This document shows, one piece after another, positions 1 to 64,000 of a stretch of 64,000 bases of DNA. Origin of the DNA: an uncultured Gemmatimonadales bacterium (GTDB lineage Bacteria > Gemmatimonadota > Gemmatimonadetes > Longimicrobiales > RSA9). A program made the translations under genes and the position numbers. How positions within the stretch are numbered: the stretch's first letter is position 1; each line of letters opens with the position of its first letter. The stretch covers positions 1,408,001 to 1,472,000 of the forward strand of contig CAWCRS010000007.1 of the NCBI GenBank assembly GCA_963798085.1, written 5' to 3'. Below the pieces are notes generated by a model. That model made no database searches and had not been told where the DNA came from. It saw only the letters and a program-made list of their open reading frames with translations.

Positions 1-79
1 GTGCAGGCGGGCCAGCGCCCGCGTATGTTCTCGGGAGCCCGCGCGGCAGCGGCTGCGCGCGACCGGTTCGGAGCGAGAC

Positions 80-904
80 GTGCAACTGAACGCAACTGAC
101 GATTCGCGGAAACTGCGCGTTGCCCTCGGGCAATACGATACGGGCTGGCACGACCCGGCCGCATCGCTGGCGCGTGCCGCGCGCGTCATCGAGCGCGCGT
201 CCGCCGAGGGCGCGCAGCTCGTGGTGCTGCCGGAAACCAGCACGAGCGGCTTCACCATGGAGCCCTCGCGCTACGCCGAGCCCTTGAACGGAAGTTCGGC
301 GACGACGCTTGCCCGGCTTGCCGTCGCAAAGAAGGTGCACGTGCTCGCCGGCATCGCGACGCGCGAGGTCGTGCAGGGCCGCGAGGTGTTCCGCAACTCG
401 GCGCTCCTGTTCGGACCCGATGGCGCACTGCTCGCGCAGTACCGCAAACAGCGTCTGTTCGCGGTGGGCGGCGAGGACCGCGCCTACCAGCCAGGCAACT
501 CGCCTGTCATCGCGGATATCAGCGGTGTTCGCATTGCGCCCTTCATCTGCTACGACCTGCGCTTTCCGGAACTGTTCCGCGCGGCCGCACCGTCCGTGGA
601 TGCGATGATTCTGATTGCGAACTGGCCGGCGGCGAGGCAAGCGCACTGGGATGTGCTGACGCAGGCGAGGGCAATCGAAAACCAGTGCTTCTTCGTGGCG
701 GTCAACCGCATTGGCAGTGGCGGCGGCGCCGACTACGACGGCGGTTCCGCTGCCTGGAGTCCGTGGGGCGATCGCCTCTGTCACGCGCGCGACACGGATG
801 CAGCGAGCGACGCGATCTGCGTTGTGAGCATCGACAGCGGCGAAGTGACGCGTGTTCGCACCCGCTGGCCTTTCGTCCAGGATTGTCGCGCGGTTCGCCC
901 GTAG
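80..904 (+). CDS. Carbon-nitrogen hydrolase (nitrilase superfamily, omega-amidase-like)
   Basis: E-K-C triad motifs VLPE, YRK, ICYDLRFPE; RAIENQ. Confidence 0.9.
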   Translation: MQLNATDDSRKLRVALGQYDTGWHDPAASLARAARVIERASAEGAQLVVLPETSTSGFTMEPSRYAEPLNGSSATTLARLAVAKKVHVLAGIATREVVQGREVFRNSALLFGPDGALLAQYRKQRLFAVGGEDRAYQPGNSPVIADISGVRIAPFICYDLRFPELFRAAAPSVDAMILIANWPAARQAHWDVLTQARAIENQCFFVAVNRIGSGGGADYDGGSAAWSPWGDRLCHARDTDAASDAICVVSIDSGEVTRVRTRWPFVQDCRAVRP

Positions 905-1001
905 CCTGGCCGGCGGCTGCGACTGGTCGCGCAACGCGCCGGGCCGTAGTATTGCCGTGCGGTCGCGCGTTTCCGGTTCGTTATTCCTTCAGGATGGAGT
1001 C

Positions 1002-1478
1002 ATGAGAACACACACTGCAGTCCCCGCATTATTCCTGGTGCTTGCCATCGCAGCGTGCGGCGGCAGCGAATCCGGCGGTGCCTCCACGGCGAGCGCGGAC
1101 ACCTCGCACACCGGGGGCATGCAGGCTGCTGCAGCGGCGCGCAGCATCGAGATCACAGCGCCGGCTGATGGTGATACCGTGAACGGTCCGAGCGTAGCCG
1201 TGACCATGGTACCGCATGGGTTCACCATCGTCGCCGCCGGGGACAGCACCCCCAACAGCGGGCACCTGCATCTCTTCCTGGATCGTGACCTGTCTGCGCC
1301 GGACCAGCCCATCCCGGCCGAGCCGGGCTTCATCGTGCACATGGGCAACGGCGCCAGCGATTACACGTTCGCTACCGTGGCGCCCGGTCCGCACCGTCTG
1401 ATTGCAGTCGTGGGTAACGCCATCCACGTGCCGCTGCAGCCGTGGGTGGTGGATACGGTCAATTTCGTGGTGCGCTGA
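1002..1478 (+). CDS. Lipoprotein, DUF4399-like beta-sandwich domain
   Basis: GGAG RBS, lipobox IAAC, GHLHL and GPHRL motifs. Confidence 0.65.
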   Translation: MRTHTAVPALFLVLAIAACGGSESGGASTASADTSHTGGMQAAAAARSIEITAPADGDTVNGPSVAVTMVPHGFTIVAAGDSTPNSGHLHLFLDRDLSAPDQPIPAEPGFIVHMGNGASDYTFATVAPGPHRLIAVVGNAIHVPLQPWVVDTVNFVVR

Positions 1479-1512
1479 GCGTAGATCTGTGTCGGCGTAC
1501 GTCAGGCGCAGA

Positions 1513-3450
1513 TCACGAGGCGGAGGAATCCTCGCCGTCGCCCCACTCCATGCGCTGCACCACAGGGAGCTGCAGCGCGCGTTCGCGTTCGAGGTCCAGC
1601 GTGCCCACGTGCAGGGAGAGCGGCGCCTGCACCCACTTGTAGATGGAGCGCGTGAAGAGCGCGACGAAGCGCTCGGCGTGTGCGCGCAGGGCGTCCGCCT
1701 GCAGAGCGGGGAAGAGGCCGGGCAGCACGGCGGCCAGCTCGTCCGGGGACAGCTTCTCGCCGGCGTACAGGTAGAGGCAGGCATCCAGCACCGCGAACGG
1801 CATCAGCTCCGCCTCCGCCGTCTGCTCGCCGGCCAGCTCGGGGCCGGGCTCGGTGGCCAGGGTGCGCAGGATGCCCCCGAAGCCGTAGCGTTCGTGCAGC
1901 CGGTACAGCAGCGCAATGACCACCGTCTTGGGCACATTGGCGATGGGGGAGAGCGACCCCTCCAGGTCACCGCCGATGGTGGTGTAGCCCACCGCCTTCT
2001 CGCTCATGTCACCGGTCTGCAGGAACACGGCGTTAGCAGTGTTCGACCAGTTCCACATGCGCGCCGCGCGGATGCGCGCCTGGATGTTCTGGCGCGTGAT
2101 CGCGTTGGGCTCCTCGCCCTGCAGCATGGCGCGCGCGGCTTCCGTCTCGCGTGCCATGGCCTCGTCGATGGGCAGCTCGATGAGCGGGATGTCCAGCTCG
2201 CCCGCCATCGCGCGCGCCGCCTCGCGCGTGTCGTTCTGGGAAAAGCCGGACGCCATGTAGAAGGCCGTCAGCTGCGGCAGCGGCGGCGGCGGCTTCCGCC
2301 CGGACCGCTCCGCTTCGGTTTCGGCCAGGCGGCGCAGGGCCAGCCATGCTAACAGCAGTGTCAGCATGGAATCCCGCCCGCCCGACAGCGCCACACCCAC
2401 GGCCGCGAACCGGCCCGCCTTGCGCACGTAGTCGGCCACGCCCAGCGCCAGCACGTCGATCAGCTCGTCCAGCAGCTGATCCCGCGGCGAGAGCGCGGGC
2501 GCGACCGGGCCCGGCAGGAAGTAGCTGCCGCCCTCGGGCGGCGGCGGGTAGGCAAGACCCGAACGATCCGCGGTCGGCTCGACGCTGGTCCGTACCGGCA
2601 CCACTTCGCCCGCGCGCAGAAACGCCGAGCAGTCCGAACGCCACGTAGTGTTCTCGCGGCGCAGCCGGCGCGTACGGTCGAGGTCCACCACGCAGTCCCA
2701 CACGCCCGCGCGGAAACGCGGCGCATCCAGGATCAGGCGTCCGCTCTGGAAAACGCAGCCGCCGCCATCGAAGACCAGGCCATCCTGGGCGCCGACCTGA
2801 TTGGCATAGACCAGCACCACGTGATTGTCCGCCGAGCGCGTGGCCAGCATCTCCCGCCGCGTCTGCACCACACCCACGCGATAGGGCGACGCAGACACGT
2901 TGACGACGACTTCGGCGCCGGAAAAGCAGCGCCTGCGCATGGGACCCTCGGGCGTCCACGCGTCCTCGCAGACTTCCACGGCAATGGTGCCGAAATCGAA
3001 GCCGAAGATCTGGTCGCCCAGGGGAATGCCATCCGCGTCGAGCGCCAGCATCGGCGCGCCGCGCGAAATGGTGCGCGCTTCGTAGAAGACGTTGTACGTG
3101 GGCAGCTTTTCCTTGGGCACGAGACCCAGGATGCGGCCGCGGTGCAGTACCGCGGCCGTGTTGTAGACGTGGCCATCGACGCCCGCAACGAGGCCCAGCA
3201 CCAGCACCGTGGGCAGGGACGCGGTTGCGCGCGCAATGCGCTCCAGCGCATGTCGCTGCGCCTGCACGAACGAGTGCCACTGGACGAGATCCTCGGACGG
3301 GTATCCGCCGACCACCTGCTCAGGAAAGCAGCCCAGCGTCACGTCCCGCTCGGCCATCCCTCGAGCCAGGCCGATGATCTCGTCGGAGTGGGAACGCATC
3401 GCGCCCACCGTGGTGTCGAGGGACGCGATGGCGATGCGGATCAGCCTCAT
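1513..3450 (-). CDS. nadE: Glutamine-dependent NAD+ synthetase
   Basis: N-terminal glutaminase (FPE, KLPTY, CED); SGGRDS; QNIQARIR; GYTTIGGD. Confidence 0.95.
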   Translation of the reverse strand: MRLIRIAIASLDTTVGAMRSHSDEIIGLARGMAERDVTLGCFPEQVVGGYPSEDLVQWHSFVQAQRHALERIARATASLPTVLVLGLVAGVDGHVYNTAAVLHRGRILGLVPKEKLPTYNVFYEARTISRGAPMLALDADGIPLGDQIFGFDFGTIAVEVCEDAWTPEGPMRRRCFSGAEVVVNVSASPYRVGVVQTRREMLATRSADNHVVLVYANQVGAQDGLVFDGGGCVFQSGRLILDAPRFRAGVWDCVVDLDRTRRLRRENTTWRSDCSAFLRAGEVVPVRTSVEPTADRSGLAYPPPPEGGSYFLPGPVAPALSPRDQLLDELIDVLALGVADYVRKAGRFAAVGVALSGGRDSMLTLLLAWLALRRLAETEAERSGRKPPPPLPQLTAFYMASGFSQNDTREAARAMAGELDIPLIELPIDEAMARETEAARAMLQGEEPNAITRQNIQARIRAARMWNWSNTANAVFLQTGDMSEKAVGYTTIGGDLEGSLSPIANVPKTVVIALLYRLHERYGFGGILRTLATEPGPELAGEQTAEAELMPFAVLDACLYLYAGEKLSPDELAAVLPGLFPALQADALRAHAERFVALFTRSIYKWVQAPLSLHVGTLDLERERALQLPVVQRMEWGDGEDSSAS

Positions 3451-3454
3451 CGGC

Positions 3455-4195
3455 TCACTGGTTGAAGACCTGGTCCCGGCCCGGGAAGTATCGGCGGAAG
3501 ATGTCGTGCAGCATGACGTCCGTCTCCAGGACCGGAGCCGGACCGAACTGCTCGACGGTCCTGTCGGGATGGAAGATCAGAATGGCATCCGTGTCATCGT
3601 GCGCCATGCTACCGAAGTACTGTGCTTCGGTTCCGTGCATGATGCGGCGGCTGCCGAAGCGTCCGTTCAATTCCCCCGCCACCGCCATGACCAGCGGATT
3701 CGTGCGGTTGGCCTGGCCGGCCATCAATGCGTACGTGGTGTTGTAGTCGAAGTGCTTCGTGTCGACGACGGCGGCGAGGTCGTAATCGGATGTTATGGGA
3801 AGCCGGGCACCCGCATCCACCACCACGAATTCCTGAGCCCAGTCCTGTCGCGGCCGGCTGAAACGGAAGCCCGCGCAGGCGTCCGTGCCGCCCCGGCCCT
3901 GCGCCGTGAAACTGCCGGCACCGGCCGCCCGCAGCACGGCGAGCCCGGCACGCCACACGCTGTCCTGCGCCGCTGCGTCTCTTGCCAGCAGCAGTCCCAG
4001 GACCGGATCCACCTTGCACTTCACCTCCAGCGGCTTGGCCGGGTAGCCCCTCTCGATATAGCGGATGGAAGCCGTCTTGCCGCCGCGCAGGCAGATCACA
4101 TAGGCCCGCGAGCTGGCGAAATCGAGAATGGCGTTCCAGTGCGCGGCCGCGATGCCGAAGGGCAGGGAGTTCGTCACCAGCTGGGTCTTGGCCAT
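3455..4195 (-). CDS. Putative EF/CyaA/ExoY-family (class II) nucleotidyl cyclase domain protein
   Basis: ICLR, GYPAKPLEVKCK (K-x6-K), PITSDYDL, IMHGTE; ATG at 4195 preceded by GGGGGA. Confidence 0.7.
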   Translation of the reverse strand: MAKTQLVTNSLPFGIAAAHWNAILDFASSRAYVICLRGGKTASIRYIERGYPAKPLEVKCKVDPVLGLLLARDAAAQDSVWRAGLAVLRAAGAGSFTAQGRGGTDACAGFRFSRPRQDWAQEFVVVDAGARLPITSDYDLAAVVDTKHFDYNTTYALMAGQANRTNPLVMAVAGELNGRFGSRRIMHGTEAQYFGSMAHDDTDAILIFHPDRTVEQFGPAPVLETDVMLHDIFRRYFPGRDQVFNQ

Positions 4196-4524
4196 GTCAT
4201 CCCCCGAGCGTCCGGGACCGACCTCGCCCAGGTCGGCGGGCGAGGTGCAAAGGTAGAGTTGCCCGCCCTGCCTCCGCAAACCAGGGTGCGACGGTTGGAC
4301 GGCGTCCAGCCCGGCGGCTGGAAGTCGCTCGGCCCCCTGACGGAGGGCCGGCCGACAGAGGGCAATGCGTCGCCCCGCGATCTAAGGAAAGAGGGCCGCG
4401 TTGCCGAACCTAGAACGAGGGTCAGGGGAAGACCTCGAGGCGGTATCCATCCGGTAACGAGCGGGGGTTTCTGAGAGTCGGGCCAACGATCGACGGAGAT
4501 CTGCGGGCACGACTGGACGCCGCG

Positions 4525-6726
4525 GTGCTGGACGTGGTCCGACCTGTTGCGGTTGGACTGGCGCTGCTCCACGTCGTTCTGTCATTCGGGCATCTCTCGA
4601 TGCTCGAGCCCGGTGTCCGTGGTGCCATGGCTGCCATCACCACCACTGCGGCCACCGTGCTGGTGGCGCTGGCCATAGTGCTGGGACGCTGGCGCCCCTC
4701 GCCTCGCTGGGCTCACCCGCTTGCCGCGGCCGTCTCCCTCGTTGCGGTCACGTCGGCCGTGGCGGTCCTCGCCCTGACGCAGAAACCTGAGTACACCACC
4801 AACCTGTCCCTGCTGTGCATCGGCGTCGGCCTCTTCCTGCTGTCCACCCGCTGGGTCGTGTTCGTACAGACCGTCACGCTGACCGCCTGGACCCTGATCG
4901 CCGTCCGTTCGCCCGACTCCAGCCTCTGGCTCACGTTCCTCTTCAACCTTGCCGGCTCGATTGGCGTGGCTCTGGGTGCGCATGTCGTACGGCTGCGCAC
5001 GTTCCTGCGGGCCGAGGCATCACGCCGCGAAGCGGAGGAGCGCGCCCGCGCTCTGGGCGCGAGCGAGGAGCGGTACGCGCTTTCGGTGGCGGGTGCCAAC
5101 GACGGCCTCTACGACTGGAATCTGATCGGCGACCAGGCATACTACTCCGGCCGCTTCAAGGCCATCCTCGGCTTCGACGAGCACGAGCTGCCCAACGCAC
5201 CGGATGAGATTGCCCGCCGGGTTCACCCCGACGACTCGGCCCGCGTGCGCTCGCAGATCATCGATCACCTGAAAGGCCGCACGCCGTACTTCGAGGACGA
5301 GTACCGCATCCTGCACAAGGATGGCACCTATCGCTGGGTGCTGACGCGCGGCGTGACGGTGCGCGATCCGCGCGGTCGCGCCATTCGCATGGCCGGCTCA
5401 ATGACGGACATGACGGGGCGTGGTGTGTTCGATCCGCTCACCGGACTGCCCAACCGCATGCTGCTGCTCGACCGGCTGCGTCGCGTGTATGCGCGCAGCT
5501 GCCGTCACGGTACCCGCTTCGCCGTGCTGTTCCTCGACCTCGACCGCTTCAAGATCATCAATGACAGCCTGGGCCATCACACAGGCGATGAGCTGCTCAT
5601 CCAGGTGGCGCGTCGGCTGCAGGCCGCCGTGCGCGCGAGTGACACGGTGGCCCGTCTGGGCGGCGACGAGTTCGTGATCATCCTCGAGGACGTTGTCGAC
5701 CGTGACATTCAGGCCAGCATCAAGCGAGTGGAAGAACAGACCTGCGGACTCTACCGGCTGGCGGGCCGTGAAGTCTTCATCACGGTCAGCATTGGCGCCG
5801 TGGTGGACACCGAGGCCTACGACTGTGCCGAGGACATCCTGCGCGACGCCGACACCGCCATGTACCAGGCGAAGCAGAGTGACCGCTCGCACGTGATCTT
5901 CGACGTCGAGATGCGGGAAGCCGTGCGCCGCCGTCTGCAGATCGAGAGCGAGCTGCGCCGCGCCATGGCCGACAATGAATTCGCGCTCGTCTTCCAGCCG
6001 CTCGTTTCCCTCGCCACCGGCGAGATGGTCGCGGTGGAGGCGCTCGCGCGCTGGGATCATCCCGGACGAGGCCGCATCGAGCCCGGCGAATTCATTCCGG
6101 TCATGGAAGAGATCGGCATGATCCTGCAGTTCAGCGCGTGGGTGCTGGTCGAAGCCTGCCTGCAACTGATCGCGTGGGATGCGGTGCGCCCGGATGGATC
6201 CCTGCCGGCGGTCAGCGTGAACCTGTCGAGCCGTCAGTTGACGCGTGGCGATCTGGTGCAGGACATCGCGGCCGTGCTCGAGCGCACCGGCCTCCAGGCC
6301 ACTCGCCTCATGGTGGAGATCACGGAAAGCGCGGTGATGGACCGGCCCGAGGAGGCCGCATCGATGCTGCAGAGGCTGCAGGCGCTGGGTGTGCGCATCA
6401 TGATGGATGATTTCGGAACCGGCCATTCCTCGCTGGGCGCACTGCACAGCCTGCCCATCGACTCGCTCAAGATCGATCGCTCGTTCATACGCCGGCTGCC
6501 CGGCGATCCGCAGGCCATCGAACTTGTGCGCACCATGATCGGCCTGGGCCACAACCTCGGGTTGCAGATCGTCGCGGAGGGCATCGAAACGATCGAGCAG
6601 CTCGCATTGCTGCGTGGTATGGACTGCGACCTGGGTCAGGGAAACCTGTTCGGAGTGCCGAGCAGTCTGGGAAGCCTGGGGATCAACGGGCTGTCGCCCG
6701 CCAGCACAGTAGGGCCGTCACGCTGA
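4525..6726 (+). CDS. Membrane-bound PAS-GGDEF-EAL diguanylate cyclase/phosphodiesterase (true start may lie slightly upstream)
   Basis: Several TM helices, PAS/PAC, DPLTGLPNR, RLGGDEF, EAL, DDFGTGHSS, KIDRSF. Confidence 0.93.
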   Translation: MLDVVRPVAVGLALLHVVLSFGHLSMLEPGVRGAMAAITTTAATVLVALAIVLGRWRPSPRWAHPLAAAVSLVAVTSAVAVLALTQKPEYTTNLSLLCIGVGLFLLSTRWVVFVQTVTLTAWTLIAVRSPDSSLWLTFLFNLAGSIGVALGAHVVRLRTFLRAEASRREAEERARALGASEERYALSVAGANDGLYDWNLIGDQAYYSGRFKAILGFDEHELPNAPDEIARRVHPDDSARVRSQIIDHLKGRTPYFEDEYRILHKDGTYRWVLTRGVTVRDPRGRAIRMAGSMTDMTGRGVFDPLTGLPNRMLLLDRLRRVYARSCRHGTRFAVLFLDLDRFKIINDSLGHHTGDELLIQVARRLQAAVRASDTVARLGGDEFVIILEDVVDRDIQASIKRVEEQTCGLYRLAGREVFITVSIGAVVDTEAYDCAEDILRDADTAMYQAKQSDRSHVIFDVEMREAVRRRLQIESELRRAMADNEFALVFQPLVSLATGEMVAVEALARWDHPGRGRIEPGEFIPVMEEIGMILQFSAWVLVEACLQLIAWDAVRPDGSLPAVSVNLSSRQLTRGDLVQDIAAVLERTGLQATRLMVEITESAVMDRPEEAASMLQRLQALGVRIMMDDFGTGHSSLGALHSLPIDSLKIDRSFIRRLPGDPQAIELVRTMIGLGHNLGLQIVAEGIETIEQLALLRGMDCDLGQGNLFGVPSSLGSLGINGLSPASTVGPSR

Positions 6727-7171
6727 ACCGCTTGGCGGCGGGGCACCGTGCGAGCCGGCCGGATGACTGAGCCGTCCCGACCCGCAGGGCGCCCCGCCAT
6801 AAAACCCTGACGCCGTCGGGGGTGGTTGCCTGCCGGTCCCGATCCGACGCCGCCAGAAGCGAGTGATCGACCCTTCCTTCACCTCACGTGCCGCCTTCTG
6901 CCTTCAGCCTCATCCCGTTCTTTTCCATTGACTTGGCATCCGCGCACCAGGGACTCGAGACGCCCGGAGATGACGGGCCTCCGCACGCTGTGTCGGTCAC
7001 GCGCTACACCCCCGCCGCACCGCAGTGACCCGCGGCAATCGGCATGGCGCACCGCACGCGAGCGCGTCATCGTTTTAACGCGACACACGCAACCGGCATC
7101 CTGATCACGACGAGGCTCTGTCGCACCTATCCGCAATCGCCATCCCGGATGTTCGCAACACGGAGGGATCC

Positions 7172-8440
7172 ATGCGTGCATATCGCCGGACGGCCGTGCT
7201 CATCCCGCTGCTCTCACTGGCCGCATGCACGGCGGATCCCGCCGGACCGGACATCCCGCTGACGGAGGCGAGCGCGGCACTGGGACGCGCCGCCTTCGTG
7301 CGTTCCTGCGCGGGCTGCCATGCCAGCGGCGATGGCTACGACATCGCGCTCTTCGGATTCACCGACACCACGATCATCCGGCGCGCGACCGCTCACGTTG
7401 ACCTGGCAACGGCGAAGAACATCGTCGCCCACATCCGCTCGCTGGCCATTCAACCAGTGCCCGAAACGTTGCGCATCTTCCAGCCGGGCGAGGGCACGGT
7501 GCCGAGCGATGTGGACTTCGCGCAGAAACTGTTCGGTCAGGATCAATGGCCGCAGAGTCTGACGACCGCACAGCTGCGTGCCATTGATCCGCGCAACGTG
7601 CAGCTCGCCGTGGGCATGCCGGTGTGGTCGGACGAAGCGCAGAACATCGACTGGATGCCCGACGATTCTCTTCCGCCTGCGATTCTCGATCATGCCGGCA
7701 GCGCCGCGCGTGCCGCCATCGCCGGGTATCGCGCCGCACCCACGCTGGAGAACCTGAGCCGTGCCGTGCTCGCGCTGCGCCGCGCCGATCGTGATTCCCT
7801 GAACGCCGGCGCGCCCTGCCTGCTGGAGGATGCGCAGCGCGCGGATTTCGAGACCTGCTTCCAGGTGCGCCGCTGGACCGCGACGCTGGTGGCGCAGCAC
7901 ATGCTGCGCAACGGCATTACCGGGCGACTCGATGCGGCGCTGCACGACGCGTGGTGGGATGTGGGCAATGCGGCGCGCAAGTCGCGCAATGCGGGACAGC
8001 CCATTGCCAACGCGGTGAGCAACTGGGCTTCCTGGATGCTGCTCGGCTGGAGCTTCGAGCCCGGTGCGCACGCCAGCGTCTACACGGGCGGCAGCGTGTT
8101 CACGATGGGGCTCAGCCGTCACGCCACGTTCATCGCGCTGCGCAGCCAGGTGGAACGCAAGCGCAATGATGCAGCCGTGTACGCGGACGCGCGCCAGGCG
8201 GTACGCTTTGCGCCGGACGCATGGGCGTACAATGTGGCGACATTCGGTTTCCGCCACCTGCTCGAGCGTCAGGCCTCAGGCGAACAGCCTCGCCCGGCCG
8301 ACATGGCGGCCGCCGCCGACAATGTGCGCACGGCCCTGGCGGCCGCGAAGCGCAAAGTCAGCGCGGCGCAATTCGGCATGCTGGAGAAGCAGGCGAGTCA
8401 GCTGCTCGCCTCGCTGGCCACCATGAGTGCCGCGCGCTGA
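7172..8440 (+). CDS. Uncharacterised lipoprotein with one c-type heme motif
   Basis: GGAGG RBS, lipobox LAAC, CAGCH. Confidence 0.65.
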   Translation: MRAYRRTAVLIPLLSLAACTADPAGPDIPLTEASAALGRAAFVRSCAGCHASGDGYDIALFGFTDTTIIRRATAHVDLATAKNIVAHIRSLAIQPVPETLRIFQPGEGTVPSDVDFAQKLFGQDQWPQSLTTAQLRAIDPRNVQLAVGMPVWSDEAQNIDWMPDDSLPPAILDHAGSAARAAIAGYRAAPTLENLSRAVLALRRADRDSLNAGAPCLLEDAQRADFETCFQVRRWTATLVAQHMLRNGITGRLDAALHDAWWDVGNAARKSRNAGQPIANAVSNWASWMLLGWSFEPGAHASVYTGGSVFTMGLSRHATFIALRSQVERKRNDAAVYADARQAVRFAPDAWAYNVATFGFRHLLERQASGEQPRPADMAAAADNVRTALAAAKRKVSAAQFGMLEKQASQLLASLATMSAAR

Positions 8441-8549
8441 TCCTGCGGCGCGCGGACGTGGACGCTGCCACGCGCGCTGCGTTAGACTTGCACCAGCATC
8501 CGGGCCGGAACCGGTCGTCGGTTCCGGCCTCATGTTTTCCGGAGTGGTC

Positions 8550-9692
8550 ATGAAGCGTCGGCATCTCGCTCTGCTGCTGCTCGGCGTTGCCTGCCACAGT
8601 CCCGCCGACGAGACCGGTGGCAGCGGTCCGCCCGGCGATCTGCAGCTCGCGCTGGAACGCGTCGTCGGCGGACTGTCGTCACCGCTCTACCTCACCTCGC
8701 CCGCGGGGGATAACCGCCTGTTTGTGGTGGAGCAGCCCGGCCGCATCCGCATTGTGCGCAGCGGTCAGCTGCTCACACAGCCTTTTCTCGACATCACCGC
8801 GAAGGTGGCCAGCGGCGGCGAGCGCGGCCTGCTCAGCATGGCCTTCCATCCGGACTACGCGCACAACGGCTTCCTCTACGTGGACTACACGGACCGCAAT
8901 GGCGACACGCGTGTCGAGCGTTACCGCGTCTCGGCGGACGCCAATGTGGCGGACGCGGCGTCGTCGCATCAGATCCTGTTCCAGGCGCAGCCCTTTGCCA
9001 ATCACAATGGCGGTCTCGTGCGCTTCGGGCCGGACGGCCGCTTCTACATCGGCCTGGGCGATGGCGGCAGCGCCGGTGATCCGCAGGGCAACGGGCAGAA
9101 TCGCAACACGCTGTTGGGCAAGATCCTGCGCATCGATGTCGATGGCGCGGATCCCTACGCCATACCCGCGGACAATCCCTTCGTCCATGCGACCGGCACG
9201 CGTCCCGAGATCTGGGCCTACGGCCTGCGCAACCCGTGGCGCTACGCGTTCGACGCCACCGGTGAGCAGCTGTACATCGCGGACGTCGGACAGGCTGACT
9301 GGGAGGAAGTCGACATCGCGCCGGCCAGCACCGGGGGCCTCAACTACGGCTGGAACACCATGGAGGGCCGCCATTGCTACAATCGCAGTCAATGCGACGA
9401 TATTTCACTGACGCTCCCGTACCTCGAGTACGATCACGGCCAGGGCTGCTCCATCACGGGTGGCGTGGTGTATCGCGGCCAGGCCATTCCACGACTCGCG
9501 GGACACTATCTGTATTCCGATTACTGCAGCGGTTTCCTGCGCAGTTTCCGATTCGTGAGCGGCGCGTTGCTCGATCGCACTGACTGGAATCTGCCCATCC
9601 CGAACGGCGTGCTCTCGTTCGGCCAGGATGCGGCGGGCGAAGTGTACGTGATGACGGGTGGCGGCGATGTGTTCCGCATCGTGAGCAGGTAG
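8550..9692 (+). CDS. Glucose/sorbosone (PQQ-type) dehydrogenase family lipoprotein
   Basis: GERGLL, NHNGG, GDGG, GLRNPWR, DVGQ; lipobox GVAC. Confidence 0.9.
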   Translation: MKRRHLALLLLGVACHSPADETGGSGPPGDLQLALERVVGGLSSPLYLTSPAGDNRLFVVEQPGRIRIVRSGQLLTQPFLDITAKVASGGERGLLSMAFHPDYAHNGFLYVDYTDRNGDTRVERYRVSADANVADAASSHQILFQAQPFANHNGGLVRFGPDGRFYIGLGDGGSAGDPQGNGQNRNTLLGKILRIDVDGADPYAIPADNPFVHATGTRPEIWAYGLRNPWRYAFDATGEQLYIADVGQADWEEVDIAPASTGGLNYGWNTMEGRHCYNRSQCDDISLTLPYLEYDHGQGCSITGGVVYRGQAIPRLAGHYLYSDYCSGFLRSFRFVSGALLDRTDWNLPIPNGVLSFGQDAAGEVYVMTGGGDVFRIVSR

Positions 9693-9720
9693 CGCCGACG
9701 AACGCAGAGGGGGTGCGCAG

Positions 9721-9763
9721 AAAAAAGCGGCCCCCAGGAGCGAGCACGTCGCTTCCTGGGGGC
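9721..9763 (-). terminator. Rho-independent terminator
   Basis: GCCCCCAGGA/TCCTGGGGGC stem followed by T6 on the minus strand. Confidence 0.75.
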
Positions 9764-10017
9764 GATCTTTCCGCTGGCGGATCAGGTCCGTTGGTTCGGT
9801 TGTCGCTTGTGTAGCGACCGGTCCTGCGTCCTTGCCCTCGTCGTGCGGTCCACGGCTCAGGCGCCCCGTGAATCATCCGGGGCCACGGCTGGGGCCAGCG
9901 ACCTCTCAGCCGGCTCGACGGTTCCGAAATTCCGGCGAGCTGCCTCGGCGCAATCTTCGATTGAGTTTCGCGCTTCGGCTGAATCGCACGTCAACGGACC
10001 GCGTGCCGTGCGAATCG
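9721..10017 (-). ncRNA. Candidate structured non-coding RNA (~300 nt), family not recognised
   Basis: Sigma70-like promoter upstream, terminator downstream, 9-bp closing helix and several internal hairpins, no credible ORF. Confidence 0.45.
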
Positions 10018-10023
10018 TCGGGC

Positions 10024-10052
10024 AAGCTACGCGCGGGTCACGAAGCGGTCAA
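10024..10052 (-). promoter_or_regulatory. Sigma70-type promoter
   Basis: TTGACC-N17-TAGCTT on the minus strand. Confidence 0.55.
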
Positions 10053-10102
10053 GGCTTTCGACTTCTCTTCGGAAAGTGTCGCGTGCATTGCGTGTCGTGC
10101 CG

Positions 10103-11414
10103 CTATCCTGACGAGCGCGTGCCCAGCCTGATCTTCACCGTCTTCGTTTCGCCCGCGCGCAGGAAACGCACGTCCACCGTGTCGCCCGGCTTGTGCGCAC
10201 GCAGCGCATCGGTGAGTCCCTGCAGGTCCAGCACATCGCGTTCACCGAGCGCGACGATGATGTCGCCCGCCTGAAGGCCGGCCGTCTCCGCAGGTGAGCC
10301 GGGACTCACGCCGGAGAGTCGCACACCGCGTTCCACCGGTGTGAAGTCGGGCACGCTGCCCAGATACGCGCCGTAGCCGCGCGGCTGCTCGCCATTCGCG
10401 GGCGGAGGCGTGCCTGCGCCGCGCACCAGCGTGAGCAGCGGACGTCGCTCGGCTACGCCCGTCACCACATTGGCGACGATCGACGCTACCTTGTCGATGC
10501 CCGGGCCGTCGATCTTCTGCCAGTCATCCGATGGCCGATGGTAATCGCCGTGCACATTGGTGAAGAAGTGCAGCACGGGGATGTCGTGGATGTAGAAGGA
10601 CGTGTGATCGCTCGGACCATAGCCTTCGCCGCGGTACGCCACGGTAACGCCGGCCTTCGTGACGGCCGGCTCGAGCAGGCTGCGCCACTCCTTTGCCGTC
10701 TCGACGCCGTACACGATCAGCGTGCCCGTCGCCAGCCGGCCCACCATGTCCATGTTGATCATGCCGACCATGGTGTCGGCGGGCAGCGTCGGATGCGCGG
10801 CGAACCAGCCGGACCCGAGCAGGCCCTCTTCTTCGCCTGTGAAGGCAACGAACAGGATGCCGCGCGCGGGCGCCATGCCCTTGCTCACACGCGCCGCTAC
10901 ATCGAGCAGCGCCGCCGACGCCGGATGCGTTGTCATCCGCGCCGTTGTGAATGCTGTCGCTGCCCGGCGCGAGCGAGCCCGGGCCGCCGCGGCCGAGATG
11001 GTCGTAGTGCGCGCCGATCACGACCAGCTCGCGGCGCAGCACAGGATCGGATCCGGGCAGCAGAGCGACGACGTTCCGACCGGTGCCGTGCAGATGCGGA
11101 TTCAGTGAACTGGCCAGCGTGAACGACTGGAACCAGGTGCCGGCGTCGCCCGCAGGCTGCAGGCCCAGCGCGTGGAATGACGCCGCGATGAAATCGCCGG
11201 CACAACGCTCACCCGCTGTTCCTGCCATGCGGCCTTCGAGCGCATCATCGGCGAGGTAGCGCACGACCGAGAGCGGCGGCGAGAATCCCGCCGTCAGGCG
11301 ATTCGCATCGGGACACGACTGCGCCGCCGCGGCGGGTGCATGGACAGCGGCTGTAAGGAGAACTCCCATGGCCATCAGGGCGATCTGCCCTACAGACCGC
11401 TTCATTATTCGCAT
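10103..11414 (-). CDS. M28 family aminopeptidase with C-terminal PDZ domain (frameshift near 10920)
   Basis: Signal peptide, [37 protein letters not shown] (YLGSVPD); split over two frames. Confidence 0.88.
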
Positions 11415-11477
11415 CTTCTTCTCCTGCTGCATCCTGCAGGACTCGACAGTGGGGACGAACCGCCCTATTCTACCCGC

Positions 11478-12601
11478 ATGAAAGCAATCGCGACAGCCGC
11501 GCTGGCCCTGCTGGCGGCCTGCGGCGCTCCGGACGCCAGGCGGTCGTCGCAGACGCCGCCCGCGTCGCCCGCACCCGATGCCGCGCTCACCGGCGCCACG
11601 CCGTTCACTGCTGATCCGGTGGAACCCCATCTCACCAATCTGCGTCAGCTGACACACGGCGGTGAGAATGCCGAGGCGTATTTCTCGGCGGACGGCAAAC
11701 AGCTGATCTTCCAGCACACGGAACCGCCGGCCACGCCCTGCGACCAGATGTTCGTGATGAACCTGGACGGCACGAACGTGCGCCGCGTTTCCAACGGGCA
11801 GGGCCGCACGACGTGCGGTTATTTCTTCGCGCACGACCAGCGCATTTTCTACGCATCCACGTACGGCAGCGGGCCCGATTGCCCGGCGCCGCCCGACCGC
11901 AGCCGCGGCTACGTGTGGGGTCTCTTCGACTACGACATCTGATTCGGCGAACGTGGACGGCAGCGACATTCAGCGGCTCACGAACACGCCGGGCTACGAT
12001 GCGGAAGGCACGCTCTCGCCCGATGGCAGAACCATCGTGTTCACATCCGTGCGCGATGGCGACCTCGACATTTACACGATGAACATTGATGGCAGCAATG
12101 TGCGCCGGCTCACGAGCGAGCCGGGCTACGATGGCGGGCCGTTCTTCTCGCCCGATGGCACGAAGATCGTGTACCGCGCGCACCACCCGACGGACTCGAC
12201 GGAGCTGGCCGACTATCGCGCGCTGCTGAAGGCCGGGCTGGTGCGCCCGGGCAAGCTCGCGCATCTGCATCATGGACGTGGACGGTGGCAACAAACACGA
12301 AGTTACGGACGAGGTCGGCGCCGACTTCGCACCCTATTTCCATCCCGATGGCAAGCGCATCATCTTCGCCTCGAACCGCCGTGATCCGCAGGGACGCAAC
12401 TTCGATCTGTACATGGTGAACGTGGATGGAACCGGGCTGGAGCAGCTCACGGTGTCTCCCGAGTTCGACGGCTTCCCCATGTTCAGCCCGGACGGGAAGC
12501 AGCTCGTATTCGCATCGAATCGGGGCGGGTCGAAACCGGGAGAGACGAACATCTTCCTGGCGGACTGGATCGACAAGCCGCCCTCCGTGCAGTCCCGTTG
12601 A
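11478..12601 (+). CDS. TolB-like PD40 beta-propeller lipoprotein (frameshifts near 11940 and 12260)
   Basis: Lipobox LAAC; repeated FSPDG-type units across three frames. Confidence 0.85.
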
Positions 12602-12686
12602 GGAGAATCGGTCGCGGCAGGTGCGAGGCGCACCGGCGGTGACCCGCGCGCACGTTCGCGCCTGAACCAGGGAATGTGGAGGCATC

Positions 12687-13835
12687 ATGCAGGTGGGCGT
12701 CCCGAAAGAAACCCAGCCGGATGAACACCGTGTCGCGCTGGTGCCGGAGAGCGTCGGCAAACTGAACAAGGCCGGTCTGGCCATCGCGGTGCAGGCGGGC
12801 GCCGGTCTGAGCGCGGGCTTCGAGGACAAGGCATACACGCAGGCGGGCGCCACACTGTTGCCGGACGCCGCCAGCCTGCTGGGCGGATCGGATCTCGTGC
12901 TCAAGGTGCGCCCGCCCCGCTACGAAGGCGCGGACTCGGAAGTGGCGCGCATGCGGGCGGGCGGCGTGCTGATCGGTTTCCTCGATCCGCTCACCTCGCC
13001 GGCCCTGCTGCGCGCCCTTGCCGAACACAACATTACAGCGTTCGCCATGGAACTGATTCCACGCATCACGCGCGCGCAGAGCATGGACGCGCTGTCGTCG
13101 CAGGCCACCGCCGCCGGCTACAAGGCCGTGCTGCTCGCCGCCGACGCCAGCAGCAAGTTCTTTCCCATGCTCATGACCGCGGCCGGCACCATCCCGCCGG
13201 CGCGCGTGCTCGATGCTGGGCGCGGGCGTCGCCGGGCTGCAGGCGATCGCCACGGCGCGCCGGCTGGGCGCCGTCGTGGAAGGCTACGATGTACGGCCCG
13301 AAGTGAAGGAGCAGGTGGAGAGCCTGGGCGCGCGCTGGGTGGGGCTGGCCATGGAAGAGGCGGTGGGCGCGGGCGGCTACGCGAAGGAAGTCTCGGCGGA
13401 TGCACAGCGCAAGGCGCTCGAGCACCTGCACAAGCACGTCACCGATGCCGACGTCGTGATCACCACCGCCGCGATTCCGGGACGGCGCTGCGCCCATCCT
13501 CATCACGGATGAGATGGTCGCGGGCATGCGCCCCGGCTCCGTCATCGTGGACCTGGCGGCGGAAGGCGGCGGCAACAGCACGAAGACCGTGGCCGGCAGG
13601 ACCGTCGACGTCGGCGGCGTGCTCGATCATCGGCACGCTCAACCTGGCCAGCACGGTGGCGCAGCACGCCAGTCAGATGTACTCGCGCAACCTCACTACA
13701 CTGGTGCAGCACCTGGTGCAGGACGGATCGATAACGCTGAACCTGGAGGACGAGATCACCAGCGGCTCCCTCGTGACCCACGGCGGCGAAATCGTCAATG
13801 CGCGGGTGCGCGCACTGGCGACGGCCGCAACCTGA
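12687..13835 (+). CDS. pntA: NAD(P) transhydrogenase alpha subunit part 1 (internal frameshifts near 13211, 13487, 13624)
   Basis: RVALVP, RITRAQSMDALSSQ, GAGVAGLQAI, DLAAEGGGN, ASQMYSRN. Confidence 0.93.
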   Translation: MQVGVPKETQPDEHRVALVPESVGKLNKAGLAIAVQAGAGLSAGFEDKAYTQAGATLLPDAASLLGGSDLVLKVRPPRYEGADSEVARMRAGGVLIGFLDPLTSPALLRALAEHNITAFAMELIPRITRAQSMDALSSQATAAGYKAVLLAADASSKFFPMLMTAAGTIPPARVLDAGRGRRRAAGDRHGAPAGRRRGRLRCTARSEGAGGEPGRALGGAGHGRGGGRGRLREGSLGGCTAQGARAPAQARHRCRRRDHHRRDSGTALRPSSSRMRWSRACAPAPSSWTWRRKAAATARRPWPAGPSTSAACSIIGTLNLASTVAQHASQMYSRNLTTLVQHLVQDGSITLNLEDEITSGSLVTHGGEIVNARVRALATAAT

Positions 13836-13866
13836 GTTCACCCGTTCCGCGAGAACTGATCGTCCG

Positions 13867-14160
13867 ATGCAAGGAATCCTGGTTTCACTCTACGTCTTCG
13901 TGCTCGCCATCTTCGAAGGCTTCGAAGTCATCTCGAAGGTGCCGCAGATGCTGCACACGCCACTCATGTCCGGATCCAATGCCATTTCCGGCATCACCGT
14001 GGTCGGCGCCATCGTGGTGGCCGGCCGCGTGGAATCGCCGCTGAGCACGGCGCTCGCCGTCGTTGCCGTGGCCTTCGCCATGATCAATGTGGTGGGCGGC
14101 TTCCTGGTCACCGATCGCATGCTGCAGATGTTCAAGGCCAGGACGGGTCCGGCGAAATGA
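13867..14160 (+). CDS. NAD(P) transhydrogenase alpha subunit part 2 (membrane)
   Basis: LHTPLMSGSNAISG, NVVGGFLVTDRMLQMF. Confidence 0.93.
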   Translation: MQGILVSLYVFVLAIFEGFEVISKVPQMLHTPLMSGSNAISGITVVGAIVVAGRVESPLSTALAVVAVAFAMINVVGGFLVTDRMLQMFKARTGPAK

Positions 14161-15570
14161 ACACACTGACCGGGTTTCTCCCATCCGCCATCGAGCTGGC
14201 ATATCTCACGGCGGCTGTCTTCTTCATCCTGGGGCTCAAACGGCTGGGTTCACCGCGCACGGCCCGCGGCGGCAACATCCTGGGCGCAGTGGGCATGCTC
14301 ATCGCCATTGTGGCGACGCTGCTGCACCACGACATCGTCAGCTTCACGTGGATCGCGGTCGGCATGCTGATCGGAACGGCCATCGGCATATGGCTGGCGA
14401 AGAGCGTGAAGATGACCGCCATGCCGCAGATGGTGGGATTGCTGAACGGCTTCGGCGGCGGCGCATCGCAGCTGGTAGCCGGCGACGAATACCTGCGCTT
14501 CGCTGCCGGCGCGATCCACCCGTCGCTCGATGTGCAGGCCACGATCATGCTGAGCGTGATCATTGGCGCCGTGACCTTTTCCGGTTCCCTCATTGCCTTC
14601 GGCAAGCTGCAGGAGCTGGTGAGCGGCAAGGCCGTGGTGCTGCCGGGGCAGCGCTTCTGGGCGGGCGCCATGTTCGCGGGCATGCTGCTGCTGGCGGGCT
14701 GGCTGGTGTACGCGCCGCCCGACCTGCCGTGGTACGTGGGACTCAACATCGTCGCGCTGGTGCTGGGCATCTTCTTTGTCATGCCCATCGGCGGCGCCGA
14801 CATGCCGGTGGTGATCGCGCTGCTCAATTCCTACTCGGGGCTGGCCGCATCCATGACCGGCTTCGTGCTGGGTAACAACGTGCTGATCATCGCCGGCGCG
14901 CTGGTGGGCGCTTCCGGCATCATTCTCTCCAAGATCATGTGCGATGCCATGAACCGCTCGCTCACGAACGTGCTGTTCGGCGCGTTCGCGCGGCGCAAGG
15001 TCGTGGCCCTGAGCGGCGCCACCGCGGACGGCCGCTCGGTGCGCAGCATCGGTGCGCAGGATGCCGCGGTGCTGCTGGGCTACGCCCGCTCGGTGATCAT
15101 CGTGCCCGGCTACGGCCTCGCGGTTTCGCAGGCGCAGCACCAGGTGCGTGAACTGGCCGAGCTGCTCGAGGCGAGGGGCGTCGACGTGAAGTACGCGATC
15201 CACCCGGTGGCCGGCCGCATGCCCGGCCACATGAACGTGCTGCTGGCCGAGGCCAATGTGCCCTACCCGCAGCTCTACGAGAATGGAGGCCATCAATCAG
15301 GACTTCGAGCACACCGATGTCGCGGTGGTGATCGGCGCCAACGACGTGGTCAATCCGGCCGCCCGCCACGACAAGGACAGCCCCATTTACGGCATGCCGA
15401 TTCTGGATGTGGACAAGGCGGCGGCGGTCATTGTCCTGAAGCGCGGCATGAATCCGGGGTTCGCGGGCATCGAGAACGAGCTGTTCTACAACGACTCGAC
15501 GCGCATGCTGTTCGGTGATGCACGCAAGTCGCTGCTCGCCGTGATCCACGAGCTGAAGACAGGCATCTAG
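14157..15570 (+). CDS. pntB: NAD(P) transhydrogenase beta subunit (frameshift near 15281)
   Basis: IGGADMPVVI, HPVAGRMPGHMNVLLAEA, GANDVVNPAA. Confidence 0.94.
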
Positions 15571-15643
15571 GCTTGAATGCTAACGCGGTGTTCAGCGGCT
15601 CGCGGCGCCGCGCCGGATCCCGTGCAGCCCGGGCCGGCGGGGC

Positions 15644-16339
15644 GTGACTGCGCCCGCGCTCGAGCTGAGCGGCGTGGCCCGTCGCTTCGGCCGCCGTTGG
15701 GCATTGCGTGGCGTAGACCTGGTCTCACCGCCCGGCGTGGTCATTGCCCTGACCGGCCGCAACGGCAGCGGCAAGACCACGCTGCTCCGCATCTGCGCGA
15801 CGCTGCTGCGCCCCACGCGCGGCACGGGCACCCTGTTCGGGCAGGACCTGGTGCGGGGCGCCGCCCGCCTGCGCGGCCACGTCGGTTTCCTGGCCCACGA
15901 GACCGGACTCTACGGCAATCTCACCGCGGAGGAGAACCTGGTGTTCTCCCTGCGCATGAGCGGCATGCACGCGGACCACGCGCAGATCACGCGCGTGCTG
16001 GAGGAGGTGGGTCTGCTGCGCGAGCGCCACGAGCGTGCGCGTGGATTCTCATCCGGCATGCGCCGGCGCCTGGCGCTGGCTCGCCTGCTGTTGCGGCCGC
16101 CCGCGCTGCTGCTGCTGGACGAGCCCTACGCCAGCTTCGACGTCGAGGGTGTCGAGCAGGTGAACCGTTTCGCGGCGCGCATTGGCGCCGGCGGCGGCAT
16201 CGTGCTGGTCGCCACCCACGATCTGCGGCGTGCGGAGCCGATTGTGCAGCGCGAGGTGCACCTCGAGAACGGCCGCGTGGCGGCGCCCGCAACTGCGGAG
16301 AACGCCCCCGTCGAGGCCATGGCGGGGGAATCGTCATGA
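15644..16339 (+). CDS. ccmA: Heme ABC exporter ATP-binding protein
   Basis: GRNGSGKT, FSSGM, LLLDEP; first gene of ccm cluster. Confidence 0.9.
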   Translation: MTAPALELSGVARRFGRRWALRGVDLVSPPGVVIALTGRNGSGKTTLLRICATLLRPTRGTGTLFGQDLVRGAARLRGHVGFLAHETGLYGNLTAEENLVFSLRMSGMHADHAQITRVLEEVGLLRERHERARGFSSGMRRRLALARLLLRPPALLLLDEPYASFDVEGVEQVNRFAARIGAGGGIVLVATHDLRRAEPIVQREVHLENGRVAAPATAENAPVEAMAGESS

Positions 16340-17082
16340 GCCCGGAGAGCGCCGCGATCGCCGCCTCATGGCCGGCAACGGTCGGAGCCGAACCGGCCGG
16401 CCTGCGGTACGAGACCGGGCGGGTGGCCGCGATCCTGTGGAAGGACATCACCGTCGAGTGGCGGGCCCGCGCCAATTTCAACGCCATCGCGTTCCTGGCC
16501 GGGCTCATCCTGCTGCTGTTCGGCTTTGCGCTGGGTCCTGATGCGGACGCGCTGCGCGCCGCGGCGGCGGGCGCCATCTGGCTGACCGTCCTGTTCAGCG
16601 GCGTGCTGTCCTTCAATCGCGCGTACGAGCAGGAACTGGAAAATGGCGCGCTCGATACACTACTGCTCTATCCGGGCGACCGTCGCTCGCTCTTCCTCGG
16701 GAAGCTGCTCGCGAATCTGATCTTCGTGCTGCTGGTGGAAGTGATCATGGTACCGGCCGCCGGCATTCTGTACGACCTGCCACTCTGGGGTGTCGTGCTG
16801 CCGCTCGCGGTCATCGTGACGCTGGGCACGGTGGGGTTCGTCACGCTGGGTACGTTCTACTCCGCGATGGCCAGCCGCATCCGTGCGCGCGAGGTGATGC
16901 TGCCCCTGCTGCTCTTCCCCATGCTGGTCCCGCTCCTGGTGGGCGCCGTCGAGGCCACGCGTGACGCACTCAACGGCAACATCATGGGTAACATGGGCGG
17001 CTGGATCAAACTGCTGGTAGTTTTCGACGTTATCTTCCTGCTGGCCGCGCTGCTGGCGTTTCAGCACGTGATCGAGGAGTGA
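16336..17082 (+). CDS. ccmB: Heme exporter permease
   Basis: WKD..E.R, E.ENGALD, LLPLLLFP; hydrophobic. Confidence 0.9.
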   Translation: MSPESAAIAASWPATVGAEPAGLRYETGRVAAILWKDITVEWRARANFNAIAFLAGLILLLFGFALGPDADALRAAAAGAIWLTVLFSGVLSFNRAYEQELENGALDTLLLYPGDRRSLFLGKLLANLIFVLLVEVIMVPAAGILYDLPLWGVVLPLAVIVTLGTVGFVTLGTFYSAMASRIRAREVMLPLLLFPMLVPLLVGAVEATRDALNGNIMGNMGGWIKLLVVFDVIFLLAALLAFQHVIEE

Positions 17083-17858
17083 GAATGCAGACTGAAACAG
17101 CGGTAACGGTGGGCCAGATCATCGTGGGGCTGGGCCTGCTCGTTGCCCTCTTCGGCCTGTGGGTGGTGCGCCAGCCGGGACGCATCAGGGCATGGGGCTG
17201 GTTCGCCTTCCTGTTCCTGATCGCTTCCGAAGGCGTGAGCTTCCTCATCTCGCCGCCCGACCGCGACATGGGCAACCTCGAGAAGATCCTCTACGTGCAC
17301 GTGCCCGCCGCGTGGAGCTTCATGATCGCGTTCCTCGTGGTCTTCATCTACAGCGTGATGTATTTCTGGAAGGGCGATGAGCGCCACGATGCCCTGGCCG
17401 CTGCTGCCGCCGAAGCCGGCACCGTGTTCACGGCGCTGCTGCTGCCGCTGGGCATGATCTGGGCGCGGCCCACCTGGGGCATCTGGTGGACCTGGGACCC
17501 CCGCCTCACCACCACGGCCATCACACTGCTGATCTACGTGGGCTATTTCGCGCTGCGCTCGTTCACTGATGACGATGAACGGCGCGCCCGCTGGAGCGCG
17601 GCCGTGGGCATCCTCGGCTTCATCAATGTGGGCATCGTGTACATGTCGGTGAAGTGGTGGCGCACATTGCACCAGATGCAGTCCACGCCGGACACGGTGG
17701 CGCCGCAGTACGTGGTGGGGCTGCGGCTCAACGCCTGGGCGTTCATCTATCTGCTGACATACTTCGTGGCCCGGCGCTACAACATTGCGCGCACCGAGCG
17801 TGCAGCCGAGGCCAGAATGGAAGAGCGGGCGCTCGCGGGAGATGTGGCACATGTCTGA
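17079..17858 (+). CDS. ccmC: Heme exporter protein C
   Basis: YVHVPAAW, WARPTWGIWWTWDPRLT, TLHQ. Confidence 0.95.
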   Translation: MRMQTETAVTVGQIIVGLGLLVALFGLWVVRQPGRIRAWGWFAFLFLIASEGVSFLISPPDRDMGNLEKILYVHVPAAWSFMIAFLVVFIYSVMYFWKGDERHDALAAAAAEAGTVFTALLLPLGMIWARPTWGIWWTWDPRLTTTAITLLIYVGYFALRSFTDDDERRARWSAAVGILGFINVGIVYMSVKWWRTLHQMQSTPDTVAPQYVVGLRLNAWAFIYLLTYFVARRYNIARTERAAEARMEERALAGDVAHV

Positions 17859-17997
17859 GGAGTGGCGATACATCGGCGCAGCATACATCCTGACCTGGAC
17901 CGTTCTGTCGGTGTACACGCTGTACCTGCACCGGCGGGCGAGACGGGCGCAGCAGGAACTCGAAGCGGCAACAGCACGCAGCGGAGGCGCAGCATGA
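17851..17997 (+). CDS. ccmD: Heme exporter protein D
   Basis: 48-aa single-TM ORF (YIGAAY) overlapping ccmC and ccmE. Confidence 0.75.
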   Translation: MSEEWRYIGAAYILTWTVLSVYTLYLHRRARRAQQELEAATARSGGAA

Positions 17998-18449
17998 TCA
18001 AGCTCAGGAACACCCGCGTGGGTGTGGTGATCGCGGTCGTGGTCATACTGCTGGGATTCGGGTACCTGATGTCGGGCGGCATCAGCAACAACCTGGTCTA
18101 CTTCTTCACGCCCGGTGAGCTGCTGGCCAAGGGCTCGAGCGCGTACGACAAGCCGGTGCGGCTGGGTGGACTGGTTGCGCCTAACAGCGTACACTGGGAT
18201 GCACAGGCGCTCGATCTGCGCTTCACAGTGCAGGACGAGGACGGCAAGACCATCGCGGTGCACGCGCCCAAGGCGCCGCCGCAGATGTTCCGCGAGGGCA
18301 TTGGCGTGGTGGTGGAAGGGCGCATGACCCCGGCCGGCGTCTTCGAGTCGACCGGCCTGATGGTCAAGCACTCGAACGAGTACCGCCCCCCCACGCACGG
18401 CGAGAATCCTGAGAAGCTCTACAAGACACTGGTGCGTGACGGCAGCTGA
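17994..18449 (+). CDS. ccmE: Heme chaperone
   Basis: YFFTP, RLGGLV, FREG, KHSNEY. Confidence 0.95.
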   Translation: MIKLRNTRVGVVIAVVVILLGFGYLMSGGISNNLVYFFTPGELLAKGSSAYDKPVRLGGLVAPNSVHWDAQALDLRFTVQDEDGKTIAVHAPKAPPQMFREGIGVVVEGRMTPAGVFESTGLMVKHSNEYRPPTHGENPEKLYKTLVRDGS

Positions 18450-18467
18450 ACCCGGGAGGCAGTAGTC

Positions 18468-20455
<1,988 letters not shown>

Positions 20456-20459
<4 letters not shown>

Positions 20460-20995
20460 ACTGGCGACGCTCCTCCATCGGCCTGGCCATTGCGCTGCCC
20501 ATCGTGCTGCTCCTGGCCTACGGACTGAAGCGCGATCCGACCACCATCGTTTCGCCGCTGCCCGGCAAGCCCGCGCCCACGTTCGCGCTCAAACCCATGG
20601 ACGCCGACACCACCATTTCGCTGAGTGGTCTGCACGGTCGTGTGGTCGTGGTCAACTTCTGGGCGTCGTGGTGCATCCCCTGCCGCGACGAGCATCCCCA
20701 GCTGATGGCCGCCAACCAGCGCTGGGCGAAGGAGGGTGTGCAGTTCATTGGCGTGCTCTACAACGACACACGGGACAACGCGAAGCAGTGGCTGGACGGG
20801 TTCGGCGGCGCGGAGTGGCCCACACTGCTGGATCCGGGCGGCCGCACTGCGATCGACTACGGCGTCTACGGCGTGCCCGAGACGTTCGTGATTGACCAGA
20901 ATGGCGTCGTCGTGCACAAGCAGCTCAGCGTCATGACGGTCGATGTCATGCAGCAGGTGCTCGAGCCGCTGCTCGCAAAGAGCGCCGATCAGTAA
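20456..20995 (+). CDS. ccmG: Thiol:disulfide interchange protein
   Basis: NFWASWCIPC, GVPETF. Confidence 0.9.
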
Positions 20996-21501
20996 TGCGG
21001 GCTGCCGCGCTGCTCCTCACACTGGTGCAGGCGACGACGCCCGTCGCGTCGCCGGCGCCGTCCCCGGGCGGTGCCGCCAGTACGCCGCAGGTGGTGGGAG
21101 AAACGCGTGTCGACAGTCTGACCAAACAGATCGCAGCGCAGCTGCGCTGTCCCGTGTGTCAGGGACTCTCTCTGCAGGATTCGCCATCCGAGCTGGCGCA
21201 GGAGATGCGCAATGTGATCCGCGAGAAGGTGACAGCCGGCGAGTCGCCGCGGCAGATCAAGGCCTACTTCGTTTCCAAGTACGGCGAATTCATTCTGCTC
21301 GCACCCGAAGCCCGCGGCTTCAACCTCGCCGTGTACCTGCTGCCCATTGTTTCCGTCCTGATCGGCGCCGGCGTCATCACCTTCGCCGTGCGGCGCTGGA
21401 TGGCCAGCACGCCGCCAGGCGGGCCAGTGCCTGGAAACAAGTCGGAAGTCGAGCCGGAATTCGAACCCTGGGAAGACACGGCCGGCGAGCGCAGGGACTG
21501 A
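20995..21501 (+). CDS. ccmH: Cytochrome c biogenesis protein (N-terminal CcmH domain only)
   Basis: LRCPVCQ, YGEFIL. Confidence 0.92.
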   Translation: MRAAALLLTLVQATTPVASPAPSPGGAASTPQVVGETRVDSLTKQIAAQLRCPVCQGLSLQDSPSELAQEMRNVIREKVTAGESPRQIKAYFVSKYGEFILLAPEARGFNLAVYLLPIVSVLIGAGVITFAVRRWMASTPPGGPVPGNKSEVEPEFEPWEDTAGERRD

Positions 21502-21525
21502 CGCCGTGTTTGCCGCGCCGCCCGC

Positions 21526-22449
21526 TCAGTCGCCGGGGTCCGCGCCCTGGATGGGATCGCGTGCCCGGCCCAGCAGTCGCTGCGTGCGCAGGCTGATCTG
21601 CTGGCCCATCCACACGAATGGCAGCATCTGCTGCTTGATGAAGCTGGTGGGAATCTCTTCCGTGATGCCGTACGCCGTCGGCTGATCCTTGGGATCGTAG
21701 TAGAAGGTGCCGAACACCAGATCCCAGAGCATGAAGGTGTTGCCGAAGTTCGTGTCGTAGTGGCGAGGATCGATCGAGTGGTGCACGCGATGCGCCTGCG
21801 GCGTCGAGATCAGGTACGCCAGCCGACCCATGTCCACGCGAATGTTCGAGTGCCCCAGCACATCGATGACCTTGAAGATGATGCCGAACGGCGCGACCAG
21901 ATCCGTGCCCAGCGCCAGCGTCGCGATCACGTGACTCGGCGTTTGCAGCAGCGTCTCCAGCAGGTGTTTGTGATAGACAGAGCTGTAGTTCAGGTTCTGC
22001 GCCGAGTGGTGAATCTTGTGGATGTGCCATAGCAGCGGGACGCGGTGCATCAGCCGGTGCGCCCAGTAGGCCGTGAACGTTACCACCAGCACCGCGACGA
22101 TCATGTAGACAGGCAACGGCAGCAGACGATCGAGGTGCGCCGACGGCAGCCCCAGGTACAGCCAGCCTTTGCGCAGCGCCGGCGTCACGATGAGCGAGTA
22201 CACCCCCATCTTCCCGGCCAGTGCGAGATAGGTACCGCTCAGCAGGGTGGCCCGATTCCACGGCCGGCGTTCCTGCGGGATGACCAGCTCGAGTATGCCC
22301 AGACCCACCAGCACGAACCCATAGCCGTAGCCCGGCACCACCAGCCAGCGGAAAAACTGGAAATCCTTCGGCGGCAGCCAGGCAGGACTGAACACCCAGC
22401 CTACCGCGAGCTCGAACGCCCGGAAGACTGAATGGATCAGGTCCGCCAT
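21526..22449 (-). CDS. Sterol desaturase/fatty acid hydroxylase family protein
   Basis: His boxes HRLMH, HKIHH, HSN, HRVHH; NFG..WD..FGT. Confidence 0.9.
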   Translation of the reverse strand: MADLIHSVFRAFELAVGWVFSPAWLPPKDFQFFRWLVVPGYGYGFVLVGLGILELVIPQERRPWNRATLLSGTYLALAGKMGVYSLIVTPALRKGWLYLGLPSAHLDRLLPLPVYMIVAVLVVTFTAYWAHRLMHRVPLLWHIHKIHHSAQNLNYSSVYHKHLLETLLQTPSHVIATLALGTDLVAPFGIIFKVIDVLGHSNIRVDMGRLAYLISTPQAHRVHHSIDPRHYDTNFGNTFMLWDLVFGTFYYDPKDQPTAYGITEEIPTSFIKQQMLPFVWMGQQISLRTQRLLGRARDPIQGADPGD

Positions 22450-22796
22450 CAGCGGTACTCCAGCGATCGTGTCACGAGAAACGCAGAACCCCCACGGTCA
22501 TACGCAGTATCGGGCGCGGCACTGCAGAGACCGTACCGGCCCGGATTGCGAAGTCCAGGGCGATACACGTGCTGGCTGCCCGGGCAGGTTGCGCGGAAAA
22601 AGTCCCGGCAACTCGCGATGGCCGTGGGTTCATGGGGCTTCATGACCCAACCCCACGGTCGTCCCGCCACCTGGCGGTGCGGCCGGGCGACAGCGCCCGT
22701 CGCGCGGACACAACGTTGAATCGGCCACCGCACCATTCCCGCAGCCATCGTGCGCGTCGTTACCGCAACCAGCAGGCAGCAGCGCCAGCGCCGCCG

Positions 22797-22903
22797 TTAA
22801 TCTGTTCACGCCGTTCCCGAGCCACCAGCCCCAGCCACCAGCCCCAGCACGCAGTCAGAATCCGTCAATTCCCAGCCCGAGCCCGAGCCCCAGCTCCAGA
22901 AAC
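22797..22903. repeat. Intergenic repeat units (CGTTCCCGAGC-(C/A)ACCAGCCC family)
   Basis: Near-identical to units at 29493-29535 (inverted), 29668 and 29729. Confidence 0.7.
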
Positions 22904-22914
22904 GTACTTCCGCG

Positions 22915-24580
22915 TTAGAACAGCCCCGTGATCGTCCCGTCGGGCGCCAGCCGCATTCCCTCGGCGGCGGGTCGTCGCGGCAGACCAGGCATGGTCATGA
23001 TGTCGCCGGTGTGCGCGACCACGAAGCCGGCGCCGGCGGAAGGCGTGACGGAGCGGACGGTGATGCGGAAGCCGGTCGGTCGCCCGCGGAGTGAAGGGTC
23101 GTCCGAGAAGGAGTACTGCGTCTTGGCCATGCAGACGGGCACATCGCGCAGGCCGATCTTCTCGAGGCGTTCGATCTCGCGCAGCGCCTGTGCCTGGAAG
23201 TTCACGCCATCGGCGCCGTAAATCTGTGTGGCGATCGTCTCGATCTTCGTGGCGAGCGGCTGGTTCGTGTCGTACAGCGGGTGGAAGTCCGCACGCCCGC
23301 TTTCCGCCATGGCCATGACGGCGCTGGCCAGCTCGAGTGCGCCTTCGCCACCACGCGCGTGCACATCGGCGACCGACGCCGGCGTGTCCATGGCCTCGCA
23401 GGCATTCGAGCACGACCTGCATTTCGGCCTGTGAGTCCGACGCGAAACGATTCAGCGCAACAATGGGTGGCACACCGAACCGGCGCACGTTCTCGACGTG
23501 GCGGGTCAGATTGCCCACGCCTTTGCGCACGGCCTCGACATTCTCCGCCCCGAGTGCGCTCAGCGCCACGCCGCCGTGCATCTTGAGTGCGCGGATGGTG
23601 GCCACCACCACCGCGACGGCAGGCCGCAGCCCCGCCGTGCGGCACTTGATGTCGAAGAACTTCTCCGCGCCCAGGTCCGCGCCGAAGCCGGCCTCGGTCA
23701 CGACCACGTCGGCCAGACTCAGCGCCGTGGTGGTGGCAATCACGGAGTTGCAGCCGTGGGCGATGTTGCCGAACGGGCCCGCGTGAATGAACGCGGGCGT
23801 GCCGCCCAGCGTCTGCACCAGGTTCGGCAGAATGGCATCCTTGAGCAGCAGTGTCATGGCGCCCTGCGCGCCCAGCTGCAGCGCACGCACCGGCTCGAAG
23901 CTGCGATCGTAACCCACAATGATGCGGCCCAGGCGGTCTTCGAGATCCGAACGGTCACGGGCCAGCGCGAAGATGGCCATGATCTCGGATGCGGCGGTGA
24001 TGAGGTAGCCATCCTCGCGTGGTACGCCATTGGGCGCGCCGCCCAGTCCTACCACGATGTTACGAAGCGCGCGATCGTTCATGTCGATGGCGCGCTTCCA
24101 GGTGATGCGGCGCGCGTCGACGCCCAGCTCGTTGCCCTGCTGCAGGTGATTGTCCAGCATCGCGGCCAGCAGCGCGTGCGCCGTCGTGACCGCGTGGAAA
24201 TCGCCCGTGAAGTGCAGGTTGATGTCTTCCATGGGCACGACCTGCGCGTGGCCGCCACCGGTCGCGCCGCCCTTGATGCCGAACACCGGGCCCAGGCTGG
24301 GCTGGCGCAGGCATAACGCCACGTTGCGACCGGCCAGCCGCAGCCCGTCCGCCAGACCCACGCACACCGTCGACTTGCCTTCACCCGCCGGTGTCGGGTT
24401 GATCCCGGTTACCAGAACCAGCGTGCCCGGCTGCGGCCGGGGCGTGATCGCATCAGTCCTCACCTTCGCCTTGTAGGTGCCATACAACTCGAGGGCCGAT
24501 GCGGGGACGCCCAGCATCCCGGCGATTTCGGTGATCGGACGGAGCTTCGCAGCCTGCGCGATTTCGATGTCGGTCTGCAT
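22915..24580 (-). CDS. fhs: Formate--tetrahydrofolate ligase (frameshift near 23403)
   Basis: [38 protein letters not shown]. Confidence 0.96.
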
Positions 24581-24933
24581 GATCTCTCAACGCTGGTGCT
24601 AAGGCAGCCCCGCCGGCAGCGCGCGCGGCAAGTGCTGGCTCCCGCCTTGCGCGCGATCCCAGCAAGGCGGCGGAACCCGCGGCGGCCCGGAGCGGGCGGT
24701 AAGATACGGCCGGCAGCGGCGGATTCAACCCGCACGCGCATGCAGGATCGGTGGCCGCGCGCTCCGGCCGTACGCGATGCCCCCGCCGGGACGGCGTTCT
24801 CGCGTCGAAGGCTGCCCCGCTCGATTCGCTGAAACCCGGGCGCGGGCACCCGCGTAAGGGCGGGCGTTCCCGATCCGTTTCGAGAGGAATTCGTTCCTCG
24901 CGTACGCACGAGATCCGCGCTTCAGGAGGCTCC

Positions 24934-26640
24934 ATGCGCGCGCTCACCGTTACGCTGGCGTTGCTCGCATTCGCTCGGTATGCCAGCGGCCAGAGACCCG
25001 ATCTCCATCGTTCCGGTCTGCCCCGGCAGGAAGCGCGTCGGCTCGAGGCCGTGATCGATGACCCCGCCACGCATCGCTTCGATGGCGATGCCACGATTGC
25101 CACGGACGAAGTCATTGAAGGCGACGTCTTCGTGTATCGTGGGCTGCTCACCCTGCGCGGTACGGTGCGCGGTCAGCTCGTCGTGGTCGACGGCGATGTC
25201 GTGTTCGAGCGCGGCGCCGAGGTCACGGGCGATGTGACCGTGGTCGGCGGCTCCGCAAGAGGCGGCGACAACGCGCGCCTCGCGGGTGCGCTCACGGAGT
25301 ACGGTGAAGGCTTCGGCCTGCTGGCGCGCGCCCGCGATCTGCACGAGGGCGGCGACGTCTGGCGCAGCGGTCGCCACTGGGAGGGCAATCACAGGTACGC
25401 CGACCGGCGCCAGGACATGGGCAGCGCCGGCTTCTCGCTGTCCATTGATCGCAACTACAACCGCGTCGAGGGACTGCCGTATCGCATGGGTCCGGACCTG
25501 CGCACGGGCGGGCCGTTCGCCACGCGGCTGGCCGCGTTCGCCATCTGGCGCTCCGATGTCGGGCCGCTCACCAACACCGAGCGCATGGGCTACGTCGCCC
25601 GCGTCGAGCAGTTCGTGGGCACGCCGGCCCTGCGCCTGGGCGCTTCCGTGCGCAGCACCATCGACCCCATGGAGTCGTGGACGATCACGGACCTCGAGGC
25701 CACGCTTGCCACGGTCGTTTTCCACGAGGATCAGCGCGACTACTACCAGCGCGAAGGCTGGAGCGGCTACCTCCGTCTCGCGCCCGAACGCAGTCCGCTC
25801 GACCTGACCGTCGAGTACCGCGACGAGACGCAGCGCAGCGCGGCGGCGCGCGACCCCTGGACCGTGCTCCACACCGATGCGCTGTGGCGCAATCAGCCGC
25901 TCGCGGGGGAGGGAAGACTGCGCACCCTCAACGGCACAGCCATCTGGGATGCGCGTCACGGCGATGACTTCACGTCCCGTGGCTTCTACATGCGTGCGGA
26001 CATGGTGCACGGACTCAGTGGCTCGCTGGCGCTGCCCGCAGCCGAGCGTGAAACCGGCGAACCACTCGCCGCACGCGCTTTCGACAATCAGTTCACGGCC
26101 GGCCAGATCGACATCCGCCGCTATGCGCCCCTCGGATGGGAGGGCGCCCTCGCCTTCCGCGCCGTGGCCGGCGGCTCGTTCGATCAGACGCCGCTCGCGC
26201 CGCAGTACCAGCACGCGCTGGGCGGCGCCAACACGCTGCCAGGCTACCCGCTGATGAGCGTCGATTGCGGCGCCCGCACCGCGCCCGTCCGTCTGACCAA
26301 CGGATCGCAGACGACGATGTTCTTTCCATCCTACGGCTGCGATCGCTTCGCTCTCTTCCAGGCCGAGTACCGCGGCGGACTCGACTTCCACATCGGCGGC
26401 GACGAGGTCGAACACTACGATCGCAGCCCGCACTTCGACGCCAGCGTCAACTGGACCGTGTTCTTCGACGCCGCGCGTGGCTGGACCGTGGGCGACCTCA
26501 CGGAGCGCACCAGCACCGGCACCCTGTACGACGTGGGCGCCGGCGTGATCCTCGGCGGCTTCGGCGTCTACGGCGCGGTCCCGCTCACCGGCGACAGCCG
26601 CGAACTGCGCGTCTTCCTCCGCCTCGGTCCGCGCTTCTGA
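24934..26640 (+). CDS. Outer-membrane beta-barrel protein with N-terminal bactofilin-like beta-helix
   Basis: AGGAGG RBS, signal peptide, GDV..V.G repeats, YNRVEG, C-terminal LRLGPRF. Confidence 0.6.
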   Translation: MRALTVTLALLAFARYASGQRPDLHRSGLPRQEARRLEAVIDDPATHRFDGDATIATDEVIEGDVFVYRGLLTLRGTVRGQLVVVDGDVVFERGAEVTGDVTVVGGSARGGDNARLAGALTEYGEGFGLLARARDLHEGGDVWRSGRHWEGNHRYADRRQDMGSAGFSLSIDRNYNRVEGLPYRMGPDLRTGGPFATRLAAFAIWRSDVGPLTNTERMGYVARVEQFVGTPALRLGASVRSTIDPMESWTITDLEATLATVVFHEDQRDYYQREGWSGYLRLAPERSPLDLTVEYRDETQRSAAARDPWTVLHTDALWRNQPLAGEGRLRTLNGTAIWDARHGDDFTSRGFYMRADMVHGLSGSLALPAAERETGEPLAARAFDNQFTAGQIDIRRYAPLGWEGALAFRAVAGGSFDQTPLAPQYQHALGGANTLPGYPLMSVDCGARTAPVRLTNGSQTTMFFPSYGCDRFALFQAEYRGGLDFHIGGDEVEHYDRSPHFDASVNWTVFFDAARGWTVGDLTERTSTGTLYDVGAGVILGGFGVYGAVPLTGDSRELRVFLRLGPRF

Positions 26641-26708
26641 CCGGACTCGTCACGCGGAGGGCGCAGAGGGCCGAGGCATACTTGCGCGACATTTTCTGAA
26701 TTGAACGA

Positions 26709-26749
26709 CAAGGGAATCGGCCATCGCTACACGGTGGCCGATTCCCTTG
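26709..26749. terminator. Strong hairpin, possible terminator or REP
   Basis: CAAGGGAATCGGCCA / TGGCCGATTCCCTTG 15-bp perfect inverted repeat; no U-tract. Confidence 0.45.
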
Positions 26750-27031
26750 CCTGCGAATGGATTGTTAGGGCGCCCGTGGCATGAGGCGGGTCGGTCCGCC
26801 AGGATATGCAGGCAACCGCACCCCACCCAGCCCAACCCTGCACGGGTGCCCTTGCCCGCGCCTGACCCCTGAACCTTGCCCTTACCCTGACCCGTCCCCC
26901 GTGAGCACGCTGTACAAGAAACAGAATTGTACGGCCAAAGGAGAGAGGGGCAGGGAAGAGAAGGCATTCAGCAGATCGAGCATCCTGGCGTATTCTGTTG
27001 CGGGATCCCGCGGTCTTGTGCAGTGTGAAGC

Positions 27032-28483
27032 ATGGCAATCGATCAAGGCATGCGTGTGCGCTTCGCGCCTTCGCCTACGGGGTTTCTGCACGTGGGTGGC
27101 GCGCGCACTGCGCTGTTCAACTGGCTGCTGGCGAGGCATGCAGGTGGTGTCTTCATCCTGCGCATCGAAGACACGGACAAGGAGCGGTCCAGCGCGCCCA
27201 TGACGCAGGCGATCCTGGATGGGTTGCGGTGGCTGGGGCTGGACTGGGACGAGGGGCCGTTCTTCCAGGCGGCGGGGCTGGAGCGACATCGCCATGATGC
27301 CATGCGCATGCTGGACACGGGTACAGCCTACCGCTGCTTCTGTACGCCGGAACAGCTCGAGGCGAGGCGAGGCAGCGCCGATGGCGCGTTCCGCTACGAC
27401 CGGTACTGCCTGAGGAACGTCACGCCCGCGGCGGCGGAACGGCGCGCCGCCGCGGGTGAGCTGTTCACTGTGCGCTACCGCGTGCCCGAAGGCGTGACCG
27501 CGTGGGAAGACGCGGTGCACGGTCGCATCGAATTCGCTAACAGCGAGATCGAAGATTTCATTGTGCTGCGCTCGGATGGCACGCCCATCTACAACATGGC
27601 TGTGGTCAGCGACGATGCGGCCATGCGCGTGACGCACGTGATCCGCGGCGACGATCACATCTCGAACACACCCAAGCAGATCCTGCTGTACCAGGCGCTG
27701 GGCTTCGTGCTGCCTGTGTTCGGCCATGTGCCCATCATCCTGGGCCCGGATGGCCGCAAGCTGTCCAAGCGCCACGGCGCCACGGCGCTGGCGGAGTACC
27801 GGAATCAGGGAATCCTCCCGGATGCAATGTTCAACTTCCTCGCGCTCCTGGGCTGGTCACCGGGTACCGACGAGGAAGTCTTCACGCGCGTCGCGCTGAT
27901 CGAGCGGTTCTCACTCGCGGGCATCAATCGCAAGAGCGCGATCTTCGACACGCGCAAGCTCTCCTGGCTGAACGGCCAGCATTCGAATCGCCTGTCCGCT
28001 GAGGCACTGGCGAAGCCGGTGTTGTCGCTGGCTCCGCAGAGCGTGCGTGAGCACGCGGCGGGAGCGGAAGCCCGCGCGCGCACACTGCGGCTCATTGATC
28101 TGCTCAAGGTGCGTGCGCGCGGACTCGACGACATTGCCGCGCAGCTCGCGCGCTACCTGGCCGCCGATTTGGCGTACGATGACGACGCGGTGCAGAAGCA
28201 CTGGAAGCAGCCGGAACAGGTGGCCGCGCGGCTGGGCGCACTGCGCAAACAGCTGGCGGCTGCGCCCGCCTGGACCGAGGCGCAGCTCGAATCATTGCTG
28301 CGCGCGCTGGCCGATGCGCAGGGAGTCGGAGCCGGACAGTTCATCCATCCGCTGCGCGTCGCGCTCACCGGCCAGGCCGTCTCGCCCGGCATCTTCGAGC
28401 TGGCCGCTGCTCTCGGACAGGAACTGACGCTCGCACGCATCGATGCAGCCATAGGGCGACTGCTCGCGGCCGCATCGACCTGA
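27032..28483 (+). CDS. gltX: Glutamate--tRNA ligase
   Basis: RFAPSPTG, HVGG, RIEDTD, KLSKR. Confidence 0.97.
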   Translation: MAIDQGMRVRFAPSPTGFLHVGGARTALFNWLLARHAGGVFILRIEDTDKERSSAPMTQAILDGLRWLGLDWDEGPFFQAAGLERHRHDAMRMLDTGTAYRCFCTPEQLEARRGSADGAFRYDRYCLRNVTPAAAERRAAAGELFTVRYRVPEGVTAWEDAVHGRIEFANSEIEDFIVLRSDGTPIYNMAVVSDDAAMRVTHVIRGDDHISNTPKQILLYQALGFVLPVFGHVPIILGPDGRKLSKRHGATALAEYRNQGILPDAMFNFLALLGWSPGTDEEVFTRVALIERFSLAGINRKSAIFDTRKLSWLNGQHSNRLSAEALAKPVLSLAPQSVREHAAGAEARARTLRLIDLLKVRARGLDDIAAQLARYLAADLAYDDDAVQKHWKQPEQVAARLGALRKQLAAAPAWTEAQLESLLRALADAQGVGAGQFIHPLRVALTGQAVSPGIFELAAALGQELTLARIDAAIGRLLAAAST

Positions 28484-28512
28484 GCCGGCCCGCCACAGCA
28501 TGCGGCTGCGGC

Positions 28513-28542
28513 TTGACGATGTGCGCAGCCCATGGTTAGCAT
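28513..28542 (+). promoter_or_regulatory. Sigma70-type promoter of tRNA-Gln
   Basis: TTGACG-N18-TAGCAT about 10 nt before the tRNA. Confidence 0.5.
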
Positions 28543-28551
28543 TGGACGCGA

Positions 28552-28624
28552 TGCCCCTTGGTGTAACTGGCAACACGCCTGACTCTGGATCAGGAGAGTC
28601 CTGGTTCGAGCCCAGGAGGGGCAA
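28552..28624 (+). tRNA. tRNA-Gln(CTG)
   Basis: TGCCCCT/AGGGGCA acceptor, CCTGA-CT-CTG-GA-TCAGG anticodon arm, GGTTCGAG; CCA not encoded. Confidence 0.96.
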
Positions 28625-28755
28625 TTCGAAGCGCGACGCGGTGTCGCGCGAAGGTGGCCGCCGCAGCAGGCGGCCCCGGATGACGAAGCGGGGCGCGAGT
28701 CGAAATCGCTCGCGCCCCGCGTTCATTCCAGTCCGCACGACGTTTTCGAAAGCCC

Positions 28756-29484
28756 ATGGAACCCCTCACCGAACTGGAGCGCAAGGTTCTCGATTTCATG
28801 ATCGAGTACCTGCGCCGCAACACCTATCAGCCGTCGGTCCGCGAGATCTGCGCGGCGCTGGGCATACGCAGCACCCGCAAGGCCTCGGAGCTGCTGCAGT
28901 CATTGGAGGCAAAACAATGGATCGAGCGCACACCCTCGCGCTCGCGCGGCGTGCGCGTGCTCGGTCTGGTGCCTGACGAAGGTGCCGCACCGCCCGGCGA
29001 CGCCTGCCCCGAATACCGTGATGCCGAACCCGGTGATGCACACTGGATGCAATGCGCACTCGAGCATGCGCGCGCCGCGGCCGCGGTTCAGGAAGTGCCC
29101 GTGGGTGCTGTGCTCGTGCACGACGGGCGCATCATTGCTGACAGCCACAACCTGACTCGCACCATGACCGATCCCACGGCGCACGCGGAACTGGTGACGA
29201 TCCGCCGTGCCGCCATGCTCGACGGTCACGTCCGGCTGCTGGATGCCACGCTCTACGTCACGCTCGAGCCCTGCGCCATGTGCGCCGGTGCGATCGTGCT
29301 CGCGAAGGTCGGCCGCCTCGTCTACGGCGCCGCCGACCCCAAGACCGGCATGTGCGGCTCCCTCGCCTGCATCGTGCAGGACCGCCGCCTCAACCACCGC
29401 GTCCGCCTCACCCGCGGCGTCCTCGCCCAGGAGACCGGTGAAGTATTGCGGCAGTTCTTCCGCGAGCGACGCGGTCCGGATTGA
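28756..29484 (+). CDS. tadA: tRNA adenosine(34) deaminase with N-terminal LexA-type DNA-binding domain
   Basis: LT..E..VLDF..PSVREI..S..L..LE.K.WIER..SRG then EVPVGA, TAHAE, TLEPCAMC, DPKTG; no stop between them. Confidence 0.85.
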   Translation: MEPLTELERKVLDFMIEYLRRNTYQPSVREICAALGIRSTRKASELLQSLEAKQWIERTPSRSRGVRVLGLVPDEGAAPPGDACPEYRDAEPGDAHWMQCALEHARAAAAVQEVPVGAVLVHDGRIIADSHNLTRTMTDPTAHAELVTIRRAAMLDGHVRLLDATLYVTLEPCAMCAGAIVLAKVGRLVYGAADPKTGMCGSLACIVQDRRLNHRVRLTRGVLAQETGEVLRQFFRERRGPD

Positions 29485-29492
29485 ACTTCAAA

Positions 29493-29771
29493 GGCGTTGC
29501 TGGAGCTGGTTGCTGGGGCTGGTTGCTCGGGAACGGCTCGAATCGAGCGCGCGCCAGCGCACGCCTGGTTCCTAACGGACAATTATGGCTGCTGCTCTAA
29601 CGGCGCGTTTCGATCCGTTCGCACTTCCGGGCAACCTGCCCGGGCAATGCGGTTGAATCCGTCTTGTCGTTCCCGAGCAACCAGCCCGAGCAAACCAGCC
29701 GCAGCAACGCCGTTGATTCCGTACGTGTCGTTCCCCGAGCAACGAGCCCGAGCCCCAGCCCCAGCAAGGCG
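29493..29771. repeat. Inverted plus tandem ~60-bp intergenic repeat cluster
   Basis: 29493-29535 is the reverse complement of 29668-29711; 29652-29711 and 29712-29771 are tandem units. Confidence 0.75.
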
Positions 29772-29885
29772 TCTGGTTCCCGGACGATCCCGGCGCGGGA
29801 GCCGAATTCGCAGTTCCGGGCGTTGACAGCCCAGCCGTCCGGACGCTACCGTACCAGCCGTTTCCGCCCCACGACACCGGACCGG

Positions 29886-30443
29886 ATGGCTGAGGCGCAG
29901 CGGCTGCTGCTCATGGATGAAAGGGCCGTCGAGCGAACACTCGCTCGCATGGCTCGCGAGATCGTCGAGCTCAACCAGGGCGTCGCGGGTCTCGCCATCG
30001 TCGGCATCCAGCGCCGCGGTGTTCACCTGGCCCATCGCATTGCCGATGAGGTCGAGCGCGCGGAAGGCGTGCGCCCCTCGTTCGGCACCCTCGATATTAC
30101 CCTCTATCGCGATGATCTGACGGCCATCGGCCCGCGGCCCGTCCTCGGGCAGACCAGTCTGCCCGCTGTCGGACTCGATGGCCAGCGCGTGGTCATTGTG
30201 GACGACGTGTGCTACACGGGCCGCACGGCGCGCGCGGCACTCGATGAGCTGGCGGACTTCGGACGGCCGGCGCGCATCGTCCTGTGCGTGCTCGTGGATC
30301 GCGGCGGGCGCGAGCTGCCGATCCAGCCGGACATCGTGGGGCGACACGTGGAAGTCGCGCCGCGGCAGCGCGTCGACGTGCTCGTGCCCGAGCTGGATGG
30401 ACGCCTGGCCGTCGTGCTGAGCACACGGGAGGCTTCGTCGTGA
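29886..30443 (+). CDS. pyrR: Pyrimidine regulatory protein/UPRTase
   Basis: [34 protein letters not shown]. Confidence 0.93.
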
Positions 30444-31411
30444 GCGCGCTGCCCACGTTCCTGGGCAAGGACCTCGTGGGCCTGGAGCCGCTCAGCGCGA
30501 GCCCAGATCCTCGCCATTCTGGACACTGCCGAAGCCTTCAAGGAAATCAGCGAGCGCCCATCAAGAAGGTGCCGGTGCTGCGCGGCAAGACCATCGTCAA
30601 TCTGTTCTTCGAGGCTTCGACGCGGACGCGCATTTCCTTCGAGTTCGCGGAAAAGCGACTTTCCGCGGACACCGTGAACATCGCGGCGCAGGGCTCGAGC
30701 GTGAGCAAGGGCGAGACGCTGGTGGACACGGCGAGGAACCTCGAGGCCATGCGCATCGACATGGTAGTGATCCGTCACGGCTCCAGCGGTGCCGCGCGTT
30801 TTCTGGCGGATCGCATTCCCTCGAATGTGATCAATGCCGGCGACGGCCGGCACGAGCATCCGACGCAGGCGCTGCTCGATCTGCTGACCATACGGGATCA
30901 CCGCCGTCGCATCGCCGGATTGCGCGTGTGCCTGATGGGCGACGTGCTCCACTCCCGCGTGGCGCGCTCCAATATCTGGGGCCTGCTGCGGCTGGGCGCG
31001 GAAGTGGCCGTCTGCGCGCCGCGCACGCTGCTGCCTGCGGCCATCGAAGACATGGGCGTGCTGGTGTTCGATCGCATCGAGGCGGCACTGGAATGGGCCG
31101 ATGTGCTGAACGTGCTTCGTCTGCAGCTGGAACGCATGCAGGCCGGTTTCGTGCCCAGCCTGCGCGAGTACAACAGGCTGTTTGGGGTGACCCGCGAGCG
31201 CATTGAGCGGACCGGCCGCGACCTGCTGATTCTGCATCCCGGTCCCATGAACCGCGGCGTCGAGATCGACAGCGATGTGGCGGATGGCCCGCACGCCGTG
31301 ATCCTGGATCAGGTCACGAATGGCGTGGCCGTGCGCATGGCCGTGCTCTTCCTGCTGGCCGGCGGCATGCCCGAGCGTGCGGAAGCGGCGAAAGGAGAAG
31401 GCGGCACGTGA
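30440..31411 (+). CDS. pyrB: Aspartate carbamoyltransferase (compensating indels near 30502 and 30558)
   Basis: [24 protein letters not shown]. Confidence 0.95.
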
Positions 31412-32758
31412 TCGAGATGGATGCGCTGCTGCGCAGTGCGTCACGGCCGCGGCCACTGTTGCTGCGCGGCGGCCGCGTGGTCGATCCCTCGACGGGCACG
31501 GACGAAGTGGCCGACCTGCTGCTGCGTGACGGCGAGGTCGCAGCCATGGGTCGTGATCTTGGCTCGACCGACGGCGCGGATGTGCGCGAGGTTCGCGGCC
31601 TGGTGGTGTGCCCGGGGCTGATCGACCTGCACGTGCACCTGCGCGAACCGGGCGGCGAGCACAAGGAAACGATCGCCACAGGCGCGCGCGCCGCTGCCGC
31701 GGGCGGCTACACCAGTGTCTGCGCCATGCCCAACACGGACCCGCCGGTCGACGATCCCGCCGCCGTCGGATTCGTGCGCGCGGAAGGCCTGCGCTCCGGC
31801 GCCGCGCGCGTCTATCCGGTCGGCTGCATCTCCGTGGGCCAGAAAGGCGAGCGCCTGGCCCTCGTCGGTGAGATGGTGGAGGCCGGTGCCGTCGCCATCA
31901 CCGATGATGGCAGGCCGGTGAGCGATTCCGGTCTCATGCGGCTGGCACTCGCCTACGCACGCACCATGGGTATCCCCGTGGCCAGCCACTGCGAGGAGCT
32001 CAGTCTCTCGCGTGGCGGGTCGATGAACGAAGGGCTGGTGTCGACTCGCCTCGGCCTGATCGGCATTCCCAATGCGGCCGAAGACGTCGATGATCGCGCG
32101 CGACCTGATGCTCGCGGAGCTGACCGGCGGCCGCATCCACATCCAGCACGTGTCCACGCAGCGCGGTGTGGAGCTGATTCGCACCGCCCGCGAGCGTGGT
32201 GTGCGTGTGTCCGCGGAGGCGACGCCGCACCACTTCACGCTCACCGACGAAGCGGTCGAAGGCTACCGCACGGAAGCCAAGATGAACCCGCCGCTGCGCA
32301 CGGCGAGGGACCGGCAGGCCGTAATCGAGGGCGTGGCGGACGGCACGCTCGACGTGATCGCCACGGATCACGCGCCGCACCACTACGACGAGAAGGAGCA
32401 GGCCTTCGAGGATGCGCCCTTCGGCATTGTCGGCCTGGAGACAGCGCTGGGGCTGGCGCTCAGCGGGCTGGTGGACACGGGCGTGATCACGCTGGCGCAG
32501 CTGGTGGAGCGCATGAGTTGCTCGCCTGCGCGTGCCTTCAAACTGCCCGGCGGCACCCTGCGCATGGGCGCGCCTGCCAATGTCACGGTATTCGATCCGG
32601 CGCTGGAATGGACCATCGATGCGGCGCGTTTTCTGTCGAAGAGCCATAACACGCCGTTTGGCGGCCGGCACGTGCGCGGTCGCGCGCTGCTTACCGTGGT
32701 GGGCGGCCGCATTGTGTGGGATGCGCAGCCGCACGCCGTGAGCACGACTGCGGGATGA
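31408..32758 (+). CDS. pyrC: Dihydroorotase (frameshift near 32088)
   Basis: [27 protein letters not shown]. Confidence 0.94.
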
Positions 32759-34053
32759 GCCCGCGCGCCGCTCTGCCCGGCCCGCGACAATGGATCGGCG
32801 AGGCGGAGGCGGCGTGGCCCTCGCCTGAGCGGATCGAACCCGGACAGAGCATCGTCGCCTGCTATGCTGTGCTGGCAGTCCACGCCGCCCGTGCCGCGGC
32901 GGGCGATTTCCTGCTCACGCTGGAGCTGAGCGAGGCACGCGGTCGCGTGACCGGCCAGCTCATCACGTCGGAGGCGCCGCCCGACTGGCTGCGTGATGGC
33001 GTGTATGTGGGTGTGCGTGCGACGGCCGAGTCCGGGCCCGACGGAATCCGGCTGGCAATCGAGGAAGTGTCGCCACTGCAGGTGGCGCTCGAGGAGCTGG
33101 CGCTGTTCCTGCCGCGCTCACCCGCCAGCCTGGAAGCGCTCGAGCACGAACTGCAGATGCTCATCGGCGCCGTCCGCGATGTCGGGCTGGCGCAGGTGCT
33201 GTCGCTGCTGCTCGCGGCCGACAGCGAGACCGGGCGCGGCTTCCGGCTGGCGCCCGCGGCCACGCGCAACCACCACGCCTACCTCGGCGGCCTGCTCGAA
33301 CACACGGTTAGTGTAGCCCGCCTGGCAATGGCCGCCGGCGCGCAGTACGGCGCTGCCGTGGATCACGACCTGCTGCTCAGCGGCGCACTGCTGCACGACA
33401 TCGGCAAGGTGCGCGAGATCGGCGCCCAGGCGGGCTTTCCCTACACGGATGAGGGGCGGCTGCTGGGCCACATCCTGCTGGGGCTGCAGATGGTGCGCGA
33501 GGCGGCCGCGCAGACCGGCCTCGACGCCGAACGCCTGCTGCTGCTCGAGCACCTCGTCGCCAGCCATCAGGGTCGCTACGAGTGGCAGAGCCCGCGCGAG
33601 CCGCGCACGCTGGAAGCGCTCATCCTGCATTACGTCGATGACCTCGATGCCAAGGTCAACCAGGCGCTGCGCGTGCTGCACACCGTCGAGCGCGGCTGGA
33701 CCGACTACGACCGCGGGTTCGGTCGCGAGCTGCTGCGCCACGTGCGCCCGCCCGCAGCCGGGCCGGAGCGCATCGCCGGTGCTGAAGCGGCGGCGGACGC
33801 ATCGTCGCCCGCGCCATCGTCCAGAGAACACAGGGAGAAAGGTTCCGGCCGGACACGCGACGGCCGGCGCCGGACAAAGGCGCAGGGTCGGCGCAAAGCG
33901 AAACGGGGAAAGAAGCGCGGCTCCGCGGTGCGTGGCAGGCAGGGATCCGGCACGCGCATGACGCCGGAGCGTGCGCAGCGGGACGGCGGGTCGGCATTGC
34001 CGGGCCACCCCGGCTTCATCGACCGCGATACCCTCGACCTGTTCGCGAGCTGA
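32755..34053 (+). CDS. yhaM: YhaM-family 3'-5' exoribonuclease (OB + HD) with basic C-terminal tail
   Basis: APAA..NHHA..GGLLEHT, LHDIGK, GHI, SHQG, D.LDAK. Confidence 0.8.
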   Translation: MSPRAALPGPRQWIGEAEAAWPSPERIEPGQSIVACYAVLAVHAARAAAGDFLLTLELSEARGRVTGQLITSEAPPDWLRDGVYVGVRATAESGPDGIRLAIEEVSPLQVALEELALFLPRSPASLEALEHELQMLIGAVRDVGLAQVLSLLLAADSETGRGFRLAPAATRNHHAYLGGLLEHTVSVARLAMAAGAQYGAAVDHDLLLSGALLHDIGKVREIGAQAGFPYTDEGRLLGHILLGLQMVREAAAQTGLDAERLLLLEHLVASHQGRYEWQSPREPRTLEALILHYVDDLDAKVNQALRVLHTVERGWTDYDRGFGRELLRHVRPPAAGPERIAGAEAAADASSPAPSSREHREKGSGRTRDGRRRTKAQGRRKAKRGKKRGSAVRGRQGSGTRMTPERAQRDGGSALPGHPGFIDRDTLDLFAS

Positions 34054-34066
34054 GACGCAATGCGAA

Positions 34067-34101
34067 AGGCCCCGCGCTCCGACTCGCGAAGCGCGGGGCC
34101 C
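34067..34101. terminator. Hairpin between convergent yhaM and rpsT
   Basis: GGCCCCGCGCT / AGCGCGGGGCC stem. Confidence 0.6.
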
Positions 34102-34121
34102 CTTGCCGGCGAAGCCGCGTT

Positions 34122-34379
34122 TCAGACGCTGAGCTTCGCCACGTGCCGCGCCAGCTGCGACTTCTTGCGCGCGGCCTTGTTGCGGTGGATGTGATCACGC
34201 GTGGCCAGGCGGTCCAGCACGACGTACGCTTCACGCAGCGCCGTGTCGCCCGAGGCCGCGTCCGTCGCCGTCATCACCCGCTTGACTGCACTCTTGATGC
34301 GCGACCGCTGCGTGCGATTGTGCGCGCGCCGCCGCCGATCCTGCCGCATCTTCTTCTGTGCACTGCGCGTGTTCGCCAA
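34122..34379 (-). CDS. rpsT: 30S ribosomal protein S20
   Basis: ANTRSAQK, IHRNKAARKKS; TTG start with GGAGG RBS. Confidence 0.95.
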   Translation of the reverse strand: MANTRSAQKKMRQDRRRRAHNRTQRSRIKSAVKRVMTATDAASGDTALREAYVVLDRLATRDHIHRNKAARKKSQLARHVAKLSV

Positions 34380-34515
34380 GAACTGCCTCCACACGTCGTT
34401 ACGTAATCGGGAAACGACCCGCGGAAGCTACCGGCGCAAGGGGGTGTCTGTCAACCTGGCGTGACCCGCTTCGGGGTGGCGTCGCTTCGGGCTCCGTCGT
34501 TACCTTGACGCGACC

Positions 34516-35163
34516 ATGGATGTCCTCGTTCTGGTTCCGGTCCTGCTCTTCTCCTTCGTGGCGCACGAGTTCGCGCACGCATGGGTAGCCTTGAAGCAGG
34601 GCGATCCCACGGCGTACGAGCTGGGACGCGTCACGCTGAACCCGCTGCCGCACATCGATCTGTTCGGCACCATTCTCGTGCCGGCCATGTTGATTGCGTC
34701 CGGCTCCGGCATGCTCATCGGCTGGGCCAAGCCGGTCCCCGTCATATCGCGCAATTTCCGCAACTTCCGGCGAGGCGACATCCTGGTGTCGCTGGCCGGC
34801 GTCACCGCCAACTTCCTGATTGCGGTGAGCTGCACGCTGCTCATGATCCTGCTCGCGTATGCGGAGCGGCTGTTGCCGGGCACGGTTGCCTGGGCGCATC
34901 CGGTCGAGCGCATGCTGAGCGCCGGCATCTCGCTCAACTTCCTGCTCGTGGTCTTCAACCTGCTGCCGCTGCCGCCTCTCGATGGGTCACGACTGATCTA
35001 CCACTTTCTGCCGCCGGCGGCAGGCGTCTGGTATCGACGCTTCGAGCGCTACGGCCTGCTGATCTTCATTCTGCTGCTCATGACCGGCACCATCTCGGTG
35101 CTGCTCTGGCCGGCGGGAGAACTGGAGCGGCTGTCGTGGGCGCTGATCCACTGGTCCACGTAG
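34516..35163 (+). CDS. Site-2 protease (M50) family
   Basis: HEFAH, WAKPVP, FNLLPLPPLDG. Confidence 0.93.
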   Translation: MDVLVLVPVLLFSFVAHEFAHAWVALKQGDPTAYELGRVTLNPLPHIDLFGTILVPAMLIASGSGMLIGWAKPVPVISRNFRNFRRGDILVSLAGVTANFLIAVSCTLLMILLAYAERLLPGTVAWAHPVERMLSAGISLNFLLVVFNLLPLPPLDGSRLIYHFLPPAAGVWYRRFERYGLLIFILLLMTGTISVLLWPAGELERLSWALIHWST

Positions 35164-35192
35164 CACCGGCACGAGACGCCGACGGCGCCTTC

Positions 35193-35924
35193 GTGGTCGA
35201 GCTGGATCGCTTCACCGGTCCGCTCGACCTTCTGCTGCATCTGATCCGCGAGCAGGACATCGACATCTTCGATATCCCGATCGCGCAGATCACGGCGCAG
35301 TTCCTGGCGGTGATCGAAGGTGTCGAGCAGCTGGGGCTGGACCGCGCGGGTGAGTTCCTCGAGATGGCCGCTTTGCTGGTGCGCATCAAGGCGCAGATGG
35401 TTCTGCCGCGGCGCACTGAAGAAGGCGAAGCCATTGAGGATCCGCGCGCGGAGCTGGTGCGGCGCCTGCTCGAGTACGAGCATTTCCGCGAGGCCGCGCT
35501 GTGTCTCGAGGAAGCCGAGTCGGCACGCCGCCGGCAGTTCCGGCGAGGCTGGGTGCCGCCTCGCCACGCGCCGCCGCCGGCGCCCGTCGCGCTGGAGCTG
35601 AGCTGGGCGGAACTGTTCGATGCCGCGCTCGTCGTCGGCGATCGAGCGAGGCCTCGCCTCGAACATCACGTGCGACCGCGCGCGGTCGCGCTGGAAGACA
35701 AGATCGGGCTGATCGTGCAGGTGTTGAAGCGACTGCCGCGCGTCGAGTTCGCGCGTCTGATCCGCCCCTTCGCCGACCGACTGCACGGTGTCATCACTCT
35801 GCTGGCCGGACTGGAACTGGCCAGGCGGCGCGAACTGGCCATGCGACAGAGCGAGCCCTTCGCGCCCCTGTGGCTCTACCGCGGGAAGGACGCATCATCG
35901 GATGAGGTTGACGCAGATCGTTGA
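35193..35924 (+). CDS. scpA: Segregation and condensation protein A (start uncertain)
   Basis: FTGPLDLLLHLI, DPRAELVRRLLEY. Confidence 0.9.
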   Translation: MVELDRFTGPLDLLLHLIREQDIDIFDIPIAQITAQFLAVIEGVEQLGLDRAGEFLEMAALLVRIKAQMVLPRRTEEGEAIEDPRAELVRRLLEYEHFREAALCLEEAESARRRQFRRGWVPPRHAPPPAPVALELSWAELFDAALVVGDRARPRLEHHVRPRAVALEDKIGLIVQVLKRLPRVEFARLIRPFADRLHGVITLLAGLELARRRELAMRQSEPFAPLWLYRGKDASSDEVDADR

Positions 35925-36648
35925 GGCGCTGCTGTTCGCGAGCGATGCGCCGCTCAGTGCGGCGGACCTCGCGCGCGTGGATGAGCGTCTCGACGAAGAC
36001 ACGGTTGCGGCCGTGATCGAGGAATTGCGCGCCAGTTACGACAGGGAAGAGCGCGCGTTCTCCATCTATGAAGTGGCGGGCGGCTACCAACTGCTGACGC
36101 GCCCGGACTTCGAGGCGGTGCTCGACCGGTACCAGACTGTACCACAGAGCGGTCGACTGTCGATGCCGGCACTCGAAGTACTCGCCATCATTGCGTTCCG
36201 GCAGCCACTCGGACGCAGCGAAGTCGAAGAGATTCGCGGCGTGCAGTCGAGCGCCGTGCTGCGCACGCTGCAGGAACGGGAGCTGATCGAGCCGGTAGCG
36301 CGCGGCGAAGGCCTGGGCCGGCCCATGCTCTACGCCACCACGAATCGATTCCTCGAGCATTTCGGTTTTCGCTCGCTGGAGGATCTGCCCAGACCGGATG
36401 AGCTTCCCGTCGTTCTGCGTGCGGTGCCACCCGCCGCGGCCGCACTCGCGTTCGCACCGCCCGAGCCGGACGAGCCATCGCCGCTGTCCGAGACCGCGGA
36501 AATCGAGGCGGAGGCGCTGCACCTGCACCTGGCGCCGGCAAGGGAAGACGGCGAGGTGCACGATTGGCCGGTCGAAGACGTGGTTGAATCGATCGTGGCC
36601 ACGGGCGGTGACGCGGGCGACCTGGCCGATGAAGACTCGCCAGCCTGA
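35902..36648 (+). CDS. scpB: Segregation and condensation protein B
   Basis: VEALLFAS, VAGGYQL, LEVLAIIAFRQP, FLEHFG. Confidence 0.93.
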   Translation: MRLTQIVEALLFASDAPLSAADLARVDERLDEDTVAAVIEELRASYDREERAFSIYEVAGGYQLLTRPDFEAVLDRYQTVPQSGRLSMPALEVLAIIAFRQPLGRSEVEEIRGVQSSAVLRTLQERELIEPVARGEGLGRPMLYATTNRFLEHFGFRSLEDLPRPDELPVVLRAVPPAAAALAFAPPEPDEPSPLSETAEIEAEALHLHLAPAREDGEVHDWPVEDVVESIVATGGDAGDLADEDSPA

Positions 36649-37442
36649 TGGCCGCGCTGGTCCGTCTGCAGAAGCATCTGGCACGCGCCGGCATTGCTTC
36701 GCGGCGTGCCTCGGAGGCGGTCATCCTCGCGGGCCGCGTCCGCGTCAATGGCCAGGTGGTGCGTGAGCTGGGCACACGCGTCGATCCCGACCATGATGTC
36801 GTGGAAGTCGATGGCCGCCGGCTCGCTGTCCGCCCCGCGCTCTGGATCGCATTGCACAAGCCGCGCGGCTACGTCTGCACGCGCCGCGACCCGCAGCACC
36901 GGCCGACCGTATACTCGCTGCTCCCGCCGGAACACCACGACCTGTTCACGGTGGGCCGGCTGGACGCGGACAGTGAAGGCCTGCTCCTGCTCACGAATGA
37001 AGGCGATGCCGCACATCAGCTCCTGCACCCGCGCTTCGCTGTCGAGCGCGTGTACCTGGCGCAGGTGCAGGGCTCACCCGGCCCGGCTGTGTTGCAGCAG
37101 TTGACCCGCGGCATTCCTCTGGACGACGGCGAGGCGCGCGCACTCTCGGCGCAGCGCGTCAACGGGCGGGGTGGCGAGCGCATCCGCATCGTGCTGGCAG
37201 AAGGACGCAAGCGTGAGGTGCGGCGCATGCTCGAGGCCGTGGGCCATCCCGTGCGCAGACTGCGTCGCATACGCTACGGCCCCATCACGCTGGGCGCGCT
37301 GCCCGCCGGCCGGTGGCGAGCGCTGCGCGCAGACGAGGTCGCGGCGCTGCCTCGACCGAGGACGGATTCGCCGCCCCCGGCGGCAGCCCCTGACGACACA
37401 ACGCGCCCGCAACACGGCATTCCCCGCAACAAGGCAACCTGA
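36648..37442 (+). CDS. rluB: 23S rRNA pseudouridine synthase (RsuA/RluB family)
   Basis: S4 domain RLQKHLA, KPRG, VGRLD..SEGLLLLTN, EGRKREVRRM. Confidence 0.85.
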   Translation: MAALVRLQKHLARAGIASRRASEAVILAGRVRVNGQVVRELGTRVDPDHDVVEVDGRRLAVRPALWIALHKPRGYVCTRRDPQHRPTVYSLLPPEHHDLFTVGRLDADSEGLLLLTNEGDAAHQLLHPRFAVERVYLAQVQGSPGPAVLQQLTRGIPLDDGEARALSAQRVNGRGGERIRIVLAEGRKREVRRMLEAVGHPVRRLRRIRYGPITLGALPAGRWRALRADEVAALPRPRTDSPPPAAAPDDTTRPQHGIPRNKAT

Positions 37443-37445
37443 CGC

Positions 37446-39098
37446 ATGGACATTGGCGGCAAGAACGTCCTGCTCCTGGGTGGGTCGGGACTGGTGGGGA
37501 TGGCGGTGGCGAGGGAGCTGATGCCGCACGTGCCCGCCATGCTCGTCATCTGCGGACTCACGCGCGATGAAGCCGAAACGGCCGCCGCCGAGCTGCGCGC
37601 GGAGCGTGCACTGCAGCCCGGCACCCGCGTCGAGGCGGAATGGGGCGACGTGCTGCTCCTCGAGTCCATGCGCGAGATGCGACGCAGCGACGTCGTGGCC
37701 GACCCCGCGCTGCGTGCCCGTCTGCTCGATGACCTGTTCGGCGAGATGAACGACGACGTGCTGCGCCGCTCCGCACTGGGCGCGCTGCTGCTGCGCCGCC
37801 GTCCCGACATCCTGATCGACTGCATCAACACCGCCACCGTCTTCGCCTACCAGAACATCTTCGAAGGTGCGCGCCAGCTGCGCGCGCGCGCCGCGGAATC
37901 GGGCGCAACGCTCGATGATGTGGAGCGCCTGCTGTCGACGATGTACACACCACAGCTGATCCGTCACGTGCAGATCGCACTGGAAGGGATGCGGCGCGCG
38001 GGCACGGGCTTCTATCTGAAGGTGGGCACGTCGGGAACCGGTGGCATGGGCCTCAACGTGCCGTTCACACATTCGGAGGAACGGCCCAGCCGCATGCTGC
38101 TGGCCAAGGCGGGCGTGGCCGGTGCGCACACACTGCTGCTCTACCTCATGGCGAGGACGCCGGACGCGCCCACGGTGAAGGAAGTGAAGCCCACGGCGGC
38201 CGTGAGCTGGAAGCGCATTGCCTACGGCGAAGTGCGCCGCGGCGGGCGCCCTATCGCGTGCTGGGATGCGCAGGCGCCGGTCGACCTTAACAGCGCGTTT
38301 GACGGCGCCGCCAGCTATGCCCCCACCGGAGAGGTGCTGCGCGGCGTGTACCTGGATGCAGGCGAGAACGGCCTGTTCAGCCTGCCCGAGTTCGAGACGC
38401 TCACCGCGCTCGGACTCATGGAGTACATCACACCGGAGGAGATCGCGCAGGATGTGGTGCGCGAAATCCGCGGCCAGCCCACAGGCCACGATGTGGTAGC
38501 CGCGCTGGATGCATCGACCTCGGGCCCGACGTACCGTGCCGGCGTGCTGCGCGAAGTGGCGCTGCAGCGCATGGCGGCGCTGGAGCAGGCCCACGGCGTG
38601 GAAAGCGTCGCCTATGAGATGCTGGGCCCGCCCCGCCTCTCCAAGCTGCTCTTCGAAGCGGCGATCCTCGGCCGGCTGTTCAGCGGCCTGAGCGAAGTGG
38701 CGGTGCTGGATGCGCAAGCAACCGCAGTGCGCGCCGATGCGCTGGTGCAGAGCGATGTCGATCTGCGGGTGCGTATCCTCTCGATCGGTCTGCCGATACT
38801 CCTTTCTGACGGGCAGCGGCTGCTGCGCGGGCCTGAGGTGAAAGTCACGCCGGCCGCCAATCAGCCGGCCACCGATCCGAAACTCCCCGACAATGGCTGG
38901 GTGGACCTAAGGTCCTCGAACTGGCGTAGATGGTGCACGCGCGCCGGTGACATCATCCGCGAGCGTCACGCGCACGCGGGACCCGAAGCGGGTTCGCGCA
39001 GCGAGCTGGAAACCGGCGACGGTGAGGGCATCCGGCCGGGTCGCCTGGCAGCCTGGGTTTTCCGCCGCGAGGACCGCGGAGCCCGGGTCAAGCGGTAG
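37446..39098 (+). CDS. Uncharacterised protein with N-terminal Rossmann motif
   Basis: [18 protein letters not shown]; uninterrupted 550-aa ORF in operon context. Confidence 0.7.
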
Positions 39099-39147
39099 TT
39101 CGGGTGTCAACGGGTTGGGATCCGCAGAACAGAGGGAGGGTCCGGCG

Positions 39148-40132
39148 TTGGAGGAAACGGCCGTCAAGACCGAGATCCAGGCCAGCCGCGACTTGACGCG
39201 GCGCATTACGCGCGAGCTGCACAAGCGCGTGGTGGGGCAGGACGAGCTGATCGAGCGCATCCTCATCGGGCTGCTCACAGGGGGTCACGTGCTGCTCGAG
39301 GGTGTGCCCGGGCTGGCGAAGACCCTGACCGTGCGTTCGCTGGCCGAGACCATCGACGCGGCCTTCGAGCGTATCCAGTTCACGCCTGACCTGCTGCCCG
39401 CCGATGTGGTGGGCACCATGATCTACAATCAGCGAACCGGCGAGTTCGCAGCCCGCAAGGGTCCGATTTTCGCTAATATCGTGTTGGCGGACGAGATCAA
39501 CCGCGCCCCGCCCAAGGTGCAGTCGGCCCTGCTCGAAGCCATGCAGGAGCACCAGGTGACGATCGGCGGGCAGACGTTCCCGCTGCCCTCCCCCTTCCTC
39601 GTGCTGGCCACGCAGAATCCGATCGAGCAGGAAGGCACCTATCCGCTGCCTGAAGCACAGGTCGACCGCTTCATGCTGAAGCTGCGCGTCACCTACCCGG
39701 ACAAGGCCGCGGAAAAGGAAGTGATGCGGCGCATGGCCGGGCAGCCGCTGGCCGCGCTGGAGCCGGTGGCGACCGCGGCCGAGCTCGAGGCGCGCACGCA
39801 GCGCCATTCACGGGCTCTACCTGGACGAGAAGATCGAGGACTACATCCTGGAACTGGTGCATGCTACGCGCGATCCGCTGGCGCACGGCATGCCCGATCT
39901 CGTCCCGCTCATTGAGTTCGGCGCCTCGCCGCGTGCCACCATCTACCTGGCGACCTGTGCGCGGGCGCACGCCTTCCTGCGCGGCCGCGGCTACGTTCTG
40001 CCGGAAGATGTGAAAGCGATCGGCCCGGACGTGCTGCGCCATCGCATCATCACGAGCTTCGAGGCAGACGCCGAAGAGATCACCTCGGACGACGTGGTGG
40101 AGCGGGTCTTCGCCGCGATTCCGGTGCCCTGA
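39148..40132 (+). CDS. moxR: MoxR AAA+ ATPase (frameshift near 39792)
   Basis: [41 protein letters not shown]. Confidence 0.93.
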
Positions 40133-40134
40133 CC

Positions 40135-41147
<1,013 letters not shown>

Positions 41148-41151
<4 letters not shown>

Positions 41152-42131
41152 GGCGAACCGCGGCTTTCCCGGTCCTGCTGACACTGCTGTTCGCGGCGCA
41201 GAACGCTGCGGCGCAGCAGGCAAGGACGAAGCTGGTCCCGGACTCGGTCACGGTGGGCGATGTCTTCCGTGCCACAGTGCGGGTGGCTGCTCCCGTGGGC
41301 GCGCGCGTCGTCTTCCCGGACACGCTGGAGGTGCCGGAAAACGTGGAGGCGACGGCGCGGCGTGAGGTGACCGTCGACAGCAGCCGTGCCGGTGTGCGCA
41401 CGTACATCGCGAGCTTCCCGCTGGCCGCGTGGAAACCGGGCTCGGTGCAGCTGCCCACCGCCACCGTGCGCATCGAGCTGCCGGATGGCGGACGCACCGT
41501 GGAGGTCGAGGCCGATTTCCCCCGCCTGCGCGTGCACTCCGTGCTGCCCGTGGATACCGCGGGCATCCAGCCGCGGCCGCCAAAGGATGTGCTCGGGCCT
41601 AGCCGTCTGTTATGGCCCGCCGCGGTGGGACTCGGACTGCTGGCGGCGTTGCTCGGCTCTCGCGGTCTGGCTCTATCGCCGGCGCCGGCCGAAACCGGCA
41701 CTCGTGGTTGCGCCGCTGCTGCCGCTGGACGCGGCGCTGGCGGAACTGGATCGCATCCGCCGGCTGGGCCTGCTCGAGTCGGGCGAAGTGAAGGCCTTCT
41801 ATTCCGCGGTGACACGCGTGCTGCGCGCAGTACGCAGCCGTGCTCGAAGGCAGCTGGAGCACGGACCTGACGACGGGCGAGCTGCAGGCCATCAGGCGTG
41901 GCGGCTGACGGCACGCACACACGCGGCGCCCGTGTCCGCCGAGACGGTCGCAGCGGCAGAAGCGGACATTCGCTCGCTGATCGCGTTGCTCGCGCGTGCC
42001 GACCTCGTGAAGTTCGCGGGGAAACGGCCGGCCTGAGCCGAGGGCCAGCGGCTCTGGAGCGACGCGCGCGGCTGGGTGACGACTTTCGCCTGGCCCAACC
42101 CGCGATCGAGCCGCAGGAGGCCGCTGCATGA
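41148..42131 (+). CDS. Bat-cluster membrane protein (several frameshifts)
   Basis: Signal peptide, Ig-like region, TM, then ALAEL and ADLVKFA motifs in other frames. Confidence 0.6.
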
Positions 42132-43117
42132 CACTCGGCTTCGCGAATCCGTGGGCGCTGCTGCTGCTGCTGCTGGTGCCGCTGTGGATCTTCTGGGCGA
42201 AGCGACATCCGGGATCCCTCGTGTTCTCACGCGCCGGCACGCTGCGCCGCGTGGCCGGCGCCGCGGCCGCACGGCTCGCGCGCATGCCCGCATGGCTGCG
42301 CGGTACCGCGCTGGTCGCGCTCATCGTCGCCATGGCGGCGCCGCGCACGGGCGCGTCCGTCGTCGATATCAATGCGGAGGGCATCGCGATCGTCATGGTG
42401 CTGGATATTTCCAGTTCCATGCTGGCGGAGGACTTCGCGCCGCGGAACCGGCTGACCGTGGCCAAGCAGAAGATGGCCGACTTCGTGCGCGGCCGGCAGT
42501 ACGATCGCATCGGCCTGGTGGCGTTCGCGGGTGAAGCCCTCACGCAGGTGCCCATAACAATCGATTATCCGGTCATCTATCAGGCACTGGACCAGCTCCA
42601 GCCGGGCGGGCAGTATCTCGAGGATGGCACCGCGATCGGGACCGCCATCGCCACGGCCGCGAACCGGCTGCGGCGGGCACCCGGCGAATCGCGTGTCATG
42701 ATCCTCATGACCGACGGCGAGAACAACCGCGGCGAGATCGATCCGCTGACCGCCGCACAGGCGGCCGCCGCCTACGGCATCAAGGTGTACACCATCGGCG
42801 TGGGCACGGAGGGCATGGCGCCCATACCGGTGGCCGTGACGCCCTTCGGTCTGCAGTACGCCACGCTGCAGGTGCACATTGATGAGCAACTGCTCACCGA
42901 GATCGCGCATCTCACGGGCGGCCGCTATTTCCGCGCCACGAACGAGATGGCGCTGGACAGCATCTACCACCAGATCAACCGGCTGGAGAAGAGCACGGTG
43001 GACGTGCGGCGCTACACGCAGTATACACCGCGTTATCTGCCTTTCCTGCTGCTCGCCGTGCTGGCGCTGGCCGGGGAATGGTCGCTGCGCGCCAGCCCGC
43101 TGGGTAGGGTGCCATGA
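42128..43117 (+). CDS. batA: vWA domain protein BatA
   Basis: FANPW, MIDAS DISSS, GTAIG, TDGENN, GGRYFRA. Confidence 0.88.
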   Translation: MTLGFANPWALLLLLLVPLWIFWAKRHPGSLVFSRAGTLRRVAGAAAARLARMPAWLRGTALVALIVAMAAPRTGASVVDINAEGIAIVMVLDISSSMLAEDFAPRNRLTVAKQKMADFVRGRQYDRIGLVAFAGEALTQVPITIDYPVIYQALDQLQPGGQYLEDGTAIGTAIATAANRLRRAPGESRVMILMTDGENNRGEIDPLTAAQAAAAYGIKVYTIGVGTEGMAPIPVAVTPFGLQYATLQVHIDEQLLTEIAHLTGGRYFRATNEMALDSIYHQINRLEKSTVDVRRYTQYTPRYLPFLLLAVLALAGEWSLRASPLGRVP

Positions 43118-44862
43118 GTTTCGCGCGCCCGGAGCTGCTGCTGCTCGCCATTGTCGGGCCGGTGTGCGCGCTGCTGGCCGTGCTGGCGTTCGCGCGCCGC
43201 CGCCGGCGGGTCGCGCAGATGCTGGCCGACAGCGCACTGCTGGAGCGGTTGGGCGGTGCCGAGCTGGTGCGGTTTCCGCGCCTGCGCCTGCTCCTGCTCA
43301 TGGCCGCGGCCGCGGCGCTGGGTCTGGCCGCTGCCGGCCCGCGCTGGGGCGTGCGGCAGGTGCAGGGCCGGTCCACGGCCCGTAGTGTCGTGTTAGCACT
43401 GGATGTGTCGAAGTCGATGCTGGCCACCGACGTGAAGCCCAGCCGCCTGGAGCGCGAACGCCTGTTCGTGCGCCGCCTGATGCGGGAAATGCCGAGCGAC
43501 CGGCTGGGTCTCGTCGTCTTCGCGGGACGGGCCTACGTGCTCTCGCCGCTCACTGTGGACCAGAGCGCGCTCAGTCTGTACATCGATGCGCTCGATCCCG
43601 GCATTGTGAGTCAGGGCGGCTCATCCCTGGCTTCGGCCATCATGCAGGCGACAGATCTCGCGCGGGGACCCACCGAGACCGCGGGCGAACGCGCGGTCGT
43701 GCTGGTCACGGATGGCGAAGCGCTCGAGGATGAGAACACCGTGCGCCAGGCGGCAGACCGTGCCGCGCGCGCCGGCGTGACGCTGTTCACCGTGGGTGTC
43801 GGTACACGCATGGGCTCCACCGTGCCCGAGCTCGATGCAACCGGACGCGACATCGGCATGAAACGCGATGAAGCGGGCAATGTTGTGGTCTCCAGGCTGA
43901 ATCCCGATCTGCTGACCGATGTCGCGCGCCGCGCGGGTGGCCGCTACTTCGACCTGGAAGACGCCTCCGCGACCAGCCGTCTCATTGGCGCGCTGGGCTC
44001 GGTTTCCGCTTCCCAGACGAGTGGCGGAAAGCGTCTCGAGCCGCGCGAACAGCAGGCGTGGTTCATTGCCGCCGCGCTGCTGCTCCTGCTGCTCGACACG
44101 CTGCTGGACGCGCGCGGCACCGCGCGCGTGCACCTCGGCGGCATCGGCCGTGCCGGGCAGGTTGCGGCATTGCTCGCGGTGCTGCTGGTCACATCGGCCG
44201 CCGGCTTCGGCGATCTGGAACGCGGCAACCGCTTCTACCGCGCCGGCAAGTTCAAGGAAGCGGTGGAGGCGTACCAGGCGGCATTGCGCGGCGGCACCGA
44301 TTCACCGGAGCTGCGCTACAACCTGGGTACGGCACTGCTGCAGCTGGGACAGTACGCAGAAGCGGAACAGCAATTCCGCGCTGCGCTCAATGCGGTGGAT
44401 CCGGAGCTGCGCGAGCGCACCTTCTACAACCTCGGGAATCGCTTCCTGGGTGCGTCGCGTGCCGAGCCGGGCCCGGACAAGCAGGGTCCGCTTCTGAAAG
44501 GCGCGATCGAGGCATACGAGCGAGCGTTGCGCATCGACCCGCAGGACGTCGAAGCGAAGTGGAATCTGGAGATGGCGCTGCGTGACGAGCGGCAGCGGCA
44601 GCAGCAGCAGCAGTCCCAGGGCGGCGGCGGCCAGCAGCCGCAGAACCCGCAGCCGCAGGGAGGCGGCGGAAGCGGTTCCGGGCAATCGTCGCCTTCGCAG
44701 TCACCGGCTCAGCCCCAACCCTCTGACGGGTCGTCACGACTGCCGCTTACGAAGGAGCAGGCCGACCGCGTGCTCAGCGCGGTAGAGCAGGATGAGCGCG
44801 ACCTGACGCGCGAGAAGCTCCGCAAGGGGCAGCGGCGCACGCCGGTCCGTCGCGACTGGTGA
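43114..44862 (+). CDS. BatB-BatC fusion (vWA + TPR + Gln-rich linker)
   Basis: DVSKS, TDGE, YNLG TPRs, poly-Q, C-terminal RDW. Confidence 0.8.
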   Translation: MSFARPELLLLAIVGPVCALLAVLAFARRRRRVAQMLADSALLERLGGAELVRFPRLRLLLLMAAAAALGLAAAGPRWGVRQVQGRSTARSVVLALDVSKSMLATDVKPSRLERERLFVRRLMREMPSDRLGLVVFAGRAYVLSPLTVDQSALSLYIDALDPGIVSQGGSSLASAIMQATDLARGPTETAGERAVVLVTDGEALEDENTVRQAADRAARAGVTLFTVGVGTRMGSTVPELDATGRDIGMKRDEAGNVVVSRLNPDLLTDVARRAGGRYFDLEDASATSRLIGALGSVSASQTSGGKRLEPREQQAWFIAAALLLLLLDTLLDARGTARVHLGGIGRAGQVAALLAVLLVTSAAGFGDLERGNRFYRAGKFKEAVEAYQAALRGGTDSPELRYNLGTALLQLGQYAEAEQQFRAALNAVDPELRERTFYNLGNRFLGASRAEPGPDKQGPLLKGAIEAYERALRIDPQDVEAKWNLEMALRDERQRQQQQQSQGGGGQQPQNPQPQGGGGSGSGQSSPSQSPAQPQPSDGSSRLPLTKEQADRVLSAVEQDERDLTREKLRKGQRRTPVRRDW

Positions 44863-44869
44863 GGCCTGC

Positions 44870-47236
44870 ATGACCGGCCTCGCCCTGCTGGTACTGGCGA
44901 GCCTTGCCCAGACGCAGCAGGACTCAGTTCGGGTACGCGCCACACTGAGCTCCGACCGTATTGTCGCAGGCGAATCTACAATCCTCGAGGTACGTGTCGA
45001 GTCGGGCAGCGCCGCGCCCGAAGCCATTCGCATGCCGTCGCTGCCACCCGGCTTCGAGCCGCTTGAGACCCGCGACTTCACGCAGATTCAGATCGGCGTC
45101 ACCGGCACGCGCACGCGCGTCACCGTGCATTCCGTCGTGCTGACCGGCCGGGTGCCGGGCAGCTTCCTGATTCCGGGCATCGGCATTACTGTGGCCGGCC
45201 GCCGCTACCGCACGACGGCGCTGCCCATTGTCGTGACTTCTGCGCCAACCGGTCCGGCGCCTCCCGGCACGACGGACCGGGTGCGGCTGACCGCGCACGT
45301 CGAGCCCCGCCGTGCGTGGATTGGACAGCAGGTGACGTTTGTCGCGGAGGCGGTGTTTCCCCGCGAGCTGCGACAGCGGCAGACGCGGCCTGCCACGTAT
45401 CAGCCGCCCAATCCAGCCGGTTTCTGGGCGCAGGATCTTCCCGACGCCATGGTCATCGGGCTGCGTACGATCGGCAACGAGGTGTACGAGACGCAGACGT
45501 TCCGACGCGCGTATTTCCCGCTGACAGCCGGCCGGCACGCGTTCCCGCCCGCACAGCTTTCTTACGAATACCGGCCACGTCTCGGGGCGTCGCCCGAAGC
45601 CAGGGAATTGCTGTCCGATTCGCTGATCATTGACGTGCAGCCGCTGCCGGTGAAAGGTAGGCCGGCTGCCTTCGCCGGGGCGGTGGGGCACTATTCGCTG
45701 CACACCACCATAGACCCGCTTCACGTGGGCGTGGGCGAAGCCGCAACGCTGCGCGTAGAGGTGCGCGGCGCCGGAAATGTGAAAGCTCTGCCGGCGCCCG
45801 TGCTCACGCACGCCGACGCGCTGGAGGTCTTTCCACCCACCGAGAGCGCCAATGTCAGCGCCAACGGTGAAATCCTGGGTGGCACGAAGGCCTTCTCGTG
45901 GGTGCTGGTGCCCAGACAGCCGGGCCACATTGCCATACCGCCGGTCGAGTTCAGCTACTTCGACCCGGCCACCGAGCGGTACGAGCGCATTCGCACTGAC
46001 ACGATACGCCTGGACGTCAGCGGCGCGACGGTCGTGACACCCCAACCGCTGGACCTGCGGCCCCTGCATGGGCGGCCGTCCGGCAATCGACTGGGTTGGG
46101 TGCTGACACCGTGGTTCGCCGGCGCGCAGGCCATTCCCGTGCTGCTCCTGCTGCTCGCATGGGTCATGGGAAGACGGGCCGCCGTGCGCGCAGCCGATCC
46201 CGGCAAGGTGCAGCGACGGACCCGCACGCTCGAACAGCTGCGCCAGGAGGCGCTGGCGCCGGATCCCGGCTTCTGGGGCCGCCTGGCAGAGGCGGTGCGC
46301 ACCATTGTCGGCGACACGCTCGACCAGCCCGGCCTCGCAGCTGCATCCGCAGCCACAGTGGCCACGGTGCTGGCACAGAACGGCGTGCCGCGGCCCACTG
46401 CGAATGCCCTGGCAGAGCTGCTCGACGGATTGGATCGCACCCGCTTCGCGCCGGGCCAGGGCGTGCCGGCGGATGCGCCCGCGCTGGTGGACCGCGTCGA
46501 CCGATTGCTGGAAGCGCTGGCCTCCACGCGCTCGCGCCGCACCGAGACCGGCACGGCGGTCAGCGCGCTACTGCTGCTGACACTGCCGTTCGCGGCGCAC
46601 CAGATCGATTTCTTCCAGCGCGGCGTCATCGACTACACGGAAGGGCACTACGCGGAGGCAGGCAGATCCTTCGCGTCGTGGCTGCGCATTTTCCCTGACG
46701 ACGCCGACGCCTGGTACGACGCCGGCAGCGCATACTTCCAGGCCGGCCAGCCAGGGTCAGCCGTGCGCGCCTGGATCAGGGCAATCCAGCTGGAGCCCGG
46801 CAACCGCGACGCCCGCCACAATCTGCACACCGTTTCGCCGGATGCGGGCGCGTTTGTTCCACCCTTGGTCGCACTGGCCCTTCCCGAGGCGGCCATCGTC
46901 GCTGCTACCATCTGGTGGGTGACCTGCCTGCTCATGGCCAGGAGACTATGGCTGCGCCGGCCGCTCTGGCCGCTCGCCCTGCCCACCGGCGTGCTGCTGC
47001 TGATCGTCGCGGCCGCTGCCCTCGCGGGCCGATCTCGCTACGAGCTTGCCGTCGCGAACGAGCCCGAAATCTCGATCCACGCCGACCCCGCCCTCCGCGC
47101 CGACGAGATTCTGCGCATCCGCGCGGGCACCCCCGTCGCGGTCATCGAACGCCGCGAAGGCTGGACCCGCGTCCGCACCGCCTCCGGCACTCAGGGCTGG
47201 CTGGAGTCCGGCTCCGTGATCGAGGTCGGGGACTGA
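44870..47236 (+). CDS. BatD-BatE-like fusion (Ig-like repeats, TPR, SH3)
   Basis: GAVGHY, V.G.GN, FSYFDP, TPR, C-terminal GW..V..G..GW. Confidence 0.75.
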
Positions 47237-47354
47237 GACGGCCGGAACGGCGTTTCTCGGGCTGGGCCTGGGCCCCCCGGAATCTCCGTTCCCATCCGTG
47301 TCCCGCCACCCTATAGTTCGCGCCGACGAGGGGACCACCGACAGTCGGGGAAAA

Positions 47355-47993
47355 ATGCACCAGTTTCCGAATTTCACGCTGATCGATCACCCGCTGATCC
47401 AGCACAAGATTGCCTTGCTCCGGCAGCAGGAAACGTCGAAGAAGACGTTCCGCGAACTGGTCGAGGAGATCACCGTGCTGATGGGCTACGAGGTCACGCG
47501 TGATCTGCCGCTGGAGGCGATCGAGATCGATACGCCGCTCGAGCGCACACACGGGCTGGTGGTGAGCGGCAAGAAGCTGGCATTGATTCCCGTGCTGCGC
47601 GCGGGCCTGGGCATGGTGCAGGGCATGCTCCGGCTCATGCCGTCCGTGCGCGTGGGCCATGTGGGCCTCTACCGCGAGCACGATTCGCTGCGGCCCGTCT
47701 CCTACTACTTCAAGATCCCGCCCGACCCGGAGGCGAGGGACTTCATCGTGCTCGACCCGATGCTCGCGACAGGCGGGTCCGCCAGCATGGCGGTGTCAGC
47801 GCTCAAGGCGAGCGGCGCGGCCAGGGTGCGCCTCATGTGTCTGGTCGCTGCGCCCGAAGGCGTGCAGCGCATGCTCGTCGAGCATCCGGATGTGCAGATC
47901 TTCTGTGCGGCGCTGGACCGCGAGCTGAACGAGCACGGTTACATCCTGCCAGGGCTGGGCGACGCCGGCGATCGGTTGTACGGTACCCGCTGA
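47355..47993 (+). CDS. upp: Uracil phosphoribosyltransferase
   Basis: [33 protein letters not shown]. Confidence 0.97.
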
Positions 47994-48014
47994 GCGGGTA
48001 GATTCCGTGCCAAC

Positions 48015-48088
48015 GGGCCCGTAGCTCAGCTGGTCAGAGCACCGGACTCATAATCCGAGGGTCGCAGGTTCGAACCCTGCCGGGCCCA
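48015..48088 (+). tRNA. tRNA with CAT anticodon, probably tRNA-Ile2 (elongator Met not excluded)
   Basis: GGGCCCG/CGGGCCC acceptor with C4 and C5, CTCATAA loop; lacks initiator features. Confidence 0.9.
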
Positions 48089-48094
48089 TGATGT

Positions 48095-48122
48095 CGCCGC
48101 CTCGAAGAGGCGGCCTTTTTTT
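48095..48122 (+). terminator. Rho-independent terminator
   Basis: GCCGCCTC-GAA-GAGGCGGC followed by T7. Confidence 0.85.
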
Positions 48123-48175
48123 CCGGCCGCGACAGAGCCAGTGCTCTGCCGGTCCCCAGATTCCGGGAGTGTGTC

Positions 48176-49453
48176 ATGCGGATCCCGTCCCAGCGTAAAG
48201 CCCTGCTGAGCCTCGTCGCCTTCACGATTGCCGCGGGGAGCGCGCCTCTCGCCGCACAGCGCGGCGGCCCGCCCCCGTGCGATCCGGCGGCTTCCGGTCT
48301 CAAGCTGCCCGCCGGCTTCTGCGCCATCGTGGTCGCGGAAGGCGTACGCGGCGCGCGCCAGCTGCTGGTCGCGCCCAACGGCAATGTCCTCGTGGCGGCG
48401 CAGGGTGGACGCGGCGGCGGTGGTGGCGCCGTGCTCCTGCGGGACACCAACGGCGATGGCAGGGCGGACGTGAACCAGGCGCTGGGCACGGCCGGCGGCA
48501 ACGGCATCGCGCTCACGCCCGAGTACCTCTACGTCGCACCCAATGACGCGGTCCTGCGTTACCACTACAAGGCGGGCGCCCTGCAGGTCACGGGTGCCCC
48601 CGATACGATCGTGCAGGACCTGCCCAACCGCCCCGGACACGTCACCAAGACCATCGTGCTCACCAGCAATGGCAACCTCTTCGTGAACGTCGGCTCGCCC
48701 TCGAATTCCTGTCAGCGCGCGGACCGCACCAACAATGCGCCGGGCAAGGACCCCTGCGATGAGCTGGCCACGCGCGCCGGCATCTGGCGCTTCTCCGCCA
48801 GCCGCCTGCACCAGACGCAGAAGGACGGCGAGCACTTCGCGACCGGGCTGCGCAACGTGGTGGGCATGGCGCTGCTGCCCGGCACTAACGAGCTGTTTGC
48901 CATGCAGCACGGCCGCGACCAGCTGTTCGAGAACTGGGGCGACAAGGGTTACACGGCGAGGGATGGCGCGGACAAGCCGGCGGAAGAGTTCGTGCACGCG
49001 CTCAAGGGCGACAACTTCGGCTGGCCCTACTGCTACTTCGACCCGGACGCAGGCCACCTCGTGCTCGCGCCGGAATACGGCGGCGACACGCACACCGTCG
49101 GCCGCTGCGCCAGCATGAAGGAGCCGCTGGTCGCGTTCCCGGGCCACTGGGCGCCCGACGGACTCGTCTTCTACACGGGCACGCAGTTCCCCGCCAGCTA
49201 TCGCGGCGGTGCATTCATCGCGTTCCACGGTTCGTGGAATCGCGGGCCGCGGCCCGAGGATCAGCAAGGCTTCCAGGTCGTCTTCCAGCCCATGTCCGGA
49301 CAGACGCCAGCCGGCAAGTGGAGCACGTTCGCCGATGGCTTCCGCGACCTGCAGCCGGGCAGCCGCCCCGTCGGACTCGCGGTCGGGCCCGATGGCTCGC
49401 TCTACGTGGGTGACGACACCGGCGGACGGATCTGGCGGATCATTCACAGGTAA
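48176..49453 (+). CDS. L-sorbosone dehydrogenase-like beta-propeller
   Basis: Signal peptide, LPAGF, ATGLRN, FGWPYCY, HWAP, FHGSWNR, RPVG. Confidence 0.88.
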   Translation: MRIPSQRKALLSLVAFTIAAGSAPLAAQRGGPPPCDPAASGLKLPAGFCAIVVAEGVRGARQLLVAPNGNVLVAAQGGRGGGGGAVLLRDTNGDGRADVNQALGTAGGNGIALTPEYLYVAPNDAVLRYHYKAGALQVTGAPDTIVQDLPNRPGHVTKTIVLTSNGNLFVNVGSPSNSCQRADRTNNAPGKDPCDELATRAGIWRFSASRLHQTQKDGEHFATGLRNVVGMALLPGTNELFAMQHGRDQLFENWGDKGYTARDGADKPAEEFVHALKGDNFGWPYCYFDPDAGHLVLAPEYGGDTHTVGRCASMKEPLVAFPGHWAPDGLVFYTGTQFPASYRGGAFIAFHGSWNRGPRPEDQQGFQVVFQPMSGQTPAGKWSTFADGFRDLQPGSRPVGLAVGPDGSLYVGDDTGGRIWRIIHR

Positions 49454-49559
49454 CAGTCGAACGCAGATTGAGGGCGACGCTGCCGTAATCGGGTTGGCCG
49501 CGCTTCGGCAGGCGTGCCGGGAGTGGCCCGCCATGCTGCGTACAAGTGTGCGTGCCGCG

Positions 49560-49588
49560 TTGACACGGGCAGGGGGCACGGCCACAAT
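49560..49588 (+). promoter_or_regulatory. Sigma70-type promoter of secDF
   Basis: TTGACA-N17-CACAAT. Confidence 0.65.
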
Positions 49589-49658
49589 AACAGGCTCCGA
49601 TTCCGCGCATGAACCGCGCGGCATCGACTGACGGGAATCTCGTCCACAAGGACAGACG

Positions 49659-51293
49659 ATGTTCGGCACCATCAAGGGCCGTATCGCGGTCATCGCAGTC
49701 GCGACCGTGCTGGCGCTCGCGGCACTGATCTCGAATCGCATGAAGACCGGTTCGCTGATCAAGCTGGGACTCGACCTGCAGGGCGGCATGCACCTCGCCC
49801 TCGAGGTGGATGATCCGCAGCACACGCTCACCGCGCAGGCTCGCCAGGACGCCATCGATCAGAATCTCGAAGTACTGCGCAACCGGATGGACCAGTTCGG
49901 CGTGGCCGAGCCACTGATCCAGAAGGTGGGCAGTGAGCGCATCATGGTCGAGCTGCCCGGCATCCGCGATGAAGAGCGCGCCACCAAGATCATCAAGGAG
50001 TCCGCGTTCCTCGAGTGGAAGCTGGTGCACCACACCCAGGACTTCCGGCAGGTGCTGCCGCGACTGGACCGCGCGGTTGCCGCGGCATTCGGGCCCGACT
50101 CCCTGAAGAAGGCCACCGCGGGCGCTGACACGGCGGCGAAGACACAGCAGAAACAGCTGCAGGAACTGCTGGGACTGACGGGCAAGGACAGCACGAAGTC
50201 GGACTCGGCAAGAGCGGACTCGGCGAAAGCCGCCGGCAGCGACACACACCCGCTCAGCAACCTGATCCTGGACAGCGGTCGTGACGGCGAGTTCCTGGTG
50301 CCGGAAAGCGATGTCGATCGCGTCAAGCACGAGCTGGCATTGCCGGGAGTGCTGGAGGCATTGCCGCGCGGCACCGAGCTGCGCTGGGCCGCGAAACCGG
50401 AAGGGCAGGGCGCACAACTCTACCGCTCGCTCTACTTCCTGGAGTCGCGGCCCTTCATTACGGGTGAGCGCCTGCGCTCGGCGACGGCGGGTCGCGACCC
50501 GCAGTTCAATCGCACGGTTGTGACGTTCGAGCTGGACCGGCGCGGCGGCCGCATCTTCGAGGACGTCACGGGCCAGCACATCAATGACCGCATCGCCATT
50601 GTCCTCGATACACTGGTGCACAGCGCCCCCAACGTGATCAGCCGCATCGGCGCGCGCGGCCAGATCGAAATGGGCCAGGCGCCCATGACCGAAGCCAGTG
50701 ACCTGGCGCTGGTGCTGCGCGCCGGCGCGCTCTCCAAGCCGCTCACGATTGTCGAGCAGCGATCGGTGGGTCCCTCGCTCGGCGCAGACTCCATCGCACA
50801 GGGCAAGTTCGCCGGCATCATCGGCATCCTGCTCGTCATATTCATCATGGTCGGCTACTACCACTTCGCCGGCCTGCTGGCCGTGAGTGCGCTGCTGATC
50901 TACGTGATCCTGCTGCTGGGCGGACTCGCTGCCTTCGGCGGCACGCTGACCGCACCCGGCATTGCCGGCTTCATTCTGTCGCTGGGCATGGCGGTGGACG
51001 CGAACGTGCTGATCTTCGAACGAATACGGGAGGAGCTGGCCGCGGGCCGCTCCACCCGGGTCGCAGTGGATGAAGGCTTCAAGCACGCCATGTCGGCCAT
51101 TGTCGACTCCAACATCACCACCGTGATCACCGGCCTGATCCTGTTCCAGGTAGGCACCGGTCCGGTGCGCGGCTTCGCCGTCACACTGACCATCGGCGTG
51201 CTCGCGTCCTTTTTCACCGCCGTGTACATCGTGCGCACGTTCTTCCTCATCTATCTGGACAGGAAGAAGCCCACAGAGCCGATCAGCATCTGA
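49659..51293 (+). CDS. secD: Protein translocase subunit SecD
   Basis: LGLDLQGG, VGPSLG, GMAVDANVLIFERIREE. Confidence 0.97.
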   Translation: MFGTIKGRIAVIAVATVLALAALISNRMKTGSLIKLGLDLQGGMHLALEVDDPQHTLTAQARQDAIDQNLEVLRNRMDQFGVAEPLIQKVGSERIMVELPGIRDEERATKIIKESAFLEWKLVHHTQDFRQVLPRLDRAVAAAFGPDSLKKATAGADTAAKTQQKQLQELLGLTGKDSTKSDSARADSAKAAGSDTHPLSNLILDSGRDGEFLVPESDVDRVKHELALPGVLEALPRGTELRWAAKPEGQGAQLYRSLYFLESRPFITGERLRSATAGRDPQFNRTVVTFELDRRGGRIFEDVTGQHINDRIAIVLDTLVHSAPNVISRIGARGQIEMGQAPMTEASDLALVLRAGALSKPLTIVEQRSVGPSLGADSIAQGKFAGIIGILLVIFIMVGYYHFAGLLAVSALLIYVILLLGGLAAFGGTLTAPGIAGFILSLGMAVDANVLIFERIREELAAGRSTRVAVDEGFKHAMSAIVDSNITTVITGLILFQVGTGPVRGFAVTLTIGVLASFFTAVYIVRTFFLIYLDRKKPTEPISI

Positions 51294-51305
51294 GAGAAAA
51301 GAGCC

Positions 51306-52256
51306 ATGCATCGACTATTCGACGGCGCTCACTACGACTTCATCGGCTTCCGCAGACGGGCGTACGTGCTTTCGGGCACGCTGCTGGCGCTGGGCTTCGT
51401 GTTCGCGCTGATCTTCCAGTTCGCGAAGGGCTCGTGGCTGAACTACGGTGTGGACTTCGCCGGCGGCACGCTGATCCAGGCGCAGTTCCACGACAACACC
51501 ACGGTGAGTGATCTGCGCGCCGTGCTGCAGCCGCAGTTTCCCGGCACCGAGATCACCGAGTTCGGCAACAGCAACGAATTCCTGATCCGCGCGCCGGAAA
51601 CCGGCACGGCCGCGAATGCCGGCCAGGACATCCCGGCAGCGCTGCGCGCGCGTTTCGGTCAGAATTCGTTCACCATGGGGCACTCGGAATCGGTGGGCTC
51701 GAAGGTCGGGTCGGAACTGCAGAGCAAGGCGTTGCTCGCCATTCTGCTCTCGTTCGGCGCGACACTGATCTACCTCGCCTTCCGCTTCGAGTGGCGCTTC
51801 GGCCTGGCCGCCCTGATCGCCACGATCCATGACATCCTGCTGACGCTCGCGTTCATCTCCGGATTCCGCATCGAAGTGGCGCTGCCCACGGTGGCAGCGG
51901 TGCTGACGATCGTGGGGTACTCGCTGAACGACACGATCATCGTGTTCGACCGCATTCGCGAGAACATCAGGACCTCGCGGCGCGAGGATTTCATTACCCT
52001 GCTGAATCGCTCCATCAACGAAACACTGCCGCGTACCACGCTGACGGTCGCGACCGTGCTGGCGACACTGGCCGCGCTCTTCATGTTCGGTGGCACGACG
52101 ATTCAGGACTTCGCGCTGATCATGATCGTGGGTATCGTGCTGGGCACGTACTCGTCGATCTTCGTGGCCTCGCCGGCACTGCTGTACATTGAGACGCGCT
52201 GGCCCGCCGAGCGCAAGAAGGCGAGAGTGCGGCCGGCCGCCAAGGCCACCGTTTGA
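51306..52256 (+). CDS. secF: Protein translocase subunit SecF
   Basis: GVDFAGG, GYSLNDTIIVFDRIRE, GTYSSIF. Confidence 0.97.
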   Translation: MHRLFDGAHYDFIGFRRRAYVLSGTLLALGFVFALIFQFAKGSWLNYGVDFAGGTLIQAQFHDNTTVSDLRAVLQPQFPGTEITEFGNSNEFLIRAPETGTAANAGQDIPAALRARFGQNSFTMGHSESVGSKVGSELQSKALLAILLSFGATLIYLAFRFEWRFGLAALIATIHDILLTLAFISGFRIEVALPTVAAVLTIVGYSLNDTIIVFDRIRENIRTSRREDFITLLNRSINETLPRTTLTVATVLATLAALFMFGGTTIQDFALIMIVGIVLGTYSSIFVASPALLYIETRWPAERKKARVRPAAKATV

Positions 52257-52289
52257 GCCTCGCGGTCCCGTACGCAGAGGCCGCCGCGG

Positions 52290-53078
52290 TTGCGTGACCG
52301 GGGCGGCCTTCGCACATCGGAGGGCGCCCTGTTCGATTCACACTGCCATCTGACCGACGACGCCTTCGCGGCGGATCTGCCCGACGTGCTGCAGCGTGCG
52401 CACGCTGCCGGCGTGACGGCTGTCACGACCATCGCATCCAACGCGGCCGACGCGGAAAACGCCATCGCGCTGGCCGCGGTACACGCCTCCGTCTGGTGCA
52501 CCGTGGGCATTCATCCGCACGATGCGGACAGCGCAGTCCGTGACTTTCCGCGCATTCGAGAACTGGCGGGGTCGCCGGGCGTGGTGGCGCTGGGTGAAAC
52601 CGGCCTCGACTATCACTACGACCACTCGGCGAGGGACGCGCAGCGCGCGGCATTCACGCAGCACCTGGCGCTGGCGGCGGAAACCGGAAGGCCCGTTGTC
52701 GTGCACAGCCGCGAAGCGGAAGCCGACACGCTCGCCGCACTGGCCGGCTCCGGGGTGCGCGGCGTGCTGCACTGCTTCAGCGGTAACGAGGCCATGCTGG
52801 AAGCGGCGCTGGCGGCCGGCTGGTACATCTCGTTCGGCGGCATGGTGACCTTCCGCAACTGGCAGGGGTCCGCGCTGCTGCGCCGCGTACCCGTCGAACG
52901 ATTGCTGTTGGAGACAGACGGGCCGTATCTCGCGCCCGTTCCCTATCGCGGCAAGCGCAACGAGCCCGCGTATCTGCCGCTCACCTGCGTCGCGGCGGCG
53001 GGCCTGCGGGGTGAGGACGCGGTCGAGCTGGGTCGTCTGACGGACCGTAACGCGCGCACCTTTTTCGGCATCGACTGA
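52290..53078 (+). CDS. tatD: TatD family nuclease (start may be later)
   Basis: DSHCHL, GIHPH, GETGLDY, HSRE, HCFS, ETDGPY. Confidence 0.93.
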   Translation: MRDRGGLRTSEGALFDSHCHLTDDAFAADLPDVLQRAHAAGVTAVTTIASNAADAENAIALAAVHASVWCTVGIHPHDADSAVRDFPRIRELAGSPGVVALGETGLDYHYDHSARDAQRAAFTQHLALAAETGRPVVVHSREAEADTLAALAGSGVRGVLHCFSGNEAMLEAALAAGWYISFGGMVTFRNWQGSALLRRVPVERLLLETDGPYLAPVPYRGKRNEPAYLPLTCVAAAGLRGEDAVELGRLTDRNARTFFGID

Positions 53079-53208
53079 ACGGCAGGCGCATCCGCGGCGC
53101 GTGGATTCTGTTGCCGGACACGTGTATCTTTCGGCTGTCACGCCGCGGCAGCCGCCATGGCGCATGCGTTGCGCGCGGCTCTCTCCCCGAACGCAGAAGA
53201 CGCAGGGC

Positions 53209-54963
53209 ATGCCCCGCCGCATTCACGTTCTGCACGACACGCTGGCGAACCAGATCGCTGCCGGTGAGGTGGTGGAGCGACCGGCATCCGTGATCAAGGA
53301 GCTCATCGAGAATGCGCTCGATGCAGCGGCGACGCGCATCGAGATCACGCTGCGCAACGGCGGCAAGACGGAAATGCGCGTAGCCGATGACGGCTGCGGT
53401 ATGGGTCGCGACGACGCTCTTCTGTGTTTCGATCGCCACGCCACCAGCAAGGTGTCGTCCGCCGATGATCTGCGCGGCCTGCGCACGCTCGGGTTCCGCG
53501 GTGAAGCATTGCCCGCGATTGCCTCGGTCAGCCGCGTGGCGCTGGAGACGGCGGAGCAGGGTGGTGTGGGGACGCGCGTGCGCGTCGCGGCAGGCCGCGT
53601 ACAGGGTGCCGACGACTGCGCGCGCCAGCGTGGCACCACCGTGACGGTGCGCAGTCTCTTCATGAATGTGCCCGCGCGCGCCCGCTTCATGCGCAGCACC
53701 GCGGTGGAGACGCGCTCCTGCGCGGATGTCGTGCAATCGCTGGCGCTGGCGCATCTCTCGACGGCGTTCCGTCTCGAATCGAACGGTCGGGTGCTGCTGG
53801 AGCTGCCCGCGGCGCCCGACCTGGCGTCGCGGGTGGCAGCGCTCTGGGGCGACGACACGGCCGGTCGCTTTCTGGCACTTTCGCACGCGCACGAGGGCAT
53901 GACGGTCGCGGGCCTGATCGAACGACCGGACGCCTCGCTCACCGGCCCGCGACGCGTGCACCTCTACGTCGATGGCCGTCCCTTCCGCGATCGCGAGCTG
54001 GTCTGGGCCGCCGAGCGCGCTTACCGCACCACGGTGCCCGAGGGCACGCGCCCGTCACTGCTGCTCTATCTCGGTGTGCCCGCCGGCGACGTGGACGTCA
54101 ATGTGCACCCGGCCAAGGCCGAGGTACGCTTCCGCGAGCGCTGGCGGGTGGAAGCGGCCATCGAGGCCGCCGTGCGCGCGGCGCTGGCGCGCGTGGAGAG
54201 CGCGGCCACACTGGATCGCGCGCCCACGCTGCCGCGCTGGCCGCAACTACAGCGTGTTAGTCCGCCCGCGCAGGGCTCGCCGCTGCCCGAGAACCAGCTC
54301 GCGTTCTTCGTGCCCGCCATGTCCCGTGCGCAGGCCAATGCGCAGCTCGATCCGCCGCGCGACGGAGCCGGAGCGGAAGCGTCGCCCGCAACCCGACTCT
54401 GGCAGATTCACGAAACCTACATTCTCGCCGAGACGCGCAGCGGCCTGCTGATCATCGACCAGCATTCGGCGCACGAGCGCGTGCTGTTCGAATCGCTGAT
54501 GCGCGCCTTCGGCAATGGCGGACAGAACAGTCAGCGTCTGCTGTTTCCCATCACGCTGCGGCTGGCGCCATCGGAATACAATGTGGTCGATTCGCTGCGC
54601 GCCATCTTCGAGCGCGTCGGCTTCGAGATCGAGCCGTTCGGCGGGCGAACCGTGATCGTGCACGCCGCGCCCGACCCGCACCCGTACTTCGATCCGGAAC
54701 GGTGCCTGCGCGAGATGATCGGCGAGCTGGCCGCGGGCAGCGACCTCACGCGCGCGGCGCACAACCAGCACGAGCGCATTGCCATGACGTTCGCGTGCAA
54801 GGCCGCGGTCAAGGCGGGGCAGACACTGTCGGCACGCGAGATCAGCGAGCTGTTCGAGCGGCTGTTCACCACCGAGCTGCCCTACCACGACGTGCACGGG
54901 CGACCCACCATCGTGAGACTCTCGCTCGACGAGCTGCAGCGGCGCTTCGGGCGCCACGGCTGA
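53209..54963 (+). CDS. mutL: DNA mismatch repair endonuclease MutL
   Basis: IAAGEVVERP, HATSK, GFRGEAL, DVNVHPAK, DQHSAHER. Confidence 0.97.
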   Translation: MPRRIHVLHDTLANQIAAGEVVERPASVIKELIENALDAAATRIEITLRNGGKTEMRVADDGCGMGRDDALLCFDRHATSKVSSADDLRGLRTLGFRGEALPAIASVSRVALETAEQGGVGTRVRVAAGRVQGADDCARQRGTTVTVRSLFMNVPARARFMRSTAVETRSCADVVQSLALAHLSTAFRLESNGRVLLELPAAPDLASRVAALWGDDTAGRFLALSHAHEGMTVAGLIERPDASLTGPRRVHLYVDGRPFRDRELVWAAERAYRTTVPEGTRPSLLLYLGVPAGDVDVNVHPAKAEVRFRERWRVEAAIEAAVRAALARVESAATLDRAPTLPRWPQLQRVSPPAQGSPLPENQLAFFVPAMSRAQANAQLDPPRDGAGAEASPATRLWQIHETYILAETRSGLLIIDQHSAHERVLFESLMRAFGNGGQNSQRLLFPITLRLAPSEYNVVDSLRAIFERVGFEIEPFGGRTVIVHAAPDPHPYFDPERCLREMIGELAAGSDLTRAAHNQHERIAMTFACKAAVKAGQTLSAREISELFERLFTTELPYHDVHGRPTIVRLSLDELQRRFGRHG

Positions 54964-54977
54964 GTCGCTCCGCCGTC

Positions 54978-55922
54978 ATGCTGCCGCGAACCGCCGACGC
55001 GCTGGTGATCACCGGGCCCACCGCGACGGGCAAGACTCGCCTGGCCATTGCCGTGGCGCGCACCCTGGGCGGCGAAGTGGTCTCGATGGACTCGCGCCAG
55101 ATCTATCGCGGCATGGACATTGGCACCGCCAAGCCCACCATTGCCGACCGACTGGGCGTGCCGCACCACGGCTTCGACGTGGTCACGCCCGACGAGCGCT
55201 ACAGTGCCGGCCGCTTCGCCCGCAATGCCACGGCCTGGATGGACGCGATCCGCAGACGCGGCCAGGTACCCATACTGGCAGGCGGCACCGGCTTCTACCT
55301 GCGGGCGCTCACCTCGCCGCTTTTCGTCGAGCCGGCCATGGATGCGGAACGCAGGCGGGCGCTGCGGGCTTTACTGGAAGGCCGGGACACGCAGACGCTG
55401 CGCGCCTGGGTGCACACGCTCGAGCCCCAGCTGGAGCTGGGGGAATGGGGTGGTGGCGGACGGCAGCGCCTGCTGCGCCGCATTGAAGTGGCACTGCTGA
55501 CGGGACGCACGCTGTCGTGGTGGCAGGCGCAGCGCCCGGCGCGACAGCCGATGACGGCAAAGGTTTTCGTGCTCGAGCTGCCGCGCGACGAACTGGTGCG
55601 CCGCATCGACGCGCGCGTGCTCGACATGGTGGGCCGGGGGCTGCAAGATGAGGTGCGCGGGCTGCTGACAGCGGGTTATGATGCGCACGACCCGGGCATG
55701 AACGCCACCGGCTATGCCGAGTTCGTGCCCTGCTTCACGGGCGAGCGATCGCGCGAGGAAGCCATCCGCCTGACGCAGGCGGCAACACGCCGTTATGCGC
55801 GCCGGCAACTCACGTGGTTCCGGCATCAGCTCGAGCCGGGCGCCATCCGGCTGGACGCGACCGGGCCGTTCGACATTCTCGCAGCACGCATCATCAACGA
55901 GTGGCAGGCAGACGAATGCTGA
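54978..55922 (+). CDS. miaA: tRNA dimethylallyltransferase
   Basis: GPTATGKT, DSRQIYRGMDIGTAKP, GGTGFY, YARRQLTWF. Confidence 0.96.
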   Translation: MLPRTADALVITGPTATGKTRLAIAVARTLGGEVVSMDSRQIYRGMDIGTAKPTIADRLGVPHHGFDVVTPDERYSAGRFARNATAWMDAIRRRGQVPILAGGTGFYLRALTSPLFVEPAMDAERRRALRALLEGRDTQTLRAWVHTLEPQLELGEWGGGGRQRLLRRIEVALLTGRTLSWWQAQRPARQPMTAKVFVLELPRDELVRRIDARVLDMVGRGLQDEVRGLLTAGYDAHDPGMNATGYAEFVPCFTGERSREEAIRLTQAATRRYARRQLTWFRHQLEPGAIRLDATGPFDILAARIINEWQADEC

Positions 55923-57040
55923 AGATCGGCATCAGCTGTTATCCGGTGTACGGCGGCTCGGGCGTGGTCGCTACCGAGCTGGGCATCGAGCTGGCCCGGC
56001 GAGGCCACGAGGTGCATTTCATTACGTACGCGCAGCCTTTCCGGCTGCCCTACTTCGTGGACCGCATCTACTACCACGAAGTGGAAGTGCCCACCTACCC
56101 GCTGTTCGAGCATCCGCCCTACAACCTGGCGCTCTCCGTGTTCATCCATAATGTCACGGTGCAGCACGGGCTCGACCTGGTGCACGCGCACTACGCGGTG
56201 CCGCACGCCACCTCGGCGTGGCTGGCCAAGCAGATGCTCGGAAGACCCGATTTCCGCATTGTTACCACACTGCACGGCACGGACATCACGCTGATCGGCC
56301 AGGACCCGTCCTACCGGCCCATTACCCAGTTCTCCATTCGCCAGTCGGACGGGCTGACAGCCGTTTCCGAGTACCTGCGGCGCGAGACCATCGAGCACTT
56401 CAATGTGGCGCCCGAATCGATCCGCGTGATTCCCAATTTCGTCGACCTCGAGAAGTACAAGCGCAGCGCATACGCGTGTCTGCGCAGCAAGTTCTCGCTG
56501 GAAGGCGAGAAGATCGTCACGCACATCTCGAATTTCCGCTCCGTGAAGCGCGTGGAGGACGTGGTGGGCGTGTTCGCGCGCCTGGCGGCGCAGGTGCCGG
56601 CCCGTCTGCTGCTCGTCGGGGATGGCCCCGAGCGCGTGCGCGCACAGGAGCAGGCTCTGGCCTTCGACATTGTCGATCGCGTGCTGTTCCTGGGCAAACA
56701 GAACTCCGTTGCCGAGCTGCTCGCGTGCACCGACCTGTTCCTCCTGCCCAGCCACTCGGAAGCCTTCGGGCTGGTGGCGCTGGAAGCGCTGGCGTGTGGT
56801 GTGCCCGTGATCTCCAGCAACGTCGGAGGATTGCCGGAAGTGATGCCCCCGCCACCCGCGGGCCACATGCTGCCCGTGGGCAATGTGGCGGGCATGGCCG
56901 CTGCCGGGTTGCCGCTGCTTCAGGACGCGGAGCTGTGGGCGCAGGCCAGCGCACAGGCCAGACACGCGGCGGAACGCTTCAGCGCGGACACCATCGTTCC
57001 CATGTACGAGCGCTACTACGAAGAGGTACTGGCGACGTGA
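55916..57040 (+). CDS. bshA: N-acetyl-alpha-D-glucosaminyl L-malate synthase (GT4)
   Basis: CYPVYGGSGVVATELG, HYAVPHA, TTLHGTD, SNFRSVK, EAFGLVALEA. Confidence 0.92.
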   Translation: MLKIGISCYPVYGGSGVVATELGIELARRGHEVHFITYAQPFRLPYFVDRIYYHEVEVPTYPLFEHPPYNLALSVFIHNVTVQHGLDLVHAHYAVPHATSAWLAKQMLGRPDFRIVTTLHGTDITLIGQDPSYRPITQFSIRQSDGLTAVSEYLRRETIEHFNVAPESIRVIPNFVDLEKYKRSAYACLRSKFSLEGEKIVTHISNFRSVKRVEDVVGVFARLAAQVPARLLLVGDGPERVRAQEQALAFDIVDRVLFLGKQNSVAELLACTDLFLLPSHSEAFGLVALEALACGVPVISSNVGGLPEVMPPPPAGHMLPVGNVAGMAAAGLPLLQDAELWAQASAQARHAAERFSADTIVPMYERYYEEVLAT

Positions 57041-57927
57041 CGCAGCCTGCGGAGGGCGTGCGCCGCGCGCACGAGCTTTCCACGGTGGAAGATGAGGTCC
57101 TGCACCTCATCGATCTGGCGCTGGAAGAGGATCACGCAGCTTCCGACTGGACCAGCCGCTGGATCGTGCCGCCGCGGGCGCGCATCCGGGCGCGTGTCAC
57201 CGCGGGCGCAGCGGGTGTGGTCGCGGGACTCAACGCGTCGCTCGCCGCGTTCCTGCGCATGGATGGCCGCATCGAGACCAACCGGCTGGCGGAGGACGGT
57301 CAGCTCGTGGAGCCCGGCACGGTGCTCTACGAGGTGCGCGGTCCGGGCCGCGCGCTGCTGGGTGCCGAGCGCGTCGCGCTCAACTTCCTGCAGCACCTTT
57401 CCGGCATCGCCACCCTGACACGGCGTTATGTGGACGCGATCGCCGGCACCCCCGCCTGCATCCTGGATACGCGCAAGACGACGCCCGGCATGCGCTCTCT
57501 GGAGAAGGCTGCGGTGCGCGCGGGAGGGGCACGCAACCACCGGCGGGACCTGTCCGAAGCGGTGCTCATCAAGGACAATCACATCGTGGTCGCCGGCGGA
57601 CTCGGGGAAGCGCTGTCGCAGGTGAAGGACCACAACACGCGCGAACTGCCTGTTATCGTCGAGGTGGGTTCGCTGGAAGAGCTGGACATGGCGCTGCAGG
57701 CGGGTGTCGACCGCGTGCTGCTCGACAACATGAACGTCGACCAGATGCGCGAGGCCGTGCGCCAGGCGAAGCGCAGGCGGCCGCCGCCCGAGATCGAAGC
57801 GTCGGGCAACATGACGCTGGAACGCGTGCGCGCCGTGGCGGAGTGCGGCGTCGACTTCATCAGCGTGGGCGCGCTCACACACTCCGCTCCCGCCCTGGAC
57901 GTGTCGCTCGAAGTGCTGCGCGCGTGA
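57037..57927 (+). CDS. nadC: Nicotinate-nucleotide pyrophosphorylase
   Basis: DTRKTTPG, IKDNH, LLDN, EASG, GALTHSA. Confidence 0.95.
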   Translation: MTQPAEGVRRAHELSTVEDEVLHLIDLALEEDHAASDWTSRWIVPPRARIRARVTAGAAGVVAGLNASLAAFLRMDGRIETNRLAEDGQLVEPGTVLYEVRGPGRALLGAERVALNFLQHLSGIATLTRRYVDAIAGTPACILDTRKTTPGMRSLEKAAVRAGGARNHRRDLSEAVLIKDNHIVVAGGLGEALSQVKDHNTRELPVIVEVGSLEELDMALQAGVDRVLLDNMNVDQMREAVRQAKRRRPPPEIEASGNMTLERVRAVAECGVDFISVGALTHSAPALDVSLEVLRA

Positions 57928-58733
57928 CCGACGAACTTGCCCTGGACGCGTGGGAAACACAGCCCGTCGCGCACTGGCAGGCCGTCTGGCGCATTCCTGC
58001 GCTCTTCGCGTACGCTGCCGTAGCCTCCACCAACGACATCGCCATGCGCCTCGCCGGACAGGGTGCTGCGGCCGGCACGACCGTGCTCGCCGACCGCCAG
58101 ACCGCCGGCCGCGGCCGCGCGGGCAGGGAATGGCGCGACACGCCGGGCGGCAGTCTCCTGGTTTCCGTGATCCTCCGTGCAACCGCGATCACGGACTCCA
58201 GCATCATGCCGCTGCGCGTGGGGCTGGCGGCGGCGCAGGCCATCGAGAACGCGTGCGGCACGCGCGTTGGCATCAAGTGGCCCAACGATCTGATGCTGCC
58301 CGCGGGCGGCAAGGTGGGCGGCATCCTCTGTGAAGGCAGCGCGGGCGCGCACGGGACCATCGTCGTGGCCGGGATCGGCATCAACGTCCATCAGGAAGGC
58401 GACGACTTCGCTCCCGAGATCCGCGCGCACGCGACGTCCCTGCGCATGGCCGGCCGCGCGCCGGCCAGGTCTGCGCTGCTGGGTGCGCTGCTCGAGGAAC
58501 TGCGGCCCTTCACGGTAGCGGCGCCACCACTGGAGACGACCGCGCTCGCCGGCCTCGCGGCGCGCAATGTGCTGCGCGGCCGCACCATCACGGTGGACGG
58601 CGCCGTGGCGGGCCTCGCGGATGGTGTGGCGGCGGACGGCACGCTGCGCCTGCGCACCGGTGTAACAGTGCGTTATCTGCGCTCCGGCACCGTTCGCCTG
58701 GCCGGCGCAGCCCACCCCTCTGGCCTGACCTGA
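57924..58733 (+). CDS. birA: Biotin--protein ligase (no HTH domain)
   Basis: STN, QTAGRGR, KWPND, KVGGIL, GIGIN. Confidence 0.93.
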   Translation: MTDELALDAWETQPVAHWQAVWRIPALFAYAAVASTNDIAMRLAGQGAAAGTTVLADRQTAGRGRAGREWRDTPGGSLLVSVILRATAITDSSIMPLRVGLAAAQAIENACGTRVGIKWPNDLMLPAGGKVGGILCEGSAGAHGTIVVAGIGINVHQEGDDFAPEIRAHATSLRMAGRAPARSALLGALLEELRPFTVAAPPLETTALAGLAARNVLRGRTITVDGAVAGLADGVAADGTLRLRTGVTVRYLRSGTVRLAGAAHPSGLT

Positions 58734-58751
58734 CCGCAGGGAGGCGACGAT

Positions 58752-59543
58752 ATGATCCTGGCGATCAATGTGGGCAACACGGAAACCGTACTCGGTCTCT
58801 TCCACGAGCACGAACTGCTGGCGCACTGGCGCTACGCCACCGCTCCGGAACGGACCGTCGACGAGCTTGGCCTGCTCGTGCGCGGCCTGCTGCGCGAAGC
58901 GGGCTACAATGCCGGCGACACCGAAGCCGCCGTCATCGCGTCCGTTGTGCCGCCCGTGACGCCGGCGCTGGTGCAGATGTGCAGGCAGTACCTGAACGCC
59001 GATACGCTGGTCATCAATGCCACCATCCCGCTGCCCATCCAGCTGGCGGTGGATGAGCCGCTCACCGTCGGGGCGGACCGCATTGCGAACACGCTGGCCG
59101 CGTCCGTGCTCTACCAGCGCGATACCATCGCCGTCGACCTGGGCACCGCCACCACGTTCGACTGCATCTCCGCCGAAGGTGTTTTCCTGGGCGGCATCAT
59201 CAGCCCGGGCGTGCACACGGGCGCGGAGACGCTCGTACGACGGACCGCGAAACTGCCGCGCATCGATCTGGAGAAACCCGCCGCGGTGATCGGCAAACGC
59301 ACCGAGACCGCGTTGCGCAGCGGCATCTTCTACGGCGCGGTCGAGGCCATCAATGGCATCGTGCGGCGCATCCAGGAAGAGTGGGGACGCAAGGCATTCG
59401 TGGTCGCGACGGGCGGCCTGGCGCCGCTGATCGGTCCGCACTGCGTTACCGTCGATCACGTCGAAGCGCACCTCACGCTGTTCGGGCTGGAGCACGCGTG
59501 GCGCTACGTCAGCGACGCCGGCCAGCATCCGGAAATGGGCTGA
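58752..59543 (+). CDS. coaX: Type III pantothenate kinase
   Basis: NVGNT, GADR, DLGTATT, GG.ISPG, ATGG. Confidence 0.93.
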   Translation: MILAINVGNTETVLGLFHEHELLAHWRYATAPERTVDELGLLVRGLLREAGYNAGDTEAAVIASVVPPVTPALVQMCRQYLNADTLVINATIPLPIQLAVDEPLTVGADRIANTLAASVLYQRDTIAVDLGTATTFDCISAEGVFLGGIISPGVHTGAETLVRRTAKLPRIDLEKPAAVIGKRTETALRSGIFYGAVEAINGIVRRIQEEWGRKAFVVATGGLAPLIGPHCVTVDHVEAHLTLFGLEHAWRYVSDAGQHPEMG

Positions 59544-59750
59544 GCCAGCGGGACCGGTGGCGAGGGCGGCAGGCGCGCGTCTGCTCAAGGTGGAATCCTA
59601 ACCACATGTTATCATGGCGCTGGTTGCGCGAGGCCTGCCCGGGCAGCACGAGTCGATCCAGCGACCACGCTGCAGGCCGATTGACTCCGGTACCTGACAC
59701 CGGATCGTCGCAACCATCGGGCACAGCTGACATGCAGTTGCGCGGTGCAT

Positions 59751-60950
59751 TCAGCGCCCGGCGCTGCTGATGCGACTCCACCACCGGCGCCACAACGGCG
59801 GAGCGCGCAGCGGCACCACCACGAGCGGGTCGCCAATGGCCACGAACGCGGCCCCACCTGCGTGCCGGCAGGTGCCTGCGCAACGCGTACAGCCTGGCGT
59901 CCCACAGCCCATCGATCACGGGCAGACCCCGCGCCAGCGCATCGTAGAACGCGGTCATGAACGGCGCCGCATCCCGGTCGCGGATGCGCCAGGCCGTGGC
60001 TACGAGCGAGCGTGCGCCCGCCTGCAGCAGTGGCGACGTGAGTCCCTGCACACCCTCACCGCCCACCTCCACACCGCGCGCGGCGCGACAGGCTGACAAA
60101 ACCACGAGGTCGGCATCGGGATGCAGCCGGGTCAGGTCGCCGGCGCTGACGAACCCGCTTTCGCCTTCGCCTGGCGCGAGCACCAGGGCCGTGCCGGCAA
60201 CCGACTGCTCATCCACCACGGCGTGTGTGCGGAAATGCAGGACGCCATAGGGGAGCAGGTCGGCGTGTTTCAGAAATGTCGCGCTGGCGGCAGAGCCAAT
60301 GTGCACATCGGCGGCAGGCGCGTATAGCGCCACCAGTGGGCCTCACGCGCCGCGCCCTGCAGGCGGGCCACGGCCCCAAACTCGTCGTTATCGCTATCGG
60401 ATCCGGCTGCGCCGTGACCCCTGGAACAGTTGGGTCAGACGATCCGGGGCCCGGGAAGCACTACTCTTGAGAGGAAACATGAGTTCCGACACGGAAAGCA
60501 CGGGACGCGGGCACCCGATGGCCCGGCGCCAGCAGGCGCAGGCTCGAGGCAGCCTGCGCGTGTGCGGGTCGCGCCCGCAATGTGGTCACCACCGCGGCGG
60601 AGGGGGCGATACTCAGGGCATAGCGTTCCACTGCGTACTGCCCGCTGGCCAGGCGCAGCGCATCGAAGGGCAGCCGGTGCAGCGGGCCATCGGGCACGAC
60701 GGTGATGCGGGTCACGCCTGCAGCCAGCAGCGTCAGCGCGGGGTCGAGCAGGCGGGAGCCGAGCCGGCGACCCAGCCTGGTCGCGTCGACGCCGCTCTCG
60801 ATGAGTCCAGCGAAGCGCGCGATGGCGGCGGCCAGCGAGTCGACCGGTCCCAGCCCGCGTGCCTGCACGCCGCTTTGCTGCACGACGAAGACCGTGATCG
60901 GCGCATCCTGCGCAGCCACGTATTCGAGCAGCGGTCCGTTCGTCCAGCAT
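59751..60950 (-). pseudogene. CHAT-domain (caspase-like) protein remnant, N-terminally truncated and broken
   Basis: VPDGPLHRLPFDAL, LHFRTH, LVVLSAC, GEG..GL, AGARS, WAAF..IG in several frames. Confidence 0.8.
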
Positions 60951-61167
60951 AACCTTCGCCTGGCACCCGGTGGCGGGAGCGCTCCTCTACACGCTGGAGG
61001 TGGATGCGGCGGACGGCACGGTGCGGTTCAGCGCGGCCACCACTGACACTGTGTTATCGGCGGCGCTGGACAGCGTGGCGCCGGGCGAGCAGCGCTGGTG
61101 GATCATCGCACAGATGGATGACGGCAGCCAGCGTCGCTCGACCATGAGGCCGCTGCGTCTGCGCTGA
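60951..61167 (+). pseudogene. 3' fragment of an Fn3-like-domain gene
   Basis: FAWHPVAGA..Y.LEV and WW motifs with no convincing start; abuts the CHAT remnant. Confidence 0.5.
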
Positions 61168-61229
61168 GTCCGCGCTGTGAACAATGGAGCGCAGCCGCAC
61201 AACAGAGCGGTCGCGGCCGGCATGCGGAC

Positions 61230-62532
61230 TCAGGCAGAACCCGCGGGCGGTGAAGCGGTGCCGCAGGCTGCGGCCCGGTCCAGCAGCAGCGAGCGCTCAC
61301 GCGAATTCTGCGTCATCGCGGCGGCGCGCTCGAACTCGGCCCGCGCCTCCAGCAGCCGTCCCAGCTTGAACAGGAGGTCGCCACGCACCGCGGGCAGGAG
61401 ATGGTATTTCCGCAGTGACGGCTCCGGCGCCAGCGCGTCGACCAGCTCGAGACCGGCCGCCGGTCCGAACGCCATCGCCACCGCTACCGCGCGGTTCAAT
61501 TCCACGATCGGTGATGGCGCCAGCTGCGCGAGTGCGTCATAGAGCGCCGCAATCCGTTCCCAGTCGGTCGCGTCCGGGTTGCGTGCGCGCGCGTGACAGG
61601 CGGCGATTGCGGCCTGCAGCGCGTATGGCCCCCGCGCGCCGCCCAGCTTCTCGGCGCGGGCCAGCGCGGCCAGACCCCGGCGCACCAGCAGCGGGTCCCA
61701 CAGTCCGCGATTCTGCGCCAGCAGCAGGATGGGTTCGCCGGACGGGCCGGTTCGTGCCCGCGCCCGCGACGCCTGAATCTCCATCAGCGAGACCAGCCCG
61801 TGCACCTCGGGCTCCTGCGGTACCAGTTCGGCCAGAATGCGGCCCAGCCGCAGCGCATCGTCGCAGAGAGCGGGTCGCATCCAGTCGTCGCCTGCTGTAG
61901 CGGAGTAGCCTTCGTTGAACACGAGATAGATCGCCTCCAGCACGGACGCGAGGCGCGCGGCCAGTTCGGCGCCGCGCGGCACCTCGAACGGTATCCTCGC
62001 CTCGGACAGCGTGCGTTTGGCGCGTACAATGCGCTGCGCGATCGTCGCCTCGGGGACGAGGAAGGCGCGCGCGATCTCGCTCGTCGTGAGACCACCCAGC
62101 AAACGCAGTGTCAGGGCCACCCTCGCCTCACGCGAAAGCACGGGGTGGCAGGAAATGAACATGAGGCGCAGCAGGTCATCGCCCACCTCGTCGTCCAGAG
62201 CGCGGTCGAGAGCCGGGACAGCGGATTCCTGCCGCGCTTCCAGTTCCCGGCCCAGTTCCTGATGCTTCGTCTCTAACATTCTGTTATGGCGCAGGCGATC
62301 GATGGCCCAATGTCTGGCCGTGGCCATGAGCCAGGCGCCCGGATTGTCCGGAATGCCGGACTCCGGCCAGCGCTGCAGTGCGATCAGCAGCGCGTCCTGC
62401 GCCAGATCCTCGGCCACGCCCACGTCACCCGCGATACGGGTGAGCCCGGCGATGAGCCGGGGCGACTCGAATGCGCCAGACGGCATCAATGGCCCGGTGC
62501 GCAGCCTGCGTGCGGACGCTGTCCGCCGTCAC
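61230..62532 (-). CDS. ECF42-type sigma factor with C-terminal extension (frameshift near 62470)
   Basis: AEDLAQDA, AWL, DDLLRLMFISCHP, AQRIVRAK, FNEGY, ELNRAVA; next to DGPF gene. Confidence 0.88.
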
Positions 62533-62754
62533 TGTCGCCGCATCATCTATTGCGTGAATTCCGGTGGCAGTCGAATGGCCGCGCCAGCGTGCGCGCGCGC
62601 GGCGGGTGCAGGCCGGCGGGCGCCATCAGCGCGGCAGCCGCGGGCGCCGGGCGCACCGTATAACACGGGATTACAGAGACACGCGGCGCCCGTGCGCGAC
62701 GGGGCAGCCCGGGCTGCGGCTGTCCAGGCGACGGCGCGGATGCCGCGCGTGCCG

Positions 62755-63171
62755 CTATTTCCTGAGGCTGGCATCCAGCTCACGAAAGCGATCAATGGCT
62801 GCACTGGGCTGGAAATCGTCGAGCTCATAGAGCTGCCGGATCTCGATCTGGCCATCGGCGTTGTCGCCGAAGGGGGCGGGGAAACGCTTGGCCCACTCCA
62901 GCGCTTCCTCGCGTGACTTCACTTGAATGAGCGTGTAGCCCGCGATCAGCTCCTTCGTCTCGGCGAAAGGCCCATCGATCAGCGTGCGCCTGCCGCCTGA
63001 ATAGCGAATGCGGGCGCCCCGGGCACTGGGCTGCAGCCCCAATGCGTCGAGCAGGACGCCGGCCTTCGCCAGCTCCTCGTGGTAGGCGGCCATGTCGGCA
63101 AACAGCTTGTCATCAGTGGGCACGCCCGCCTCGGCGTCCTTGTTCGACCTGACCATGATCATGAAGCGCAT
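62755..63171 (-). CDS. YciI/DGPF family protein
   Basis: DGPFAETKELIAGY, EIRQL; GGAGG RBS. Confidence 0.93.
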   Translation of the reverse strand: MRFMIMVRSNKDAEAGVPTDDKLFADMAAYHEELAKAGVLLDALGLQPSARGARIRYSGGRRTLIDGPFAETKELIAGYTLIQVKSREEALEWAKRFPAPFGDNADGQIEIRQLYELDDFQPSAAIDRFRELDASLRK

Positions 63172-63245
63172 CGCTGCCTCCGGTTTGTGGCGGCTGGAGG
63201 ATGGCCGGTTTCTGGCCGTCCTCAGTGTCGTTTCTCACCCCATGC

Positions 63246-63272
63246 GTCGAGCGGGGGCGGGGAGAATCGACA
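63246..63272 (-). promoter_or_regulatory. ECF42-type promoter
   Basis: TGTCGA-N17-CGAC upstream of the DGPF gene. Confidence 0.7.
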
Positions 63273-63273
63273 C

Positions 63274-63461
63274 CCGGACCGTCTTGGCGTTCTTGGCTCG
63301 TGCGCCATCCTCGCATGGCGACCGGGCTGAGAGCATGCCGTTACCGCATTGCTTCGGGCCAGACGCCCATGCCAGGCGCGTCTTGGCATGCGGGCAGCCG
63401 CGAGGGGGGTGCCATGCCGATAGCATTGTGCGCCGAACCCACGAACGCCAAGACGGTCCGG
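63274..63461. repeat. 188-bp element with 19-bp perfect terminal inverted repeats
   Basis: CCGGACCGTCTTGGCGTTC / GAACGCCAAGACGGTCCGG. Confidence 0.7.
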
Positions 63462-63685
63462 AAACTACGCTTTCCCTAAACCACTGTGCGTATGGCAGTT
63501 GCTTGCCTGCGGGGCTGCCTCTTCCCAGGCTCACCTTCACTTATGGCCCAATCTCACACGCCACTTCGAACACCGCATGCCCGTCCCGGAGATCACGGTC
63601 CCAGCCGCCGACGCGGCCGCCTGGATGCGGTGGCCCCCCTGGGCGCGCAAACTGGCGGGCGGAACGGCAGGCGGGCATGTGGCCC

Positions 63686-63713
63686 TTGACGCCGGGTTTG
63701 TGGGTGGTATCTT
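63686..63713 (+). promoter_or_regulatory. Sigma70-type promoter of groES
   Basis: TTGACG-N16-TATCTT with an extended -10 TG. Confidence 0.7.
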
Positions 63714-63723
63714 ACGGTGCTTA

Positions 63724-63750
63724 TTAGCACTCAATGTTTCTGAGTGCTAA
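63724..63750 (+). promoter_or_regulatory. CIRCE operator (HrcA binding site)
   Basis: Perfect TTAGCACTC-N9-GAGTGCTAA. Confidence 0.97.
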
Positions 63751-63796
63751 TAAGCTGGACGACTCTCCTGGACCTGGATGAAGGAGGTACGAGACC

Positions 63797-64000
63797 ATGG
63801 CAACTGCTGCTGCAACGCAGATCCGGCCGTTGGCGGACCGGATTGTCGTGAAGCCGCTCGAGGAAACAGAGCAGATGCGGGGCGGGCTGTATATCCCGGA
63901 CACGGCCAAGGAAAAGCCTCAGCAGGGTGAGGTGGTGGCGGTGGGCCCGGGCAAGATGACCGATGAGGGGACGCGCATCGCGCCGGAAGTGTCGACGGGC
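63797..64000 (+). CDS. groES: Co-chaperonin GroES (partial, runs off the window)
   Basis: [44 protein letters not shown]. Confidence 0.97.

Follow-up and report, generated by a model that had tools for sequence, protein, structure and literature searches.

Gene order and domain architecture

The DNA analyzed here (the window, 64,000 nucleotides) comes from an uncultured Gemmatimonadales bacterium. It carries the gene order gltX, tRNA-Gln, a gene that joins a LexA-type winged helix–turn–helix (HTH) to the tRNA deaminase TadA, and then pyrR, pyrB, and pyrC (Table 1). In related loci gltX likewise lies 5′ of tadA or of the pair lexA2-tadA, and pyrR is the immediate 3′ neighbor in 10 out of 10 fused loci with downstream DNA. 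A sigma70-like site similar to that in Table 1 is found at most fused and unfused loci, and no conserved operator dyad was seen around it when these loci were compared. Promoter and terminator prediction made no terminator call at the hairpin.

Table 1. Features of the fusion locus, in window coordinates
Feature	Position	Strand	Remarks
gltX, glutamyl-tRNA synthetase	27032..28483	+	5′ neighbor of the fusion
Sigma70-like promoter, TTGACG-N18-TAGCAT	28513..28542	+	Precedes tRNA-Gln and fusion; one found, 0.2 expected
tRNA-Gln(CUG)	28552..28624	+	
Hairpin, 12-bp perfect, terminator-like with weak U tail	28688..28720	+	Between tRNA-Gln and the start codon
LexA2-HTH-TadA fusion ORF, 242 aa	28756..29484	+	ATG start without Shine-Dalgarno sequence
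Winged HTH, residues 1-69	28756..28962	+	Colinear with E. coli LexA 1-69
Recognition helix III, S39 T40 R41 K42 A43 S44 E45...	28870..28911	+	Arg at 41 where unfused LexA2 has Lys
Wing, R58-x-x-x-R62-S-R64	28927..28947	+	All three Arg invariant in 29/29 main-group fusions
Pro/acidic linker, residues 70-92	28963..29031	+	R64-to-W97 spacing 26-34 residues across fusions
TadA domain, residues 93-239	29032..29472	+	HAE 29182-29190; PCAMC 29269-29283; D194 (= D108) 29335-29337
pyrR	29886..30443	+	Heads pyrR-pyrB-pyrC; own promoter

Further features of the window were recorded alongside. The gap between the fusion gene and pyrR (29488-29775) holds clustered short direct and inverted repeats of the AACCAGCCCGAGCA type, with arms of at most 26 nt, and similar units also occur 5′ of a tRNA array in another locus (L262). 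A 629-aa ORF (24751-26640, + strand) has no Pfam match and is conserved beside gltX in locus L074 (54%). The genes fhs (22915-24580, − strand) and pyrC (31408-32758, + strand) are each broken across two frames, pyrC near 32066-32088, which suggests assembly indel errors or pseudogenes.

The fusion gene translates as a single frame without an internal stop. Its residues 1-65 match Pfam LexA_DNA_bind (PF01726; 59 bits, cut-off 23.7), and residues 93-239 match the NCBIfam TadA model PRK10860 (NF008113; 174 bits, cut-off 150) and include the motifs HAE (143-145), PCAMC (172-176), and DPKTG (194-198). With the ORF uninterrupted and both domain models matched, this is a true in-frame fusion of a LexA winged HTH, a linker, and a complete TadA, as the first-pass annotation of the window had it. 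The LexA cleavage site and protease domain are missing, as that annotation also held: A Pfam search found no peptidase S24 (PF00717) match, the Ala-Gly site and Ser-Lys domain being absent, and the lexA model TIGR00498, matched over residues 1-70, scores 59 bits, below its cut-off of 111. The alignment of residues 1-69 with E. coli LexA (1lea/3jso) is gap-free, so E. coli numbering is used for the HTH. The N-terminal domain has no Pfam z-alpha match and hits only LexA_DNA_bind and, weakly, MarR_2 (E ≤ 0.001). The last ~10 residues of the linker resemble the N-terminal extension of the relatives' unfused TadA.

The AlphaFold2 model (31-sequence alignment; pLDDT 88, pTM 0.65) has two folded domains separated by a low-confidence linker at residues 76-80, and its top PDB match is the S. 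aureus TadA-RNA structure 2b3j (TM 0.9 over the target). A model of a fusion from the second group described below is of low confidence (pLDDT 60). A predicted complex of the HTH with the TadA dimer scored 0.00 and was weighed neither for nor against any reading.

Distribution of the fusion

Our family sample comprises 73 genomes, of which 68 have a TadA match at E ≤ 1e-30. A full-length, stop-free fusion is found in five of these 68 (G000, G001, G023, G076, and G010, representing three genera), or in four of 67 if the unpublished G076 is left aside. Of the top 120 protein clusters listed, 32 combine both Pfam domains. The main short form accounts for 29 of these, the query and a fragment among them; one has 394 aa, and two are divergent. 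A query with the divergent HTH retrieved six further clusters, every one fused, giving a second group of eight and a total of 37 protein clusters of short fusions. A pattern scan of metagenomes yielded seven loci, six of them fusions. Databases label the fused proteins as plain TadA, and the sources named on them are Longimicrobiales or Gemmatimonadota.

The 150 matches listed from 401 genomes of the order (226 more exist) include no additional fusion, and neither do the 18 matches from 251 genomes of the phylum. A 240-position profile searched against 1.8 billion representatives (50% identity) gave a single full-length match in the best 150, itself a member of the group, and the ESM Atlas at 0.80 returned generic deaminase clusters only. 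Because the matches listed from the order, phylum, and profile searches brought no additional fusions, the architecture looks restricted to this lineage.

The first-pass annotation had entertained a misassembly, or initiation at an internal GTG that would yield a short TadA. The apparent frameshifts of fhs and pyrC in the same window would fit an artefact, as would the four public runs, which at 80% give coverage on the tRNA and the TadA core only and of which none spans the junction. What refutes a misassembly is not reads but independent homologues: the same fusion recurs at 59-69% identity in four other genomes, six metagenome contigs, and dozens of protein clusters. The GTG at 28969 (V72) is present but has no Shine-Dalgarno sequence (−2.3 kcal/mol); internal starts share no position across the 11 fused loci, and the HTH frame is under purifying selection. 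We regard the chance that the fusion is an assembly or sequencing artefact, or that a short TadA is made from an internal start, as negligible.

Origin from lexA2-tadA

The LexA-family gene lexA2 is the immediate 5′ neighbor of tadA in most relatives; in 61 unfused loci it lies 600-940 bases 5′ of tadA. All four residues that make up the LexA2 cleavage site and Ser-Lys dyad are present in 7/7 loci of family f3, whereas no locus of f1 (0/31) or f2 (0/22) retains the full set. Since the f1 and f2 proteins lack cleavage site and dyad, their C-terminal domain can serve for dimerization at most; the unfused LexA2 HTH is nearly invariant there in spite of it. LexA2 is a LexA paralogue found across the order; one family has a cleavable form and two have a non-cleavable one. 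It has no auto-operator and carries a near-invariant KSTKTVSE helix (L004-L050, L082-L107).

In trees of the TadA domain, the 29 main rows (28 clusters plus G010) form one clade within f1 with support of 84 and 93, although with other samplings this support falls to 16 and 55. The unfused rows take in the unpublished G016 and G026, with G015 and G019 only in the tree that holds P0046. Judged from these comparisons, the fusion is an in-frame deletion of the already dead C-terminal domain of lexA2, which joined the HTH to tadA; one such deletion explains the 29 main rows as one clade in f1. The first-pass suggestion of an in-frame deletion between adjacent lexA and tadA is thus right as to the deletion, but the donor is the paralogue lexA2 and the event is old and clade-wide. 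The fused HTH is 33% identical to the HTH of the canonical LexA of its genome.

Trees conflict on the relationship of the two fusion groups. A mixture-model TadA tree places them apart (supports 93/94), the HTH tree unites them (support 90), and AU tests did not reject a single clade (p 0.49, 0.53, and 0.74). Two independent fusions with a convergent K41R are therefore not claimed.

The tadA start in the unfused loci, frequently GTG or just CTG, coincides with the lexA2 stop or lies close to it, a position that suggests translational coupling of the two genes. At four loci (L010, L011, L021, and L046) tadA apparently starts at a CTG overlapping the lexA2 TGA (CTGA), after a G-rich Shine-Dalgarno sequence, and several sister loci have an in-frame CTG 11 bases short of the lexA2 end. 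A programmed frameshift from lexA2 into tadA in unfused relatives was considered and rejected, since the frame varies by genome and the loci do not share P-site re-pairing; most of the cases are accounted for by overlapping CTG/GTG starts. A search of proteins of 378-2000 aa returned a single full-length LexA2-TadA (P0029, 394 aa), whose LexA2 C-terminal part shifts frame; it is a possible intermediate or an assembly error.

The TadA domain and its tRNA substrate

Alignment with solved TadA structures equates D194 with E. coli position 108 (Asn in TadA-8.20), A192 with 106, and L170 with 84. L84 and D108 are wild type in 31/31 fusions, which bears out the first-pass remark that a retained D108 favors tRNA as substrate; A106 is kept in 29 of the 31 and is Thr in two. 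None of the 31 carries the adenine base editor (ABE) changes A106V, D108N, or L84F, and E113, N132, H143, E145, C173, C176, F234, and F235 are kept in all. The TadA dN/dS is 0.24 in fused pairs and the same in unfused f1 pairs.

The fusion is the sole TadA-type match in its genome. The genome's Arg tRNAs are ACG, CCG, UCU, and CCU, with no GCG or UCG anticodon, and 200 of the 254 Arg codons in eight window genes are CGC, CGU, or CGA, which need the ACG tRNA. The anticodon loop of tRNA-Arg(ACG) carries the TACG motif described for the TadA substrate (PMC5630033). This loop, CTACGGA, is identical in three fused genomes and in the unfused genomes retrieved; a compensating change in the tRNA substrate was looked for there and not seen. 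The TadA half looks like an ordinary tRNA-Arg(ACG) A34-to-I deaminase, this activity being predicted from the protein and its tRNA.

The genome's only tRNA-Arg(ACG) gene lies in an array of 22 tRNA genes (L261:3594-7300; G000:C5:189593-193300), whose order is identical in G001, G010, G006, G056, and G085. No operator-like motif was found 5′ of the array or at 20 tRNA-Arg loci, and control of the array by LexA2 was discarded for lack of support there. Three f3 genomes (L275, L277, and L278) have a tRNA-Leu(AAG), a possible second A34 substrate of TadA.

Among 51 long TadA-like representatives, chosen by length from the best 150 matches, 31 have a second Pfam family, from 11 families of which none is the LexA HTH. 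The partners (P0145-P0288) comprise alpha/beta hydrolase (17), NUDIX (three), DUF559 (two), DUF2087 (two), and one each of O6-methylguanine methyltransferase, CinA, GNAT, SpoU, shikimate kinase, ankyrin, and DUF3175.

Evolution of the HTH after fusion

The ratio of HTH to TadA branch length is 1.3-1.4 in 29 fusions versus 0.45-0.47 in 31 unfused family members (P0029 and the truncated P0028 are left out of these rate counts), so the fused HTH appears to evolve about three times faster. Pooled HTH dN/dS rises from 0.13-0.15 unfused to 0.43 fused, where the fused value draws on eight non-independent pairs with dS < 1, of 45, and dS is near saturation in seven of the eight. The cut sequence L075 is excluded from dN/dS, and L071, a chance pattern match, is excluded throughout. 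In the closest fused pair HTH dN is 0 at a dS of 0.17; in another, HTH dN is 0.115 versus 0.171 for TadA. Bursts of change are concentrated in the interior of the tree, with a ratio of 2.1-2.2 for internal branches and 0.9-1.0 for tips.

The positions involved are unevenly spread. Of 39 HTH columns conserved at ≥90% in 59 unfused rows (which exclude L084, containing Ns, and L025, without the WM motif), 16 stay at that level in the 29 fusions. Among these are position 41, where K41 has become Arg in 27/29 fusions and in 0/59 unfused rows, and R29, S39, K53, R58, R62, and R64, which are invariant in 29/29; R64 presumably enters the minor groove. Released after fusion are T42, S44, E45, and D59 and S61 of the wing tip, all near-invariant across three families beforehand; we take LexA wing tips to pair on the operator. 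Many core hydrophobic columns also vary among the 29 fusions. In E. coli, DNA contacts of LexA helix III involve S39, N41, A42, E44, and E45 (PMC3091678).

In the main group, HTH length is constant to one residue and linker length varies by eight. The recognition helix is often fixed within each main-group subgroup, and a G010-type subgroup has a rewritten helix with a one-residue deletion. The query copy has C32 and Q54 where Gly stands in 27/29 and 28/29 fusions, respectively. HTH conservation exceeds that of TadA in the second group (83% vs. 77%), where the helix is a near-invariant STRTVS(D) and the HTH has a net charge of −1 to −3. The substitution patterns of the main group show purifying selection on the HTH for its fold and basic surface, whereas the ancestral base-reading residues are no longer maintained.

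A strong Shine-Dalgarno sequence precedes the start at 1/11 fused and 27/31 unfused loci, a contrast that, like the one in rate, represents a single evolutionary event and not independent samples, since the fused loci are one clade. The lost ribosome-binding site points to a weakly expressed fusion protein at low copy number.

Canonical LexA and a candidate SOS box

A separate, full-length canonical LexA with PF00717 (212 bits on TIGR00498) is present in 5/5 fusion genomes, so the fusion is not a non-cleavable SOS repressor. The direct repeat CCGAA-N6-CCGAA stands twice 5′ of canonical lexA, and in 5/5 fusion genomes it stands 5′ of recA. G000 has 10 exact sites, including the two at lexA and the one at recA; two others lie at genes that we take, from sequence motifs, to be a DnaE-like polymerase and gyrA. 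In 31/31 genomes, two of which (G009 and G012) yielded no lexA2, the repeat exceeds its reversed control. In G000 other spacings are equally frequent genome-wide, so the case for an SOS box rests on position. The repeat, with a period of 11 bp and one copy over the recA promoter (L188-L217; lexA sites, L057-L061), is a candidate SOS box for the order, and f2/f3 have a TTCG-N7-TTCGG variant on the opposite strand. No published description of it was found in the full-text literature on LexA and Gemmatimonads. CCGAA-N6-CCGAA was found 5′ of neither lexA2 nor the fusion, and no shared operator dyad occurs 5′ of the 61 unfused or 11 fused loci, nor before pyrR.

Role of the tethered HTH

We favor, with somewhat less than even confidence, a tRNA editor aided by a tethered nucleic-acid-binding domain of low specificity. 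The lineage's housekeeping tRNA-Arg(ACG) A34-to-I deaminase would have co-opted the winged HTH of the adjoining LexA paralogue, and the HTH would have stopped reading the ancestral LexA2 operator. The protein would be a homodimer with two flexible, low-specificity HTH arms per TadA dimer, which may keep a weakly expressed editor on nucleic acid, be it the tRNA body or DNA near nascent transcripts, and editing would remain at A34 of the UACG loop. The sole wild-type TadA, the ACG tRNA, the retained basic HTH face, and the release of the ancestral base-reading residues speak for such an arm. Against it, the conserved, slightly acidic HTH of the second group fits specific binding better, change is concentrated on internal branches with the helix often fixed within subgroups, the tRNA substrate is unchanged, and bacterial TadA needs no accessory domain. 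A precedent is eukaryotic ADAT2/3, whose extra domains were gained for sequence-nonspecific tRNA contacts (PMC9643335).

The internal bursts, the near-invariant second-group helix, and the retained S39, T40, and R41 would suit a bifunctional enzyme-regulator, which is possible but distinctly less probable. Here the TadA homodimer would replace the dead LexA2 C-terminal domain for dimerization, and two HTHs would bind a specific operator that drifted between sub-lineages, repressing a small regulon without RecA induction while tRNA editing is kept. TadA, a homodimer (PMC9643335), sits where the C-terminal domain was, with P0029, its C-terminal domain frameshifted, the only full-length LexA2-TadA retrieved from proteins of 378-2000 aa, and the unfused f1/f2 HTH was ultra-conserved though cleavage site and dyad were lost. 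However, positions 42, 44, and 45 and the wing tip, near-invariant before fusion, vary afterward; the G010-type subgroup has lost a residue and rewritten its helix; a shared dyad is absent at 61 unfused, 11 fused, and 20 tRNA-Arg loci and before pyrR; and the lost ribosome-binding site points to low copy number. Of the first-pass idea that TadA dimerizes a non-cleavable repressor, the non-cleavable part holds, but LexA2 was already so before fusion (0/31 intact in f1); the SOS repressor is canonical LexA, and any regulatory role is weakened by the released base-reading residues. We think it unlikely, though only a little more so, that the HTH is a tolerated relic of a disappearing lexA2, a folded leader supplying the start codon of the essential tadA and conserved for fold stability. 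The roughly threefold rise in HTH rate and the C32/Q54 of the query copy agree with decay, lexA2 was not found in G009 and G012 (96% and 99% complete), and it does not adjoin tadA in 4/4 loci of another order. The TadA protein P0046 (941-nt contig) begins at a Met of its own and lacks the HTH; it groups within the fused subgroup showing the most degeneration (support 93) and may have shed the domain. TadA also readily fuses with neighbors (31/51 long representatives). A relic would hardly keep the exposed R29, K53, R58, R62, and R64 invariant in 29/29 while core hydrophobics vary, hold HTH length within one residue as the linker varies by eight, show HTH dN of 0 in the closest pair and below that of TadA in another, or conserve the second-group HTH better than TadA.

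Two further readings send the deaminase to DNA. In the less improbable, to which we give a small probability, the HTH would dock the TadA dimer at particular DNA sites, so that nascent pre-tRNA, or UACG hairpins of nascent mRNA, are edited cotranscriptionally in a locus-directed manner, possibly with trace ssDNA editing. If true, this would be a bacterial locus-directed A-to-I editor derived from a retired SOS-type repressor, parallel to ADAR1 with its Z-alpha domain. A natural DNA adenine base editor, in which the HTH brings TadA to DNA and dA is deaminated in transiently single-stranded regions, is highly improbable. The layout of DNA-binding domain plus TadA does mirror engineered editors, and a trace ssDNA activity raised by tethering is compatible with the findings. 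Yet A106V and D108N, the earliest substitutions to give TadA access to DNA (PMC10661471), are absent in 31/31 fusions and L84 is kept; the neighborhood is housekeeping, with no nickase, helicase, or defense genes among the neighbors examined; and TadA dN/dS is unaltered by fusion. A sole TadA, wild type at ABE positions 84 and 108, beside an ordinary tRNA-Arg(ACG), makes DNA editing unlikely, and the base-editor-like role proposed in the first pass found no positive support.

Comparison with known systems

Full-text literature searches, with subscription journals outside their coverage, turned up no published description of a LexA HTH-TadA fusion, and "LexA" is absent from the main text of the deaminase survey PMC3239186, whose supplements may hold architectures. 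The fusion gives a natural, clade-wide example of the layout that engineers chose for base editors, apparently retained for RNA editing. Relatives preserve the steps from a RecA-cleavable LexA paralogue through a dead protease domain to its replacement by an essential enzyme, which makes two questions directly testable: whether an enzyme dimer can stand in for repressor dimerization, and whether a TadA tethered to nucleic acid alters the range of editing in bacteria. The 37 natural variants are candidate TadA scaffolds, and the candidate SOS box for the order is a by-product.

Compared with bacterial TadA (PRK10860; E. coli 1z3a, S. aureus 2b3j), the fusion passes the family cut-off, has HxE, PCxxC, L84, A106, and D108, and is paired with a UACG-loop tRNA-Arg(ACG), but it adds an N-terminal winged HTH. 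With LexA (TIGR00498) it is colinear over residues 1-69 and shares S39, E45 (in the query copy), S63, and R64; it differs in lacking the Ala-Gly site and Ser-Lys domain and in deriving from LexA2, the SOS box belonging to canonical LexA. ADAT2/ADAT3 is likewise an A34 deaminase with an added domain, for which sequence-nonspecific nucleic-acid contacts have been shown (PMC9643335) and may be made by the fusion too, but it is a heterodimer with one inactive subunit and many tRNA substrates, and the domain it gained is of a type other than the LexA HTH. In ADAR1 p150 an adenosine deaminase is likewise joined to an alpha+beta HTH domain, Z-alpha, which recognizes the shape of the backbone and may put the editor at transcribed DNA (PMC11120146). 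The fusion has no Pfam z-alpha match and an unrelated origin, so the parallel is no more than an analogy. Engineered adenine base editors (TadA-8e/8.20 with Cas9 or TALE) share the fusion of a DNA-binding module to TadA, whereas the natural protein has neither the DNA-enabling substitutions nor a DNA-opening module.
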